Shown one piece after another: positions 1 through 64,000 of a DNA stretch of 64,000 nucleotides. Each line of letters starts with the position of its first letter. Position 1 is the first letter of the stretch. The notes under the pieces were generated by a model that was not told the origin of the DNA, did no database searches, and worked only from the letters and a program-made list of their open reading frames with translations. A program made the position numbers and the translations under genes. Source of the DNA: an uncultured Planctomycetota bacterium (lineage in GTDB: Bacteria; Planctomycetota; PLA2; JAEUHO01); contig CAVVXN010000005.1 in the NCBI GenBank assembly GCA_963752285.1, forward strand, positions 1,088,001 through 1,152,000, written 5' to 3'.

Positions 1-1421
1 CCCGTGTCGCGCGGCGGGTGCCCGCCCCCACCGACTGGCGCCTGCTTGGGGCCACGCCCTCGGGCATCGGGGCGGGCCTTCTGGTCGGCGCGATGACCGA
101 GCAGGGAATGGCGGTATTGAGATACAGCCACGGGAAGGAGCCGAGCAGGGCGTGGGAGGAGCCGTGGATGCAGTCTGCTTCTGGTAGCGTTGGCGGAACC
201 CTCTCTACGCGCGGGTGGCTGCTTGCCCAGGTCCCGGAAGGCATGCGCCTGTACAGGGAGCCTCTTCTTTCCTCGAAGGACGACTCACTTGCGCTTCCAG
301 GGGAGGGCCCCGGGTATGGGCCACCTATGTTCGAGTGGGAGGGTCGCTGGCTGGCGACCTACAGGGTGTCAACGGGCTCGCAAGTCGCTCGCATCTGTTT
401 CCGGTGGCTACCCACGCAAGGCCTTCCCGGTGAACCCGTCGAGTTGCTCGAAGCCTCACCGCTCGCGGTCGTTCGTGGAAGCGCCGTGGCGGGCAGCATC
501 GCCGTAGTGCGCGCCGCGAGTGAACTTCACGCGTGGAACCTACTCCTCGATGCGCGTGATCGGAGACCAGCGGTCATCGCTATCGACCTGCAAGACGTCG
601 GATCGGATACCGTCGCCAATGGATCGGATCTCGCTTTCACGCTCTCACGCGATGGCCTGCTCCGATGCCATCCTCTGGCCATTGACGATCTCCTTTCGGA
701 CTGTCGAGAGCTCTGCGGTCGCAACCTCAACGAAGTGGAGTGGGGATTGGCGTTTGGCAGCACATCCTATCGGGCGACCTTCCCTATGTTGTCGAGCGCG
801 CCACCGAACGCGCGTGGTCCCGCCGGACCCCGGACGCTCATCTCGCAACGCTGGAACTCAAATGAGGCAGCTATCGTCGCTACCCTGCGGAACCTGTTGT
901 CTGCGCAGGCGCAGCTGGCTTCTTCGGCACTTTGCGATGTGGACGGAGACGGTGTCGGCGAGTACGGCGGCTTCCTTGAGCTCTCAGGTGGCACGGCAGG
1001 ACGGCTGGCGCATCCCCTAAACCCGCCCGTTCTCTCCGGTGCATTTCAGCACCTAGAGGCTCCCGGTGTGATTCTGAGAAACGGATACTGTTTCCAACTC
1101 TTCCTGCCTGGCAGGGATGGCCACGGAGTGGCCGAACCTGAGGGCGGCTTCTCGCGGGTATCGGCACTCGATGCGGACCTCTGCGAGACGACATGGTGCG
1201 CGTACGCATGGCCAGAGAATTACGGCTTCACGGGGACGCGCGCATTCTTCGTGAATCAGTCGGGAGACATCCTCTCCACTGACGACGGTCAATACAGCGG
1301 CCGTGACGCGCCACCGCCTGCCGACGCCGCCTTTGGCCAAGCCGGGGCCGGCCGGATCACGGGGATTCACGCGGCCGGATCCTATGGTTGCGACGGGAAC
1401 TACTGGCGCCCGGAGAGGTGA
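1..1421 (+). CDS. C-terminal part (5'-truncated by window) of a WD40/STAND-type protein fused to a planctomycete pilin-like (DUF2950-like) domain
   Basis: Frame is open from the window edge. 'DDLLSDCRELCGRNLNEVEW..FGSTSYRATFP' resembles the C-terminal cap of nSTAND/WD40 proteins. It is followed by 'NEAAIVATLRNLLSAQAQ..DVDGDGVGEYG..WCAYAWP..GTRAFFVNQSGDIL', the pilin-like globular domain. Confidence 0.55.
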   Translation, partial: RVARRVPAPTDWRLLGATPSGIGAGLLVGAMTEQGMAVLRYSHGKEPSRAWEEPWMQSASGSVGGTLSTRGWLLAQVPEGMRLYREPLLSSKDDSLALPGEGPGYGPPMFEWEGRWLATYRVSTGSQVARICFRWLPTQGLPGEPVELLEASPLAVVRGSAVAGSIAVVRAASELHAWNLLLDARDRRPAVIAIDLQDVGSDTVANGSDLAFTLSRDGLLRCHPLAIDDLLSDCRELCGRNLNEVEWGLAFGSTSYRATFPMLSSAPPNARGPAGPRTLISQRWNSNEAAIVATLRNLLSAQAQLASSALCDVDGDGVGEYGGFLELSGGTAGRLAHPLNPPVLSGAFQHLEAPGVILRNGYCFQLFLPGRDGHGVAEPEGGFSRVSALDADLCETTWCAYAWPENYGFTGTRAFFVNQSGDILSTDDGQYSGRDAPPPADAAFGQAGAGRITGIHAAGSYGCDGNYWRPER

Positions 1422-1800
1422 GCCATGTGTGCGGCACTGGGCGCTTCACATGCGGGCCCTCGCGTTCCTTGCGGGGGGCTGGCTAGCTTGCCTCTGAAGG
1501 TCCCCCCGTGTCCTGCAGTTGCGACGGCCTCTGCTCATTGTCCCCGGCCCACCGAAGGATCGCGTCCGGGAGGTGATTCGGGCCCCCATTCGCGACTGGC
1601 TGTTTACCAACAGGGCCCTCTCCCCGGGACCGAGAGTTCGAGAGGGTGGCGTAGAGTCCGTGCGTTCAACGCCGGGGCGGGCCGTCGTCGCGCCACGACG
1701 CGCACATCCCGTGAGCCCCGAAGTTCTGGCCCCTGCGGGCGCCGCTCCGGCGCGGCCCCCTCGCGATGCTCTCCGGCCTCTCGCCGGCCATACGGCGAAG

Positions 1801-1852
1801 GTGGCTCCCCGAGCAGGGCTCGAACCTGCGACCTACGGAGTTAACAGTCCGC
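1801..1852 (-). repeat. Distal att site: duplicated 3' part of tRNA-Asn
   Basis: gtggctccccgagcagggctcgaacctgcgacctacgga(g)ttaacagtccgc matches 11626-11676 except for one extra G at 1840. Confidence 0.95.
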
Positions 1853-3120
1853 AGGGAAACCGCAATTTCCTAGCCTTCCCGTCGGGCGGGATTTGCCCCC
1901 CGGCGTGACTTTTTTCGCACGAATTCGTGCTCGTCGCGCCAGCCCGCGGAAGAAGCGGCCTCACGAGTCCCCCAGGCGAGGGCGAGCAAGCCCCAGCCCG
2001 CCCGCGGATCCGCGGTTCGAACGAAACGGCCACCACTGGCCAGCGAGGCCACTGGGCAAGCGGACCGGCCTGTCGCTCCGCGCCGATCCCATAGATTCGC
2101 AGCCAAGCCGACCATACCCAAGGGAGCCAGCCGGCCGCCCACAGCGCAAGCACGGATAGCCCCGCGAGGGACGCCCCGCGACGCCCGCAACGATGTTTGG
2201 TCCCCGCTCGACCATCTTGCTGTCCTCGCGCTCGACCCTCGCTAGACCCACGCTAGGCTGGGCTCCGGAAGGATGCCAGCCTCCCCACCCGGCGGGTCCC
2301 CTGCTCGTCCCGGGGCGCGGGAGCAGGCCATGAACGCCCCTTCCGGGGCTCGACGCGCCCGGAGGACCCGAGAGTCGTCCCGCCCCTCGAAAGCCCCTGG
2401 ACGGCCTACCCCTGCACGCGCACGGAGGCGCCGGGCAGCGGCGGTCGATGGGACTCCGACGGTGGAGCGGTCCATGCACCCCCGGGCCGCACGCCGCGGT
2501 AGGCACTTCTATTGGCTGGACCACGGCGACGGTTGCCGCCATCTTGAACCATGTCAACTTCAAGAGGCCGGGTGGTAAGTCAGAGGCGGTCGAGCATCAG
2601 GGGCTTCCTGTTCGGGGCGTCTTCTGCGGCGTCATGGCCTGCCTTCCCGCTGTCCTGAGTGCCCTCGTCCTCGAAAGCATCGACTCGATTCCGGTCCAAG
2701 GATACAGGGGGTACATCGTCGGCTTCATCGCTGGCGCATCCCTCTGGGGGGGCTGTACAAGGCATGGCAAGCTCGGACCGGGGGCGAGTCCACCACGTAG
2801 TCCTCCCACCACCCGGCGTCCGCCGGAGTCGGAATGGGGCCCACGACGCATCGTTGGCGGCGGACAGGCTTCCCCGTGTCGGGCACGCCGGTTCCGCGGC
2901 GTGGACGGCTCGGCACCCTCGGAGGGCCCTGTACCCCACCCTCCCGTCTCCGGGCAGCGAGGAGGCCCGCCCACGCACGAAGCCCCGGGCCGACAGCACT
3001 CGGGGCGTCGAAGCGCGCGACGGCTCCGTCCTTCCATGGGGCCTTCCCGGGACTTCCGGCGCGATCGGGCAAGCGGTCGGGGACCTCCCCCAGCGGGCAT
3101 CACACATCGGGTCCGCCCTA

Positions 3121-3610
3121 CTACTTCTCACGCCGCGGCGCACGACTCTTTGCCGCCGGCTTGCCAGGACGAACGACGAGCGCCGGGATGGCGTACGGTG
3201 GATACCCCATACGCCCTGACACGCTCCAGACCAACTCGCGCAGAAAGGGCCATGCCGTGTACAGGCCATTCAGGAGTAGGAACTCCCTCACGTCCGTCTC
3301 GGGTATCTCGACCTCGGTCGGTCGGGTGTACGAGACCCTGAACTGCGCTCGGACAGTAAACAAGCGTCGGTCGGGGCTACCCCCGCCTGCCGACACGGCG
3401 AGTGTCACAAGGGCGGACGCGGATCCGGTCCTCCATATCTCCGGCACGACGCGGTCTCGCGTGGTGATGCGGAAGTCATCGCCCTGGGCCTCGCCGGGGC
3501 GTCGGAATTGGCGACATCCGAGGCTGACGAGTTCGATTTCGCTGAGTCGTCATCGCGGGGGCCACGCGACCGGCCGCCGCAAGTCTCTTGGGAGGTACGA
3601 GTCGGAGCAT
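3121..3610 (-). pseudogene. SecB-like chaperone of a TAC system (frameshift near 5' end; real or sequencing indel)
   Basis: 'FTVRAQFRVSY..VREFLLLNGLYTAWPFLRELVWSVSGRMGYPPYAIPAL' is the SecB-like signature. In-frame upstream 'RLSEIELVSL'. ATG at 3610 lies 4 nt after the upstream stop. Confidence 0.8.
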
Positions 3611-3614
3611 TGGT

Positions 3615-4020
3615 CTAGTCACGGGCTACAAGTTCGTATTCCAGACGGGGGGTGGGAGGTACGGCCCCCCGGACAGGGCCGTACTCCTCGGTGACCACCG
3701 CCCCGCACATCGTCTCCTCCCCCGGCCGGACCGGAGTCGCTGGAGAACGCGTACGGCTGAGCCGTGGTCATGATGGCCTGCGGCTGGAGCGCCCAGCGGA
3801 AGCCGCAACCGAGACCGAAGAAGCGCGATCGTCTTCAGCGTCATGTTCGCCGAGCCGTGGAGAATCTGGCTCACACGAGCCTCGCTGAGTCCGACACGAC
3901 GCGCAGAGAGGCCTGCGTGACCTCGTTCGCATCCATGGCCGTGAAGACCCACCCGGCCGCCGTGGCGGCCAAGCGCTCCCTCTCGGCGAGGACATCGTAC
4001 GGGTCGACGCGCTGAGTCAT
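3615..4020 (-). pseudogene. XRE/HigA-like HTH antitoxin with C-terminal extension (several frameshifts)
   Basis: AGGAAGGAG SD then ATG 4020. Joining frames gives 'AMDANEVTQASL/RRVGLSEARVSQILHGSANMTLKTIA', an XRE HTH. Lies between toxin and SecB-like genes. Confidence 0.75.
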
Positions 4021-4063
4021 GCGTTGAGTCTCCTTCCTGAGTTTAGTGTCGTCGCCCTTCTTC

Positions 4064-4516
4064 TCATGAACGGTGGAGGGTACTTACGTACTCTTGGGCA
4101 ACCTCGCGCGCCTGGGCCTTGTCCCTTCCAGGCGTTTCGTCCTGAGGCGGCTTGTCGAAGGCGTGCGCGAGCAGCATCGTATTCTGACTGGAAGAGTCGT
4201 CGCCGACTCGGGTAGGGATGCGACAGCGGAAGCCGAGCACCCGTCGGCCCATGTTTGCGCCCACCCGGTACTCGCACATTCCGTCGATCGCGTCGTTGCC
4301 CTTGAAGGGCTTGAACTGCTCGCGGGTAAGTGTCCCTTCGCCGTCAACGGCGGTCTTTACCAGCAGACCGAGGAGCCTCCGTTGCTCTCGGATGGGCCAA
4401 GTCTTGATGGTCTGAAGGGCGGGCATGGTTCCGTCGCGGAGCTTGGCGAAAACGACACGTCGGCCTCGGGGCCCTTGCCCCTCGAAGGCTACGGGAGTTC
4501 GGGCCCAGAGGTTCAC
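4064..4516 (-). CDS. RelE/ParE-superfamily (HigB/Gp49-like) toxin
   Basis: 'FKPFKGNDAIDGMCEYRVG..GRRVLGF..MLLAHAFDKPPQDETP..DKAQARE' fits the Gp49/HigB pattern. Toxin-first order ahead of the HTH gene. Confidence 0.8.
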   Translation of the reverse strand: MNLWARTPVAFEGQGPRGRRVVFAKLRDGTMPALQTIKTWPIREQRRLLGLLVKTAVDGEGTLTREQFKPFKGNDAIDGMCEYRVGANMGRRVLGFRCRIPTRVGDDSSSQNTMLLAHAFDKPPQDETPGRDKAQAREVAQEYVSTLHRS

Positions 4517-4524
4517 GTAAACCT
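4509..4524. promoter_or_regulatory. Imperfect palindrome over toxin start codon, putative antitoxin operator
   Basis: AGGTTcACGTaAACCT. TAGGTT/TAAGGT -10-like hexamers lie just upstream on the minus strand. Confidence 0.5.
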
Positions 4525-4780
4525 TAACCTACCCGGGAAGCCTCGCTACCCAAAGCGCTCAGCCTCCACCTGCCCAAGCCTAACTTCAGCCCCCCCGGCC
4601 CCATGGTCCCAGCCTCCTGGGCCGGGCCCGTCTGTGGCGCCCCTAGGGCCGCAGGTGCCCCCCTACCGGAGTCCTCACGGGCGCCCCCCCGTGGACCTCG
4701 TCCCCTGGGGGTAGGCTCCCTCGCCCGTTCCCGGCCTCGCTGGCGTCGGGGTTGGTCGAGGGCCCAGGACGAAGCGGTCG

Positions 4781-5350
4781 ATGCCAGGGCGGGCGACTCG
4801 GACGTGGAAGGCGCGCCGTACGATGCCCCGCATGGGCACGATCCCTGAGGCAGCGCCGTGGAATAGTCGGGGCGTGGCACGCCACGGCCCGGAGGAGGCG
4901 ATCCGGCGCGTGATCGAGGGGATCACCAACGGCCAATCCCTGCGAACCATCTGCCAAGATCGGAGGATGCCATCCGCATCGACCATCTTCGAGTGGTTGG
5001 CATCGGACGAACGCCTGTCGGATCAGTACGCGCGCGCGAGGGAGTCGTCGGGTCTGCTCGTGGGCGAGGAGATCGAGGAGATAGCCCGGCAGGTGCTCCG
5101 CGGAGAGATCGACGCGAATGCCGCCCGGGTCGCCCTCGACGCCCTCAAGTGGACGGCCGCAAGGAAGGCGCCGCGGGTCTACGGGGAGAGCCTGAAGCTC
5201 ACGGGTCAGGTCGAGGTCGGCGCCCTCGTGGCCTTCGTGGACATGAACCGCGCCGACGACGAGGACGCCGCGACGGGCACGCTCACGACCCCTCACACCC
5301 TCCCGCCCGAGGGGTCGCCGGCCGCCGAGGCGTTGCCCGAGACCGCGTAG
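4781..5350 (+). CDS. terS: Terminase small subunit (Sf6 gp1-like); true start probably 4832-4874
   Basis: 'GQSLRTICQDRRMPSASTIFEWL..QYARARE..EEIEEIA..AARVALDALKWTAARKAPRVYG' is the characteristic pac-type TerS pattern. Confidence 0.85.
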   Translation: MPGRATRTWKARRTMPRMGTIPEAAPWNSRGVARHGPEEAIRRVIEGITNGQSLRTICQDRRMPSASTIFEWLASDERLSDQYARARESSGLLVGEEIEEIARQVLRGEIDANAARVALDALKWTAARKAPRVYGESLKLTGQVEVGALVAFVDMNRADDEDAATGTLTTPHTLPPEGSPAAEALPETA

Positions 5351-5776
5351 CTCCGGGGCCGTCCGTGAGCGCTCGCTCACGCGCGGGCGCTCCGGGTCGT
5401 ACGGGCTCGGTCCTCGGTGTCGAGGCGGACGAGAACGTCGTCCTCGAGCCACGCGGGCCGGCGGGTGAGGAGGCGCCGGGACGTGCGCGGGCCGAACCTG
5501 GCTTCGAGCGCGGCGAGCCGGCCTCCGGGTTCGTCCCGCACCTCACGTCCCTGACAAGCTCGGCCGTCTCGAACCGCATGACGTAGATCGGACAGTCCGT
5601 CGTGGTCCGGGAGAGGAGTGTGTCCACGCGGAGGAGCGTACCCCGGGGCCCGTACGATCGGGACCCGACGGGCCCCCGCTCGGGACTGATCCCCCGGGCG
5701 CGAGCCGACCCCGCACCGTCCACGGCCGGGGCCCGCCACCTTTCGTCGCGTGGCGGTGCGGAGAGGACGGTGCGAC

Positions 5777-6552
5777 ATGGCGACGACGAAGGACAAGCGC
5801 GAGCGCGCGCGCGAGACGAAGGACGACTCGCCGCCGTCGGGATGGCCCGCGGCGTGGTGCGAGCGGGCGCCCGCTTCGCCCTCGTCGGCCGAGTGGGAGG
5901 CCGCCTGCGCCGCTTGGGCCAAGCGCGCCGGGCTTCCGCCCGACGAGCCCGCGGGGGGCGTGGAGTGGGCTCGGACGAACCTCCGCCGGCTTATCGACCT
6001 GGAGAGGACCGCGACTCGGATGCGCTCCGAGGCGATACGTCGGGGGCGCTTCTCCGAGCTGAGCGACGCCGCGCACCCCTGGCGCGACGTCATGCGCGAG
6101 GCGGCGATGCAACGTCACGTCCTCGCGGATGCCGCGGCCGAGCTGGCGGAGGAGCTGGACGACCAAGACCGCGCTCCGATCCGCCTCCTCGGCCAATGTC
6201 TGAGCGAATTCCCCTACGTAGGCGACGGGTCGGTCGCCGACGTGCTTCCCCCGACTTCGACGCGCGCCTCGCCGCCGTGCGGGACCGGCTGGCTCCTCCG
6301 CCCGATGCCGCCGCGGGTCCGCCCGAGCCGGACGCGACTCGCCGCCTCGGGCCGAAGTCGCGCCTGGCGCTGACGACGAGAGAGGCCGAGGTGCTGGACC
6401 ACGTATGTCGGTGGATGGCCGAACACAACGACGTGCCGCCGACCTACGACAACCCCCCCGACAACATGGCCCGGAAGACCTACTCGACCGCGCTGAAGGG
6501 ATTGGAGAACAAGCGGCGCATCCGACGCAGAAGCGGGGCTCAGGGCGGGTGA
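5777..6552 (+). pseudogene. Putative regulator with C-terminal LexA-like winged HTH (one frameshift near 6250)
   Basis: ATG 5777 with GAGG SD. After the shift, 'LTTREAEVLDHVCRWMAEHNDVPPTY..TYSTALKGLENKRRIRR' resembles the LexA DNA-binding domain. No peptidase domain. Confidence 0.5.
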
Positions 6553-6574
6553 TCGTCGAGGTAGCGCCGCTCGG

Positions 6575-6610
6575 GGACTGACTCGTGGACTGACTCGTGG
6601 ACTGACTCGC
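6575..6610. repeat. Three tandem 12-bp direct repeats upstream of the AlpA/Xis-like gene
   Basis: GGACTGACTCGT, GGACTGACTCGT, GGACTGACTCGC at 6575, 6587, 6599. Confidence 0.9.
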
Positions 6611-6648
6611 TACTGCGGTGGAGGCCGGCGCGCGCGATCCTCGCGTGC

Positions 6649-6852
6649 ATGAGCACTCCCACCCTCCTCTCGACCCGCGAGGCTCGGCGAGTCCTCGGGC
6701 TGCCGCGCGACTCGGACGCGCTCGCGATCCTCCGCGCCCACGGGATCCCGCACGTCACGGCCCGCGGCGCCCACCTGTGGGACCGCGCCGCCGTCGAGGC
6801 GCTCGCCCGTGACCTCGCCGACCGCCGCGCCGATGCGGAGACGCGGCCGTGA
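6649..6852 (+). CDS. AlpA/excisionase-like HTH protein
   Basis: 67 aa, 'LLSTREARRVLGL..GIPHVTARGAHLWDRAAVEA' (MerR/HTH_17-like). First gene of an overlapping replication operon. Confidence 0.65.
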   Translation: MSTPTLLSTREARRVLGLPRDSDALAILRAHGIPHVTARGAHLWDRAAVEALARDLADRRADAETRP

Positions 6853-7091
6853 GTCGCCCCCGCTTCCGCGAGCCGCTCTCCCCTGCCGCTCAAGAGCGCC
6901 TCGACAAGTTCTCCTCGTTCGTCGCGCGGCTCCGCGACCTTGCCTCGAAGGGGCCCGGTGTCGCCGCGGCCGACGAAGCTCGCGCGCTCCTCGCGGCGCT
7001 CGCCGCTGTCGTAGACGTTGCCTGCCGCGACGCCCGCGACGCTCGCCGGCTGAACGTCGCGACGCGGCCCGACCGCGAGGGGCGGCCGTGA
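6849..7091 (+). CDS. Hypothetical protein
   Basis: 80-aa helical ORF with GTGA overlaps to both neighbours. Confidence 0.55.
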   Translation: MSRPRFREPLSPAAQERLDKFSSFVARLRDLASKGPGVAAADEARALLAALAAVVDVACRDARDARRLNVATRPDREGRP

Positions 7092-8906
7092 GCGCGCCGG
7101 CCGAGATCGAACGGGTCCCGCCGAGCGATACCGAAGCTGAGATGATGTTGCTCGGCGCCCTGCTCCTCGAGCCCGACCGCGGGGGCGAGCTGATCGACGC
7201 GGTGACACGCGCCGGGCTCCAAGCCGCAGACTTCTACCGGCGTGCCCACATCCTCGTCTTCGCTGCGCTGCTCCGGCTCCGCGATGCCGGCCTGCCGTTC
7301 GACACGATCCTCCTCCGCGGCGAGCTGGCGCGGTCTGGGGCCCTGGACGACGCGGGCGGAGCGGCGTACCTCTGCGAGATCGCGCGGAGCGTCTACACGC
7401 CGGCCCTGGCAGTCGACCACGCGCGCCTCGTCGTCGAGAAGGCGCGGAAACGGCGGATGCTCGATGCGGCCCGGCTCGCGGCCGAGGGCCTGTGGGATGG
7501 GCAGGACGTCGATACGGTGCGGGTGCGGCTTATGGAGGCGCTGGAGCGCGACGGCAAGACCGCGTCGTCCTACTCGGACCTGTTCGTCTCCGTCGCGGAG
7601 CTGATCGACCCGAACGCGCCGACCGTCGTCCCGTTCGTCCCCGACTTCAGTTGGCCCGGCAAGATCACGTTGACGATCGGACGTGAGAAGGCCGGGAAGT
7701 CGACCTTCCTCTACGCCAAGATCGGCGCGATGGAGCGGGGTGGGGTATTCCTCGGCCGCGCGTGCCGGCAGACGCGAGCCGTCATCTTGAGCGAGGAGCC
7801 CCGCGCGATCATCGACGAGAGGTGCCGACGATTCGGGGTCCGCGAGGCGGTCGTTCTGCCCCGGGACCGTGTCCACAAGATCCCGACGTGGGGGGAGAAG
7901 GTGCGGGCGGCCGTGGAGGCGGCGGAGAAGCACGGATGCCGCTACGTGCTCGTAGACCCTGTGTCGAAGCTCGCGGGCCTCGGCCCGAAGGACGAGAACG
8001 ACAGCGGCACCGTGAGCGCCCTGTACGCGGTGGTCGAGGCCGAGATGGGCGACCTCTCGTTCGAGCTGAACCACCATGCCGCGCGAGACGGCGGGCGGAG
8101 CGGGATCGACTCGTCTCGCGGCACGACCGCGTGGACGCAGAACCCCGACACGATCGTCACGCTTTCCAAGCCCAAGGCCCGCTCGAACGTCCGACGGATC
8201 GAGTGGGACGGCCGGGAGATGCAGTACCCAGACCCGGCGGCTGTCGAGCTGCTCCGCGACCATGCGACGGGGCTCGACGCCTATCGGCTCGTGAGCCGCC
8301 CCGACGACTCCGCGAGCGAGGACCTCCGCCGGGTTTCGACCCTCCATGATTCGGTTGTCGCGGAGATCGAGGCAGAGTGGTCGGAGCTGCCCGGCCCCGA
8401 GGCGGAGAAGGTGTGGATCCCAACGGGCCGGATCGTCCACCGAGTCGGGACCGCCGCAGGGCCCATCCGCGGGGCCCTTCCGGTCCTCGGTCCGGCTCGG
8501 CCGACTCCGCCGGAAGCCGGCCGGCGTGGGGTACGTCTACGCCCCCGCCATAGCGCCCGGGGCGCGCGAACCTGCCCCGACCTGTCGCGGACCTGTCGTG
8601 GGCGACCTGTCGGACCTGTCGGACCTGTCGGAGCCCTGTCGTTCGCCTGTCGCGGACTCCAGCCCGACACCTGTCGCGTCTGTCGGGGGGGACCGTAGGG
8701 TCCCCCGACGACAGGAAGTCGGGGCCCCCGCGGCGACAGGATCGGGCGGCAGCCTACCTGCTGCACTCCGGGCCACCGGCGGGACGCTCCTCGACCTCCA
8801 CGCGATCAAGCCCGAAGCGCCTACCCCCGACGATCCCCGCGACCGCCCCGAGGACTGCCTTCGTCCCGACGGGTCGCAGCGTGACCCGCGGAAGGGGGCG
8901 TCGTGA
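7088..8906 (+). CDS. DnaB N-terminal domain + AAA_25/RepA-like helicase (probable frameshift near 8480; otherwise ends 8698)
   Basis: 'PPSDTEAEMMLLGALLL..DFYRRAH..GGAAYL..HARLVVEKARKR' is DnaB_N. Walker A 'GREKAGKS', 'LSEE', Walker B 'YVLVDP', 'DEND', 'NHH', 'SRGT'. Confidence 0.85.
8581..8740. repeat. Iteron-like array, putative replication origin
   Basis: CCTGTCG at 8581, 8592, 8606, 8615, 8624, 8635, 8646, 8670 and TCTGTCG at 8679. Hairpin at 8682-8709. Inverted copies CGACAGG at 8709 and 8734. Confidence 0.75.
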
Positions 8907-8982
8907 CCCGGCGCCGCCCTTCCCCCGCGCCTGGCTGGCGACCCCCGTCGCGGCGGTCGTGAGCAATCAAGGGAGATTCAAG

Positions 8983-9321
8983 ATGGCGAACGGACACGGC
9001 GGTAGGCGCCAGGGCGCGGGCCGGCGTCTCGGCTCGAAGGACCGCGCGACACGGGAGGCGAAGGCGACTCTCTCGGAGCTGGCGCGCGAGCATTCCGACG
9101 AGGCGATTCGGACCCTTCACGACGTCATGGTCAAGGGCGAGAGCGAGTCGGCCCGGATTGCCGCGGCCGGGGCCCTCCTCGACCGCGGGTACGGCCGTCC
9201 TTCGCAGGCCGTGGAGCACGCGGCCGGCGACGCCGCGCTCCCGATCATCCTCAACTTCCGGCATCTCGTGAATCTCCCGAACGACGAGCCCGACGACGAC
9301 GAGGAGGCTGTCGGCGCGTGA
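8983..9321 (+). CDS. Phage protein of the GGxRxGAGR...LLDRGYG family (TerS-like)
   Basis: GGGAGA SD. 'GHGGRRQGAGRRLGSKDRAT..LAREHSDEAIRTL..ARIAAAGALLDRGYGRPSQ', a pattern I associate with genes in the terS position. Confidence 0.6.
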   Translation: MANGHGGRRQGAGRRLGSKDRATREAKATLSELAREHSDEAIRTLHDVMVKGESESARIAAAGALLDRGYGRPSQAVEHAAGDAALPIILNFRHLVNLPNDEPDDDEEAVGA

Positions 9322-9525
9322 CCCCTGGCGCCCGTCTCCCTTCCGAGCGTCGCACGCTTCGCGTCCGCGAGGTTGCGAAGTCCCTCGGCGTGTCGGAGAA
9401 GGCGGTACGGACGTGGTGCGCGACCGGCGACCTCCAGGCCGTGCGGGTTGGGCCCCGCCTGCTCCTGATCGAACCGAAGGCGCTGGAGCGATTCCTCGAT
9501 CGTCACCGGGGCGCCGGTCCGGTAG
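9318..9525 (+). CDS. Excisionase-like HTH_17 protein (3' end uncertain; TAG at 9523-9525 is out of frame by one base)
   Basis: 'TLRVREVAKSLGVSEKAVRTWCATGDLQAVRVGPRLLLIEPKALERFL'. Confidence 0.75.
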
Positions 9526-9528
9526 GGG

Positions 9529-9558
9529 TTGACACATGGAATACTCCCGTCATACACT
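9529..9558 (+). promoter_or_regulatory. sigma70-type promoter for RHH-integrase operon (leaderless)
   Basis: TTGACA (9529), 18 nt spacer, TACACT (9553). ATG follows 6 nt later. Confidence 0.7.
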
Positions 9559-9564
9559 CCCACC

Positions 9565-9792
9565 ATGCAGCCCCGAAACCCCGACCTGACCATGCTGGCG
9601 ACCCGGCTTCCCGCGACCCTCGTCCGTGCGATCCAAGCGCGGGCGAAGCGGGAGAAGCGGACCGTGACGGACGTGGTGCGGACGGCCATCGCCGCGGGGC
9701 TTCCCGAGGCCCGGTCCGTCGAGGCCGAGGTCCGGGCGCTCCGCCGCGAGGTCGAGGCGCTCCGCCGCGCGATCGAAGGGAGGAAGCCGTGA
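9565..9792 (+). CDS. Ribbon-helix-helix (CopG-like) DNA-binding protein with C-terminal coiled coil
   Basis: 'MLATRLPATLVRAIQARAKREKRTVTDVVRTAI' followed by heptads 'VEAEVRALRREVEALRRAIE'. Confidence 0.65.
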   Translation: MQPRNPDLTMLATRLPATLVRAIQARAKREKRTVTDVVRTAIAAGLPEARSVEAEVRALRREVEALRRAIEGRKP

Positions 9793-10985
9793 AGGCTGTA
9801 CCGCCGAGGCCGGAAAGGCCCGTTTCAGGCGCAATCGTTCTTCGTGGGCGGGATCCGCTACCGCCTTTCGACCGGATGCACGTCCCGGGACGCCGCACGC
9901 CGCAAGGTCGAAGGCATGATCCGCGAGGCCGAGGCCGCGCACGCGGCGGGCGTCGTCTGGAATCGGCCGAAGGCGAAGGAAACCGCGTCCCTCCTCGACG
10001 AGTACGGGGTCGCAAGTCCTTCAGCCAGCACGGACGCACGACCGCGCACGTCGAGCAAACCCTCCACCGGCTCGGCCGCGGACTGGAGGGCGCTCCACGC
10101 CTCGGCGCCGTCAACGCCGACTTCCTCTCCCGCGCGCTCGCCCGGATCGCGGATACCCCGGTCGCGCGGCTCGGACGCGAGCCGGCGGTCCCTTCTCCCT
10201 CGGACCGTGGACGCGTACTGGGTCGCGATCGTCGGGTTCTGCCGTTGGCTCCAGCGGCGCGGCATCCGGGCCGACAACCCCGCGACGCGACTGGAGAAGG
10301 CCGGACGCACGGAGAAGGTCCTCCGTCGTCGCGCCCTCGCGGACGACGAGCTACGCCGACTGTTCGCGGTCGCGCGCTCCCGTCCGTTCGACCTCGCCCG
10401 GGAGGCGCGCGTCCACGCGGGCGTCACACCCGAGGAGGAAGCTTCGGCTCCTCGACGGTGGGCCGCCGCCACGCGCTGGCGTACGTCCTCGCGGGACGGA
10501 TGGGCCTTCGGCGGAACGAGGTCGCCTCGCTCCGGTGGGCGGACGTGAACCTCGACGCGCGCACGCTCACGGTCCGGGCGAAGGTCGCGAAGAACCGACG
10601 CGAGTCCGTCCTCCCATTCTCGACGGCGGACGCCTTCGACGCGTTGCACGAGGCCGGTGGAGACGTTCTCCCGACCGCGAGCGTGGTCGGATCCCTCCCG
10701 ACCGTGCGAACGCTCCAAGCGGACCTAGGCCGGGATCGAGGTCGAGACCGAGGAGGGGCGGGTGGACTTCCACGCTCTCCGGCACACCTGCGCGACGATC
10801 CTCGCGCGGGCCGGCGTGCCCCTCAACTCCTCGGCGACTTCATGCGCCATGCGTCCTACGCGACCACCCGCGCGTACTACCAGCACCTTCGTCTCGCGGA
10901 CCTCCGCGGGGTGGCCGAGGCGGCTGGTGGACAGGCACCCGCAAGCGCCTCTGGGAATGCGCGCTCGGTGGGCACGGGCGTCTAG
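9789..10985 (+). pseudogene. int: Tyrosine recombinase/integrase, split across frames by multiple 1-bp indels
   Basis: Fragments 'YRLSTGCTSRDAARR', 'FCRWL..DNP..RRRALADDELRRL', 'GLRRNEVASLRW..AKNRR', 'DFHALRHT', 'MRHASYATTRAYY' together give the R-K-H-R-H-Y catalytic set. Confidence 0.9.
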
Positions 10986-11047
10986 GTTTGGCGTTGACAA
11001 GGCGGGCCGACGCGGGGAAACCCTATGGCCTCAAGGGAGGCGGCGAA

Positions 11048-11449
11048 TGCGGTACGTCCTGCTCGTGGTCGGGGGATTGGCGCTTGCGTGTGGCGCCGCA
11101 ACGAGAGCCTCGGGGTCGGACGAGCAGGGGGCGGCACTCGCCGATCGAGTCGCGTCCCTGGAATCACGGCTGGCGATCGAGAAGCTTCCGTTGCGACTAC
11201 TTGGACGCCGAATGCGCGGCGATCGAGGCAACGGTCTACGCGCCACGAAACGTCTCTCCTCCGCTACACCTACTTCATCGACTGGTTCACCAAGCCCACG
11301 GAAACCGTGCGAAGCGCTTGGGAGCGGGTGTCGAGGACCATCCCTTCCGCGAAGGCGTCAAGGACGAGGCGGCGGCGGCGGCGGCACGTCGAAAGGCGTA
11401 CGAGGCCAAGGCCACCTGGGAGAAGGCATCGAAGGCTCCCGGACGGTGA
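11048..11449 (+). pseudogene. Small secreted hypothetical protein (frameshifted)
   Basis: GGAGG SD, signal-peptide-like 'MRYVLLVVGGLALACGAATRA' and coiled coil. Plausible continuation in other frames to stop 11449. Confidence 0.4.
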
Positions 11450-11626
11450 GGCGTGGTCCGGCCCACGCCGCAGGCGGGGCCTCGGGGACTGTGCCCCCTG
11501 GTGTGCCCAAAGTTGCACCAAACGAGGGCACACCTGGGGTCCAAAGGGCACTCGGGGGCGCGCAGAGTCTCGCGCGGCTATCGCCGGCAAGCCCCCATTT
11601 CTCGCGGGTTTCCGGGCGTCTGAGAG

Positions 11627-11702
11627 TGGCTCCCCGAGCAGGGCTCGAACCTGCGACCTACGGATTAACAGTCCGCCGCTCTACCAGCTGAGCTATCGGG
11701 GA
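11627..11702 (-). tRNA. tRNA-Asn (GTT)
   Basis: Reverse complement TCCCCGATAGCTCAGCTGGTAGAGCGGCGGACTGTTAATCCGTAGGTCGCAGGTTCGAGCCCTGCTCGGGGAGCCA folds as a cloverleaf with encoded CCA. Confidence 0.97.
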
Positions 11703-11998
11703 GTGCCGTTCGGCTTCGGGCGGAAGATACCACCTGGGGTCGTCCGCGCTTCTTCGCGAGGGGGAGGATGGTAGCTCCGGTTCGGCGTGCCGCAAGCACC
11801 TGCCCCGAGCGGGGTTACGCCGGTCGCGGGGACCCTCCGGACGCCGCGCACGCCGTCCCGGCGGGTCTCGGCGGCCGACCGGTGGTCGCGGGTGGCCGCC
11901 GACTTCGTGCCGGGGCCGGGGGCGCGAGGTCGCCGGAGCGCGCCTCCCGGGAGCGTCGGCGGGGCGTGCGATCGTCGGGGATCCTCTGGGAGTTGCTG

Positions 11999-12358
11999 GT
12001 GCGGGCTGGACACATCGAGGTCTTCGTTCGCGACGTGACCGTGGCGCGCGCGTTCTACGCGTCGGTGCTCGGCTTCGAGGTGTTCGACGTCCAGGGCGAC
12101 GGCGCCTTCGTCTGGCTCCGCCTCGGCGAGCGCGAGATCCTGCTCCGTCCAGGCGCGCCCCCACCGCCCGCCGCGCGCTACCGTGACGCTGCCGTCGGCT
12201 TCGTCCTGTTCACCGACGACCTCACGAAGACCTGCCGCGAGCTCGAAGGGCGCGGCCTCGTCTTTTGCGGAGACGACGGACCCGACTGCCCGACGTTCAC
12301 CGATCCCGACGGCCACTGGTTCCAGCTCGTCGATCCGCGGCAGCACGGGGGCGGCTGA
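11999..12358 (+). CDS. VOC/glyoxalase family protein
   Basis: 'HIEVFVRDVTVARAFYASVLGF..FTDPDGHWFQL'. Confidence 0.85.
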   Translation: MRAGHIEVFVRDVTVARAFYASVLGFEVFDVQGDGAFVWLRLGEREILLRPGAPPPPAARYRDAAVGFVLFTDDLTKTCRELEGRGLVFCGDDGPDCPTFTDPDGHWFQLVDPRQHGGG

Positions 12359-12586
12359 CGGCAACCCACTTCGTGCAGCTCGGTGCGCGCGCCGGCCCAC
12401 CCCTGCGCGCCGGCAACGCCCAGAACGCGCGGCGCGCGGTCCCCTCTCACCCTCTTGCGCGGCAACGTCTCCACGAACCCTTCACGTCGGGCTCACCGGA
12501 AGACGACGGGACGAACGACGCGGGTGCGCGGGCGCCCGCGGAGGGGTGGGGTCGGGGGCTGCTAGCATCGCTACGTCTCCTGCCGA

Positions 12587-14179
12587 GTGCCTCTCGTGGT
12601 GATGCGCCCCCCGCCCCCGCCGCCCAAGGCCGACGAGGCTCCCGGGCTCGCGCCGCCGGACGTCGCCACGTACCTCGCGGCCGTGGACCTCGGCTCGAAC
12701 TCGTTCCACATGGCCGTCGCGCGCGTCGTGAACGGCGTCCCCGTCATCGTGGACCGCCTCCGCGAGCCCGTGCATCTCGCCGCCGGTCTCGGCCCCCGCG
12801 GCACGATCCGCGAGGACGCCCAGGCCCGCGCCCTCGCATGCCTCGAACGCTTCGGCCAGCGCCTCCGCCACATGCCCGTCTCGCACGTCCGTGCTGTCGG
12901 CACGAACACGCTCCGCCGCGCGAAACACCCCCGGCGCTTCCTCCGCGCCGCGGAAGCGGCGCTCGGGCACCCCATCGAGGTCATCTCCGGCACCGAGGAG
13001 GCACGGCTGGTGTACCTCGGCGTCGCCCAGGACCTCGCCGACGACACCGGACCGCGCCTCGTGGTGGACATCGGCGGCGGCAGCACGGAGCTCGTCCTCG
13101 GCGAGCGCTTCGAGCCCCTCGAGGCCCACAGCCTCCACATGGGGTGTATCGACTTCACCGACCGGTTCTTCGCCGACGGCTCGATCCGACGCCGCGCCCT
13201 CGACGACGCCGTCCTCGCCGCCCGCGCCGAGATCCAGACCATCGAGCGCCGCTTCCGAGAACTCGGCTGGGATCGCGCCATCGGATCGTCCGGTACGATC
13301 CGCGCCGCCCAGGACGTCCTCCAGCAGAACGGCTGGAGCGATCAGGGCATCACCTCCGCCGGGCTCCGCAAGCTCCGCAAGGCCCTCCTCGAGGCCGGTC
13401 ACGTGAAGCGACTCGACCTCCCGGGGCTGAAGCCCGACCGGACGCCCGTCTTCCCCGGCGGCTTCGCGATCCTCGTCGCCGTCGTCGAGGCCCTCGCGAT
13501 CGACCGCATGGAGGCCGCGACCGGAGCCCTCCGCGAGGGCGTCCTCTACGACCTCCTGGGTCGCATCCGCCACGAGGACGTCCGCGAGCGCACGATCCGC
13601 ATCTTCCAGGAGCGCTACCACGTGGACCTCCGGCAGGCCGGCCGCGTCGAGCGAAGCGCCCTCGCCTACCTCGAGCAGGTCGCCGACGCCTGGCACCTCG
13701 ACCGCGACACCTCCGCGCTCTTCCTCTCCTGGGCCGCGCGCCTCCACGAGATCGGGCTCGCCCTCTCGTACGGCCACCACAACCTCCACGGCGCCTACCT
13801 GCTCCAGAACAGCGACCTCCCCGGCTTCTCCCGCGACGACCAGGTCCTGCTCGCCGCGCTCGTCGGCGCGCACCGCCGCAAGGTCAGGAAGCGCACGTTC
13901 CGCGGCCTCCCCCCCACGCGCCGTGAGCTCGCCCGACGCCTCGCCCTCCTCCTCCGACTCGCCGTCCTCTCCAATCGCGACCGCAGCCCCGAGCCGCCCC
14001 CGCCCCTCGAGCTCGCCGCGCGGCCCAGCGGCGTCCGGGTCCGCTATCCCCGTACCTGGAACGACGGCCAGCCCCTCACCCGCCTCGACTTCGAACGCGA
14101 GGCCCAGTACCTCCACGCGATCGACCTCGCGCTCACCGCCGAGCCGATCGACGGCGATCCCCCGCCCGGCGAAGCGTGA
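12587..14179 (+). CDS. ppx: Exopolyphosphatase Ppx/GppA
   Basis: 'AAVDLGSNSFHM', 'EEARL', 'DIGGGSTE', 'LREG', C-terminal 'LHEIG'. Confidence 0.95.
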   Translation: MPLVVMRPPPPPPKADEAPGLAPPDVATYLAAVDLGSNSFHMAVARVVNGVPVIVDRLREPVHLAAGLGPRGTIREDAQARALACLERFGQRLRHMPVSHVRAVGTNTLRRAKHPRRFLRAAEAALGHPIEVISGTEEARLVYLGVAQDLADDTGPRLVVDIGGGSTELVLGERFEPLEAHSLHMGCIDFTDRFFADGSIRRRALDDAVLAARAEIQTIERRFRELGWDRAIGSSGTIRAAQDVLQQNGWSDQGITSAGLRKLRKALLEAGHVKRLDLPGLKPDRTPVFPGGFAILVAVVEALAIDRMEAATGALREGVLYDLLGRIRHEDVRERTIRIFQERYHVDLRQAGRVERSALAYLEQVADAWHLDRDTSALFLSWAARLHEIGLALSYGHHNLHGAYLLQNSDLPGFSRDDQVLLAALVGAHRRKVRKRTFRGLPPTRRELARRLALLLRLAVLSNRDRSPEPPPPLELAARPSGVRVRYPRTWNDGQPLTRLDFEREAQYLHAIDLALTAEPIDGDPPPGEA

Positions 14180-14233
14180 GGCGCACGCCGCGCGAAGGGA
14201 CCGCGCGCGGCCCGACGGATTCGCACGTGGCCG

Positions 14234-14335
14234 TGGACCGCGCGTCGCACGTTCGACGTGCGATGCGGATGGACCGCGCGTCGCACGTTCGACGTGCGGT
14301 GCGGATGGACCGCGCCTCACGCGTTCGAGGTGCAC
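14234..14335. repeat. ~3 tandem 36-bp palindromic (REP-like) units between convergent ppx and ppk2
   Basis: TGGACCGCGCG-TCGCACGT-TCG-ACGTGCGA-TGCGGA at 14234, near-identical at 14270, degenerate at 14306. Confidence 0.8.
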
Positions 14336-14374
14336 GGCCGTGCCGCGGTGCCGCGGCGCCGCGGCGCCTCGAGG

Positions 14375-15244
14375 CTACGCCTCGAGCGTCCGGCGAAGGT
14401 CGGCGAAGCGTGCGCGCGCGGCCTCGTCCACCTCGGGGTAGGAGAGCTTCATGTGCTTCAGGGTGTCGCGGACGATCTCGGCCACGGCGAGGCGCATGTA
14501 GGACTTGTGGTCGGCGGGGATCGCGAACCAGGGCGCCCAGGGACGCGAGGTCTCGTTCAGCGCGTCCTCGTACGCCTTCATGTACTCGTCGAAGAACTCG
14601 CGCTCGCGCACGTCACCCGCCGAGAACTTCCAGTTCTTGTCGGGCTCGTCGAGGCGGGCGAGGAAGCGCTTGCGCTGCTCTTCCTTCGAGACGTTCAGCC
14701 AGAACTTGAGGATCACGGTCCCGTTCCGGGCCAGGTGTTGCTCATGCTCCCGGATGGACTCGTAGCGGTGCTTCCAGAGGTCCTCGAGCGCGTGCTTGCC
14801 GGGGAGACGCTCGGCCTCCAGGTACTCGGGGTGCACGCGCACCACGAGCACCTCCTCGTAGTACGAGCGGTTGAACACGCCGATGCACCCGCGCTCGGGC
14901 AGGCACCGCGCGGTCCTCCAGAGGAAGTCGTGGTCGAGCTCCTCCGCCGTCGGCTGCTTGAACGAGTAGACCTCGCAGCCGGCCGGGTTCACGCCCGTCA
15001 AGACCGCACGGATCGTCCCGTCCTTCCCCGCGGCGTCGAGCGCCTGGAAGACCAGCAGGAGCGCGCGGCGGTCATTCGCCCAGAGGATTCGCTGGAGGTC
15101 CGCGATGTCCTTCACCACGGCGTCGAGCTCGTCGCGCGCCTGGTCCTTCTTGGGCACGCCGTGCGGGGGCTCGGTCGAGACCTTTCCGACGCGGAACGAC
15201 CCGTCGTACGGGACCAGATGGACGTGGGGGAAGGCCTCGTGCAT
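14375..15244 (-). CDS. ppk2: Polyphosphate kinase 2 family (class III-like)
   Basis: 'FQALDAAGKDGTI', 'FKQPT', 'HDFLWR', 'FNRSYYEEVL'. Confidence 0.95.
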   Translation of the reverse strand: MHEAFPHVHLVPYDGSFRVGKVSTEPPHGVPKKDQARDELDAVVKDIADLQRILWANDRRALLLVFQALDAAGKDGTIRAVLTGVNPAGCEVYSFKQPTAEELDHDFLWRTARCLPERGCIGVFNRSYYEEVLVVRVHPEYLEAERLPGKHALEDLWKHRYESIREHEQHLARNGTVILKFWLNVSKEEQRKRFLARLDEPDKNWKFSAGDVREREFFDEYMKAYEDALNETSRPWAPWFAIPADHKSYMRLAVAEIVRDTLKHMKLSYPEVDEAARARFADLRRTLEA

Positions 15245-15249
15245 CGGGC

Positions 15250-16200
15250 TCAGGACCGCTTCCCGCTCTTCCCGGGCTTCCCCCCGCCCGAGGGCGACGC
15301 CCCGGCGGGCTCCCGCTCGCCCTTCGGCGGCGACGCCGTCGCGTCGTCCGGCGGGCCCCCCTCGGAGCCCGGGCCCTCCTCTTCGTCGCGCGGGAGGAGG
15401 TAGTCGAGGATCCGCCCGATCTCGTCCTTCAGGTCCTGGCGCTTCACGATGCGGTCGATGTAGCCGTGCTCGAGGAGGAACTCGGCCCGCTGGAAGCCCT
15501 CCGGAAGCGTCTTCTTGATCGTGCCTTCGATCACGCGGGGGCCCGCGAAGCCGATCAGCGCCCCCGGCTCGGCCAGCGTCACGTCGCCCTGCGCGGCGAA
15601 CGAGGCGGACACGCCTCCCGTACAGGGATCGGCGAGCACCGAGACGTACGGGAGGCGCGCCTGGCGGAGCCGCGCGATGGCGGCACTCGTCTTCGCCATC
15701 TGCATCAGCGAGAGCGCGCCCTCGTGCATCCGCGCGCCGCCCGACGTGGCCACGATGATCAGCGGGACCCTCCGCTCGCGCGCGTCGTCGGCCGCGAGCG
15801 CGATCCGCTCGCCCACCACCACGCCCATCGACCCGCCCATGAAGGTGAAGTCGAGCGCGCAGATCGTGACCCGACGGCCGCCGAGCCTACCGCGGCCGGC
15901 AAGCGCCGCCTCGGAGTGCCCCGATTTGGCCTGCGTCTTCTTGAGCTTCTCCTCGTACGGCTCCTTGTCCACGAACCGGAGCAGGTCCCTCGGCTTCACG
16001 TCCTCGCCGAACCCCTCGAACGTGCCGGCGTCGATGAGCTGCTCGATCCGCGTCTGGGCGGAGATCTTGAGGTGGTGACCGCACTCCGGGCAGACGTTCA
16101 TGTTCTGCTCGACGGTCTTGGTGAAGACCATCTTCCCGCACTCGGGGCACTTCATCCAGAGACCGAGCGGGATCTCCTTCTTCTTGCGGAAGAACGCCAT
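15250..16200 (-). CDS. accD: Acetyl-CoA carboxylase carboxyltransferase beta
   Basis: C4 zinc finger, 'FMGGSMG', 'SGGARMHEG..SLMQMAKT', 'GFAGPRVI'. Confidence 0.97.
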   Translation of the reverse strand: MAFFRKKKEIPLGLWMKCPECGKMVFTKTVEQNMNVCPECGHHLKISAQTRIEQLIDAGTFEGFGEDVKPRDLLRFVDKEPYEEKLKKTQAKSGHSEAALAGRGRLGGRRVTICALDFTFMGGSMGVVVGERIALAADDARERRVPLIIVATSGGARMHEGALSLMQMAKTSAAIARLRQARLPYVSVLADPCTGGVSASFAAQGDVTLAEPGALIGFAGPRVIEGTIKKTLPEGFQRAEFLLEHGYIDRIVKRQDLKDEIGRILDYLLPRDEEEGPGSEGGPPDDATASPPKGEREPAGASPSGGGKPGKSGKRS

Positions 16201-16217
16201 CGTCGCCTCCCGGGCTC

Positions 16218-16892
16218 TCAGGCCCCCTCGCCCCGACCCGCGCCGACCTGCCCGCGGAGCGCGCGAATGGCCTCCGCGCGGTCACGCTGCTTGAAGATGG
16301 ACGTCCCCGCCACGAGCACGTCCACGCCCGCCTGGATCGCCCGGGGGGCGGTCTCGGCGTCGATGCCGCCGTCGATCTCGATGTCGCCCTCGTAGCCGTG
16401 GTCCCGGAGCGCCTTCACCTTGTCGAGCACCTCCGGGATGAACGACTGCCCGCCGAAGCCCGGGAACACCGACATGATCAGCACGTACCCGACCTCCGAG
16501 AGCCACGGCCGGGCCCGGCTCGCAGGCGTGTCGGGGTTCAGGACCACGCCGGCCCGCGCGCCCTTCTCGCGGATCGTGGCGATCGCCTTGTCGAGGTCGT
16601 CGGGCGCCTCCACGTGAACGCTCACCCAGTCGGCGCCCGCGTCCACGAACGCGCCGACGTAGCGCGTCGGCTGCTCGATCATCAGGTGGCAGTCGAGCAC
16701 GGCGTCCGTCACCTTGCGGACGCTCTTCACGAGCGGCGGACCGAACGTGATGTTCGGGACGAAGTGGCCGTCCATCACGTCGAGGTGAAGCAGGTCCGCG
16801 CCGCCCTCCAGCACGTCCCGGATCTCGCTCGCGAGCCGTGTGAAGTCGGCGGAGAGCAGCGACGGCGCGATCCGGACGGCGGACGAGATCAC
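16218..16892 (-). CDS. rpe: Ribulose-phosphate 3-epimerase
   Basis: 'IAPSLLSADF', 'HLDVMDGHFVPNITFG', 'PGFGGQ', 'IDGGI'. Confidence 0.97.
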   Translation of the reverse strand: MISSAVRIAPSLLSADFTRLASEIRDVLEGGADLLHLDVMDGHFVPNITFGPPLVKSVRKVTDAVLDCHLMIEQPTRYVGAFVDAGADWVSVHVEAPDDLDKAIATIREKGARAGVVLNPDTPASRARPWLSEVGYVLIMSVFPGFGGQSFIPEVLDKVKALRDHGYEGDIEIDGGIDAETAPRAIQAGVDVLVAGTSIFKQRDRAEAIRALRGQVGAGRGEGA

Positions 16893-17024
16893 CGGGAGAT
16901 CGTACCCGCACGTCCGGAGGCGGGGCGGAATCCGCCTCCCTTCGCGCGCTCGGCGGCGGACGCACGAGAACGCGAGGAGGCGGGGGTCGGGCCCCGCGCC
17001 TCGTCGCGCGTCCGCGCCCGGTCC

Positions 17025-18047
17025 TCAGCGTGTAGCGGCCGCGGGCACGCCGACCGCGAGGCGCTCGAGGAGGTCCGCGCACCGCGAGGAGTAGCCCCAC
17101 TCGTTGTCGTACCACGCGCAGACCTTGGCGAAGGTCCCCATCGAGAGGGTGAGGCCCGCGTCGAAGATCGACGAATGCGGGTCGTGCTGGATGTCGGTCG
17201 AGACGAGCGGGTCCTCGGTGTACCGGAGGATTCCGCGGAGCGGCCCCTCGGCCGCCTTCTTCATCGCGCCGTTCAGCTGCTCGATCGTCGCCTCCCGCTC
17301 GAGCTCCACGGTCAGGTCCACGATGCTCCCCGTCGCCACGGGCACCCGGACGGCGAACCCGTCCAGCTTGCCGTGGAGCGCGGGGATCACCTTCCCCACC
17401 GCGCGGGCCGCGCCCGTCGTGGTCGGGATGATGTTGATCGCCGCGCTCCGCGCCCGGCGGAGGTCCTTGTGGGGCAGGTCGAGGATCCGCTGGTCGTTCG
17501 TGTACGCGTGGATCGTGTTCATGAGGCCGCGCACGATTCCGAACGACTCGTGGACGACCTTCGCCACCGGGGCGAGGCAGTTCGTCGTGCAGGAGGCGTT
17601 GCTCACGAGCCGGTGCTCGGGCCGGAGCGTGTCGCCGTTCACGCCGAGCACGACGAGCGCGTCGAGCTCGTCCTTCGGCGGGACCGTCAGCAGCACCTTG
17701 GAGGCGCCGGCCCGGAGGTGCGCCTCGAGCTGCGCCCGCTTCCGGAACACGCCCGTGGACTCGAGCACCAGGGGCTGATCGTGGTCCTTCCACGGGAGGC
17801 GCCCGGGGTCCGTCTCGGTCCACATCGGGATCCGCCAGTCCCCCACCACGAGGTCCGACCCGTCCGTCGAGACGTCGGCGTCGAAGATGCGCTGCGTGCT
17901 GTCGTACTTGAGGAGGTGCGCCATGGTCTTCGCGTCGCCGAGGTCGTTGACGCCGACCACCTGGAACCTGTCGCGGCGCTCGTAGAGGATGCGGAAGACC
18001 ATCCGGCCGATGCGGCCGAACCCGTTGATGCCGACGGGAATCGTCAT
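17025..18047 (-). CDS. gap: Type I glyceraldehyde-3-phosphate dehydrogenase
   Basis: 'GINGFGRIGR', 'SNASCTTNCLAP', 'WYDNEWGYS'. ATG 18047 with GGAGG SD. Confidence 0.98.
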   Translation of the reverse strand: MTIPVGINGFGRIGRMVFRILYERRDRFQVVGVNDLGDAKTMAHLLKYDSTQRIFDADVSTDGSDLVVGDWRIPMWTETDPGRLPWKDHDQPLVLESTGVFRKRAQLEAHLRAGASKVLLTVPPKDELDALVVLGVNGDTLRPEHRLVSNASCTTNCLAPVAKVVHESFGIVRGLMNTIHAYTNDQRILDLPHKDLRRARSAAINIIPTTTGAARAVGKVIPALHGKLDGFAVRVPVATGSIVDLTVELEREATIEQLNGAMKKAAEGPLRGILRYTEDPLVSTDIQHDPHSSIFDAGLTLSMGTFAKVCAWYDNEWGYSSRCADLLERLAVGVPAAATR

Positions 18048-18149
18048 GGTGCGTGCCTCCGCCGGCCCCCGACCGGGGTCGGCCCTGTCGTACGATCGTA
18101 GGGAGAGGATACCGGCGCTCCGCCGGCCCCCGGAGAGGACCCCGGGCCG

Positions 18150-19649
18150 ATGGCTTTTGACCCCCTCGTCGGCGAGGTCGTGCGCCGGGCGCTCGACGAA
18201 GGCGTCGCCCGGCCGGGCGACCGCGTCGTCGTCGCCGTGTCGGGCGGCGCCGACTCGACGGCGCTCGCGGTCCTGCTCGACGAGGCGCGGTACGCGGGAC
18301 TCCCGCTCGACCTGGTCCTCGCGCACGTCGATCACGGATGGCGCGGCGCCGCCGCCGCGTGCGCGGACCTCGAGGTCGTTCGCACGCTGGCGTCGAGACT
18401 CGCCGTCCCGCTCGAGGTGCGGCGGCTCGATCCGCTTCCGCCGGGCGCGCGCGGGAACGAGGCCGCGGCCCGCCGCGGTCGCTACCACGCGCTCGCCGAC
18501 GTCGCGCTCGCGCGGCGCGCCTCGCACGTGGCCACCGCGCACCACCGGCGCGACCAGGCCGAGACGGTCCTCGTCCGCCTCGGCCGTCGGAGCGGGATCC
18601 TCGGCCGGCGGGGGATCCTCCCCGCGCGTCCCCTCGCCCCCGCGCGGGACCCCGAGGCCTGCGGGACCCTCGCGCGGTCCACGCCGACGCTGGTCCGTCC
18701 TCTGCTCGGCGTGGACCCGCGACGCCTCCGCGCGTACCTCTCGGCGCGGGGCCTCTCCTGGCGCGAGGACCCGTCGAACGACGATCCCCGCTACGAGCGC
18801 GTGCGCGCACGACGCGTGATCCTCGCGCGCGGCGACGCCTACGAGGCGCGCCTCGTAGACGTCGCCCTCCGTGCGCGGGCGCGCTTCGACGAGACGGTGG
18901 CGCGGATCGGGCGCGTGGTCGGCCGGCCCGAGCCCGCGCCCGAGACCGGGCCCGACTTGGCCTTGCGCGCGGTCCGCGTCCCGATCGACAGGCTCCTCTC
19001 CCTTCCGCCCCGCGACCTCCCCGTGGCCCTCGCGCTGCTCGGCCGGCCGCTGGCCGCCGACCGGGACGGCCCGTGGCTCACGCGCCGCCACGTGGCCCTC
19101 GCGCGGCGCGTCCTCGGGGAGGGTGGCGCGATCGACCTCCCCCGCGGGCTCCGGATCCGCGCTGCGGCGGGATGGTTCGTCCTCTCGCGTCGCGACGGGC
19201 CCGCGCGGTCCACGCCGCCCCCGGCCGCCGCGCCGCCGGACCCCGCCGTGCCGGCGCTTCGCCGCGTGGACCTCGACCGCGGCCGTCTCGACCTCGCGGC
19301 CCTACGTCGCGCGAGCGACCCGCGGCGCGCGGCACTCGACCGGGACGTGATCGGCGACACGCCCGAGGTGCGCTCCGTCCTACCCACGGACCGCTTCCGC
19401 CCCCTCGGTGGGCCCCAACGGGAGCCGGTGCGGGTCCTCGTCTGGCTGAAGAAGCAGGGGATCCCTCGCTCGGCGCGCGCGGCGTCGGCGGTGCTCGTCG
19501 GCGTACGTGGGGTCGCGTGGGTGGTCGGCCGGCGGGTGGACCGGGACCACGCGGTCGGGGCCGTGACACGGCGCGTGTCGATCTACGAGGTCGCCCGGTG
19601 TGGGGCCTCGGACGCCGTCCGGGTGTCGGGCGAACCTTCGGCGGTGTGA
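18150..19649 (+). CDS. tilS: tRNA(Ile)-lysidine synthase
   Basis: 'VAVSGGADS', 'HVDHGWR', 'TAHHRRDQAETVL', 'RPLL', 'EDPSN'. Confidence 0.92.
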   Translation: MAFDPLVGEVVRRALDEGVARPGDRVVVAVSGGADSTALAVLLDEARYAGLPLDLVLAHVDHGWRGAAAACADLEVVRTLASRLAVPLEVRRLDPLPPGARGNEAAARRGRYHALADVALARRASHVATAHHRRDQAETVLVRLGRRSGILGRRGILPARPLAPARDPEACGTLARSTPTLVRPLLGVDPRRLRAYLSARGLSWREDPSNDDPRYERVRARRVILARGDAYEARLVDVALRARARFDETVARIGRVVGRPEPAPETGPDLALRAVRVPIDRLLSLPPRDLPVALALLGRPLAADRDGPWLTRRHVALARRVLGEGGAIDLPRGLRIRAAAGWFVLSRRDGPARSTPPPAAAPPDPAVPALRRVDLDRGRLDLAALRRASDPRRAALDRDVIGDTPEVRSVLPTDRFRPLGGPQREPVRVLVWLKKQGIPRSARAASAVLVGVRGVAWVVGRRVDRDHAVGAVTRRVSIYEVARCGASDAVRVSGEPSAV

Positions 19650-19766
19650 GGCGGGCGCACGTGGGGGGCGCGACCCGGTGGGACGCGCGACGCCTGGCGA
19701 CGCGCGGCCTGCCGTGAGCCGTCGCCGGGCGGGGAGACGCCGGGCGTTGAGGACCGACGTGGGGCG

Positions 19767-20039
19767 CTACGCGTCGGAGGACTGGGTCTCGTCCGACGCC
19801 GCGGCGGCCTTCTTCTTCTTGGCCGGCGGGCGCGGGGTCTCGTCGTCATCGTCGTCGTCGTCCGCGAGCTCGGCCGCGCCCTCGTTCAGGCCCTTCTTGA
19901 ACTGGGAGATGCCCTGACCGAGGCTCCGGGCGACCTTGGGAATCCGGCTCCCGAAGAGGAGCAGGATCACGAGGAGGATGACCCAGATCTCCCAGGAACC
20001 GGGGATGCCCGCGAGGATCGGAGGAAGGAGTCGAGCCAT
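19767..20039 (-). CDS. tatA: Tat translocase TatA/E subunit
   Basis: 'GSWEIWVILLVILLLFGSRIPKVARSLGQGISQFKKGL'. Confidence 0.92.
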   Translation of the reverse strand: MARLLPPILAGIPGSWEIWVILLVILLLFGSRIPKVARSLGQGISQFKKGLNEGAAELADDDDDDDETPRPPAKKKKAAAASDETQSSDA

Positions 20040-20167
20040 GGCTCGGAGTCTACCTCCCGAGGGGCGGACCACCCCGGTCCGGACCCGGTCGCGCAGGGGC
20101 GTTCGGGCAACGGTTGCTCGCTCGCTCCGTCCGGGCGCGGCCGGGCTCCGGGGCCCGGGCCCCCACC

Positions 20168-21433
20168 CTAGGGCGCAGGAACGGCCGCGACGACGCCGCC
20201 GTCGTGGGTGACACCGAAGATCCCGCCGTCCTTCGGATTCGTCGGGATCAGGTCGAACATCTGGAGGCCGAGCCGGCCCTTCGCCTGGTAGCCGTCCTGG
20301 CTGTCCCAGAAGGTCGCGGTGCGGGACGCGTCGAGCGTCACGACCCACCGGCCCGACCAGCAGAGCGGGCGCAGGCCCGCCGGGTCGTTGAAGAGGGGCG
20401 TGCCCTTCTCCAGGTCGAACGCGAAGAGGCCGCGGCGGTTGTGGGCGAACGCGATGCCGCCGTACACCTCGACCTCGATCTCGGGGGCACCTTCCACGCC
20501 GGAGGAGCGCTTCACCTTCTGCTTGCGGCCGAAGACCCACGGGTTCGTACGGATCGGGTCGTCGAGGCCCTGGAGCCACTTCACCTGTCCGCTGCCGAGG
20601 TCGATGCAGCGGAGGATCCCGTCCTGGCTGCCCACCACGACGTGCGCGGGCGTGACGGCGGGCGTCGCGTCGATGGCGCCCGTGAGGTGTACCGACCAGT
20701 TCGGTTCGCTCGGCTCGGTGACGCCCGTCGAGAGCGAGGTGACCGTGCCGTCCTCGCCCGCGATGATGAGGCTCTGGCCGTCCGGCGAGACGACCGGCGT
20801 CGCCCAGAGGAGCCCGTGCGTGCGCCAGCCCCAGCCGCGGCGGCCGTCGGCGAGGCTCACGCTCTCGACGGTGCGGTTGTTCCGCGGGCTGCCGAGGGAA
20901 CCGACGTACACGCGCGAGCCGTCGGAGTCCACGCCCGACGACGCCGCGAAGGAAAGACGCACGGGGAAGCGGTCCGACTTCGCGCCGGAGCGTTTCGAGA
21001 GCGCCTCGATCCAGTACGCGCCGTCCGGCGCCTTCACGAGGAACACGTAGTGCGCGGGACCCTCACCCGGGACCGCGGCGAGCGCCGACTGGAGCGCGGT
21101 GACCCAACGCGGGGTCAGGTCGCGTCGCGCCATCGGGTAGACGAGACCCGTCTGCGCGATGACGAGCAGATCCTGGTCCATCAGGTAGCAACCCGACACC
21201 GCGACGGGGCGGTCGCGGGAGAGGTTCGCCTGGACGATCTGGGTGTCCCACGGCAGGCGCTCGAGCGCGGCCGCGCCGAGGTCGGCGAGCGTCGCACCCT
21301 GCGCCGGAACGGGACGGCTCGGCCGCAAGCAGTCGCCCGCACCCGCGGACGCGCTCACGACGAGCAGGCCCACCGAGACGGCGCCCACCAGGAGGATGGG
21401 GCTACGAACGAGTCGGGAGAACCCTCGCATCAT
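20168..21433 (-). CDS. Secreted PQQ-like beta-propeller protein
   Basis: Signal peptide. Repeats such as 'VVVGSQDGILRCIDLGSGQVKW'. Confidence 0.75.
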   Translation of the reverse strand: MMRGFSRLVRSPILLVGAVSVGLLVVSASAGAGDCLRPSRPVPAQGATLADLGAAALERLPWDTQIVQANLSRDRPVAVSGCYLMDQDLLVIAQTGLVYPMARRDLTPRWVTALQSALAAVPGEGPAHYVFLVKAPDGAYWIEALSKRSGAKSDRFPVRLSFAASSGVDSDGSRVYVGSLGSPRNNRTVESVSLADGRRGWGWRTHGLLWATPVVSPDGQSLIIAGEDGTVTSLSTGVTEPSEPNWSVHLTGAIDATPAVTPAHVVVGSQDGILRCIDLGSGQVKWLQGLDDPIRTNPWVFGRKQKVKRSSGVEGAPEIEVEVYGGIAFAHNRRGLFAFDLEKGTPLFNDPAGLRPLCWSGRWVVTLDASRTATFWDSQDGYQAKGRLGLQMFDLIPTNPKDGGIFGVTHDGGVVAAVPAP

Positions 21434-21747
21434 CGTTGATCTCGCTGGGGTATGGGGCGTCCGGAGAACCGAGGCTCCGACACGCGAAGCCCGGGGATCG
21501 AAACGCTCGAACCGCACGGAGGGAGGCAGAGGCAGCGTCGAGCATCGCCTCCCGGACCTCCTTCCGCGGTCGAACTTATAGGGTTCGCGCCTCCGAGTGT
21601 CAAGGAAGAGTGAAACGACGACGGCTCCCAAAGTCCGCTGGGATCCGGGGGTTAGGGCCGTCTCCGGGGTACCCCCTCCGGGAGGATTCCCCGCCGGGCG
21701 CGGGGGGGCGGACGCTACGATCTCCCCCCGCCGCCCCGGTCCGCGCC

Positions 21748-22488
21748 GTGTCCGACCAGGATCCTCTCCTCCGAAACCTCGCGCGCCTCCGTTCCGAGAT
21801 CGAGGCGGCCCGAGCCCGGTCCCCGCGGGCGGCGGAGGCCGTGGACCTGCTGGTGGTCACGAAGTCGGCACCCCCTTCCGTGTACCCTCGTCTCCTCGCC
21901 GCCGGGGTCAGGGACGTCGGCGAGAACAGGGTCCAGGCCGCGCTCGAACGCCGCCGTGGCGCGCCCGGGGGCCTCGTCTGGCACGGGATCGGCCACCTCC
22001 AGCGGAACAAGGCGGCCCGAGGGGTCGAGGTCTTCGACGTGTTCCACGCGCTCGACTCCGCAGCCCTCGCCCGTCGCCTGGACTCGGTCCTCGCGAGGAC
22101 GAGCCGTCGTTGGCCCGTATATATCGAGGTCAACGCCGCGAACGACCCCGCGAAGGGCGGGGTGCGTGCCCCGGAGACGCTGGAGCTCGTGCGCACGGTC
22201 CTCTCCCACCCCCACCTCGAGCCGCGTGGGTTCATGACCATGGCGCGGTTCGACGCGGGCGAGGCCGACGCGCGGGCCACCTTCCGCGCGCTGAGGGAGA
22301 TCCGAGACGAGGCCGTCCGGCGGGGCCTCGGGGACCCGCCGCCGCGCGGCCTCTCCATGGGGATGACGGACGACTTCGCGTGGGCGGTCGAGGAGGGCGC
22401 GACGATCGTGAGGATCGGACGGGCGGTCTTCGAAGGCGCCCTGGAAGAGTCGTCGCCGCCGCGGCGCGGCCCGGAGGCCGGCTCGTGA
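21748..22488 (+). CDS. yggS: PLP homeostasis protein YggS
   Basis: 'LLVVTK', 'GENRVQ', 'IGHLQRNK', 'LSMGMTDDF..AVEEGATIVRIGRAVF'. Confidence 0.95.
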   Translation: MSDQDPLLRNLARLRSEIEAARARSPRAAEAVDLLVVTKSAPPSVYPRLLAAGVRDVGENRVQAALERRRGAPGGLVWHGIGHLQRNKAARGVEVFDVFHALDSAALARRLDSVLARTSRRWPVYIEVNAANDPAKGGVRAPETLELVRTVLSHPHLEPRGFMTMARFDAGEADARATFRALREIRDEAVRRGLGDPPPRGLSMGMTDDFAWAVEEGATIVRIGRAVFEGALEESSPPRRGPEAGS

Positions 22489-22490
22489 GC

Positions 22491-25400
22491 ATGCGCGTAC
22501 GCATCGAGCACGGGCAGGACGCGGGGAAGACCTGGCGGCTTCCGAAGGCCGGGACGTACGTGATCGGCCGCGTGCCGCCGAGCGGGATCCGCGTCCTCGA
22601 CATGAAGGTGTCCAAGGAGCACGCCCGCGTGGTGCTCCAGGGGGAGGACGGGGTCCTCCTCGAGGACCTCGGCTCCCGGCACGGCACGCTCCTGAACGGC
22701 CAGCCCGTCCAGGGTGTTCGCCCGGTCAAGGCCGGGGACGAGATCCGCCTCGGGCTCTCGATCCTCCGCGTCCTCTCGGACGGGCCGGCCGACGAGACGC
22801 TCGAGCCGACGGGCGCCGAGCCCCCGCTGCCCGCGAGCGAACACGACCGCGCGGCCGGCACGCCTCCGCGGCCGAAGAAGGTCTTCCCGCCCGACGCGCT
22901 CGTGGACACGGAGATCGGCGGCTACAAGGTGCTGCGCAAGATCGGCCAGGGCGGCATGGGCTCGGTCTACGTCGCCGAGCAGCTCTCCCTCCACCGCGAG
23001 GTGGCGCTGAAGGTCCTGTCCGAGAAGTTCACCGACGACCGCGCGTTCGTGGACCAGTTCGTGAACGAGGCGCGGTCGGCCGCCGCCCTGAACCACCCGA
23101 ACGTCGTCCAGGTCTACGACGTCGGCCGCGAGAACGGACGCTACTACTTCTCGATGGAGTACGTCCCCGGCGGGTCGCTCGAAGAGCGGCTGGCCGAGAA
23201 CGGCCCTCCGCCGTGGACCGACGCGCTGAACTGGATGATCGACGCGTCGAACGCGCTCATCTTCGCGGCAAAGCGCGAGATCCTCCACCGGGACGTGAAG
23301 CCCGACAACCTGATGCTCGCCGAAGACGGCAGCGCGAAGCTCTGCGACCTGGGCCTCGCGAAGAAGGCGGCGAACGCCGACCTGCTCGCCGCCGGGATCA
23401 TCGGCACGCCGGCGTTCATCAGCCCGGAGGCGATCCGCCGCAAGAAGGAAATCGACGCGCGGAGCGACCTCTACAGCCTCGGGTGCACGTTCTACCGCGT
23501 CCTGACCGGCGGGAACCCCTACCCCGGGTCCACCGTGAAGGACATCCTCCTCGGCCACCTGCGCAACCCCGTACCGCGCGTCTCTGCGAAGAACCACGAC
23601 GTCCCCAAGGAGCTCGACGACGTCGTCTACCGGCTGATGCAGAAGGAGCCGGACGAGCGCTTCGCCTCGCCGGACGACCTGCTCCAGTCGCTCGACCGGA
23701 TCCGCGTCCAGCACGGCCTCGAGGCCCACGGCCTGAGGCCGCCGAGCCGAAAGCCGCTGATGATCGCGCTGGCCGTGCTCGTGGTCGGGCTCGGCGTCGC
23801 GCTCTACCTCGTCCTCACGAGCGCGACGGCCCCGACCGGGCCCACGCCGCAGGAGATCGAACAGCAGAAGCGGGCCGAGGAGGAACGGCTTCGGGTCGAG
23901 AAGGAGTACGGCCGCTTCCAGGTCCAGGCCGTGCAGGACCGGAACGAGATCGAGAAGCGGCGGATCGAGGGTCATCTCACGCTCGACAACGCCACGGACC
24001 CGCGCTGGGGCAAGCTCTCGAACGACTTCAAGGACCTCGCCGGCCGACTCGAGGGGAACGCCGACTACGGCGACCGCAAGGAGATCAAGGACCTCGTCCG
24101 GGTCCTTCGGGTGGACGCGGAGAACCTGCAGAAGGACGTGCAGGACCGCATCGAGCTCGGCGAGCAGCTCAAGAGCGCGAAGGAGGAGACCGCGAAGGCC
24201 CTGGACGCCGACCTCGGGGCGCTCCGGAAGGCGTACGACGACGCCATGGCCGCGGCCGAGAAGGTTGGGCCCGAGCAGGCGATCGCGCTCTACGCGAAGG
24301 CGTACCTCGCGGTGGACCCGGAGCGGCTCGCCGACATCCGCCAGCGATACGAGAAGAAGCTCGCGAAGGACGCCCTCCCCGACTCGGTGCCCGCCGAGCT
24401 CAGACAGCGCCTGGGCGACGAGCCCCTCCTCGGGACGAAGGAACAGATCGACCCCCGCGTCACGAAGCTCTTCCCCGGCGACCCGGCCGGTGCGGAGCTC
24501 CGGGACGCGGCGGCGAAGGCCGCGAAGGCGGCCTACGACGCGGCCGCGAAGCAGGTCACGGACGCCTTCGTCGAGCCGACGCACGAGAAGTACCGGACCG
24601 CCGCCGACCTCGCCGAGGCGTTGACCGAGCTCCTGCCCGACGCGGCCGACCCGAAGCTCGGCCCCCTCGGAACGGAGATGGCCTCGTGGCGGCAGGAGGC
24701 CGAGGAGCTCTCCCGCCGCGTGGACGACGCCGAGCAGGCTCTCCGCGCCAAGGAGCTGTCGGCCGACCACGACGCGTACGAGACGCTCCTGCGGTCGCTC
24801 CGCAAGCCCTCGGTCGGCCTCCTCTACAAGCTCGACCTCGACGCCGCGGAGAAGCAGGCGAAGGACGCGGCCGCGGCGATGCACGATCCCACGTACCGCG
24901 CGCTCGCGCTCTCGCTCGCGGGCGACGCCGCGGCGATCCGCGCGCTCTACCAGCACATCCAGGCGTCGTTCCCGGACGGATGGTCCTCGGACAAGGTCTC
25001 GGTGCCCGACGACCGCGGCGAGACGACGACCGCGAAGGTGCGCGAGGTCGGCGCGAAGTCGATCCGGCTCGGGCAGGACGAGCGCACCTGGCTCGCCCTC
25101 GGTCCCCAGTTCGTGGTGGGCCCGCTCCTCTTCCCCGGCCTCCCCGACGACCCGACGGCGCGCATCCAGCCGACGGGCGACGACCGTCGCGCGATCGCGG
25201 TCCTCGCCGAGATGGCCGTCCGGTTCGACGTCGCGAACCTCGAGTGGCAGGCCTACCTCGCCGAGGCGCCCGCCGAGAACCAGGAGGAGCTCTCGGCGCT
25301 CCGCCTGCGGTACGCGCGCGAGCCCCTCGAGCAGAAGGCGGGCGAGCTGTGGGCGAAGGCCCGCGGCGTGCTGGTCCACCTCCGCGCGTTCTTCAAGACC

Positions 25401-26024
25401 CACGACCCCAACCAGATCGGCACGGACGCGTTCTGGAGCCAGCAGGACGTCCGGGACGCCGTCAAGCAGCAGGAGCACGAGCTGAACCTCGAGCTCCAGC
25501 AGGCGCACGACGCCCTCGACGCGCTCGCCGACCCGGGCCTCGCCGTGACGGCCTGGGCGACCGCCGTGCGCACGGGGTCGAGCCCCCAGGCCCTCTACGC
25601 GAACGAGCCGCCGCCGCCCGCGGCCCCCCCGTCCGGGAAGGGCGAGAAGGGCAACGGGAAGCCGGCCTCGAACGGCGGCGGGGCGAACCCGCCCGGCGGC
25701 GCCGCGCCGGCTCCGGGCGACGGACGTCGGCTCCCCCCCGACGGCGACGCGGACGGCGGGAAGGCGCCCGGCGAGAAGGGCCCCGGCGAGAAGGCTCCGG
25801 GCGAGAAGGCCCCGGGCGAGAAGGCCCCGGGCGAGAAGGCCCCGGGCGAGAAGGCCCCGGGCGAGACCGGCCCGGGCGCGAAGGGCGCCGGCGCCGGAGA
25901 CCCTCCGGCGGGCGCGGGAAAGCCCGAGGGCGGGACCGACGCGCCCGAGGGCGGGGCTCCCCCCGGGTCGCCCGGCCGAGGCCCCGGCCCGGCCGGCCCG
26001 CCGGGCCCGGCCCCCACCCGGTGA
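22491..26024 (+). CDS. FHA-domain Ser/Thr protein kinase, single TM, long helical C-terminal region and Pro/Gly tail
   Basis: FHA 'IGR..VSKEHA..DLGSRHGTLLNG'. Kinase 'GQGGMG', 'VALK', 'HRDVKPDN', 'DLG', 'GTPAFISPE'. TM 'LMIALAVLVVGLGVALYLVL'. Confidence 0.9.
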   Translation: MRVRIEHGQDAGKTWRLPKAGTYVIGRVPPSGIRVLDMKVSKEHARVVLQGEDGVLLEDLGSRHGTLLNGQPVQGVRPVKAGDEIRLGLSILRVLSDGPADETLEPTGAEPPLPASEHDRAAGTPPRPKKVFPPDALVDTEIGGYKVLRKIGQGGMGSVYVAEQLSLHREVALKVLSEKFTDDRAFVDQFVNEARSAAALNHPNVVQVYDVGRENGRYYFSMEYVPGGSLEERLAENGPPPWTDALNWMIDASNALIFAAKREILHRDVKPDNLMLAEDGSAKLCDLGLAKKAANADLLAAGIIGTPAFISPEAIRRKKEIDARSDLYSLGCTFYRVLTGGNPYPGSTVKDILLGHLRNPVPRVSAKNHDVPKELDDVVYRLMQKEPDERFASPDDLLQSLDRIRVQHGLEAHGLRPPSRKPLMIALAVLVVGLGVALYLVLTSATAPTGPTPQEIEQQKRAEEERLRVEKEYGRFQVQAVQDRNEIEKRRIEGHLTLDNATDPRWGKLSNDFKDLAGRLEGNADYGDRKEIKDLVRVLRVDAENLQKDVQDRIELGEQLKSAKEETAKALDADLGALRKAYDDAMAAAEKVGPEQAIALYAKAYLAVDPERLADIRQRYEKKLAKDALPDSVPAELRQRLGDEPLLGTKEQIDPRVTKLFPGDPAGAELRDAAAKAAKAAYDAAAKQVTDAFVEPTHEKYRTAADLAEALTELLPDAADPKLGPLGTEMASWRQEAEELSRRVDDAEQALRAKELSADHDAYETLLRSLRKPSVGLLYKLDLDAAEKQAKDAAAAMHDPTYRALALSLAGDAAAIRALYQHIQASFPDGWSSDKVSVPDDRGETTTAKVREVGAKSIRLGQDERTWLALGPQFVVGPLLFPGLPDDPTARIQPTGDDRRAIAVLAEMAVRFDVANLEWQAYLAEAPAENQEELSALRLRYAREPLEQKAGELWAKARGVLVHLRAFFKTHDPNQIGTDAFWSQQDVRDAVKQQEHELNLELQQAHDALDALADPGLAVTAWATAVRTGSSPQALYANEPPPPAAPPSGKGEKGNGKPASNGGGANPPGGAAPAPGDGRRLPPDGDADGGKAPGEKGPGEKAPGEKAPGEKAPGEKAPGEKAPGETGPGAKGAGAGDPPAGAGKPEGGTDAPEGGAPPGSPGRGPGPAGPPGPAPTR
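25760..25880 (+). repeat. 15-bp coding repeats (GEKAP)n in kinase tail
   Basis: ggcgagaaggccccg repeated in tandem with variants. Confidence 0.85.
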
Positions 26025-26356
26025 CGGGGCCCGCGTACGCACGGCCCGCGCCGGGCGGAACGCGGCTCGACCTCAAGGTGGTGCCGGGGGGCGCCCGGGA
26101 CCAGATCGTCGGCCCCCACGGAGAGCGTCTCCGGGTCAAGGTCTCGCGGCCCGCCGCGGGCGGGCAGGCGAACCGCGCCCTCCTCGCGCTCCTCGCGGGG
26201 GCGCTCGGCGTGCCGGCGCGGGACCTCGAGATCACCGCCGGCCACGCCTCGACCGAGAAGCGCGTCCTCGTCTCGGGGCTCGCGCCGGCCGAGGCGGTCC
26301 GCCTCCTCGCGGAGGCGTCGTCGGGGCCGGGTGGCGCCCGACCCCGACGGCGTTGA
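26021..26356 (+). CDS. yggU: DUF167/YggU family protein
   Basis: 'LKVVPGGARDQI..LRVKVSRPAAGGQANRAL..GHASTEK'. Confidence 0.85.
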   Translation: MTGPAYARPAPGGTRLDLKVVPGGARDQIVGPHGERLRVKVSRPAAGGQANRALLALLAGALGVPARDLEITAGHASTEKRVLVSGLAPAEAVRLLAEASSGPGGARPRRR

Positions 26357-26404
26357 ACGTGGCCCGTCGCCCGCCCCGCGGACGGGGCGGGCGGGCCGGG
26401 CCAC

Positions 26405-28321
26405 CTACTTCACGTCGAAGTCGGCGTCGATCACGTCGTCGCCCGACTTCTTGGCGCCAGCTCCGGCGTGCGGAGGCGGCTCGGACGCCGGGGGGACGGC
26501 CGCCTGCGCCTTCGCGACCTCCTCGTACATCGCCTTCGCGATCTCCTGGCTCGCGGTCATGAGCTCCTCGATGCCGCGCTCGATCGCCGCCGCGTCGTCC
26601 TTGTCCTTCAGCGCCTCGAGGGCCTTCCGCTTCGTCTCGATGCCCTCCTTGACCGAGGCGGGCACCTTCTCGCCGTGCTCCTTCAGGTGCTTCTCGACCT
26701 GGTAGATCGCGTGCTCGGCCTTGTTCCTCGCCTCGGCGAGCGCGGCGCGCTTCTCGTCCTCGGCCGCGTTCGACTCGGCGTCCTTGCGCATGTTCTCGAC
26801 CTCGTCCTTCGTGAGGCCCGAGGACGACTCGATGCGCACCTTCTGCTCCTTGCCCGTGCCCTTGTCCTTCGCCGACACGCTCAGGATGCCGTTCGCGTCG
26901 ATGTCGAAGGAGACCTCGATCTGCGGGATGCCGCGCGGCGCCGGCGGGATGCCGTCGAGGATGAAGCGCCCGAGCGTGCGGTTGCCGCTCGCCATCTTCC
27001 TCTCGCCCTGCATCACGTGCACCTCGACCTGCGGCTGGTTGTCCGACGCGGTCGAGAAGGTCTCCGACTTCCGGGTGGGGATCGTCGTGTTGCGGGGGAT
27101 CAGGACGTGCATCAGGCTCCCCTGCACCTCCACGCCGAGCGAGAGCGGTGTGACGTCCAGGAGCAGGAGGTCCTGGAGCGTCTCGTCGCCCGAGAGGATG
27201 CCGGCCTGGACCGCGGCGCCGAGGGCCACGGCCTCGTCGGGGTTCACGCCCTTGTTGCCCTCGCGGCCGAAGATCTCCTTCACCAGGGCCTGGACCAGGG
27301 GGATGCGCGTGGAGCCTCCCACCAGCAGCACGTCGGCGAGGTCCGAGGGCGTGATCCGCGCGTCGCGGAGCGCCTGCTCGGAGGGCGGCCGGAGCCGCTC
27401 GATGATGGGCTCGACGAGCTGCTCGAAACGGGCCCGGGAGATCGTCCGCGTGAGGTGCTTCGGACCCGCCGCGTCGGCCGTGATGAACGGCAGGTTGATC
27501 TCCGCCTGCATGCCCTGGGAGAGGTCGATCTTCGCGCGCTCGCACGCCTCGCGGAGGCGGTGGAGCGCCATCGTGTCCTGCCGGACGTCGATGCCCGTCT
27601 CCTGCTTGAACTCGCCGGCCACCCAGTCCACCACGGCCTTGTCGAGGTCGTCGCCGCCGAGGTGCGTGTCGCCGCTCGTGGACTTCACCTCGAAGACCCC
27701 GTCCGAGAGCTCGAGGATCGAGATGTCGAACGTGCCGCCGCCGAAATCGAACACGGCGACCTTGCCGGACTTCTTCCGCTCGAGGCCGAACGACAGCGCC
27801 GCCGCGGTCGGCTCGTTGATGATCCGCTTCACGACGAGGCCCGCGATGACGCCCGCGTCCTTCGTGGCCTGACGTTGCGCGTCGTTGAAGTACGCCGGGA
27901 CGGTGATGACCGCTTCCTTCACGGGCTGACCGAGGTAGTCCTCGGCGGCCTTGCGCAGGTACTGGAGGATCACCGCCGAGATCTCGGGCGGGGTGTACGT
28001 CTTGCTCCGGATCTCGACCTTCACCGGCTCCTCGGGGGCGCCGACGATCTTGTAGGCGACCTGCTTCTCCTCGTCCTGCACCTCGGCGTGCCGGCGGCCC
28101 ATGAATCGCTTGATGCTGTAGACGGTGTTGCGCGGGTTCGTCACGGCCTGGCGCCGCGCGGCCTGCCCGACGAGCCGCTCGCCCCCCTCGGTGAACGCCA
28201 CGACGCTCGGCGTGAGCCGGTGCCCGTCCGGGTTCACGATGACGCGGGGCTCGCCGCCTTCCATGACGGCCACCACGCTGTTCGTGGTCCCGAGGTCGAT
28301 GCCGATGATCTTCTCCGCCAT
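26405..28321 (-). CDS. dnaK: Chaperone DnaK
   Basis: '[11 protein letters not shown]', '[14 protein letters not shown]', 'DFGGGTFD', C-terminus 'DVIDADF'. Confidence 0.98.
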
Positions 28322-28392
28322 GGGGATCGGTCCTTCCCTGCGGACCTCCGCCTCCCGGCACCGGGCCTGCCGATCCGGCAAGCCCGCCAACG

Positions 28393-29871
28393 CTACCGTG
28401 TCGAATCGACAGCGGCGTCCGCGCCGTCCGGGGGAGAGGTCCTGTATTCCTTGATCTTCCGGTAGAGGGTTCGCGTGCTGAGGCCGAGCAACTGCGAAGC
28501 GCGTTCCCGATTGCCGCCGACGTCGCGGAGCGTGTTCTCGATGAGCGCCCGCTCGACCTGCGGCCAGGGAATGCCCGAGAGCCGGGCGAGGAAGTCGGGA
28601 CCCTCCTCGTCGGGACGGACCCACGCCGGCACGACCTCGAGCGGGATCGTCTCCGACCTCGACATGAGCACCATCGACTCGATCGCGTTCTTGAGCTCGC
28701 GGACGTTGCCCGGCCAGCCGTAGCGGGTCAGGACGTCGAGCGCCTCCGGCGACAGCGCCCGCGCGGGCCGCCCGTGGCGCCGCGCGGCCTCGGCCAGGAA
28801 GTGCTCCGCGAGGTGCGGCAGGTCGGCGAGGCGCTCCCGGAGGGGCGGCAGCTCGACCTGCACGACGCGGAGCCGGAACTCGAGGTCCCCGCGGAAGGTG
28901 CCCTCGCGGACCATCGCGTCGAGGTCGCGGTTCGTCGCGGCGATCAGGCGGACGTCCACGCGGATCGGCTCGTTCGCCCCCACCCGGACGATCTCGCCGA
29001 GCTCCAGGGCGCGGAGCAGGTGGCCCTGCGTCGCGAGGGGCATGTCCCCGATCTCGTCCAGGAAGAGCGTGCCCTTGTCGGCCGCCTCGAAGCGACCCTT
29101 GCGGCGCGCCGTCGCGCCCGTGAACGCGCCCCGCTCGTGGCCGAAGAGCTCGCTCTCGAGCACGCCCTCCGCGAGCGCCGCGCAGTTGAGGGGCAGGAAA
29201 GGCCCTTCGCGGCGCGGCCCCGCGCGGTGGAGCGCGTGGGCGACGAGCTCCTTGCCCGTGCCGCTCTCGCCGCGGATCAGGACCGTCGCGTCGGTGTCCG
29301 CGACCTGGTTCAGGACGTCGAAGACGCGCTGCATCGAGCGCGTCTCGCCGAGGATGCCCGGGAACGCGTACGCCTTGTCGATCGTGGTCCGTAGCTCCCG
29401 GTAGTGGCGCTCGAGCGCGATGCGCTCGGCGGCCGACCGGATCGTCTCGCGGAGGATCCCGAGGTCCACGGGCTTCTGGAGGAAGTGGAGCGCGCCCGCC
29501 TGCATGGCGTGGACCGCGCCCTCCACGGTCCCGTAGCCCGTCACGACCACGCACTGCGGGACCGCTCCGTGCTCGCCGCGAAGCGCCTTCGCGCGCTCCA
29601 CGAGCTCGAGTCCGTCCCGGTCGGGGAGTCGGAGGTCGGTCAGGACGAGGTCGTGCTCGACCTTCTCGAGGCGCCGGATGCCCTCGTCGCCCGAGGCGGC
29701 GATCTCGACCGTGTGGCCCTGCGTCTCGAGCACCTCCGCGATCACCTCGGCGTGCCCGCGGTCGTCCTCGACGAGGAGGATCGAGAGCGGCGCGGTGCGG
29801 CCGGCGGGCGCCGGGGCGCCGTGCGACGAGGCCGCGGGAGCGCTGGGCGGGAGCGGCAGGGAGCTCGTCAT
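28393..29871 (-). CDS. sigma54-dependent response regulator (NtrC/AtoC family)
   Basis: REC domain, 'GESGTGKE', 'GAFTGA', '[10 protein letters not shown]', Fis-type HTH. Confidence 0.95.
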
Positions 29872-29876
29872 GAGGC

Positions 29877-29911
29877 TGACAGGATGTCACGGGCCGGGCG
29901 ACAGGGTGGCA
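29877..29911. promoter_or_regulatory. Two related palindromic sites upstream of the bEBP gene (putative bEBP binding sites)
   Basis: TGACA-GGA-TGTCA (29877) and CGACA-GGG-TGGCA (29899), 22 bp apart. Confidence 0.45.
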
Positions 29912-30105
29912 GAAGACCGGGAGCCCGGGTCGGCCCACCCACCCCGGCCCCTTCCCGGTAGGCCCTTCCCGGTAGGCCCGCCCCGGCGCGCGGGCGGGCA
30001 CGACGGGCGCCCGGCGCAACCCCCGTCGGCCCGCCTGCGCCCGTCCACGCGGCGATCGTCCACGCGGCGACCGTCCACGCCGCGGCCCGTCCGCACGGCG
30101 GCCCG

Positions 30106-30879
30106 TCAGCGCGGCGGCCCGGAGAGCGGAAGGCGCAGCACGAAGTCGGTCCCCTTCTCGGACGCGGTCTCGAAGTCGAGGCTCCCGCCGTGCTCCTCGG
30201 CGATGCGCCGCGCCGTCGGGAGGCCGAGGCCGCTCCCCGTGCGACGGCTCGAGTAGTACACGTCCCACACCCGCTCCCGGATCGCGGCGGGGATCCCGGG
30301 CCCGGTGTCGATCACGTCCACGCGCGCCTCCTCGCCGTCGAGGCGCGTCCGTACGATCAGCTCGCGGCGCTTGGGCGTACGCCCCTCGCCCTCGAGCGGC
30401 ATCGTCTCCATCGCCTGGATCGCGTTCAGGACCAGGTTCAGCACGGCCTGTTTCAGGAGCCGCTCGTCGAGCACCACGATCGGGAGGTTGCGGTCGGGAT
30501 AGAACGCGAGGTCCACGCGCGCGCGGACGCACTCGGGCGCGATGAACGCCGTCACCTCCTCGAGCACGCGGTTCAGGTCGGCCTTCGCGAGGTCGAGGCG
30601 CCGGATGCCGGCGTAGCGGAGGAAGTCGTCGAGGATTCCCTCGAGGCGCGAGACCTCGCGTCTCAGGCTCGCCACGCGCCGCGCGGTGCGCCGCTCCCGT
30701 TCGTCCCCTTCGTCCTCCTTCCAGTCTTCTTGCAGGAGCTGGAGGGTGACGTTCATCGTCGAGAGCGGGTTTCGGACCTCGTGCACGAGTCCGCCCGCGA
30801 CCGCGCCGAGGAACGCGAGGCCCCTCGGCGTCGGCGCCTCCGGGGGCGAGCGGCGATCCTCCTCCTGCGCCATCGCCAA
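30106..30879 (-). CDS. Sensor-less cytoplasmic histidine kinase (HisKA+HATPase)
   Basis: 'LVHEVRNPL', 'NLVLNAIQA', 'DTGPGI', 'GSGLGL'. No input domain. Confidence 0.9.
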
Positions 30880-30980
30880 GAAGGTACCCGTCCCCGACCC
30901 CCGGGCCCGCGAATCGGCCGTCCCGGGCGGGCTCCGACCACAACCCGGCCATTGTCGCCGTCGCGGGTATGCTCCGGTCG

Positions 30981-32066
30981 ATGCCTACCGAGGTCTTCCA
31001 CCTGAGCGATCGCTCCGCACGCCACGACGAGCTCAGGCGCGCGGGCGAGATCCTCCGGAAAGGCGGCCTGGTCGCCTTCCCGACCGAGACGGTCTACGGC
31101 ATCGCGGTCTCCGCCGACCTGCCCGAGGCCGTCGAGCGCCTCTACGAGCTGAAGGGCCGCCCGCGCACGAAGCCGATGACCCTGATGGTCGCGGAGATCG
31201 CGCCGGTGCTCGAGCGCACCGGCGACGTCGCGGGCACGGCGCGGAGCCTCATGCGTCGCTTCTGGCCCGGGCCGCTGACGCTCGTGCTTCCCGACAAGGA
31301 GGGACGCCTCACGGGCTTCCGGCTGCCGTCCCACCCGATGGCGCGCGGTCTCGTGCGCGAGGCCGGCGTGCCGCTCCTCGTCCCGAGCGCGAACCGCTCG
31401 GGCGAGCCGGCCGCGACGACGGCTGAGGAGGTGCTCCGGCAGTTCCCGAAGGAGCTCGACCTCGTGATCGACGGCGGGCCCGCCGACGGCGGCGTCGCCA
31501 GCACGGTGGTGCAGGTCGTGGACGACACCCTCACGGTGCTCCGCGAGGGCGCGATCCCCGAGAGCCGCCTGAGCGACCCGTACAAGGCGACGATCCTCTT
31601 CGTGTGCCGCGGCAACACCGACCGGAGCCCACTGGCGGCCGCGATCCTGCGCCGGCATCTCGCGCACCTCCTTGGCGTCTCCGACGACGAGGTCGAGTCC
31701 GAGGGCTACCGCATCATCAGCGCGGGGCTCGCCGCCCGTGAGGGCCAGCCCGCGTCGGTGTTCTCGCGCCGCGTCGCGCGCGCGTGGGAGGACGGTCCCC
31801 TCGCGCTCGACGGCCACCGCGCCCACACGCTCACGACCGAGATGGTCGAGTCGGCGACGCGGATCTTCTGCATGGAGAGGGAGCAGCGGGAACAGATCCT
31901 GGCGTTCTTCCCCCACCGGGACCGCGACGTCCTGCTCCTCGACCCCGAGGGTCAGGACGTGAAGGACCCCGCGGGCCGCTCGTTCGAGGCCTACCAGCGG
32001 CTGAAGCGCCGTCTCGACGCAGCGGCCACGCTGATCGCGACCGGCCTCGTCCGCGGCAACGTCTGA
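30981..32066 (+). CDS. tsaC: L-threonylcarbamoyladenylate synthase fused to LMW protein phosphatase domain
   Basis: 'AFPTETVYG', 'KGRP', 'WPGPLT', 'PSANRSG'. Then '[15 protein letters not shown]', 'SAGL', 'DVKDPAG'. Confidence 0.9.
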
Positions 32067-32074
32067 GGTCGCCC

Positions 32075-32818
32075 GTGGACGGACCGGGAGGCGGGGACGA
32101 CGGCCGCGCCGGGCTGCGCCCCCTCTCGCTCGACGACGCCGAGGCGATCGAGGTCCGGTTCGTCTCGAGCGCGCGGCTCCACCTCGTCCGCCCGCGGACG
32201 CCGGCGGCGGGGCCCGCGCCGCTCCTCCTCCTCCTGCACGGCTACGCCCAGGACCCCGAGGTGCTGCTCCGCTTCGCCGAGGGGATCGTGCCGCCCGGGG
32301 TGGCCCTCGCGCTCCCCGAGGCGCCGAACGCGTTCGCGCGCCGCGGGGCCACCCCGCGCCACGGCGTCGTCCACGACTGGATCGTGAGACGCCCGCGCGG
32401 GCCGGAGGACCGGCGGAACACCGCCTATCTCCTCGCCGCCCTGGACGCCGTCCGCCACCGGACGCGGGTGGACCCCGCGCGCACCGTCGTGCTCGGCTAC
32501 AGCCAGGGCGCGGGCGTCGCGTTCCACCTCGCGACCGAGCGCCCCGACGCGGTGTCCGCCGTCGTGAGCCTCGCGGGCGGGTTCGCGGCGGACTACCGGC
32601 CGCGCCTCTGCGCGCTCCGCGGGAAGGACGTGCTCTTCGTGGGCGGACACTCCGACGCGTCCTACCCGCCCGCGTACCAGGACGAGCTCTGCCGCGAGAT
32701 CTCCGACGCGGGGGTCGCGCTCACGCGCGAGACGCTCGACGCCGGCCACGCGCTCCTCGAGCCCGCGGCGCCGCTCGTCGCGCGCTGGCTCGCGCCGCGC
32801 CTCGCCCCGTCGCCGTGA
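32075..32818 (+). CDS. Alpha/beta hydrolase (phospholipase/carboxylesterase)
   Basis: 'LLHGY', 'GYSQGA', 'SD', 'AGH'. Confidence 0.85.
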   Translation: MDGPGGGDDGRAGLRPLSLDDAEAIEVRFVSSARLHLVRPRTPAAGPAPLLLLLHGYAQDPEVLLRFAEGIVPPGVALALPEAPNAFARRGATPRHGVVHDWIVRRPRGPEDRRNTAYLLAALDAVRHRTRVDPARTVVLGYSQGAGVAFHLATERPDAVSAVVSLAGGFAADYRPRLCALRGKDVLFVGGHSDASYPPAYQDELCREISDAGVALTRETLDAGHALLEPAAPLVARWLAPRLAPSP

Positions 32819-32920
32819 TCGGGCCGGGACCGGGCCCCGGGACGACCCGGAGACGATGCGGCGCGGGGCCCGCGGGACGCTTCGGCGGACCCGCCCCGGG
32901 AACCGCCCCGAGGAGGCCCG

Positions 32921-35900
32921 CTACCGGAAGCGCTTCTGCAGCGCGTCCACCACCGCGCGGCGGTCGGCCTCGGACCCGTCCGGGTCGTAGCGGTCGAGGT
33001 CGTCCGGGTAGCGACGCCAGAGCGCGGAGGCCGCGGCCACCCGGACGTCGCGCGAGGGGTCGAGGAGGAGCGGCGCCGCGAGCGGGAAGAGACCGTCGTC
33101 GCCGTCGGCCGCGATCGCGTCGGCGGTCGCGAGCCGCAGCGTCTCGTCCCCCGAGGCCGCCAGGCTCCTGGCGGCGTCGGGGTGCGCGCGGAGGAGACGA
33201 CGACGCCCGGCCTCGACGAGGGCCGCGTGCGCCTCGGCGGCGAGGTCCGACCCGAGGAGCGGGGCGAGCGCGTCCGCCCCGGGGTCGAGCGCGTCCCGGA
33301 GCGCCGCCAGGACCGCGCGCGCCTCGGGGCGCTGGGGCGACGGGAGGGCCCGGAGCCGCGTCGCGGCCTCCGAGGCGACGTGCGCCGCGCGCGCGTCCGC
33401 GAGCACGGCGTCCGCGCGGAGCCGGAGGGTGCGGAGGTCCCCGCCGTCCAGGGCCTCCGCGAGACGCGTGAGCGGCTCCGCGACGAGGGCGGCGCCCTCC
33501 GGGCCGCACGGGCGCGCGTCCCCGAGCGCCGGCGCGAGGTCCGCCTCGAACGGCCGACCGGCGCGGTGCGCCTCGACGGCCGCGAGCAACCGCCCGAGCG
33601 CCTCCCTCTCCGCGCTCGACTCCGCGGCGGCGTGGACCTCGGCGTCGAGACGCGCCCGGGCCTCGCCGCACCGGCCCATCGCGAGGAGCACCTCGGCCTC
33701 CAGCGCGACGGTCGCGCCCCGCTCCGCCGCCTCGCGGTCGCCGGGCGGCGGCGCGAGCGCCGCGTCGAGGAGCGCCTGCGCGCGCTGGAGGTACTCGTCG
33801 CCCGAGCGGCCGCTCGCGCGGTCCGCGCGCGCCTGGGCGCGGAGGAGACCGGCCTCGAGCCGGGCCGCGCGGCCGTGGGCCCGCGCCGCGCGCCAGACGA
33901 GGGTCTCGTCGTGCGCGTCGCCGCCGTGCGCGGCGTCGTAGAGGCCGGCTGCGCGCTTCCAGCCCTCGAGCTCGTCCACGACGAGCCCGGGGTCCATCGG
34001 CGCGGTGGCGCGGCGCTCGACCGAGAGCCAGGCGGCCCGCGCGTCCTCGCGGCGGGCGTCGAGCGCGTCCTTCGTGGCCTTCCGCAGACGGGCGTCGCCG
34101 CCGGGCACGGGCGCCTCCTCCGACGAGTCCACGAGCGTCGAGATCCAGGCGAGCGTGTCCGAGAGGTACGTGGTGTTCAAGTGCGCGCGCGGGAGCGGGT
34201 GGAACTCGGGCCACGGGTCGAGGTCGAGCACGGGCCGCACCTCGACCGACGACGGCGGGAGCGCGGCGGCCCGAACGGAGCGACCCGACGCGACGAACGC
34301 GGCCGCCACGGCCCTCTCGTCGTCCAGGCCGGCGTCCGCGAGGTCCCGCTTCGCGGCCGCGATGCGGCGGCGCAGCGCGTCGGGCCCGGGGGCCGCGGAG
34401 CCGCGGCGTCCCACGAGCGCCGTGGACTGCTCGAAGAACCAGAGCGAACCGTCGGGGAACACGTCGAAGAACGTGCGGAGGAACGCCGCGTAGAGCCCCG
34501 CCGGCATCGCGTGCACGGGGAGCCACTGGCACAGCACGCCGCCCTCCCTCAGCCGCGCGCGCGCGAGCTCGTAGAACTCCTTCGTGTAGAAGGGGTAGCC
34601 GGCCGGCGCGTACGGCATCAGCGGCTCGAGCGTGATCACGTCGAGGTCCGCGTCGTGGAGGAGGAGTACGTTTCGTCCGTCGTCGTGGATCACGCGGACC
34701 CGCGGGTCGTGGAGCACACCGCGGTTCGCCTCCGCGAACCGAGGCGCGAGGTCCAGCACCGCGCGGCTCACCTCGACGACCTCGATCCGCCTCACCTCGG
34801 GGTGCGCCGCGACGGCGCCCGCGGTGGTGCCGGTGCCGAACGCGATCACGAGCGCGTTCTCGGGCCGGTCCGCGAGGAGCACCGGCAGGTGGCCGAGGAG
34901 CCGCATGTAGCGATAGTGGCGCCCGGTCGCCGCGGCGAGGAAGTCGTCCGTGTAGAGACAACGCTCGCCGTCCTGGGTGTCTACGACGCTCGCGGTCGTG
35001 ACGGGATCGGTTTCGACCTGGAGCAGCCGTCGCTCCCCGGGACCGCGGAGCACGTGGCTGAACCGGACGACGGTCGCGCCCGCCTCGGCGGGCCAAAGCG
35101 CGACGGCCCCCCCGACGATCGCGAGGAGCGTCACGAGCCCCGCCAGGGCGCCGCGGCGCGAACCGACCGCGCGCCGGCCGAGCGCGAGCGCGGCCGCCGC
35201 GAGCCCGAGCGCGAGGACGCCGAGCCACGTAAAGGCCCCCACGGGCCCGAGCGCGGGCACCAGGAAGAAACCCACGAGCGCCGGCGCCACGATCGTCCCG
35301 AGGCTGTTCGCGAGGTACACGCGCCCCACCGCTTCGCCCGGCGCGAGGCCCGAGAGCTCCGCGTAGCGGACGGCGAGCGGGAACGTCGCGCCGAGAAGGA
35401 ACGCGGGGGGGAGGAGCGCGACCGCCGAGCCCACGAACGCCGTCCACCGAAGCCCGGCCGTCGGGCTGGTGGCCCCCGTGTACGCCCACCGCCGCACCGA
35501 CTCGACCGTCGCGTCGAGGCCCGGGAGAACGAGCGCCCGCTCGAGGAGCAGGGCGGCGCCCGCGAGGACGAGCAGCGCCGCGAGGGCGCGGTCGGGGCGA
35601 CGCGACCGCGCGAGCAGCGGCCCGAGGAGGAGGCTCCCGAGCCCCAGGCCCAGGACGAAAACGCCGACCATCGCGGCGAACGTCGCGGTGAAGCCCTCCA
35701 CGAAGAACACGAGGAGCCGGAACGAGGCCATCTCGAGCCCGAGCCCGAGGAAGCCCGTCGCCGCGGCGAGGGCGAGCGCCCCCGACCGCGCGTGCGTCGG
35801 GGTCGGGCCGCGCTCGATCTCGCGGCGCAGCGGCTCGGGGAGCACGGGAAGGCGCCGGCCGACGGCCCAGGCGACCAGGCCGACCGACGCCGCGACTGCG

Positions 35901-36541
35901 GCGGCGAGGCGCACGGTACCCGTGACCCCGAACGCCTCCACGAGGACGAACCCGGTCGCGAGCGCGCCGAGGACCGCGCCGAGCGTGTTCGCGCCGTAGA
36001 GCCACGCGGTGCTCCGGCCCGCCTCGCCCGGGAGCCGCACCACGTGGCGCACGAGGAGAGGGAGGGTCGCGCCGAGGAAGAAGGAGCCGGGCAGCACGAC
36101 GACGAGCGCGAGCAGGACCCGGAGCACGAGGCGCGGCGCGGGGCCGAGCGCCGCGCCGACGCCCGCGTACGGCGCCTGGAGCGCATGGGCCAGGGGCAGC
36201 GCGAGGACCGCCCAGAGCGCGGCCAGCAGCTCGAGGCGGCCGTAGAGGGCCAGGGGTCGATCGGCCCGCTCCGCGCGCGGGCCGGCCCAGCGTGCGCCGA
36301 GCCCGAGCCCCCCCACGAACGCGCCGAGCACGACGGCGGCGCTCGCGGCCGTCGAGCCGAGGACCAGGACGAGCCCGCGCGTCCAGGCGACCTCGTAGGA
36401 GAGCGCGGTCGCGCCGGTCAGCGTGACGGCGAGGAGGAGGAGGACGAGCCCGCCCCACCCGGGGCGCCCCCCGGCGCGGGAGGCCGGCGCGCCCAGCCGG
36501 TCCGGGACGAGGGGGCGCGGAAGCTCGCGCCCGAGGCTCAC
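32921..36541 (-). CDS. Fused MFS-like membrane domain/spermidine synthase-like protein with helical-repeat (HEAT-like) C-terminus
   Basis: 'YEVAWTRGL..GST', 'LYGANTLGAV', 'ALVIAFGTGTT', 'VEVS', 'DDGR', 'DVITLEP', 'YTKEFY'. Confidence 0.85.
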   Translation of the reverse strand: MSLGRELPRPLVPDRLGAPASRAGGRPGWGGLVLLLLAVTLTGATALSYEVAWTRGLVLVLGSTAASAAVVLGAFVGGLGLGARWAGPRAERADRPLALYGRLELLAALWAVLALPLAHALQAPYAGVGAALGPAPRLVLRVLLALVVVLPGSFFLGATLPLLVRHVVRLPGEAGRSTAWLYGANTLGAVLGALATGFVLVEAFGVTGTVRLAAAVAASVGLVAWAVGRRLPVLPEPLRREIERGPTPTHARSGALALAAATGFLGLGLEMASFRLLVFFVEGFTATFAAMVGVFVLGLGLGSLLLGPLLARSRRPDRALAALLVLAGAALLLERALVLPGLDATVESVRRWAYTGATSPTAGLRWTAFVGSAVALLPPAFLLGATFPLAVRYAELSGLAPGEAVGRVYLANSLGTIVAPALVGFFLVPALGPVGAFTWLGVLALGLAAAALALGRRAVGSRRGALAGLVTLLAIVGGAVALWPAEAGATVVRFSHVLRGPGERRLLQVETDPVTTASVVDTQDGERCLYTDDFLAAATGRHYRYMRLLGHLPVLLADRPENALVIAFGTGTTAGAVAAHPEVRRIEVVEVSRAVLDLAPRFAEANRGVLHDPRVRVIHDDGRNVLLLHDADLDVITLEPLMPYAPAGYPFYTKEFYELARARLREGGVLCQWLPVHAMPAGLYAAFLRTFFDVFPDGSLWFFEQSTALVGRRGSAAPGPDALRRRIAAAKRDLADAGLDDERAVAAAFVASGRSVRAAALPPSSVEVRPVLDLDPWPEFHPLPRAHLNTTYLSDTLAWISTLVDSSEEAPVPGGDARLRKATKDALDARREDARAAWLSVERRATAPMDPGLVVDELEGWKRAAGLYDAAHGGDAHDETLVWRAARAHGRAARLEAGLLRAQARADRASGRSGDEYLQRAQALLDAALAPPPGDREAAERGATVALEAEVLLAMGRCGEARARLDAEVHAAAESSAEREALGRLLAAVEAHRAGRPFEADLAPALGDARPCGPEGAALVAEPLTRLAEALDGGDLRTLRLRADAVLADARAAHVASEAATRLRALPSPQRPEARAVLAALRDALDPGADALAPLLGSDLAAEAHAALVEAGRRRLLRAHPDAARSLAASGDETLRLATADAIAADGDDGLFPLAAPLLLDPSRDVRVAAASALWRRYPDDLDRYDPDGSEADRRAVVDALQKRFR

Positions 36542-36747
36542 CCGCCCATGAGCTCCTGCGCCTTCTGGGCCAGCCGGATCGTCTTCAGGCGCTCGCGGGC
36601 CCGGCGGCGGCGGCGCTCGCTCGGCTTCTCGTAGTAGGCGTGCCGCTTCACCTCGCGGGTGATCCCCTCGTTGTTGCAGATCTTCCGAAGGCGCCGGAGC
36701 GTCTTCTCGAGGGGCTCGTTCGACTTGGCCTGGACGCGGACCGCCAT
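36538..36747 (-). CDS. rpsU: 30S ribosomal protein bS21
   Basis: 'NEPLEKTLRRLRK..EGITREVKRHAYYEKPSERRRR'. Confidence 0.95.
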   Translation of the reverse strand: MAVRVQAKSNEPLEKTLRRLRKICNNEGITREVKRHAYYEKPSERRRRRARERLKTIRLAQKAQELMGG

Positions 36748-37170
36748 ACCTGCTCCACGAGACCTTTCGGGCCTCGACTCGATACGTGGGGATCGGGGCC
36801 CGGGGCGCGGCCCGAAGCAGCGGAGGGTAGAGGGCCCCCCCGGGCGGGTCAACATCGACGCGGACCGCGAGGGCGGCCCGTCGGGGCGAGATCGGGCGTC
36901 CCCCCGGTACCGACCGACGCGGGGTCTCTCGGTCCGACCGGGTCGCCCGACCCCTCGGCGCGCGCGCGACGCCACGGCGGACGTGCGGCGCGCGGTCCAG
37001 ACCCCCCTTCCGATCACCGGACGGTCACCAAACGACGGACCTTCGGCCGTGAGGGTCGAGATTCATGCCCGAAGGACCGACCGAGCGGGGAAGAAGGCGT
37101 GACACGACTTCCGTCCAATGTGGCGACCGCCGGGTCCGTCGGAGGGCGACGGCGGGGGGAGGCGCATCCC

Positions 37171-39558
37171 ATGCGAAGGCCCATCACCTGGCTCGGCACG
37201 CCGACCGGCCGCGCCGTCGGTGTGCTCGGGACCGCGCTCTTGGTGCTGGCGGCCCTGTTCCTCCTCGGTCCGCGGCCCACCCGCGCCGACCCCGAGGGGC
37301 CGAGCATCGTCCTGACCGAGGAGATGGACCTGCAGGCGTTCCTCCGCCTGATCGGGAACGTCACGCAGAAGCCGCTCTACTGGGACCCCCAGTCCCGCCA
37401 GATCCAGGGCAAGAAGATCATCGGCGCGTCCGACCTGAAGGCCCCCGACAAGAACTCGCTCTTCGACATCGCGCGCGCGCTCCTGACCTTCTACGACCTG
37501 GTCATCATCCCGGTCGGGCCGCCCCAGTACGAGGTGTACCTCGTCATGGACGCGCGACAGACGGCCGGCATCCTGAAGCTCAAGCCGCAGTACATCGAGC
37601 TGACCGACGACAACCTCTCCTACTACGAGAGCCAGGACGGTCTCTTCGTCGCGACCACGATCAAGGTCCAGAACATGACGAGCCTCCGTGAGGCGCGGAC
37701 CGCCGTCTCGAAGATCGTCACGGGGACCAACATCGGGAGCGTCACGGAGGTGCCGGCGGCGCGCTCCTTCGTGGTCACGGACTTCGCCCCGAACGTCGTC
37801 GCGATCTACCGCCTCCTCCGCACGATGGACGTGAAGCCTCCCGGCAAGGAGATCCGCTCGGCCTTCATCGAGCTGAAGTACGCCCTCGCCGACGAGGTGG
37901 AGCCGATCCTGACCGACATCTTCACGGGCCGCGAGCGCATCAACGCCCCGTCGATCCGGCCGAACCAGGGCGACTCGGGCAACGACGTCGAGGAGTACCC
38001 GGAGCCGCGCATCATCAGCGACTACCGGACGAACAAGCTGATCATCTACGGCATCCAGGACGACATCGACGCGATCAGGGACGTCGTCGCCCAGCTCGAC
38101 GTGATCATCTGGCAGCCGAAGTCGTGGGTGCACGTGATCCCCCTGAAGAACCTCGACGCGAAAGACACGGCCGAGACCCTCCAGACGCTCATCGAGCAGT
38201 CCACGTTCTTCGGCACCTCGTCCACGAGCGGTGGCCTCTCGAGCTCGCGGGGCCGGAGCAGCGGCGGGGGGGCCCGCACCACGCCGCCGCCCCGGACGGG
38301 CGGCCCGGAGAGCACGAACCCCTCCGACCAGGAGAAGCCGGCCGTCGTAGCGGACGTGGCCAGCAACAGCCTCTTGATCTCGGCCTCGGAGGAGCAGTAC
38401 GCCCAGCTCAAGAAGATCATCGCCGAGATCGACATCAAGAAGCCGCAGGTCCTGATCGAGGCGGCGCTCCTCGAGCTGACGCTCGACGACTCCTACCGGA
38501 TCGCCGTCGAGCTCGGCCTCGGCGACGACAACGGCCTCGTGAACAAGGGCACGGCGTCCGGCTTCGGCTTCACGACCTTCGGACTGTCCACCTTCGCCGA
38601 CAAGAACGGCGACACGTACTTCACGGACCGCATCCCGAGCTTCGTGGACCAGGGCGGATCGGCCCCCACCGGGCTCGTCGGCGGCATCTTCGCCCTCGGC
38701 CAGATCCCGCTCATCTTCAACCTCCTGAACACGGTCAGCCAGAGCCGGATCCTCCAGCTCCCGAGCATCGTCACGGCCGACAACGAGGAGGCGGTGATCC
38801 AGGTCCTGGACCTGCAGGCCACGTCCCAGAGCACGACCACCTCGGGCGGCAACATCACGGGCGGCTTCGGCTCCTTCCAGGAGGCCGGGGTCACGCTCCA
38901 GATCTCGCCCCACATCGCCGACGCCTCGTACCTCCTCCTCAACATCCGGCTCAAGGTGAGCGCGTTCGTGGGCGAGCCCCGGGTCATCGGCGACGCCCTG
39001 CTCCCCGCCAACCAGATCAGCCGCGAGATCATCACGGCCGTGAGCTGCCCGGACCGCCACACGGTCGTCCTCGGCGGCCTCCTCGGCACGAACCAGACCT
39101 CGTCGGTGGACCGGACCCCGTTCCTCGCCGACATCCCCTACCTCGGCTACCTCTTCCAGGGCACGAGCGCCCGCGACCGGGAAACGAGCCTCTTCCTCTT
39201 CGTCACGCCGACGATCATGGCGGAGCCGGACGGCTTCGACGTCCTCGACCAGGAGTCGTGCAAGCGCAAGCTCAAGGCCGACCAGCTGATCGGCAAGACC
39301 GAGATCTTCAACTCGTACTTCCCGGCCTGCGACTACCAGGACCCGTGCACGGGCTGCATCCGCGGCTCCGGCAGCGCCTCGGACCGCCTGGACAAGCTCG
39401 GCGCGTTCGAGGAGACCCGCTTCTCGGGCGTCAGCGAGGAGCGGCTCCGCGCGGAGCGTGTGGCGCGCCTCCAGGCCCTCGGGGGCGGTTCGAACGCGGC
39501 GTCGAACCCGAACGTCCGGGTGCTCAAGGGCACGCCGGTCGGCAGCACGGGCCGCTGA
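37171..39558 (+). CDS. gspD: Type II secretion secretin
   Basis: Secretin N-domains, 'PQVLIEA', 'GVTLQISPHI', 'PFLADIPYLGYLF', 'LFLFVTPTI'. Confidence 0.9.
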   Translation: MRRPITWLGTPTGRAVGVLGTALLVLAALFLLGPRPTRADPEGPSIVLTEEMDLQAFLRLIGNVTQKPLYWDPQSRQIQGKKIIGASDLKAPDKNSLFDIARALLTFYDLVIIPVGPPQYEVYLVMDARQTAGILKLKPQYIELTDDNLSYYESQDGLFVATTIKVQNMTSLREARTAVSKIVTGTNIGSVTEVPAARSFVVTDFAPNVVAIYRLLRTMDVKPPGKEIRSAFIELKYALADEVEPILTDIFTGRERINAPSIRPNQGDSGNDVEEYPEPRIISDYRTNKLIIYGIQDDIDAIRDVVAQLDVIIWQPKSWVHVIPLKNLDAKDTAETLQTLIEQSTFFGTSSTSGGLSSSRGRSSGGGARTTPPPRTGGPESTNPSDQEKPAVVADVASNSLLISASEEQYAQLKKIIAEIDIKKPQVLIEAALLELTLDDSYRIAVELGLGDDNGLVNKGTASGFGFTTFGLSTFADKNGDTYFTDRIPSFVDQGGSAPTGLVGGIFALGQIPLIFNLLNTVSQSRILQLPSIVTADNEEAVIQVLDLQATSQSTTTSGGNITGGFGSFQEAGVTLQISPHIADASYLLLNIRLKVSAFVGEPRVIGDALLPANQISREIITAVSCPDRHTVVLGGLLGTNQTSSVDRTPFLADIPYLGYLFQGTSARDRETSLFLFVTPTIMAEPDGFDVLDQESCKRKLKADQLIGKTEIFNSYFPACDYQDPCTGCIRGSGSASDRLDKLGAFEETRFSGVSEERLRAERVARLQALGGGSNAASNPNVRVLKGTPVGSTGR

Positions 39559-39762
39559 GCGGGTCCTCGAATCTCGGGTCTCGGCGGCGTCCGCGCCAGG
39601 CGACGCCGGGACCCGGGAATGCGGCGGGCGCCGCGCGCGTCCGATACGGGGAAGTCGGCTCTTCCCCGCCCCGTCGTCCCCTCCGTCTCGTGCGAACCTG
39701 CGGGATGCTGCTCCCGTCGCCGCGAGCGAGACGGGCGGGGTGGGTCGGCGTAGGATCCCCGC

Positions 39763-41472
39763 GTGGAAAACCCTCTCCTCAGCACGCTCCGTGACCTCCA
39801 GCTCCTCGACGAGGAGGTCCTGAACCAGGCCCTGGAGACCCAGCGGGAAACCGGCTGGCCGCTCGACAAGGTCCTCCTCTCGAAGGGCGTCCTGACCGAG
39901 CACGACCTCCTCCGGGCCATGTCCCACAGCCTGGGCATGGAGTACGCCGAGACCCTGAACCACGCGGTCGTCCCGCCCGTGTTCGTGGAGCGGGTTCCGG
40001 TTCAGTTCGCCCGGAACTACTACCTCGTGGGCCTCGCCCAGACGAACGGGACCATGCGGGTCGCCACGGCGTCGCCGTTCGACGCGTACCCGATGGACGA
40101 CCTGGCCGCGATGCTCGGCATGGAGCTCGAGCCGGTCCTCGCCCCGCGGACCGAGATCACGGGCCTCATCAACAAGGCCTACCGGAACAAGCAGGACATC
40201 GTCGAGGAGTCCCTCGGCGACCTCCGGGACGCGGAGCTCGAGAGCCTGGCGGCCGAGGTGGGCGACAGCGAGGACATCCTCGACATCGCCAACAAGGCCC
40301 CGATCATCAAGCTCGTCAACACGCTCTTCTTCCAGGCGCTCAAGATGCGCGCCTCGGACATCCACCTCCAGCCGTTCGAAGACCGCCTCCAGGTCCGGTA
40401 CCGGATCGACGGGATCCTGTACGACATGGAGGCCATCCCGAAGAAGATCCAGGACGCGGTGACGAGCCGCATCAAGGTCCAGGGCAAGCTCGACATCGCG
40501 GAGCGGCGCCTCCCCCAGGACGGCCGGTCCAGCCTCCGCCTCGGCGACGCCGAGGTGGACGTCCGCATCTCGGTCGTGCCGACCAACTACGGCGAGCGCG
40601 TGGTGATGCGTCTGCTCGACAAGTCGGCGCGTCTGTACGAGCTCGAGGAGATCGGCCTCTTCGACCAGAACCTCGAGATGCTCGACCGGTTCATCCACTA
40701 CACGCACGGGATCATCTTCGTCTCGGGCCCCACGGGCTCGGGCAAGACGACGACGCTCTACTCGTGCCTCTCGCGCATCAACAGCGTGCGCATGAACGTG
40801 ATGACGATCGAGGACCCGATCGAGTACCACCTGCCGGGCATCAGCCAGATCCAGGTGAACGAGAAGAAGGGCCTGAACTTCGCGTCCGGGCTGCGGTCGC
40901 TCCTGCGCCAGGACCCCGACATCATGATGGTCGGCGAGGTGCGCGACGTCGAGACGGCGCGCATCGCGGTCCAGGCCGCCCAGACCGGTCACCTCGTGTT
41001 CAGCACGATCCACACGAACGACGCTCCCACGGTCATGACGCGCCTGCTCGACATCGGGATCGAGCCCTACCTGGTGGCGTCGTCCGTGATCGTCGCGATC
41101 GCCCAGAGGCTCGTGCGCCAGATCTGCCCGGACTGCCGGGAGTCCTACGATCCCGACGGCGACGACGTGCTCCGCCTGAAGGAGCTGAACATCGAGGTCC
41201 CCCAGCTCGCGGACGGCAAGCTCGTACGCGGCCGCGGCTGCGGGTCGTGCTTCGGCAGCGGCTATCAGAACCGGACGGGGATCTACGAGGTGCTGCCGGT
41301 GGACGACGAGATCCGCGAGCAGATCGTCGAGCGGTCGAGCGCGAGCAAGATGAAGCGGACGGCGTTCAAGCGCGGCTTCCGGACTCTGCGCATGGACGGC
41401 GCCGACAAGGTCGTCCGAGGCATCACCACGATGGACGAGGTACTCCGCGTGACGCAGCTGGACGTGGTGTAG
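39763..41472 (+). CDS. gspE: T2SS assembly ATPase
   Basis: 'ASDIH', 'RLPQDGR', 'GPTGSGKTT', 'LRQDPD', 'GEVRD', CxxC pairs. Confidence 0.95.
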   Translation: MENPLLSTLRDLQLLDEEVLNQALETQRETGWPLDKVLLSKGVLTEHDLLRAMSHSLGMEYAETLNHAVVPPVFVERVPVQFARNYYLVGLAQTNGTMRVATASPFDAYPMDDLAAMLGMELEPVLAPRTEITGLINKAYRNKQDIVEESLGDLRDAELESLAAEVGDSEDILDIANKAPIIKLVNTLFFQALKMRASDIHLQPFEDRLQVRYRIDGILYDMEAIPKKIQDAVTSRIKVQGKLDIAERRLPQDGRSSLRLGDAEVDVRISVVPTNYGERVVMRLLDKSARLYELEEIGLFDQNLEMLDRFIHYTHGIIFVSGPTGSGKTTTLYSCLSRINSVRMNVMTIEDPIEYHLPGISQIQVNEKKGLNFASGLRSLLRQDPDIMMVGEVRDVETARIAVQAAQTGHLVFSTIHTNDAPTVMTRLLDIGIEPYLVASSVIVAIAQRLVRQICPDCRESYDPDGDDVLRLKELNIEVPQLADGKLVRGRGCGSCFGSGYQNRTGIYEVLPVDDEIREQIVERSSASKMKRTAFKRGFRTLRMDGADKVVRGITTMDEVLRVTQLDVV

Positions 41473-41481
41473 AGCCGTCGG

Positions 41482-42717
41482 ATGCCCGTCTACAACTACA
41501 AGGGCCTGACGCGCGCCGGCGAGGGGAAGACCGGCATCATCGACGCCGACTCGCCGCGTGAGGCGCGGCTCAAGCTGCGGAGCCAGAACCTCCTCGTCAC
41601 CGACCTCTCCCCGCGGGCGCAGAGCGTGCGCCGCGACCGCCAGCGCGCGAAGCTCCTCGACTTCAAGCGCGCGCCGAAGGGCAAGGGCGAGGTGCCGATG
41701 TACACGCGGCAGCTCGCGACGCTCCTCAAGGCCGGTATCCCGCTGGCGCAGTCCATGGCGGCGCTGATCGAGCAGTGCTCCGTCGCCGACCTCGAGGCGG
41801 CGTTCCGCGACGTCCGCGAGAAGCTGACGCAGGGCCTCTCGTTCGCCGAGGCCCTCGCCTACCACCCCCACTACTTCACCGACCTCTACGTGAACATGGT
41901 CAAGGCGGGCGAGGCGAGCGGCAGCCTCGACCTCGTCCTCGACCGGCTGGCCGACTACCTGCAGCGCCAGGCCCAGATCAAGAACAAGATCGTCGCGGCC
42001 CTCGCCTACCCGATGGTCATGATCGGCGTCGGCGTGCTGATCGTGATCATCCTGATGACGTGGGTGGTCCCGAAGGTCATGCAGGTCGTGCAGCAGTCCG
42101 GGCAGCAGATCCCGGCCATGACGATGGCCCTGAAGGGCATGGCCGACTTCCTCGGCGCCTACTGGTACGTACTCGGGTTCGGTGTGGTGGCCATCATGCT
42201 GACCCACCGCCGCCTCAGCCGCCGCGCCGAGTACCGGTACCGGGTGGACCGCGCGAAGCTGGCCCTCCCCGTCCTCGGCGAGCTCTTCAAGAAGGCGGCC
42301 GTGAGCCGGTTCGCGGTCTCCATGAGCACGCTCCTGAAGAGCGGCGTGCCCGTGCTCGAGGCCCTGAAGATCGTGAAGGACATCGTCAACAACGCGGTCC
42401 TCGCCCGGGTCCTCGAGGAGGTCCACAAGCGGATCATCGAGGGCACGGACATCGCCACGCCCATCAAGCGATCCGGCGTGTTCCCGCCCGTGGTCGGCTA
42501 CATGATCGCGGTCGGGGAACAGTCCGGTCAGCTGGAAGAGATGCTCGACCGCGTGGCCGAGGCGTACGACGAGGAGGTCGCCGTCCAGACCCAGAAGGTC
42601 ACGAGCCTCCTCGAGCCGCTCCTGATCGTGGGGATGGCGATGGTGGTGGGCTTCATCGTCATCTCCGTCATGCTCCCCATTCTCAAGATCTCGGACATCC
42701 GGAACATCCGCCGCTGA
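41482..42717 (+). CDS. gspF: T2SS platform protein
   Basis: 'TRQLATLLKAGIPL', 'AGEASGSL', 'GEQSGQLEEML', 'LLEP'. Confidence 0.95.
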   Translation: MPVYNYKGLTRAGEGKTGIIDADSPREARLKLRSQNLLVTDLSPRAQSVRRDRQRAKLLDFKRAPKGKGEVPMYTRQLATLLKAGIPLAQSMAALIEQCSVADLEAAFRDVREKLTQGLSFAEALAYHPHYFTDLYVNMVKAGEASGSLDLVLDRLADYLQRQAQIKNKIVAALAYPMVMIGVGVLIVIILMTWVVPKVMQVVQQSGQQIPAMTMALKGMADFLGAYWYVLGFGVVAIMLTHRRLSRRAEYRYRVDRAKLALPVLGELFKKAAVSRFAVSMSTLLKSGVPVLEALKIVKDIVNNAVLARVLEEVHKRIIEGTDIATPIKRSGVFPPVVGYMIAVGEQSGQLEEMLDRVAEAYDEEVAVQTQKVTSLLEPLLIVGMAMVVGFIVISVMLPILKISDIRNIRR

Positions 42718-42884
42718 CCCGGGTACGCACGTCCGGCCGGGGGACGACCCGCCGCGCTCCCCGCCTGCCGCCGCCCGGGCGGCCTCCGCCCCCCCGACCC
42801 GGGGCCGGGGACTACCGGTAGGATGCAGGGTCGTCGTTCGATCCGGCGTCCAAAGGACGACGTCGGCCCCGCCGGAGGTTTGCC

Positions 42885-43313
42885 ATGTCCCCGCGCCGCT
42901 CGCTACGTGGATCCCGTCCCCTCCGAGACTCCGCCGCTCGCGGCTTCACGCTGGTGGAGCTGATGGTCGTGATCGTGATCCTCGGAAGCCTGATCGCCAT
43001 CGTCGGCCCCCGGGTCTTCCACGCCATCGCCGAGAGTGACAACAGCATCGCCGAGCAGCAGATGCACAACTTCGCGCAGTCGCTCGACATGTACTACATC
43101 AAGCACCGCAAGATGCCGAACACGCTCGACGCCCTGACCGAGGAGGATCCCCAGACCGGCGAGCCCCTCATCGAGAAGATCCCGAACGATCCCTGGGGGA
43201 ACCCCTACCAGTACCACCTCGAGGGTGCGAAGAAGTACAAGATCGTCAGCATGGGCGAGGACGGCCAGGAAGGCACGCAAGACGACATCACCTGGCCGAA
43301 GATCGACGAGTAG
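42885..43313 (+). CDS. gspG: Major pseudopilin
   Basis: 'GFTLVELMVVIVI', 'DPWGNPYQY', 'SMGEDGQEGTQDDI'. Confidence 0.9.
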   Translation: MSPRRSLRGSRPLRDSAARGFTLVELMVVIVILGSLIAIVGPRVFHAIAESDNSIAEQQMHNFAQSLDMYYIKHRKMPNTLDALTEEDPQTGEPLIEKIPNDPWGNPYQYHLEGAKKYKIVSMGEDGQEGTQDDITWPKIDE

Positions 43314-43326
43314 CGGCACGACTCCG

Positions 43327-43989
43327 ATGCGCGCCGGTCGCGGGTTCACCCTGATCGAGCTGATGGTCGTCGTGACCATCCTCGCGACGGCGCTCCTCCT
43401 GGTCCCGCCGAACCTGTACGCGTTCGGCGCGCGCTCCCGCCTCGAGAACGTGGGGAACACCCTCGTCGCCGTGATCGGCGCGGCCCGCGCGCAGGCCATC
43501 CTCGACGGGTACCCCGTCTATCTCGAGTTCGGGAGCTTCAAGGACGACGACGGGAAGGAGCAGCAGGGCTACCGCTGGATCATCACGAGCCAGCCCGCCC
43601 AGCGCTCGGACGAGCTCCTCGGCGCCGAGCGGGCGCGCGACCCCAAGACGGCCGACCAGGAAGACCCGCAGGACCGCAAGTCCAAGGAACGGGAGTGGCT
43701 CGCGACCGAGTGGAACCCCTTCACGCGCGGCGTGAAGCTCGTGGGATTCAGCGAGAAGGGCGACAACTGGCAGCGGGTCCGCGACGACCGCCCCTATCGC
43801 GTAGGCTTCTCTCCCGACGGCGCCGTCGAGAAGTGGTTCGCCATTCGCGTAATGAGCGAGGACCTCGACGTTCGCGAGGAGGACCGCAGCCTGACCGTGG
43901 TGGTGAACGGCCTGACCGGCGAGGCGGCCAGCTACGACGGCTACCGCGAAGTCCCCCCCCAACGCGACGAGCACGACTTTGTCCGGTAA
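43327..43989 (+). CDS. Minor pseudopilin (GspH-like)
   Basis: 'GFTLIELMVV'. Position after gspG. Confidence 0.75.
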   Translation: MRAGRGFTLIELMVVVTILATALLLVPPNLYAFGARSRLENVGNTLVAVIGAARAQAILDGYPVYLEFGSFKDDDGKEQQGYRWIITSQPAQRSDELLGAERARDPKTADQEDPQDRKSKEREWLATEWNPFTRGVKLVGFSEKGDNWQRVRDDRPYRVGFSPDGAVEKWFAIRVMSEDLDVREEDRSLTVVVNGLTGEAASYDGYREVPPQRDEHDFVR

Positions 43990-44047
43990 CGAACCCTTCT
44001 CCGCCCTCGCCACCGTCCGACGCGCGGAGCGGCCGGACGGCCTGGCC

Positions 44048-44719
44048 GTGACGACGACGACGGGTGCGAATGCACGCACAGAGGGGGACGGGCCGCGAGC
44101 GGGCCGCTTTGCGCGCCAGCAGGCCGGCTTCACGCTCCTCGAGGTGATGTGCGCCTTCGCGATCCTGGCCGCCGTGACCGGCTTCCTGACCAAGATCTTC
44201 GTGGAGAGCGTGGACCGCGCGTCCGACGCGCTCGCGCTCCGAGAGCTCCGCGAGGCGGCCGACACGATCTTCCGCAAGATCATCTACGAGAACCAGACGT
44301 ACGACGACGGCACGACCCGCGGCCTCGACCAGGAGTACGGCGACTTCGCTCGGCTCCCCGGCTGGCAGAAGGACCGCTGGGCCATCTACACGATGACCCT
44401 CGAGAAGAAGGAGGAGACGGTCGTCGGGCGCACCGACGACGGCGAGCAGAGCGTGTTCGACGAGGAGAGCTCCTCCTACGCCGACGACGTTTCCGGACAC
44501 TCGTCCTCGTCCCACGCCTCCTCCAGCTCCTCCTCGTCGAGCTCCTCCTCGTCGAGCTCCTCCTCTTCGAGCACCTCCGGCGGCGACGCCGGGACCACGG
44601 GCCGGAAGCTCACGCGCCTCACGCTCAAGATCTACCGTACGGGCGAGAGCCCGGACGACCCCCTCTTCGTGCTCACGACCCGGATCGACACGAAGAAGGG
44701 AGAGACGACCACCAAATGA
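44048..44719 (+). CDS. Minor pseudopilin (GspI-like) with poly-Ser insert; start uncertain (43979-44048)
   Basis: 'GFTLLEVMCAFAIL'. Long Ser tract. Confidence 0.75.
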   Translation: MTTTTGANARTEGDGPRAGRFARQQAGFTLLEVMCAFAILAAVTGFLTKIFVESVDRASDALALRELREAADTIFRKIIYENQTYDDGTTRGLDQEYGDFARLPGWQKDRWAIYTMTLEKKEETVVGRTDDGEQSVFDEESSSYADDVSGHSSSSHASSSSSSSSSSSSSSSSSSTSGGDAGTTGRKLTRLTLKIYRTGESPDDPLFVLTTRIDTKKGETTTK

Positions 44720-45468
44720 GGCGTCTTCGGCGAGGCTTCACGCTGCTCGAGGTCATGGTGTCGCTCACCGTGATGGCCGTGGTAGTGATGTTCATCTACC
44801 AGGTTTTGCAGAACTCCGTTCGCGGCCAGGACATGGTCCGCGAGGGCCTGCGCACACCGAAGATCCAGAACGCCATCCTCGGACAGATCTTCCGCGACTT
44901 CCGGTACATCTACTGGGACGGGTTCACGGGCAACACGGGGTTCGTCGGTCGGAGCCGGGAGGCGGGCGGCAAGGAGGCCGACGCGGTGGACTTCGTCACG
45001 TGCCGTCCCAGCCGGACGGCGCACCTCGAGGACGAGACGGCCCGCGACAACATGCCGAGCCCCATCACGGAGGTCGGCTACGCGTGCCGGGTGAACGACG
45101 AGAACCCGGACTACCTCGAGCTCTGGCGGCGCGAGGACTGGTTCGTGGACGACGACCCGGTCCGGGGTGGGAAGTACACGCTGATCTACGACCGGATCCG
45201 CCGGTTCAGCCTGCTCTACTTCCCGATCCCCGAGGAGAACGTGGACGCGAAGGGGCTCGAGGAGTGGGACTCGCGCGCCAAGGGGAAGCTCCCCTACGCG
45301 ATCGTGCTCGAGATCGAGTTCGACGTGGACGATCCGGCGGCCAAGTCCGCGAAGACCGACGACACGACGGAGCGGATCACGCGCATCATCATCCTGAAGA
45401 ACGCGTACAACGTCGCGCCGGCCACGCCGCCCGGACAGGGGCAGGGGAACACGCCGCGGAGCAGCTGA
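44716..45468 (+). CDS. Minor pseudopilin (GspJ-like)
   Basis: 'GFTLLEVMVSL', 'EVGY', 'LWRRED', 'EEWDS..LPYAI'. Confidence 0.8.
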   Translation: MRRLRRGFTLLEVMVSLTVMAVVVMFIYQVLQNSVRGQDMVREGLRTPKIQNAILGQIFRDFRYIYWDGFTGNTGFVGRSREAGGKEADAVDFVTCRPSRTAHLEDETARDNMPSPITEVGYACRVNDENPDYLELWRREDWFVDDDPVRGGKYTLIYDRIRRFSLLYFPIPEENVDAKGLEEWDSRAKGKLPYAIVLEIEFDVDDPAAKSAKTDDTTERITRIIILKNAYNVAPATPPGQGQGNTPRSS

Positions 45469-45495
45469 GCGCCCGGCGCGGCCCGGCCGCGTCGC

Positions 45496-46785
45496 TCAGC
45501 CCCTCGGGCGGAGGACCTCCGTGCCGCCGAGATACGGGCGGAGCGCCTGGGGGACCCGCACGCTCCCGTCCTCCTGCTGGTGGACCTCGAGGAGCGGAAT
45601 CAGGATCCGGGGCGTCGCCACGACGGTGTTGTTGAGCGTGTGGCAGTGGCGGACGCGTCCCTCGGCGTCGCGGTACCGGAGGTCGAGCCGCCGGGCCTGG
45701 TACTCGTAGAACCGGCTCGCGGTGTGGGTCTCGCCGTACGCGCCGCGCGACGGCATCCACGCCTCCAGGTCGTACTTGAACGCCGCGGCCCGCCCGATGT
45801 CGCCCGTGGCGGTCGCGGTGACCCGGTACGGCAGCTCGAGCGCCCGAAGCACCTCCTCGGCGTTCTGGACGATCGCCTCGTGGTGTGCGCGGCTCCTCTC
45901 CACGTCGGCCACGTCCACGATCACCTGCTCGACCTTGTTGAACTGGTGGACCCGGTAGACGCCCCGCGTGTCCTTCCCGTACGTCCCCGCCTCGCGGCGG
46001 AAGCACGGCGAGAACCCCGCGTAGCGCCGCGGAAGGGCCGCCTCCTCGAGGATCTCACCCGAGTGGAACGCGGTGACGCTCACCTCGCTGGTCCCCGCGA
46101 GCCACATCTCGTCGTCCTCGGAGGTGGGGTTCGCGATGCGGTACGTCTGCTCCTCGGCCCCGGGGAAGTACGCGGTGCCCCGGAGCGCCCACGCCTTCAC
46201 GATCACGGGGACGGAGAGCGGCGTGAACCCCTTGGCCGAGATGGAGTCGAGCGCGAGGCGAAGGACGGCCTGCTCCAGGCGCATGACGTCGCCCATCAGC
46301 ACGTAGGACCGGCTCCCCGCGAGGCGCCCCGCGCGCTCGATGTCCACACCGTCGAGCCCCTGGAGGAGCACCACGTGGTCCTTCGGCTCGAAGGAGAACG
46401 CGGGGGCCTCCCCCCACCGCCGGACCTCGACGCTGGCGGTCTCGTCGGGTCCGTCCGGCGCGTCGTCGTCGGGCGGGTTCGGGACCTCGAGGAGGAGGCG
46501 GTCGATCCGCTCCTGGATCGGCTTGAGCGCGGCGTCCCTCTCCTGGACGTCGGCCTTCAGCTGCTTCAGGCGCTCGAGCACGCGCTCCCGCGACGGGCCC
46601 GAGACGGTGCGGACCTGCTGGCCGAGCGCCTTCTGCTCGGCACGCGCGTCCTCGAGGAGCCGGATCCGCTGGCGCCGGTCGCGGTCGAGCTCGAGGAGCA
46701 GGTCCACGTCGAAGGGGATCCGCTTCCGCTCTGCGCCGCGGCGGACCTCGTCGGGGTGCTCCCGGATCCAGGCGAGGTCAAGCAC
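45496..46785 (-). CDS. serS: Serine-tRNA ligase
   Basis: 'GTSEV', 'CFRREAG..GKDTRGVYRVHQFNKVE', 'YDLEAW', 'HTLNNT'. Confidence 0.97.
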   Translation of the reverse strand: MLDLAWIREHPDEVRRGAERKRIPFDVDLLLELDRDRRQRIRLLEDARAEQKALGQQVRTVSGPSRERVLERLKQLKADVQERDAALKPIQERIDRLLLEVPNPPDDDAPDGPDETASVEVRRWGEAPAFSFEPKDHVVLLQGLDGVDIERAGRLAGSRSYVLMGDVMRLEQAVLRLALDSISAKGFTPLSVPVIVKAWALRGTAYFPGAEEQTYRIANPTSEDDEMWLAGTSEVSVTAFHSGEILEEAALPRRYAGFSPCFRREAGTYGKDTRGVYRVHQFNKVEQVIVDVADVERSRAHHEAIVQNAEEVLRALELPYRVTATATGDIGRAAAFKYDLEAWMPSRGAYGETHTASRFYEYQARRLDLRYRDAEGRVRHCHTLNNTVVATPRILIPLLEVHQQEDGSVRVPQALRPYLGGTEVLRPRG

Positions 46786-47560
46786 GGGACACCCCGGTCG
46801 GGCGGAGGTCCTCGGCCTCGAGCGCGGCGGCGTAGCGGGCGAGCCCCGCCTCTTCGCGCGGGCCGATCGGGTACGTCACGTTCTCCCGGACGTAGCGCGC
46901 CGCCACCTCCGGGTCCTCGCCGCGTTCGGTGGCCCACGCGCGCGCGAGGGCCTCGCGGCGTGCGATCCCCGAGCGGGCCGCCGCGTCCAGGCGCGTGGCG
47001 AGCGCCTCGCGCTCGTCCGCGGCGAGCCCGGGGCGCGCGGTCCACCGCGCGTACACGAACGGGAGCCCCGTCCGCTCCCGCCAGGCGAGGCCGAGGTCCA
47101 CGACCTCCCCCGGCCACGGGAGGTCGCGGTAGCGAAGGGCCGGGTCGCCGATCACGAGGACCGCGTCGGCGACCTCCGTCCGCGGGTCGGCGCCGGGCCG
47201 CGCGCCGGCGCGGAACCGTACGTCCGGCCCGGCCGCGCCGAGGACGACGTGCCGCGCGAGTCCGGCGCTGGTGCGGCTCGCAGGATCGAGCGCGACCGTC
47301 CGGACGCGCGCGAGGGGCACGCGCAGGAAGAGGAGGACGCTCGCGACGGGCCCGTCGCTCACGATGCCGTGGCGGCCGAGGTAGCAAAGCCCCCGGCCCC
47401 GGATCGCCTCGGCGACGGGCAGCAACGCCGCGTCGATCTCGCCCGCGACGAGCCGCGGCGCGAGACGGGAGGGCACGTCCACGAGGCGTTCCACGTCCGA
47501 CGGGAGGTCCGCGACGAGCGGGAGCGCGTTCAAGTAGGGGACGATGCCGACCAGGACCAT
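46778..47560 (-). CDS. mqnA: Chorismate dehydratase (futalosine pathway)
   Basis: 'VPYLNALPL', 'GPVASV', 'ASRTS', 'IGDPAL', 'DLGLAW..TGLPFVYARW'. Confidence 0.9.
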   Translation of the reverse strand: MVLVGIVPYLNALPLVADLPSDVERLVDVPSRLAPRLVAGEIDAALLPVAEAIRGRGLCYLGRHGIVSDGPVASVLLFLRVPLARVRTVALDPASRTSAGLARHVVLGAAGPDVRFRAGARPGADPRTEVADAVLVIGDPALRYRDLPWPGEVVDLGLAWRERTGLPFVYARWTARPGLAADEREALATRLDAAARSGIARREALARAWATERGEDPEVAARYVRENVTYPIGPREEAGLARYAAALEAEDLRPTGVSRA

Positions 47561-47730
47561 GGCGTCGCGGGACCGTATCCCCGGCGGGGGGCGGGGTCCA
47601 CTCCCGGGCGAGGCGCGCCGGAGGTCCCGCCGGGCCGGGTCTCTACGACGCCGCCCGCCCTCCGCGCGGCGGGGGGCGGGCGGCGCGAGACCGGACCCGA
47701 GGCGCCCGGACGACGCCTCGGAGGATCCGC

Positions 47731-47991
47731 TCAGTATCCGACGACGCAGTCGCCGCGGTACGGATCGTGGATGTCGTAGTTGAAGAAGTACTCGTCGATG
47801 AACCGCTCGTTGCGCCGGGCGTCCGCGCCCCACTGGCGGAGCATCGCCTTCGTCTTCGTGTCGCACGCGCCCATGTGGCAGGAGTACGGACACCCGCCGA
47901 CGTCCTCGAGGACCGGCGCCGCGAAACGGCAACCGCCGAGGAGCGGGCTCCCCAGCATCAGAGCGAACACCAGGGCCAGGCGCTTCTGCAT
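47731..47991 (-). CDS. Small lipoprotein, Cys-containing
   Basis: GGAGG SD. 'MQKRLALVFALMLGSPLLGGC' lipobox. 86 aa with host-like codon usage. Confidence 0.7.
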   Translation of the reverse strand: MQKRLALVFALMLGSPLLGGCRFAAPVLEDVGGCPYSCHMGACDTKTKAMLRQWGADARRNERFIDEYFFNYDIHDPYRGDCVVGY

Positions 47992-48093
47992 GACCGAACC
48001 TCCCGCCCGCGGGCCTCGTCGGCCCGCCCTCGTCGCGCCACCTCGGGGGATGGCGACCGCTTGTCGCGCCATCCCTCCGATGGCGATGGCGCG

Positions 48094-48122
48094 TAGGTAC
48101 CAATGCGGCCGCGTCGGGTCAA
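48094..48122 (-). promoter_or_regulatory. sigma70-like promoter upstream of small lipoprotein
   Basis: TTGACC, 17 nt, TACCTA with extended TG on the minus strand. Confidence 0.4.
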
Positions 48123-48233
48123 GAGACTCTTCGCGTCCCGGCGGCACGCAAGTGCCCATCCCCCACGCGGTTACGCATTCATGACACGCCACGGACGTGA
48201 CCGCGACAAAGGGCCGTTCCGGACCGCGCTGCG

Positions 48234-49307
48234 TCAGCGCGCACCGTAGAGCCCGTGTGCGCGCACGTACGCGAGCACCGACGGCGAGACGAGGTCGCCG
48301 ACGCTCTCGCCGTTCTGGATCGCGGCGCGGACCCGGCTCGACGACACGTCCACGGCCGGCGCCGGGAGTCGCTCGATCACCACGCTCCGACCCTCGAGCT
48401 CGGGCGGCGGGTCGAGGTCGAAGCCGGGGCGGTCGGCCACGAGGAGCGTGACCATCTCGAGGATCCGACCGCAATCGTGCCAGGTGGGGAAGTCCTGGAA
48501 CATGTCCGCGCCGAGTACGAGGAGGAGGCGGGCGGACTCGGGCTGCGTACGCCGGACGACGTCGAGCGTGTCCACCGTGTAGGACGGGCCCGGGCGGCGT
48601 CCCTCGAGCGAGAGCACCTCCACGCGCCCCAGGCCCTCCACGCCGAGGCGGGCCATCTGCAGGCGGTGGTGGAAGGGCGTCGCCTCTTCCCTCCCGAGCT
48701 TGTGCGGGGGCTGGCCGGCGGGGACGACGAGCAGGCGGTCCGCGACCTTGAGGGCCGCCTCCGCGAGCACCCGGTGGCCCCGGTGGAAAGGGTCGAAGCT
48801 GCCCCCCAGGATCGCGACGCGCGGCCCTACCGGCTCCGGGGGGGCGCGCCGCGGGCGGGCGTGGAAGACCTCGAGGGCCAGCGCGAAGGCGAGCGCGAGG
48901 GAGAGGCCCGTCGCCGCCACGGGGAGGGGTCCGAAGCGGCAGAGGAGCGCGACGACGAGCGCCCCGGCCGAGGCGGCGAGGAGGACCGCGCGGGTCCCCA
49001 CCGGAAGCGGCGGGAGCCTCACGAGGAACGCCGACGCGACGAGCAGCCAGGCCAGGGCGTCCAGGACCGTCGCGACGGCCCCCGGAACCGTCGCGAGGAG
49101 CAACGCGAGGACGCCGGCGGCGAACACGACCGTCTCGCCCTGGCCTCTTCGGAGGCGGATCGGGAGGCAGAGGAGCGCGCCCCCCGCGCCGACCACGAGC
49201 GCGAGCCCGCCGACGAGTCCCCGGCCGGCGCTCACGTTCCACCCGAGGAGGAGGAGGCCCGAGAGCGCGAGCAGGAGGGGAACCCAGAGGTCGCTCTTCT
49301 CGCTCAA
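48234..49307 (-). CDS. nadD: Nicotinate-nucleotide adenylyltransferase with N-terminal multi-TM domain
   Basis: 'GGSFDPFHRGH', 'PPHK', 'SYTVDTL', 'LGAD', 'SSSRVR'. First ~150 aa hydrophobic. Confidence 0.9.
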   Translation of the reverse strand: MSEKSDLWVPLLLALSGLLLLGWNVSAGRGLVGGLALVVGAGGALLCLPIRLRRGQGETVVFAAGVLALLLATVPGAVATVLDALAWLLVASAFLVRLPPLPVGTRAVLLAASAGALVVALLCRFGPLPVAATGLSLALAFALALEVFHARPRRAPPEPVGPRVAILGGSFDPFHRGHRVLAEAALKVADRLLVVPAGQPPHKLGREEATPFHHRLQMARLGVEGLGRVEVLSLEGRRPGPSYTVDTLDVVRRTQPESARLLLVLGADMFQDFPTWHDCGRILEMVTLLVADRPGFDLDPPPELEGRSVVIERLPAPAVDVSSSRVRAAIQNGESVGDLVSPSVLAYVRAHGLYGAR

Positions 49308-49371
49308 CGGCTCCTCCGGGGGCGGAGGGTATCACGCACGACCCCGCGCGGACCCGCGGTACGTTCGCGCC

Positions 49372-50364
49372 GTGCGAGCGCTTCGGCCGGTCCCCGTCCT
49401 CGTCGGTCCGACCGCCTCCGGGAAGACCGCGGTCGGGGTTCTCCTGGCCCGGCGAGTCGGCGCGGAGGTGATCGCGTGCGACGCGTACACCGTGTACCGC
49501 GGCCTCTCGATCTTGACGGCGGCACCCGACGCGGTACCCGACGTCCCGCACCACCTCGTCGGCGAGCGCGCCCCCGACCGGCCGTGGAACGCGGCCCTCT
49601 TCGTGGAGGCGGCCGACCGGCTCGTCGGGGAGATCGGGGCGCGCGGTCGGCGCCCGCTCGTGGTCGGCGGGACGGCGCTCTACCTGCGCGCGTTCCAGAA
49701 GGGCTTCGGCGCCGCGGTGCCGCGCGACGACCGGCTCCGCGCCGCGCTCCGGGAGATCGCCCAGCGCGAGGGCACGAAGGCGCTCCACGCCCGGCTCGCC
49801 CGCGCCGACCCAGCGCGCGCCCGCGAGGTCCACGAGAACGACGTGGTGCGCCTCGTCCGCGCCCTCGAGATCGTCGCGGCGACGGGCCGGCCGGCGAGCG
49901 CGCAACGCGGCGAGTGGTCGGGCCCCGACCGGCGGCGTCTCGCGATCGTCGGCCTGCGGCGCGAGCCCGCGGACCTCGAACGGCGGATCGAGGCGCGCAC
50001 GCGCGCGATGTTCGACGCGGGGGTGCGGAACGAGGTGGCGGCCCTCCGCCTCCACGCGGTGAGCCGCGAGGCGTCGCTGACGATCGGGCTCTCGGAGGTG
50101 GGCCGGCTCCTCGACGGCGAGATCGACGAGGCCGCGGCGATTCGGCTCGTCGTCAGGGCGACGCGACGGCTCGCGCGGAAGCAACGGACCTTCTTCGCCT
50201 CGTTCGAGGACGTCACGTGGCTCGACGTCGGGCCCGACGAGAGCCCCGCGTCGGTCGCGGACCGCGCGGAAGCGGCGCTACGCCGACAGGGTGCGCTCGA
50301 CGCGCCTGGCGAGCGCGCGGGACCCGACCCCGCCGCTCAGGCGGAGGGCGGGACGTCGGCGTAG
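49372..50364 (+). CDS. miaA: tRNA dimethylallyltransferase
   Basis: 'GPTASGKT', 'VYRGL', 'PHHL', 'GGTALY', 'RALEI', 'ARKQRTFF'. Confidence 0.93.
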   Translation: MRALRPVPVLVGPTASGKTAVGVLLARRVGAEVIACDAYTVYRGLSILTAAPDAVPDVPHHLVGERAPDRPWNAALFVEAADRLVGEIGARGRRPLVVGGTALYLRAFQKGFGAAVPRDDRLRAALREIAQREGTKALHARLARADPARAREVHENDVVRLVRALEIVAATGRPASAQRGEWSGPDRRRLAIVGLRREPADLERRIEARTRAMFDAGVRNEVAALRLHAVSREASLTIGLSEVGRLLDGEIDEAAAIRLVVRATRRLARKQRTFFASFEDVTWLDVGPDESPASVADRAEAALRRQGALDAPGERAGPDPAAQAEGGTSA

Positions 50365-51380
50365 AGCGCGCGCGTCTCGTCGATGCGCTCCTGCCAGGCG
50401 CGCGCGAGGCGCTCGGGCGAGACGATCCGCGCCCGCTGTCCGTACTCGGCGAGCCAGCGGAAGAGGCCCTCCTCGCTCCGGACGATCACCTCGAAGCGCC
50501 CGCGCCCGTCGTCGAGCCGCGTCAGGGTGCCCACGCCGTGGCGCCGCCGCTCCATCAGCCAGGTCGCCGTCGGGTCGAGCTCCAGCACGACCGCGACCTC
50601 GGGGCCCTCCGCGATCTCGAACTCCTCGGTCCCGATGTGGCGGCTGGCGTCGAATCCCTCGGGAACCTCGTACGCGCCGTCCTGGCGGTCCGCCATGGAG
50701 ACGCGGCCGCGGATCCGATCGAGACGGAAGTTCCTCACGTCGTCGCGCGACTCGTCGTGGCCCACGAGGTACCAGTTGCCACCGCCCACGCCGAGGCCCC
50801 ACGGCCGGACGACGCGCGCGCTCGCCGTCTCGGCGTCCGGCGGCTGGTAGCGGAACTGCACACGGCGCCGGCGCCCGAGGGCCTCGCCGAGCACGCCGAG
50901 GTGCACGCGCCCGGGGTCCCGGCCCGGCCGGCCGAGGGTGAGCAGGTGTTGCTCCCCCATCGACGCGCGGAGCGGTTCTGGCAGTCGCGAGTCGATCGTG
51001 AGCTTCGCGAGGGCGCTCTTGAGGTTTCTCCCGATCGGGTCGTCGACCACGCCCATCGTCTGCTGGAGCACCGCGAGGAGCATCGCGTCCTCGGGCTCGA
51101 GTGTCGTCTCGGGCAGGTAGTACCCCTGCGGGTCGATGACGTAGCCGGCCCGTCCGAAGGAGTCTCCGCTCACGTACTCGATGTCCACGCCGATCGAGCG
51201 CAGGTCGGCCTTGTCGCGGTCGAAGCGCTTCTCGACCGCGTCCGGGCTCGCCTGGTCGTCGTAGCCGACCACCCGCCCCCGGATCTCCGCGAAGGGGACC
51301 GGCGCGCGCGCGGAGAGCAGGTACGAAACCAGGTTGAGCTGGCGCTCGAGCTTCAGCACCTTCGGGTCGCCCGCCTTCAC
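50337..51380 (-). CDS. PafB-like HTH-WYL-WCX transcriptional regulator
   Basis: 'ERQLNLVSYLL..GY..AVEKRFDRDKADLRSIG', 'WYLVGHD..RNFRLDRI'. Confidence 0.88.
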   Translation of the reverse strand: MKAGDPKVLKLERQLNLVSYLLSARAPVPFAEIRGRVVGYDDQASPDAVEKRFDRDKADLRSIGVDIEYVSGDSFGRAGYVIDPQGYYLPETTLEPEDAMLLAVLQQTMGVVDDPIGRNLKSALAKLTIDSRLPEPLRASMGEQHLLTLGRPGRDPGRVHLGVLGEALGRRRRVQFRYQPPDAETASARVVRPWGLGVGGGNWYLVGHDESRDDVRNFRLDRIRGRVSMADRQDGAYEVPEGFDASRHIGTEEFEIAEGPEVAVVLELDPTATWLMERRRHGVGTLTRLDDGRGRFEVIVRSEEGLFRWLAEYGQRARIVSPERLARAWQERIDETRALYADVPPSA

Positions 51381-52783
51381 CGAACCTCCTTCGCGAGCCA
51401 CCGGCCGTGGCGGAACCATAGCACGTAGGCCACCGCGACCGCGAGGTGCAGGAACACCGGAACGGCCCAGAAGGTCCGGAGGCCCAGCGTGTCGGCGTGC
51501 GCGGCCACCCAGCCGGCCAGGGGGTACCCGATCACCCCGTACGCGAGGGTCTCGATCACGAACGGGAACTTCGTGGCGCCGGCCCCGGCGAGCGCCTGCG
51601 ACACCACGACGGCCACCGCGAGGAAGACGTACCCCGCCGACGAGACGTAGAGGTACGTCCGACCGAGCTGGCGCACGACCTCCGTGTTGACGGTGGGCCC
51701 CACGTCGAACCCCATCAGCCGGAGCAGCGGGTCGGCGAAGAGGACGTAGGCGCCCGCGAAGAGCAGCATCATCGTCATGTTCAGGCCCAGGCTGATCCAC
51801 GTCGCCCGGACGGCGCGGTCCGGCAGGTGGCGGCCCAGGTTCTGGCCCACGAAGGTCGCCGCGGCGGCGCCCCAGCCGAAGCCGCCGAAGAGCGCGAGGC
51901 TGTCGAGGCGGAGCCCGACGCCGAACGCCGCCTGGACCTCGGTCGTGCCCAGGTGGGCGAGCGGGGCCGCGCGCGCGAGGAAGCGCAGGACGTACAAGTA
52001 CGAGAGCATCCGCACGAGCCACTGCGCGCACGACGGGACGCCGATCCGGAGGATCGACCAGACCATCGACCCGCGCCAGGCGAAGCGACGGAGCATCAGG
52101 CCCGCGAAGCCCCGGTAGAGGACGGCCACCCCCACCGCCGCGAAGAGGCCGCGCGAGATGACGGTGGCCCACGCGGCCCCGGCCACGCCCATCGGGGGGA
52201 GCCCGAGTCCGCCGAAGACGAACCAGACGTCCAGCACGATGTTCAGGACGTTGGCGGCCACGATGAGCAGCATGGGGAGCATGCTGTTCCCCGCCGCCCG
52301 CATGGCCCCGGTGACGGTCAGGAGCACGAACATCGTGCCGGTGCCCGCGCTCATGATGGCGAGGTACGCGGTCGCGGGCGCGACGACGGCGCCCTGCGCG
52401 CCGAGGTGAGAGACGATGTCGCCCGCGTAGATCCACGGCGGCACCCCGAACACCACCGACAGGAGCAGGGTCACGAGCAGCCCCTGCTCGGCGGCGAGGC
52501 TCGCGCGGCGCCGGTTGCCGAGGCCGTGGTGCCGGGCCACCAGCGCGATGATCGCGTTCACGATCCCGTTGAAGATGATCATCGGGATCGAGTTGACGAG
52601 CGACGGGATCGTCACCGCCGCGACGGCGACCTCCGGGTGCGGCAGCCGCGCCACGATGACGAGGTCGACGAGGTTGAACAGGGCGGCCAGCATCATGGCC
52701 GCCACGAGGGGGAGCCCGAACGCGAAGATGCCCCTCAAGAGCGGTGCACGCGTGATCCCGGCACCGCTCTCGAGGGGCTCCAC
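51377..52783 (-). CDS. MATE family efflux transporter
   Basis: 'FNLVDLVIV', 'NIVLDVWFVFG..MGVAGAAWAT', 'GQNLG'. About 12 TM segments. Confidence 0.9.
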   Translation of the reverse strand: MEPLESGAGITRAPLLRGIFAFGLPLVAAMMLAALFNLVDLVIVARLPHPEVAVAAVTIPSLVNSIPMIIFNGIVNAIIALVARHHGLGNRRRASLAAEQGLLVTLLLSVVFGVPPWIYAGDIVSHLGAQGAVVAPATAYLAIMSAGTGTMFVLLTVTGAMRAAGNSMLPMLLIVAANVLNIVLDVWFVFGGLGLPPMGVAGAAWATVISRGLFAAVGVAVLYRGFAGLMLRRFAWRGSMVWSILRIGVPSCAQWLVRMLSYLYVLRFLARAAPLAHLGTTEVQAAFGVGLRLDSLALFGGFGWGAAAATFVGQNLGRHLPDRAVRATWISLGLNMTMMLLFAGAYVLFADPLLRLMGFDVGPTVNTEVVRQLGRTYLYVSSAGYVFLAVAVVVSQALAGAGATKFPFVIETLAYGVIGYPLAGWVAAHADTLGLRTFWAVPVFLHLAVAVAYVLWFRHGRWLAKEVR

Positions 52784-52807
52784 GTAGGTTCCGGTCTTCC
52801 GGTAGGG

Positions 52808-53917
52808 CTAGACGAGCGCTTCGGCCGGCTCGACGGCGAAGTCGAAGGCCTCGGCGACGCCCCGATGGGTGATCTTGCCCTTCCAGGCGTTCAGCGCGGA
52901 CTTGAGGTGCTTGTCCTCGCGGACCGCCTTCTCGGCGCCGAGGCGCGCGAGCTTGCGGACCCAGGGCAGCGTCGCGTTCGTCAGGGCGAACGTGGACGTG
53001 CGCGGCACCGCGCCCGGCATGTTCGCGACGCCGTAGTGGACGACCCCGTCCACGACGTACGTCGGCTTGTCGTGCGTGGTGGCCTTGGTGGTCTCGCAGC
53101 AGCCGCCCTGGTCCACGGCGATGTCGACGATCGCCGAGCCGTCCTTCATGTAGCGGAGATACGTGCGCGGGACGAGGATCGGGGCCCGTGCGCCCTCGAG
53201 GAGCACCGCGCCCACGACGAGGTCGGCGTACTCGATGCGCGTCCGGATGTTCGCCGGGTTGGAGAACACGGTGGCCACGTTCTTCGGCATGACGTCGTCG
53301 AGGTAGCGCAGCCGCTCGAGGTCCACGTCCATGATCGTGACCGACGCGCCGAGGCCGGCGGCCATCTTGGCCGCGTTCGTGCCCACGACGCCACCGCCCA
53401 GGATCAGGACGTTCGCGGGCTCGACGCCGGGGACGCCGCCGAGGAGCACGCCGCGCCCGCCGTGTTCGCGCTCGAGGCACGACGCGCCGACCTGGATCGC
53501 CATCCGGCCCGCGACCTCGCTCATCGGCGTCAGGAGCGGCAGGCGGCCGTTCACCTCGAGCGTCTCGTAGGTGAAGCACGCGGACCCGGCCTTCAGCATC
53601 GCCTCGGTCAGCTCGCGCGCGGCCGCGAAGTGGAAGTACGTGAAGATCGTGAGGTCCGAGCGGGCCCAGCCGAACTCCGGCGGCAGCGGCTCCTTGACCT
53701 TGACGATCATCTGGGCCTTCGCCCAGACGTCCGCGGCCTTGTCGATCAGCGTGGCTCCCGCCTGGGTGTACTCCTCGTCGGAGATCCCGCTCCCGAGGCC
53801 CGCGCCGCGCTCGATCATGACCTCGTGACCGTCCTGGACGAGCGACTGGACGCCGCCCGGAACGATGGCGACTCGACCCTCGAGCGCCTTGATCTCCTTC
53901 GGAACGCCGATCCGCAT
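52808..53917 (-). CDS. ald: Alanine dehydrogenase
   Basis: '[10 protein letters not shown]', 'KVKEP', 'PMSEVAGR', 'GGGVVG', 'DQGG', '[12 protein letters not shown]'. Confidence 0.97.
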
Positions 53918-54104
53918 GACTACCTCCAAGCGGCGCCTGGTCCGGCGGCGCCTTGTACGAAGTCCCGGGAGTATAGGGCGTTCGAGGTTTCCGGTCGCGC
54001 CCGGGAGGCGGTGCCCGACGGGACGCCGGGCCGGGTCCGACGCGGTCGCCACCCGGCTTCGGTCCCGGCCGGGGGCCCCGATCGTTCGGCTGCGAATGGA
54101 CCGT

Positions 54105-54860
54105 TCACCGCGGGGGAAAGCCCATGCCCGGATAGCCCCCCAGCGTCTTCGCGATCTTCTCGGCATCGTCGGGGGTGACGCCCCGGATGCGGCTCACCGT
54201 GGCCTGGAAGTCGGCATGGCTCTGGACGAGCACGTCCCTCCGCCTCTCGGCGTCCCACTTCTCGCGCGCCGCCTGCATCATGACGTCCCGGTTCTTCTCC
54301 CGATACGTGCGCGTCGCGGCGACCACCGCGGCCCGCGGCTCGGCGTCGAGCATCACACCGGCGCGCTCGAGCACGTTCTCGATGCTCTTCCTCTCTCTCT
54401 CTTCGCGGTCGCGCCGCGACACCTCGTCCCGCAGCGCGCGGAACCACGCGATCTCCTCGGGGTCGAACTCGTCCTTCCCTCCGGCCTCCCTCGGCTCGAC
54501 GCTCGCCGGCGTCTCGACGCCGGAGGTGCCCGCGTCGCCCGCGGACGCGTCCGGCTCCTTCGTCTCGCCGGCGCGCGACGACTCGATCTTCTCCAACCGC
54601 TCCTCGAGCCGGCGCATGCGAGCGAGGAGGGTCTCGTAGGCCTGCCCGTCGAGCGCGGCGGGCGGCCGCACGTCGGGCGAGGGCAGCGCGGGTGTCGCCG
54701 ACGGTGGGGTGGTGACGGGGATCCGGGCGCCCTCCCCCAGGGCGGGCCCGGTGACGCGGTCGGACCGCAGGAAGAGGTCGTAGGTCAGGATCCCGGCGGC
54801 CACGAGCGCTGCGGTAACGAGAACCTGGACGAGGCGCATCGGAGACTCTCCCGGGACCAC
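54105..54860 (-). CDS. Membrane-anchored coiled-coil hypothetical protein
   Basis: N-terminal TM, heptads 'LLARMRRLEERLEKIE', host-like codon usage. Confidence 0.65.
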   Translation of the reverse strand: MVPGESPMRLVQVLVTAALVAAGILTYDLFLRSDRVTGPALGEGARIPVTTPPSATPALPSPDVRPPAALDGQAYETLLARMRRLEERLEKIESSRAGETKEPDASAGDAGTSGVETPASVEPREAGGKDEFDPEEIAWFRALRDEVSRRDREERERKSIENVLERAGVMLDAEPRAAVVAATRTYREKNRDVMMQAAREKWDAERRRDVLVQSHADFQATVSRIRGVTPDDAEKIAKTLGGYPGMGFPPR

Positions 54861-54951
54861 GGGCGATCCTATCGACGCCCGCCGGCCCCCGTGCGGCGCG
54901 CATTCGACGCCGGCGCCACCCCCTGGTATACCCGTCGCCGCATCGACCCCG

Positions 54952-55028
54952 GGGCGTTTAGCTCAGTTGGCTAGAGCACCAGCTCGACAAGCTGGGGGTC
55001 ACTGGTTCGAGTCCAGTAACGCCCACCA
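54952..55028 (+). tRNA. tRNA-Val (GAC)
   Basis: GGGCGTT acceptor stem pairs with AACGCCC-A-CCA. Anticodon arm CCAGC-TCGACAA-GCTGG. T-loop TTCGAGT. Confidence 0.95.
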
Positions 55029-55754
55029 CTTCTTCGGTCGGAGCTCCCAGGTCGCGCGCTTCGTCGCCCGTCGATCGGTCTTCGTCGGACTCGAACCCGC
55101 GACCCCCACGGGGTCGATCATCCTGGGGGGCCGAGCCCCCCAGACCCCCACCGGTTCGAGTCCAGTAACGCCCACCACTTCTTCGGTCGGAGCTCCCAGG
55201 TCGCGCGCTTCGTCGCCCGTCGATCGGTCTTCGTCGGACTCGAACCCGCGACCCCCACGGGGTCGATCATCCTGGGGGGCCGAGCCCTTGAGACCCCCAC
55301 CGGTTCGAGTCCAGGAACGCCCACCACTTCTTCGGTCGGAGCTCCCAGGTCGCGCGCTTCGTCGCTCGTCGATCGGTCTTCGTCGGACTCGAACCCGCGA
55401 CCCCCACGGGGTCGATCATCCTGGGGGGCCGAGCCCTTGAGACCCCCACCGGTTCGAGTCCAGGAACGCCCACCACTTCTTCGGTCGGAGCTCCCAGGTC
55501 GCGCGCTTCGTCGCCCGTCGATCGGTCTTCGTCGGACTCGAACCCGCGACCCCCACGGGGTCGATCATCCTGGGGGGCCGAGCCCTCGAGACCCCCACCG
55601 GTTCGAGTCCAGGAACGCCCACCACTTCTTCGGTCGGAGCTCTCAGGTCGCGCGCTTCGTCGCCCGTCGATCGGTCTTCGTCGGACGCGAACCCGCGACC
55701 CCCAGGGGGTCGATCATCCTGGGGGGCCGAGCCCTTGAGACCCCCACCGGTTCG
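55004..55754 (+). repeat. Five tandem 149-bp units each starting with the 3' 25 nt of tRNA-Val
   Basis: GGTTCGAGTCCAG(T/G)AACGCCCACCA at 55004, 55153, 55302, 55451, 55600. Partial GGTTCG at 55749. Confidence 0.97.
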
Positions 55755-55871
55755 CGCTCCGTAGCGCGCGCCCTGTACTCGCTCGACCCGTCGCGGTCGC
55801 AGAGCGCGCGCTCTGTCGGTCGATCGCCTGCGGTTCCTTCTCTACCCGGGCGGGCGTGTTGCCATCGAAGG

Positions 55872-56210
55872 GTGCTCGTCTCCGTCTCCGCCCTCGGCTC
55901 GGCCGCGATCGCGTACGCGACGCACGTCCTCGCCGGTTGGCCGGCGTGCGCGGTGGCCGCGGTGTTCTGCGCCGGGATGTCGGCCTTGACCTTCGTGTAC
56001 TTCGGCGTGGACAAGGCCCGGGCGCGTTCCGGCGGACGCCGCATCCGCGAGGCGGATCTCCTCGGGGCCGCGCTGCTCGGCGGCGCGTTCGGGGCGCTCC
56101 TCGGCATGCGTCGCTTCCGCCACAAGACGCGCCACCTCCGCTTCCGGATCTTCGTGCCGACGCTGCTCCTGCTGCAGGTGGCGCTCCTCGCCTACGCCGC
56201 GTCCCGGTAG
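55872..56210 (+). CDS. DUF1294 family membrane protein
   Basis: 'YFGVDKARARSGGRRIRE..LLGGAFGALLGMRRFRHKT'. Confidence 0.9.
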   Translation: MLVSVSALGSAAIAYATHVLAGWPACAVAAVFCAGMSALTFVYFGVDKARARSGGRRIREADLLGAALLGGAFGALLGMRRFRHKTRHLRFRIFVPTLLLLQVALLAYAASR

Positions 56211-56288
56211 TCGTCTCCGGAAGGCGGCGCCCCGCCCTCGACCGCGGTTCCGAGCGGGGCGCGGCCGATCGCGCCGGCGAACGTGCGC

Positions 56289-57146
56289 CTACTCTCGGAG
56301 GTCGAAGACGACGTCGGAAGCGCCGCTCTCGATCGACTTCACGACGGGCACCGTGACGCGGCCCCGGGCGAACCACGCCGCCACCCGGTACGCGCCCTCC
56401 GGCAGCTCGGAGACGACGAACGATCCGTCCGCCCCGATCTTCGCGCGTCCGACCGCGAAGTGCGGGTAGGCCTCGACCGAGACCTCGACCCGCGGGAGCG
56501 ACTCCGCCGAGGCCACCAGGAGCCGGCCGCGGATCTGCCGACCCTCGGTCGCCAGAACGCGCTGCTCGTCCTCGCCCGTGCGAAGTCCGCCTCGACGAAC
56601 GGGATGGCCCTCGTCGGCGACGGCCCACACCTCGAGATCGCGATCCGACGGAAGTCGAACGAAGCGCGTCCAGCCGTCGGCGCGGATCGGCGCGTAGCGG
56701 ACCGGACGCCTTCCGTCGGGCTCCTGCCACACGAGACGCGCGTAGCGCGGCTCGCCCGGCGGCGCGACGTAGCCCTCGATTCGCAGGAAGAGCTCGGGAC
56801 CCGGGTCGAGCACGACCCGGAGATCGGCGACGCCCGCCGTGGTCTCGACCCGAACGCCCGCGGCCGAGGTCAGGTTCGCTTCGCCGGGGATCACGCGCAG
56901 CGTGAGCTTTCCCTCCGGAACGCCGTCGATCCGAAACCGCCCGTCGGGACCCGAACGCCACCACGCCACGCCGCCCGTCCGGTTCCGGTAGCCCTCGCGC
57001 GTGATCCATACGCCCGGAATCGCCCGGCCCTTGGCGTCCTGGACGACGCCGACGACGGTCGTGGCGGGACCCGCCACGACGACGCGGAAGGCGAACACGG
57101 TCGCGCACGCACATCCGACGAGAGTGAGGAGATCCCGGGCTCGCAC
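56289..57146 (-). CDS. Secreted carboxypeptidase-regulatory-like (prealbumin-fold) domain protein
   Basis: Signal peptide. 'VVGVVQDAKGRAIPG', 'DGRFRIDGVPEG', 'DGSFVVSELPEGAYRV'. Confidence 0.7.
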   Translation of the reverse strand: MRARDLLTLVGCACATVFAFRVVVAGPATTVVGVVQDAKGRAIPGVWITREGYRNRTGGVAWWRSGPDGRFRIDGVPEGKLTLRVIPGEANLTSAAGVRVETTAGVADLRVVLDPGPELFLRIEGYVAPPGEPRYARLVWQEPDGRRPVRYAPIRADGWTRFVRLPSDRDLEVWAVADEGHPVRRGGLRTGEDEQRVLATEGRQIRGRLLVASAESLPRVEVSVEAYPHFAVGRAKIGADGSFVVSELPEGAYRVAAWFARGRVTVPVVKSIESGASDVVFDLRE

Positions 57147-57441
57147 ACGGCAGATCGTGACTTCTTCTGCGATCGCTGGCAAGGGGCTGGTCCCGCCGGG
57201 ATGCGAAGACGCGGTTTCGTCGCCTCGAGCTCCTCTCAGCGGCCGTCTCGGGGGGTCGTGAGGCCTCGTCCGCGCTCCGGGAGAGGGTGCGGGTCCGCCG
57301 CCTCGGCGCCACGGACGCGATCGTGTTCGCCGCCGAGGTCCTCGCGAGCGTCGTTCCGGTCCGAGCCGGCCCACAGAGGGGCGGCCCTGCGTGTGCGGGC
57401 TCCGCCCGGCGGGCAGCGGTACATTCCCCGCCGGAGACTCG

Positions 57442-57870
57442 ATGACCCGCGAGAACCTGCAGGAGATCCTGGCCGCGCTCGTCCCGTTCGGGAAACAGCA
57501 GATCGAGGACCGCGGCGCGTGTCCGCCCGTCGCCGCGAGCCTCGACGGCGGAGGCGACATCGACCTCCACCTCCCCCCCGTCGGCGAGGGTGGCGAGTCC
57601 GGGGCGCTCCTCGACCTCCTCAAGGAGACGCTCCGCCAGGGCGTTCGGGAGGGGCGCTACGAGGCGACGGGACTCCTGATGGAGGTGCGCGCGGAGCGGA
57701 TGGGAGACCCCCACCCCGTGGACGCGCTCTGCATCCACCTGGAGGGCCCCGGCGAGGCGATCCAGTGCTTCGTCCCCTACGACCGGGACGACGACGGCGC
57801 GCCGGTGTGGGGCGAGACCTTCTTCGGCCCCGCCGACGCCGAGGTGTTCCCCGCGAACGGCGCGGCGTAG
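57442..57870 (+). CDS. Hypothetical protein
   Basis: GGAGA SD plus ATG. Globular composition 'DALCIHLE..CFVPY'. Confidence 0.7.
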   Translation: MTRENLQEILAALVPFGKQQIEDRGACPPVAASLDGGGDIDLHLPPVGEGGESGALLDLLKETLRQGVREGRYEATGLLMEVRAERMGDPHPVDALCIHLEGPGEAIQCFVPYDRDDDGAPVWGETFFGPADAEVFPANGAA

Positions 57871-58015
57871 CGCCACGAGGCCGGGTCGCAGCCGACGGGC
57901 GGGGTGCGAGGGTCCGGGGGGCCCCGGCGCGGGTGGACCGCGCGATCGCCGAGCGCGCGTCCCCGCGTGACGGCACGGCGCGCGGGCCCGCGCGACCGCG
58001 TGGCGCGCGACACAC

Positions 58016-59368
58016 CTACTCGACGTCGTAGTCCTTCATCTTCTCCCACAGGTTCTTGCGGGAGATCCCCAGCATGTGCGCCGCGTTCGCGCGGTGGCCG
58101 TTCGAGGCCTTGAGCGCGCGTCGGATCGCCTGCTTCTCGGACTCGCGCACGACCTCGCGCAGCGTCAGCACGGGGCCGCCGTCGGGCTCGTCGCCGGCGC
58201 GGCGCCGCCGGCGCGCGGCCTCCTCGAGCAGGTGGTCTCGCGTCAGCTCCTCGCGGGGACCCGCGAGGGCCACGGCGCGCTCCACGGCGTTCTCGAGCTC
58301 GCGCACGTTGCCCCGCCACGGGAAGGCGCAGAGCTCGGCCATCACCTCGGGCGGGATCGTGTGCGTGCGACCGCGGGCGTACTTCTCGAGGAAGTGCTCC
58401 ACGAGCAACGGCACGTCGCCGTCCCGTTCGCGGAGCGGCGGGAGGTTCACCGGAACGACGTTCAGGCGGTAGTAGAGGTCCTCGCGGAACTCGCCGTCCT
58501 CGACCGCTTCTCCGAGATCCACCTTCGTCGCGGCGATGACGCGCACGTCCACGGGGACCGCGTGGCGCGAGCCGAGGGGCTCCACCACGCCCTCCTGCAG
58601 GACGCGAAGCAGCTTCACCTGCGTCTCGAGCGGCATGTCGTCGATGTCGTCGAGGAAGAGCGTGCCGCTGTTCGCGAGCTCGAACTTGCCGGGCTTTCGT
58701 TCCTTCGCGTCCGTGAACGCGCCGCGCTCGTGCCCGAAGATCTCGTCCTCGAGCAGCGGCGCGGGAATCGCGGCGCAGGCGAGCGGCACGAACGGCCCCT
58801 TCGCGCGAGGCGAGATGTCGTGGATGGCGCGGGCCACGCGCTCCTTGCCCGTTCCCGACTCGCCCAGGATGAGCACGCGGGCGTCGGTGTCGGCGACGGT
58901 CCGGATCCGCTCGATGACCCGCTGCATCGCGGGGCTGCGGCCGATGATCTGCGCCAGGCCCTGCTCGCGGTCCAGGGCCTGCCGCAGTCGCGCGTTCTCG
59001 TCCTTGAGGCGGCGGAACTCCTCGATCTTCCCCAGGGCGACCAGGATCTCGTCGTTGTCGAAGGGTTTCAGGATGTAGTCGAAGGCGCCCTTCTTGATCG
59101 CGTCCACGGCCGACTCGATCGTGCCGTAGCCCGTGATGATCACGACCTCCGTGTCCTTGCCGGACGACTTGACCTCCTCCAGGAGCTCGACCCCGTTCGC
59201 CTGCGGCATCCGGATGTCGGTGACCAGGACGTCGTACTCCGCGGTCCTCAGGGCCTGGCGGGCCTGGCCCCCGTCGGAGACCACCTTCACCTGGTGGCCG
59301 GCGCGCGCCAGGTCGTCGGCCAGGGTGATGGCGATCGCACGTTCGTCGTCGGCGAGTAGGATCCGCAA
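58016..59368 (-). CDS. sigma54-dependent response regulator (NtrC/AtoC family)
   Basis: REC, 'GESGTGKE', 'GAFTDA', 'FREDLYYRL', 'GNVRELEN', HTH. Confidence 0.95.
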   Translation of the reverse strand: MRILLADDERAIAITLADDLARAGHQVKVVSDGGQARQALRTAEYDVLVTDIRMPQANGVELLEEVKSSGKDTEVVIITGYGTIESAVDAIKKGAFDYILKPFDNDEILVALGKIEEFRRLKDENARLRQALDREQGLAQIIGRSPAMQRVIERIRTVADTDARVLILGESGTGKERVARAIHDISPRAKGPFVPLACAAIPAPLLEDEIFGHERGAFTDAKERKPGKFELANSGTLFLDDIDDMPLETQVKLLRVLQEGVVEPLGSRHAVPVDVRVIAATKVDLGEAVEDGEFREDLYYRLNVVPVNLPPLRERDGDVPLLVEHFLEKYARGRTHTIPPEVMAELCAFPWRGNVRELENAVERAVALAGPREELTRDHLLEEAARRRRRAGDEPDGGPVLTLREVVRESEKQAIRRALKASNGHRANAAHMLGISRKNLWEKMKDYDVE

Positions 59369-59516
59369 GGCACGCCCTTCGCTTGGGATTCGGGTCGGGG
59401 GGAGCCGGATTGTATGCTCGGGCGGCCGTCCGGCCCGACGAACCTAAGGAGGCCAGGGGGGGATCGTGGGGGCAGGCAGGACTCGCCGCACTCCTCGGGA
59501 TCCCGATGGCGAGCAG

Positions 59517-60614
59517 ATGTCCCGCGAGGACCAGCGGCCGCCCCCGGCGAGCCGGCCCACGGCCCTGATCGTGGCGCCCCGGGGCGCGTTTCGCACGCGC
59601 CTCGAGGGGCTCCTCGAGGGCCTCGGCTACGAGGCCATCTCGGCCGACGAGCCCTACGCCGCGACCGACCGGTTCGCCGAGGTCCAGGCCGAGCTGGTGG
59701 TCGCCTCCCTGGAGGTCTTCCACCCCCGCGACCGCGGCTTCTTCCAGGCCGTCCGGCGTCGATCTCCCGCAACGCGGGTGGTGGTGCTCGTTCGTGAAGG
59801 TGAACGCGCGCGCGCCCGCGTGGCGCTGAAGGCGGGCGCGTCCTTCTCGCTGCCCTACCCCGAGCAGGACGTCGAGTGGCTGGGCCTCGCCCGGGCGCTC
59901 CAGCCCCCCGGCGCGATCCCCGGCGCCGCGGGGCGCGCGATGCTCTCCCGGCTCGCCGAGGAGTGGAACCACGCCGTCCGGAACCCGCTCCAGGTCGTTC
60001 GGCTCCTCGCCGACGATCCGAACCTCCCCGACAAGACCCGCCCCTCCCTCGTGCGCGCGGTCGAAGACATCCAGGACGGCCTCGCGCGCCTGCGTCGCAT
60101 CGCCACGATGCCGCCGCGGGAGGCCCGCCGGGTCCGCCTCGGGTCGTGCCTGGCCGCGGGCCTCGCGCCGCTCGTCGAGCAGGGGCGCGTGAAGGCGCCC
60201 GACCCGCCGCTCCGGCCCGGCCCGCTGATCACGGCGGACGAGGCGGCGCTCGCCCTCGCCTTCGAGGCGGCCGCCGACGCGCTCGCGGGTTCGCTCCCCG
60301 TCCAGGAGAAGGGGGGCGCGCCGGTCGTGGTCGAGGCCCGGATCGGTCGCCCGCGCCCCGATCCCCTCGGCCTCCTCTCGGACCGCGCCGCGCCGGCCGT
60401 CGTGGAGGCCAGGCTCCGGGTGCCCGGGCTCGACCTGACGCGCCGCGGCTTCGAGGAGCTCGCCGAGCACGTCCTCTGGCGCTCGGACGACCGGCGCGCG
60501 GTCCACTGGGGCCTCTGGCTCCCGCGGGAGCTCGTCCGCGCCGAGGGCGGCGTGCTGCTCCACCGCCGGCGGACCGGCGGGGGCGGCGTGGCGGTCGCGT
60601 TCCGACTCCGCTAG
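59517..60614 (+). CDS. Degenerate hybrid kinase (pseudo-REC + HisKA-like + degenerate HATPase)
   Basis: REC-like fold without the acidic residues. 'WNHAVRNPL'. No N/G boxes. Confidence 0.6.
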   Translation: MSREDQRPPPASRPTALIVAPRGAFRTRLEGLLEGLGYEAISADEPYAATDRFAEVQAELVVASLEVFHPRDRGFFQAVRRRSPATRVVVLVREGERARARVALKAGASFSLPYPEQDVEWLGLARALQPPGAIPGAAGRAMLSRLAEEWNHAVRNPLQVVRLLADDPNLPDKTRPSLVRAVEDIQDGLARLRRIATMPPREARRVRLGSCLAAGLAPLVEQGRVKAPDPPLRPGPLITADEAALALAFEAAADALAGSLPVQEKGGAPVVVEARIGRPRPDPLGLLSDRAAPAVVEARLRVPGLDLTRRGFEELAEHVLWRSDDRRAVHWGLWLPRELVRAEGGVLLHRRRTGGGGVAVAFRLR

Positions 60615-60678
60615 CCCTCGGCCCCGGCGTCCGGGGACGCGCGAAAGCCCCGCCCTCCCGCGACCGATCCAAGCGGGC

Positions 60679-62220
60679 ATGCGGCCCTTCCCGGCCCCGG
60701 ACGTGGACCGTCCGCACGTGCTCGTCGTGGACGACGAGGTCGAGATCCGCGACCTCCTCCAGCGGGTCCTCGAGCGGCAAGGTTACCGAGTCTCCGTCGA
60801 GAGCGACGGCCAACGCGCCCTCGACGGGCTCGCGGACGACGTCCGGCTCCTGATCACCGACCTCCGCATGCCGCGCATGGGCGGCCTGGACCTCGTCCGG
60901 TCGGCCCGGAGCATGCGGCCCGGCCTCGCGAGCATCGTGATCACCGCCTACGCCTCGACCGAGACCGCGGTGGAGGCGCTCCGCTTCGGGGTGGACGACT
61001 TCCTGACCAAGCCGTTCGGCGTGGACGACCTCACGCGTACCGTCGAGCGCGTCCTCAAGGCGCGCCGGCTCCAGGACCAGGAGCGCGACGCCCTCTACCT
61101 CGCGCAGGACGAGGCCGACCGGCTCCGCACCCGCGAGCAGGAGGCCCGTCGCGCGCTGGAGGACGCCGAGCGGGGCCTCGCCATCTCGCAGCGCGACCTC
61201 GAGCGGCGGGTCGAGGACCTGCACTTCGTGAGCGAGCTCCAGGCGCTCCTCGCGGGCGAGCAGGACCTGGAACGCCTCCTCGAACGCACGATCCGCGTGC
61301 TGGCCGCGCGCTTCCAGGCCGAGGGCGTGCGGGTGGACCTCGCGCTGTCCGACGGCGTCCACCGCGCCCGCCACGAGTCGGAGGATCTCCCCGACGGGGC
61401 GTTCGCCGTGGACTCGGACCTCCTCCGTCGCGCGCGCCTCGCGCCCGACGGCGTCGGCCGGGACGCGCTCCTCGTGCTCGGTCGTCCGTACGAGGTCCTC
61501 GCCGTGGCGGTGGACCTCGCGACGGGACCCGTCGGGTCCGTCGCGATCGCGCGGCCCCGTGCGGAGCGGGACGACCCGGCCGACCGCTTCCTCCTCTCGC
61601 TCGTGCCCCGTGCGCTGGCGGTGGGCATCGAGGCGGAGGCGAAGCGCCGCGACGCGGTGGACAAGGCGGTCCAGATCGCGACCTCGCTCCTCGACGCGCT
61701 GGAGGGCCGCGGGGTCCTGCCGCGCGGGCACGGCGAGCGGGTATCGAGCCTCGCGGGCGAGATGGCCCAGGCGCTCGGGCTCTCGCCGCGTCTCGAGGAG
61801 GTGGTCCGGACGGCCGGCCGGCTCCACGACGTGGGCGAGGTCGGGATCCCCGACCACGTGCTCTGCCGACCGGGCCGGCTCTCCGACCCCGAGCGCGAGC
61901 TCGTGCGCACGCACCCGGTGCTCGGCGCGCGGATCCTCGCGCCCTTCGGCGAGGCCGCGGCGTTCGTGCGCCACCACCACGAGCGTCCCGACGGTCGCGG
62001 CTGGCCCGACCGTCTCCGGGCGGAGGACATCCCCCTCGGCGCCGCCCTGATCGGGTGCGCCGAGGCCTACGACGCGATGACGCACCACCGCTCGTGGCGG
62101 CCCTCGCGGTCCCGCGACGCGGCCATCTCCGAGATCCAGCGGCTCAGCGGCCGGCAGTTCGTGCCCGAGGCCGTCGAGGCCCTCTGCCGCGTCGTCCGCA
62201 GGGAGACGTCCTCGTGGTGA
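60679..62220 (+). CDS. Response regulator with HD-GYP phosphodiesterase domain
   Basis: REC 'VVDDE..TDLRMP..KPF'. 'LHDVG', 'HHHERPDGRGWP', 'YDAMT'. Confidence 0.9.
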   Translation: MRPFPAPDVDRPHVLVVDDEVEIRDLLQRVLERQGYRVSVESDGQRALDGLADDVRLLITDLRMPRMGGLDLVRSARSMRPGLASIVITAYASTETAVEALRFGVDDFLTKPFGVDDLTRTVERVLKARRLQDQERDALYLAQDEADRLRTREQEARRALEDAERGLAISQRDLERRVEDLHFVSELQALLAGEQDLERLLERTIRVLAARFQAEGVRVDLALSDGVHRARHESEDLPDGAFAVDSDLLRRARLAPDGVGRDALLVLGRPYEVLAVAVDLATGPVGSVAIARPRAERDDPADRFLLSLVPRALAVGIEAEAKRRDAVDKAVQIATSLLDALEGRGVLPRGHGERVSSLAGEMAQALGLSPRLEEVVRTAGRLHDVGEVGIPDHVLCRPGRLSDPERELVRTHPVLGARILAPFGEAAAFVRHHHERPDGRGWPDRLRAEDIPLGAALIGCAEAYDAMTHHRSWRPSRSRDAAISEIQRLSGRQFVPEAVEALCRVVRRETSSW

Positions 62221-63602
62221 GCCTCGACGACGCCCTCCGCCACGCGTCCCCCGAGGAGCCGTGGCTCGCGCTCGGACGACGCGCGGCCCGACTGCTCCGC
62301 TCGCGACTCGAGGCCGAGGGGCAGGTCGGCGTGGTGCGAAACGTGCACGAGGCGGTCGAGGCCCTCGGCGATCGCCCGTGGGCGGGGCTCGTCGCCTCCT
62401 CGGAACGGTTGAGCCCGCGCCGGCGCGAGGCGCTCCGGGTCCTCGTCCGCCGCCTCGGCGCCCGTCCGCTCGTCGAGGTCCGGGCCGGGCTCCCCGTCGC
62501 GATCGACGGAGCGCTCGCGCGCGGCCGCCCCGCGCCGCCCCGGCCGGAGCGCGAGCTCCCGCGCGCCGACGCGGTGACGGCCGCGACCACCGGGCTCGAC
62601 CCCTTCGCGCGCGGCCTCCTCGAGCGACAGCAGGCCGAGGACCCGAGGCGCGCGGCCGAGCAGCTCGAGACGTACCTGCTCGAGACGCTCCGTCTGCGCC
62701 TCGGCGCCGCGCGCGCGAGCCTGCTTCGCGTCCTGCCCGACGGCCATCGGCTCGGGCTCGTGCGGGGCGTCGGCCTTCCCCCCGGACTCGTCGGCGTCGT
62801 GCACGGCGTCGTGGGGCGCGGCGTGGCGGGGACCGTCGCGGCGTCGGGCCGGCCGGCGACGGGACGCGCGACCTCCCTCCCGCACCGCGAATACGCCGGC
62901 CAGGGCTACGTGATCCTGCCGCTCGGCGCGGGACCCGACCTCCTCGGCGTCGTCTGCCTGACCGACCTGCCCCGCGACGACGTGCCCGACGAGCCGTCCC
63001 TCGCCCTCGCCAGCCAGATGGCGAGCGTCGGCGCCGAGGCGCTCCGCGTCGTCGAACGCATCGCGGCGGCCGAGAGCCTCGCGCGACGCGACGCGCTGAC
63101 CGGCCTTCCCAACCGACGCGCGTTCGAGGAGGCGGTGGCCCGCGAAGAGGAGCGCGCCCGCCGCGGCGGAGGCGGGTTCGCCATCGCCGTGTACGACGTG
63201 GACCGCTTCAAGCAGGTGAACGACCGCTACGGCCACCACCCCGCGGGCGATGCCGTCCTCCGGGCCGTCGCGAGCCGCCTCGAGGACGCGTTCCGCCAGG
63301 CGGACCTGGTGGCGCGCTGGGGCGGCGAGGAGTTCGCTGCGCTGCTGACGGGGGTCTCGGCCGACGTGGCGAGCGAGGTCTTCCACGCCGCGGACCGGGC
63401 GAGGTCGCTCGTCCGGCGGCAGGAGATCGAGCTCGGCCCGGGCCTCCCCCGGGTCCGGGCGACCGTCTCGGCGGGGGTCGCGCTCTACCCGGTCCACGGG
63501 CGGACGGCGGCGTCCGTCTTCGAGGCCGCCGACCGCGCGCTCTACGCCGCGAAGTCCGGCGGCCGGGACCGCGTCGAGCTTCCGGGATCGCCCGGCGCGT
63601 AG
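62217..63602 (+). CDS. GAF-GGDEF diguanylate cyclase
   Basis: 'DALTGLPNRR', 'DVDRFKQVNDRYGH', I-site RQAD, 'GGEEF', 'ADRALYAAK..GRDR'. Confidence 0.92.
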   Translation: MSLDDALRHASPEEPWLALGRRAARLLRSRLEAEGQVGVVRNVHEAVEALGDRPWAGLVASSERLSPRRREALRVLVRRLGARPLVEVRAGLPVAIDGALARGRPAPPRPERELPRADAVTAATTGLDPFARGLLERQQAEDPRRAAEQLETYLLETLRLRLGAARASLLRVLPDGHRLGLVRGVGLPPGLVGVVHGVVGRGVAGTVAASGRPATGRATSLPHREYAGQGYVILPLGAGPDLLGVVCLTDLPRDDVPDEPSLALASQMASVGAEALRVVERIAAAESLARRDALTGLPNRRAFEEAVAREEERARRGGGGFAIAVYDVDRFKQVNDRYGHHPAGDAVLRAVASRLEDAFRQADLVARWGGEEFAALLTGVSADVASEVFHAADRARSLVRRQEIELGPGLPRVRATVSAGVALYPVHGRTAASVFEAADRALYAAKSGGRDRVELPGSPGA

Positions 63603-63746
63603 GCTCCGCGACCCGTGCGGGGCAAGACGCCCCGTCGGTGTCCAGTCCCCGCGACGCGCGGGGCCCCGGCCCGCGATTTCCTCAAGCGGCGGCCGCCGAC
63701 GGTCGAAAGGTCCCCGTCGGGATTTCTCGACTGATGGGATCCGTCC

Positions 63747-64000
63747 ATGTCACGGCTCGAACCCGAGACCGGCTCCCCGCTCCCCCACCATGTCCTCGTC
63801 GTGGACGACAAGGCGGTCGTGCGGGACTTCCTCCGCGAGGTCCTGGAGCTCCAGGGCCACCGCGTCACCACGGTCGGCGACGGCCTGGCCGCGCTCGAGG
63901 TCTGTCGCCGCGACACCCCGCAGGTCGTGCTGACCGACCTCCAGATGAGCCCGATGCCCGGCCGCGAGCTGATCCTCGCGCTCGAGCAGGAGTGCCCCTC
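63747..64000 (+). CDS. Response regulator receiver protein (3'-truncated by window)
   Basis: 'HVLVVDDKAVVRDFL..VVLTDLQMSPMPG'. Confidence 0.85.
   Translation, partial: MSRLEPETGSPLPHHVLVVDDKAVVRDFLREVLELQGHRVTTVGDGLAALEVCRRDTPQVVLTDLQMSPMPGRELILALEQECP

Follow-up and report, generated by a model that had tools for sequence, protein, structure and literature searches.

PICI satellites are described (PMC10085698) as sharing a core of five components, namely an integrase, an AlpA-type regulator, a primase or replicase, a capsid-morphogenesis gene and a small terminase (TerS); that description, with its SatelliteFinder models, also accepts 'Type B' PICIs, SaPIs included, that have four of the five. 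VEIMEs, in the account given in PMC9618062, share a tyrosine integrase, AlpA, an excisionase and a primase/helicase, and some of them (module 6) carry a TerS that resembles the TerS of co-occurring phages most closely. Here we describe an island within a 64,000-nucleotide stretch of DNA from an uncultured Planctomycetota bacterium (the window, meaning this whole stretch). Reading the island as a satellite is reasonable because its gene set has the functions by which PICI-like or VEIME-like satellites with a TerS are defined. The best explanation, to which we give about an even chance, is a decayed singleton PICI-like satellite that was inserted at the 3' end of tRNA-Asn and decayed in place; such an element would belong to a known general kind, with packaging redirected by TerS and the capsid not remodelled.

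The borders of the island are clear. A 39-nt perfect direct repeat (1801-1839 and 11626-11664) is far beyond chance, and when extended across a 1-nt indel the pair is identical in 51 of 52 columns (1801-1852 against 11626-11676). The repeats correspond to the 3' part of tRNA-Asn(GTT) and bracket 9,786 bp, in agreement with the preliminary description of a ~9.8 kb element between tRNA-derived direct repeats. The intact tRNA-Asn(GTT) lies on the minus strand at 11627-11702 (Rfam tRNA, 71.5 bits; also found by ARAGORN), with the proximal att repeat as its 3' part (11626-11676, minus strand, within 11626..11702). The distal att repeat (1801..1852) is a displaced copy of that 3' part, comprising 39 perfect nucleotides, a 1-nt insertion and 12 further identical positions; it is no more than a fragment of the tRNA, Rfam does not detect a tRNA at this place, and the 'tRNA-???' that ARAGORN reports at 1802-1892 is an artefact of this fragment. 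Inside the distal repeat, some 1.3 kb (1853..3120) holds no recognisable gene, has a low coding signal and a low codon score, and its ORFs have zero matches in Pfam, PHROGs, NCBIfam and PADLOC; it may be decayed or unassigned cargo. At the other end, a cargo ORF had been proposed between the integrase and the tRNA, but the 640 bp concerned (10986..11625) contain no ORF supported by Pfam, PHROGs or NCBIfam scans and are probably the att arm region.

Both of the TerS-like genes proposed earlier are confirmed. TerS-1 (4823..5350, plus strand) is an intact Sf6-type small terminase of 175 aa (PF20901, 9.9e-27; phrog_1482, 2e-31) that aligns over its full length with homologues at 56-58% identity and matches 147 phage records (best 43% identity). 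TerS-2 (8983..9321, plus strand) is a small protein of the DUF5681/phrog_15261 type (phrog_15261, 2e-15), a family that sits at the TerS position in phages; 11 of 30 matches in an Atlas search belong to the DUF5681 set. It matches four distinct phages at E<=0.01 (tblastn E-values 4e-4 to 6e-3), and its homologues in phiAX1 and PBR31 are directly upstream of TerL and portal, while that in a third phage, pYD21-A, is annotated in its RefSeq copy as 'terminase small subunit'. TerS-2 is a putative TerS, assigned from where it lies in two phages and from a single database annotation. Both TerS families are common to the island and P22/Sf6-like phages.

The neighbours of these genes raise an alternative, in which the island is a deletion remnant of a temperate phage that keeps a lambda-like xis-int-att end, early/replication genes and terS, and has lost everything from terL through the tail and lysis genes. 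The gene after TerS is TerL in all five comparator (pro)phage loci with an identifiable next gene (L001, L002, L003, L006 and L007, the last assigned from the record annotation), whereas this is so for neither of the two island genes. TerS-1 has no TerL downstream, and the scar of a deletion could sit in the 427-bp gap without coding signal that follows it (5351-5776). The preliminary description had taken homologues confined to full-length prophages, or a lack of similar-sized elements with conserved synteny, as signs against a satellite. On the first point, every TerS-1 or TerS-2 relative with an identifiable downstream gene adjoins TerL in a (pro)phage, and a genome scan by TerS returned five distant loci, of which three are clear prophages, one is at a contig edge and one has a TerS fragment followed by a 675-aa ORF without a family match. 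On the second, no syntenic relative of similar size was found in a shallow search consisting of this one TerS-based scan, and blastn of the island DNA against phage and plasmid collections gave no match.

Several observations argue against a remnant, which we consider unlikely. Two unrelated, separate TerS genes without TerL would require two clean deletions or a composite origin, and the island carries a single pair of att repeats. As stated in the preliminary description, no capsid, portal, TerL, tail, lysis or conjugation gene could be recognised, nor a primase, when 78 ORFs were compared with Pfam, 68 with PHROGs and 68 with NCBIfam. No fragment of TerL or portal is detectable either: tblastn with five TerL and four portal proteins gave a best island match of E=0.2, while TerS positive controls in the same search gave 1e-8 to 1e-24. 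Against the satellite reading, however, no capsid-size or helper-interference gene was recognised in the island.

The replication helicase (7088..8698, plus strand) combines DnaB_N with a RepA-like AAA_25 ATPase (PF00772, 1.6e-20; PF13481, 5.3e-10), and its core is intact, with the family-invariant residues present. In a full HMMER search, 3318 relatives reached E<=1e-10, the best with 35% identity, and every alignment was one continuous stretch over approximately residues 5-400; the final ~60 codons overlie a repeat array and are probably not truly coding. This array, directly 3' of the helicase core at 8581..8740, is a candidate origin with eight direct and two inverted copies of CCTGTCG, such that 10 of the 18 copies in the whole window are packed into 160 bp (TRF rows at 8579-8657). 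A second array, of 3.3 tandem copies of the 12-mer CTCGTGGACTGA (6570..6609, plus strand; TRF score 73, 96% matches), separates the wHTH gene from the alpA-like gene and probably represents operator or iteron sites. The DnaB_N-AAA helicase reported at the outset is upheld, as are repeat arrays, of which there are two.

The helicase has no match among 50,697 phage records, which argues further against a phage remnant and could favour another possibility, namely an integrative replicon other than a satellite (a plasmid-like or mobilisable island) whose TerS-like proteins are DNA-binding regulators or anti-phage packaging decoys. The size of the helicase family is consistent with this, as are its few matches in the collections, which are partial and on plasmids, and its N-terminal domain, which resembles island-type DnaB (NF040583, 2.5e-17, partial). 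TerS proteins are small HTH DNA binders, and packaging of the island is something that we infer. Nevertheless, TerS-1 matches a bona fide family of phage TerS proteins strongly and over its full length, Pfam, PHROGs and NCBIfam reveal no relaxase, coupling protein, oriT-type or FtsK-like transfer gene, and PADLOC detects no known defence system, so we regard such a replicon as improbable.

The plus-strand genes alpA, orf80, helicase, TerS-2, xis, RHH and int form an operon tied by four GTGA start/stop overlaps. Upstream of it, an ORF from 5777 to ~6290 is followed in another frame by a winged-helix-like C-terminal part (~6300-6552; the whole at 5777..6552, plus strand, from translations and GC3 phase, which changes near 6300); these are either two overlapping genes or one frameshifted gene. 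A match to phrog_3502, a family of unknown function, covers 6196-6552 at 5e-5; the wHTH part was otherwise judged by eye, and an Atlas search gave no lead. The AlpA/Xis-like HTH_17 protein is encoded by an intact 67-aa ORF (6649..6852, plus strand; DUF4224, 0.012; HTH_17, 0.035; phrog_66, 0.037) that overlaps the next gene via GTGA at 6849-6852; this gene, an 80-aa ORF (6849..7091, plus strand), is translationally coupled on both sides and has no family match in Pfam or PHROGs. TerS-2 is joined by a GTGA overlap to xis (9318..9530, plus strand), an HTH_17 excisionase (PF12728, 6.3e-10; TIGR01764, 1.2e-6, at cut-off). TerS-2 thus belongs to a replication-excision operon rather than to the late-operon position of a phage, which is difficult to reconcile with a remnant. 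Because the xis ORF has its first in-frame stop only at 10985, a lesion at its 3' end is likely. A sigma-70-like promoter match (9529..9558, plus strand; TTGACA, an 18-nt spacer and TACACT) lies just upstream of the RHH start codon and is the sole promoter-like site in 1500-12000 (shuffled mean 0.4). The ribbon-helix-helix (Arc/CopG-like) protein (9565..9792, plus strand; RHH_1, 0.013; FitA-like RHH, 0.0067; phrog_6506 Arc-like repressor, 3e-4) has a stop codon that overlaps the GTG start of the integrase. Among the regulators first proposed, Xis is therefore firm, and the AlpA-like, RHH and wHTH proteins are weakly supported. No Stl-like or convincing divergent repressor was recognised in the island. 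The layout noted initially holds: the integrase follows the replication genes in the same orientation, a primase domain is absent and no convincing divergent repressor is seen. In phage lambda, xis lies upstream of int and both point toward att; the island shares this phage-like arrangement, a point in favour of a remnant.

Three co-oriented minus-strand genes precede TerS-1 and end in a SecB-like chaperone, with an XRE-type HTH gene in the middle, an order that recalls toxin-antitoxin-chaperone (TAC) systems with a SecB-like chaperone, for example HigB1-HigA1-Rv1957 of M. tuberculosis. The likeness is limited by the quality of the matches. The TAC-type chaperone (3121..3549, minus strand) has as its best PDB match the SecB-like chaperone Rv1957 (5mtw_C, E=0.005), together with phrog_16879 (7e-8) and NF004392 SecB (0.0012, a score far below the model cut-off); its frame is open, and its N-terminus appears to be lost because there is a stop directly upstream and no start codon before 3447. 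The antitoxin-like gene (3553..4020, minus strand; HTH_3, E=0.036; phrog_1373, 0.006) is frame-disrupted: HTH_3 lies in the frame of ORF 3626-4042, while the ATG at 4020 opens the different frame of the N-terminal part, which stops at ~3871 (switches read by eye). The putative toxin (4064..4516, minus strand) is placed by position alone, without a match in Pfam, PHROGs, PADLOC or PDB; its AF2 model has a pLDDT of 50 and the fold search was uninformative. Of the TA-chaperone module proposed earlier, the SecB-like and HTH parts thus stand weakly and the toxin is putative.

The tyrosine integrase (9789..10985, plus strand) had been described as one gene; it is instead a pseudogene, with colinear domain segments that alternate between two frames. 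Positions 226-284 of the phrog_1 profile map to frame 1 (nt 10198-10380), 288-343 to frame 0 (10467-10622) and 392-413 to frame 1 again (10759-10824); likewise, for PF00589, positions 23-81 fall in frame 0 and 120-148 in frame 1, and an intact phage integrase used as tblastn query is divided between the two frames in the same way. Stops interrupt frame 1 at 10546 and 10726, the His-x-x-Arg and Arg-I boxes are in different frames, and no single frame holds a complete integrase. Two of the switches are backed by profile or tblastn; the others (start, N-terminal domain and Tyr box) were read by eye, and PDB sequence searches gave them no support. Signs of damage are also seen in the antitoxin, at the start of the chaperone gene and at the xis stop. 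As no complete integrase frame remains, the present copy is most likely immobile, and with the other genes appearing decayed it is unlikely to be a working satellite. Visible decay is also what a phage remnant would show.

In principle, consensus errors in this part of the assembly could account for the frame disruptions, for example from low or mixed coverage over a variable island, in which case int, xis and the TAC genes would belong to an intact, working satellite. In favour of this, the disruptions all lie within the island, the att repeats remain identical at 39 of 39 positions, open frames with conserved residues are kept by TerS-1, the helicase core, TerS-2, AlpA and RHH, and the contig is 2.35 Mb long, which we take to suggest a long-read assembly. 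However, no domain is split across frames among the 40 scanned ORFs of the ~52 kb host flank, where ORFs cover 88% of 11.7-64 kb and 37 of the 40 match Pfam, many near the whole model. No long homopolymer occurs in the switch windows (10380-10467 and 10643-10759), errors would have to be extremely frequent locally to give at least seven lesions in less than 10 kb, and the left att copy also bears a 1-nt indel relative to the tRNA copy. We therefore regard an intact, working satellite as improbable. The satellite-like gene content proposed at the outset is real: within ~10 kb at a tRNA site there are two TerS-type genes, a replication helicase next to an origin-like array, Xis/AlpA and an integrase, and virion, lysis and conjugation genes are absent.

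For the intact ancestor of such a decayed satellite, we infer the following cycle. The plus-strand operon, with alpA, orf80 and the helicase followed by TerS-2 and xis and then by RHH and int, would be switched on either by a helper phage or by a signal to the RHH, wHTH or AlpA regulators. Xis and Int would excise the element at the 51-nt tRNA-derived repeats, and the DnaB_N/AAA_25 helicase, probably also the initiator through a C-terminal DNA-binding end, would fire the CCTGTCG array just 3' of its own gene. TerS-1 (Sf6-type) and TerS-2 (DUF5681-type) could then pair with the helper TerL, allowing its headful motor to fill helper capsids with island DNA, and the element would re-integrate at tRNA-Asn in the next cell. 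The SecB-type toxin-antitoxin-chaperone module may have served as stabilising or abortive cargo.

Compared with temperate phages and prophage remnants, the island differs in that genes for TerL, portal, capsid, tail and lysis are missing, as are remnants of them, and in the embedding of TerS-2 among replication and excision genes. With SaPI-type PICIs, as described in PMC10085698, it shares a size of ~10 kb, site-specific integration, flanking direct repeats, an integrase, an AlpA/Xis-type HTH protein, a replication protein with an adjacent repeat-type origin and its own TerS; it is also without tail, holin and portal genes and, like Type B, without a capsid-morphogenesis gene. In PICIs so described, the integrase is at the opposite end, by a divergent repressor pair, whereas here it is at the far end of the replication operon, co-oriented and reading toward att. 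The island also differs in its DnaB_N and AAA_25 helicase without a primase domain, its two unrelated TerS-type genes, the absence of a recognised Stl-like repressor and its integrase pseudogene. PICMIs, in the account of PMC10803314, are likewise minimal satellites that carry int, an AlpA-type excision factor and a replication gene and lack any gene for capsid remodelling, but they are without terS, need a DUF3987/DUF5906 primase and integrate beside fis, whereas the island carries TerS-type genes, two of them, lacks a primase and sits at a tRNA. Marine VEIMEs are defined by packaged concatemers in particles (PMC9618062), while the island is known here from its genes; compared by description, both are small integrative elements with an integrase, AlpA, an excisionase and a helicase or primase/helicase, and the island shares a TerS with some VEIMEs. 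A new satellite type is accordingly not demonstrated, since in terms of function the island corresponds to the published PICI core minus the capsid-morphogenesis gene, and it resembles TerS-bearing VEIMEs.

The borders of the island are those of an element inserted into a tRNA gene. A tRNA-Asn(GTT) gene lies on the minus strand at 11627-11702 (ARAGORN; Rfam tRNA score 71.5 bits), and its 3' part recurs 9,825 bp to the left as a stretch of 39 nt with 0 mismatches (1801-1839 and 11626-11664). Beyond these 39 nt the left copy has a 1-nt insertion followed by 12 further identical nt, giving 51 identical positions over 52 columns. A duplicated tRNA 3' end is the classical mark left by site-specific insertion at that end of the gene, and the island coordinates proposed in the preliminary description (1801-11676) match the ARAGORN tRNA-Asn and the 51/52 direct repeat exactly. 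The Rfam scan matched only the tRNA, with no further RNA family, and gave no tRNA at the left copy; a 91-nt 'tRNA-???' called there by ARAGORN (1802-1892) was rejected as a tRNA, being assembled on the repeat fragment and negative in Rfam. The repeats enclose 9,786 bp of DNA with a G+C content of 70.6%, versus 72.8% in the host DNA to the right. On the left, the gene at 3-1421 (the flank continues over 1422-1800) encodes a DUF2950 protein (2.5e-5); this flank has 62-68% G+C and a weak third-position signal, both below those of the right-hand host genes, and this left-hand DNA may be of foreign origin too.

The island occupies ~10 kb at a tRNA site and carries its own helicase and repeat array, Xis/AlpA-type genes with an integrase, and two TerS genes with no TerL or virion genes. 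For these reasons we favor the reading that its intact ancestor would have been a PICI-like satellite that redirected packaging via TerS, with unusual wiring, and that the present copy would be immobile through decay of its integrase; judged from the sequence, we hold this with roughly even confidence. Neither Pfam (78 ORFs), PHROGs (68 ORFs) nor NCBIfam detected a TerL, portal, capsid, tail, holin/endolysin or relaxase/coupling protein in the island, and no capsid-morphogenesis or packaging-interference gene was recognized with the same three collections. Remnants of TerL or portal genes were sought by running five TerL and four portal proteins of the comparator loci in tblastn, and the best value in the island was E = 0.2; TerS positive controls in the same search reached 1e-8 to 1e-24. 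An AICE-type or other conjugative element was rejected, as there is no FtsK-like, relaxase or coupling gene. The island DNA from 4700 to 11626 had no blastn match among phages or plasmids, and one TerS-seeded scan of species-representative genomes found no syntenic relative.

TerS-1 (4823-5350) is an intact 175-aa small terminase of the Sf6 type (PF20901, 9.9e-27; phrog_1482, 2e-31) whose alignment with homologues (56-58% identity) spans the full length. It matches 147 records of the phage collection, all below 60% identity and the best at 43%. When an alignment of TerS-1 (A3) was used to scan species-representative genomes, five distant loci were returned, three of them (L001, L002 and L003) clear prophages. 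The gene right after TerS encodes TerL in all five comparators in which it could be identified, namely these prophages and the phages phiAX1 (L006) and PBR31 (L007); of the remaining two genome-scan loci, one has a contig edge after TerS and the other a 675-aa ORF without a family match. Locus L004, an 8,021-bp contig (BFAS01000156.1), carries a primase gene with RepB-primase, PriCT_2 and DUF3987 domains, then a small ORF and, where the contig stops, an Sf6-type TerS. The order is satellite-like or that of a small phage.

TerS-2 (8983-9321) is a 112-aa protein of phrog_15261 (2e-15). A tblastn search of 50,697 phage records with this protein returned four distinct phages at E<=0.01. The Acetobacter phage phiAX1 homologue, a DUF5681 protein, is followed immediately by genes for a Terminase_6N protein and a P22-type portal, in Xanthomonas phage PBR31 an annotated large terminase and portal lie directly downstream of the homologue, and the RefSeq copy of Vibrio phage pYD21-A labels it 'terminase small subunit'. 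The DUF5681 set also holds 11 of the 30 clusters nearest to TerS-2 in the Atlas, a language-model search. Because of these gene positions, this annotation and these neighbors, a TerS-like label is reasonable as a positional rather than a biochemical call. A single-sequence AlphaFold model of TerS-2 had low confidence (pLDDT 59) and gave 0 matches in a PDB fold search at E<=0.001. In the literature searched, DUF5681 appears only as a virion-proteome entry, and no statement makes DUF5681 proteins small terminases. With both TerS families found next to TerL in phages, the island could be a plain prophage remnant. This is less parsimonious, since two TerL-side deletions would be needed, and it leaves the GTGA-fused TerS-2-xis pair unexplained; we consider it unlikely.

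The couplings in question are GTGA start/stop overlaps, found at 6849, 7088, 9318 and 9789, which join alpA, orf80 and the helicase gene, TerS-2 and xis, and the RHH gene and int. The first of these groups begins with an AlpA-like HTH_17/DUF4224 protein (6649-6852; weak matches, HTH_17 at 0.035), followed by orf80, an 80-aa ORF to which no function is assigned (6849-7091), and by a helicase with DnaB N-terminal and AAA_25 ATPase domains (7088-8698). The helicase ORF continues ~60 codons past the end of its relatives, through an array of the motif CCTGTCG (8581-8740) with eight direct and two inverted copies, which account for 10 of the 18 matches in the whole 64-kb window. A full HMMER search returned 23,816 helicase relatives at E<=1e-3, 3,318 at E<=1e-10 and 19 at E<=1e-30, the nearest at 35% identity; the word-index homologue search returned only the protein itself and partial DnaB matches. 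The helicase had no match in the phage collection and three partial matches among plasmids. No primase domain was found in the island with Pfam, PHROGs or NCBIfam. That a tract of this kind belonged to an integrative replicon other than a satellite strikes us as rather improbable.

Under the favored satellite reading, regulation and excision would fall to the small DNA-binding proteins on either side of the replication genes. An HTH_17 excisionase (PF12728, 6.3e-10) is encoded by the xis ORF starting at 9318, and a ribbon-helix-helix protein (9565-9792; weak matches) is preceded directly by a sigma-70-like promoter match, the sole one in the region. Upstream of alpA lies an ORF without an assigned function whose winged-helix-like C-terminal part is in another frame (5777-6552); an Atlas search with the part at 5777-6292 gave no lead (best score 0.77). 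It is followed by 3.3 copies of a 12-mer (6570-6609). The segment 11478-11497, ~130 bp from the tRNA-proximal att repeat, has an 11-nt match, CTCGGGGACTG, to the first 12-mer copy (6570). This may be coincidence, because at two mismatches the motif occurs in the whole window at chance level (8 observed, 7.6 expected).

The left part of the island differs in composition. No gene was recognized at 1853-3120 with Pfam, PHROGs, NCBIfam or PADLOC, and three ORFs follow in the same orientation on the minus strand (3121-4516), resembling a toxin-antitoxin-chaperone (TAC) module. The last is SecB-like (phrog_16879, 7e-8), and its top match among solved structures (E=0.005) is Rv1957, which serves as chaperone in the TAC system of M. 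tuberculosis. For the middle ORF there is a weak match to an XRE-type HTH (E=0.036), and the first, the presumed toxin, had zero matches in Pfam, PHROGs, PADLOC and a PDB sequence search; its single-sequence AlphaFold model was of low confidence (pLDDT 50), with 0 matches in a PDB fold search at E<=0.001. The N-terminus and HTH of the antitoxin-like gene lie in different frames, and the SecB-like ORF has a stop immediately upstream and no start codon before 3447. Third-position G+C is 0.74-0.75 in these genes, compared with 0.84-0.91 in the island genes at 4823-9792 and 0.93-0.98 in host genes, which suggests that the TAC-like module may have a separate, more recent or more decayed origin. PADLOC detected no known defence system.

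The integrase homology at 9789-10985, that of a tyrosine recombinase, is split over two frames with no complete ORF. Along the phrog_1 profile, positions 226-284 fall in frame 1 (nt 10198-10380), positions 288-343 in frame 0 (10467-10622) and positions 392-413 in frame 1 again (10759-10824), and PF00589 is divided likewise, with positions 23-81 in frame 0 and positions 120-148, which include the His-x-x-Arg box, in frame 1. As the word-index search gave no close intact integrase, the distant intact tyrosine integrase of phage ThulaThula was used as a tblastn query, and its residues 209-282 matched frame 0 (E=5e-9) and residues 334-353 frame 1 (E=0.004). Frame 1 is interrupted by two stop codons (10546 and 10726); no stop occurs in frame 0 between 9006 and 10985, but this frame lacks the His-x-x-Arg box. 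The 398-aa gene of the source annotation is this frame-0 ORF and was the sole word-index match to the integrase piece. Tyrosine recombinases have as catalytic boxes Arg-I, His-x-x-Arg and a C-terminal Tyr, and the island integrase does not hold all of them in one frame. Additional switches, recognized by eye only, would sit immediately past the GTG start codon (9789), within the N-terminal domain and ahead of the Tyr box; neither presumed piece, N-terminal or Tyr-box, matched an integrase in a PDB sequence search. The xis ORF runs across 1.6 kb with no in-frame stop. Programmed frameshifting in int was rejected, since the frame alternates at least twice and probably four to six times. Downstream of the integrase, no supported ORF was found at 10986-11625, where the preliminary description had placed a final cargo gene.

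The host DNA on the right bears on how these disruptions are to be read. At ~70% G+C the window yields many spurious frames in raw ORF lists, and coding regions were therefore judged by third-position G+C and by a codon model built from the window's long ORFs. Between 11.7 and 64 kb, 88% of the sequence is taken up by strongly scoring ORFs, and of the 40 ORFs scanned there with Pfam, 37 had matches, many over nearly the full model (Hsp70, 1-599/599; T2SS-E, 3-370/370; Ppx/GppA), and none had domains split between frames. Real mutational decay would thus be the simplest reading of the island's frame disruptions, because 52 kb of neighboring host genes are clean. An intact satellite whose disruptions are assembly errors seems to us improbable; neither of the two best-defined switch windows, at 10380-10467 and 10643-10759, has a long homopolymer in it. 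No prophage was found elsewhere in the 64-kb window.

The host genes include a type II secretion system, BamB, sigma-54 activators and an FHA-Ser/Thr kinase, and the host is therefore a diderm; seven of the eight housekeeping proteins looked up represent clusters of just 1-2 members. Two further observations concern this region. In the 687-aa ORF at 17025-19091 (minus strand), GAPDH domains occur only at residues 351-660 and the first 350 codons overlap a plus-strand ORF (18150-19649), so the true GAPDH start is probably much further inside. A tandem array at 55000-55754 (5.1 copies of a 149-bp unit, 98% matches) adjoins tRNA-Val(GAC) (54952-55028) and begins within its 3' end; every unit opens with the T-arm and acceptor end of this tRNA and also has a stretch that looks like the 3' half of a tRNA on the minus strand. 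The array might consist of stacked att-like sites, or it might be an integration scar that was duplicated.

If the satellite reading holds, TerS-based phage parasitism reaches a bacterial lineage of which hardly any relatives have been sequenced, and the usual parts are wired differently within 10 kb: the replicon has only a helicase, the xis-int end is lambda-like, and two TerS families occur together. A bolder version, to which we assign a low probability, would make the island a member of an undescribed TerS-only satellite lineage in a poorly sampled high-GC diderm, in which two unrelated TerS proteins, one of them tied through translational coupling to the replication-excision operon, hijack the headful motors of two helper-phage types and an integrase-less copy is kept as a fixed anti-phage locus, since the intact TerS and helicase would interfere with packaging. 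On the satellite reading the island would agree with what has been published, namely that many undescribed satellite families are to be expected, and a specialist would not be surprised by it. Its practical value is limited: there is one copy, apparently dead, its host is uncultured and no helper is known; it offers a lead for mining metagenomes and viromes rather than a testable system.

Compared with known satellites, the island comes closest to the PICIs, whose core is given in PMC10085698 as an integrase, AlpA, a replicase and TerS, with or without a capsid-morphogenesis gene. The island has an AlpA-type regulator or excision factor (HTH_17 at 9318 and, weakly, at 6649-6852) and a small terminase, TerS-1, plus a second TerS-position protein, and no gene for the tail, holin, portal or head-tail connectors, which PICIs lack too, was detected in it with Pfam or PHROGs. 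Its candidate counterpart of the primase/replicase is the DnaB_N and AAA_25 helicase with an adjacent repeat array, in which Pfam and PHROGs gave no primase domain, and its integrase is the tyrosine-recombinase homologue split over two frames. No capsid-morphogenesis or packaging-interference gene was recognized; according to the same paper, the former is missing from accepted Type B PICIs as well, such as SaPIs. PICMIs are described in PMC10803314 as having no terS and requiring co-located int, alpA and a DUF3987/DUF5906 primase, whereas no DUF3987, DUF5906 or other primase domain was found in the island with Pfam or PHROGs. The markers that PMC10085698 lists for P4-like satellites (psu-delta-sid and the alpha primase) and cfPICIs (capsid, portal, head-tail adaptors and TerL) were likewise not found with Pfam, PHROGs and NCBIfam. 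The gene set of the island is also the core of some VEIMEs, as described in PMC9618062. The preliminary description had claimed a new type of phage satellite; by this comparison the element is of a functionally known kind, and what is new is at most its layout, its helicase-only replicon and its pair of unrelated TerS genes.
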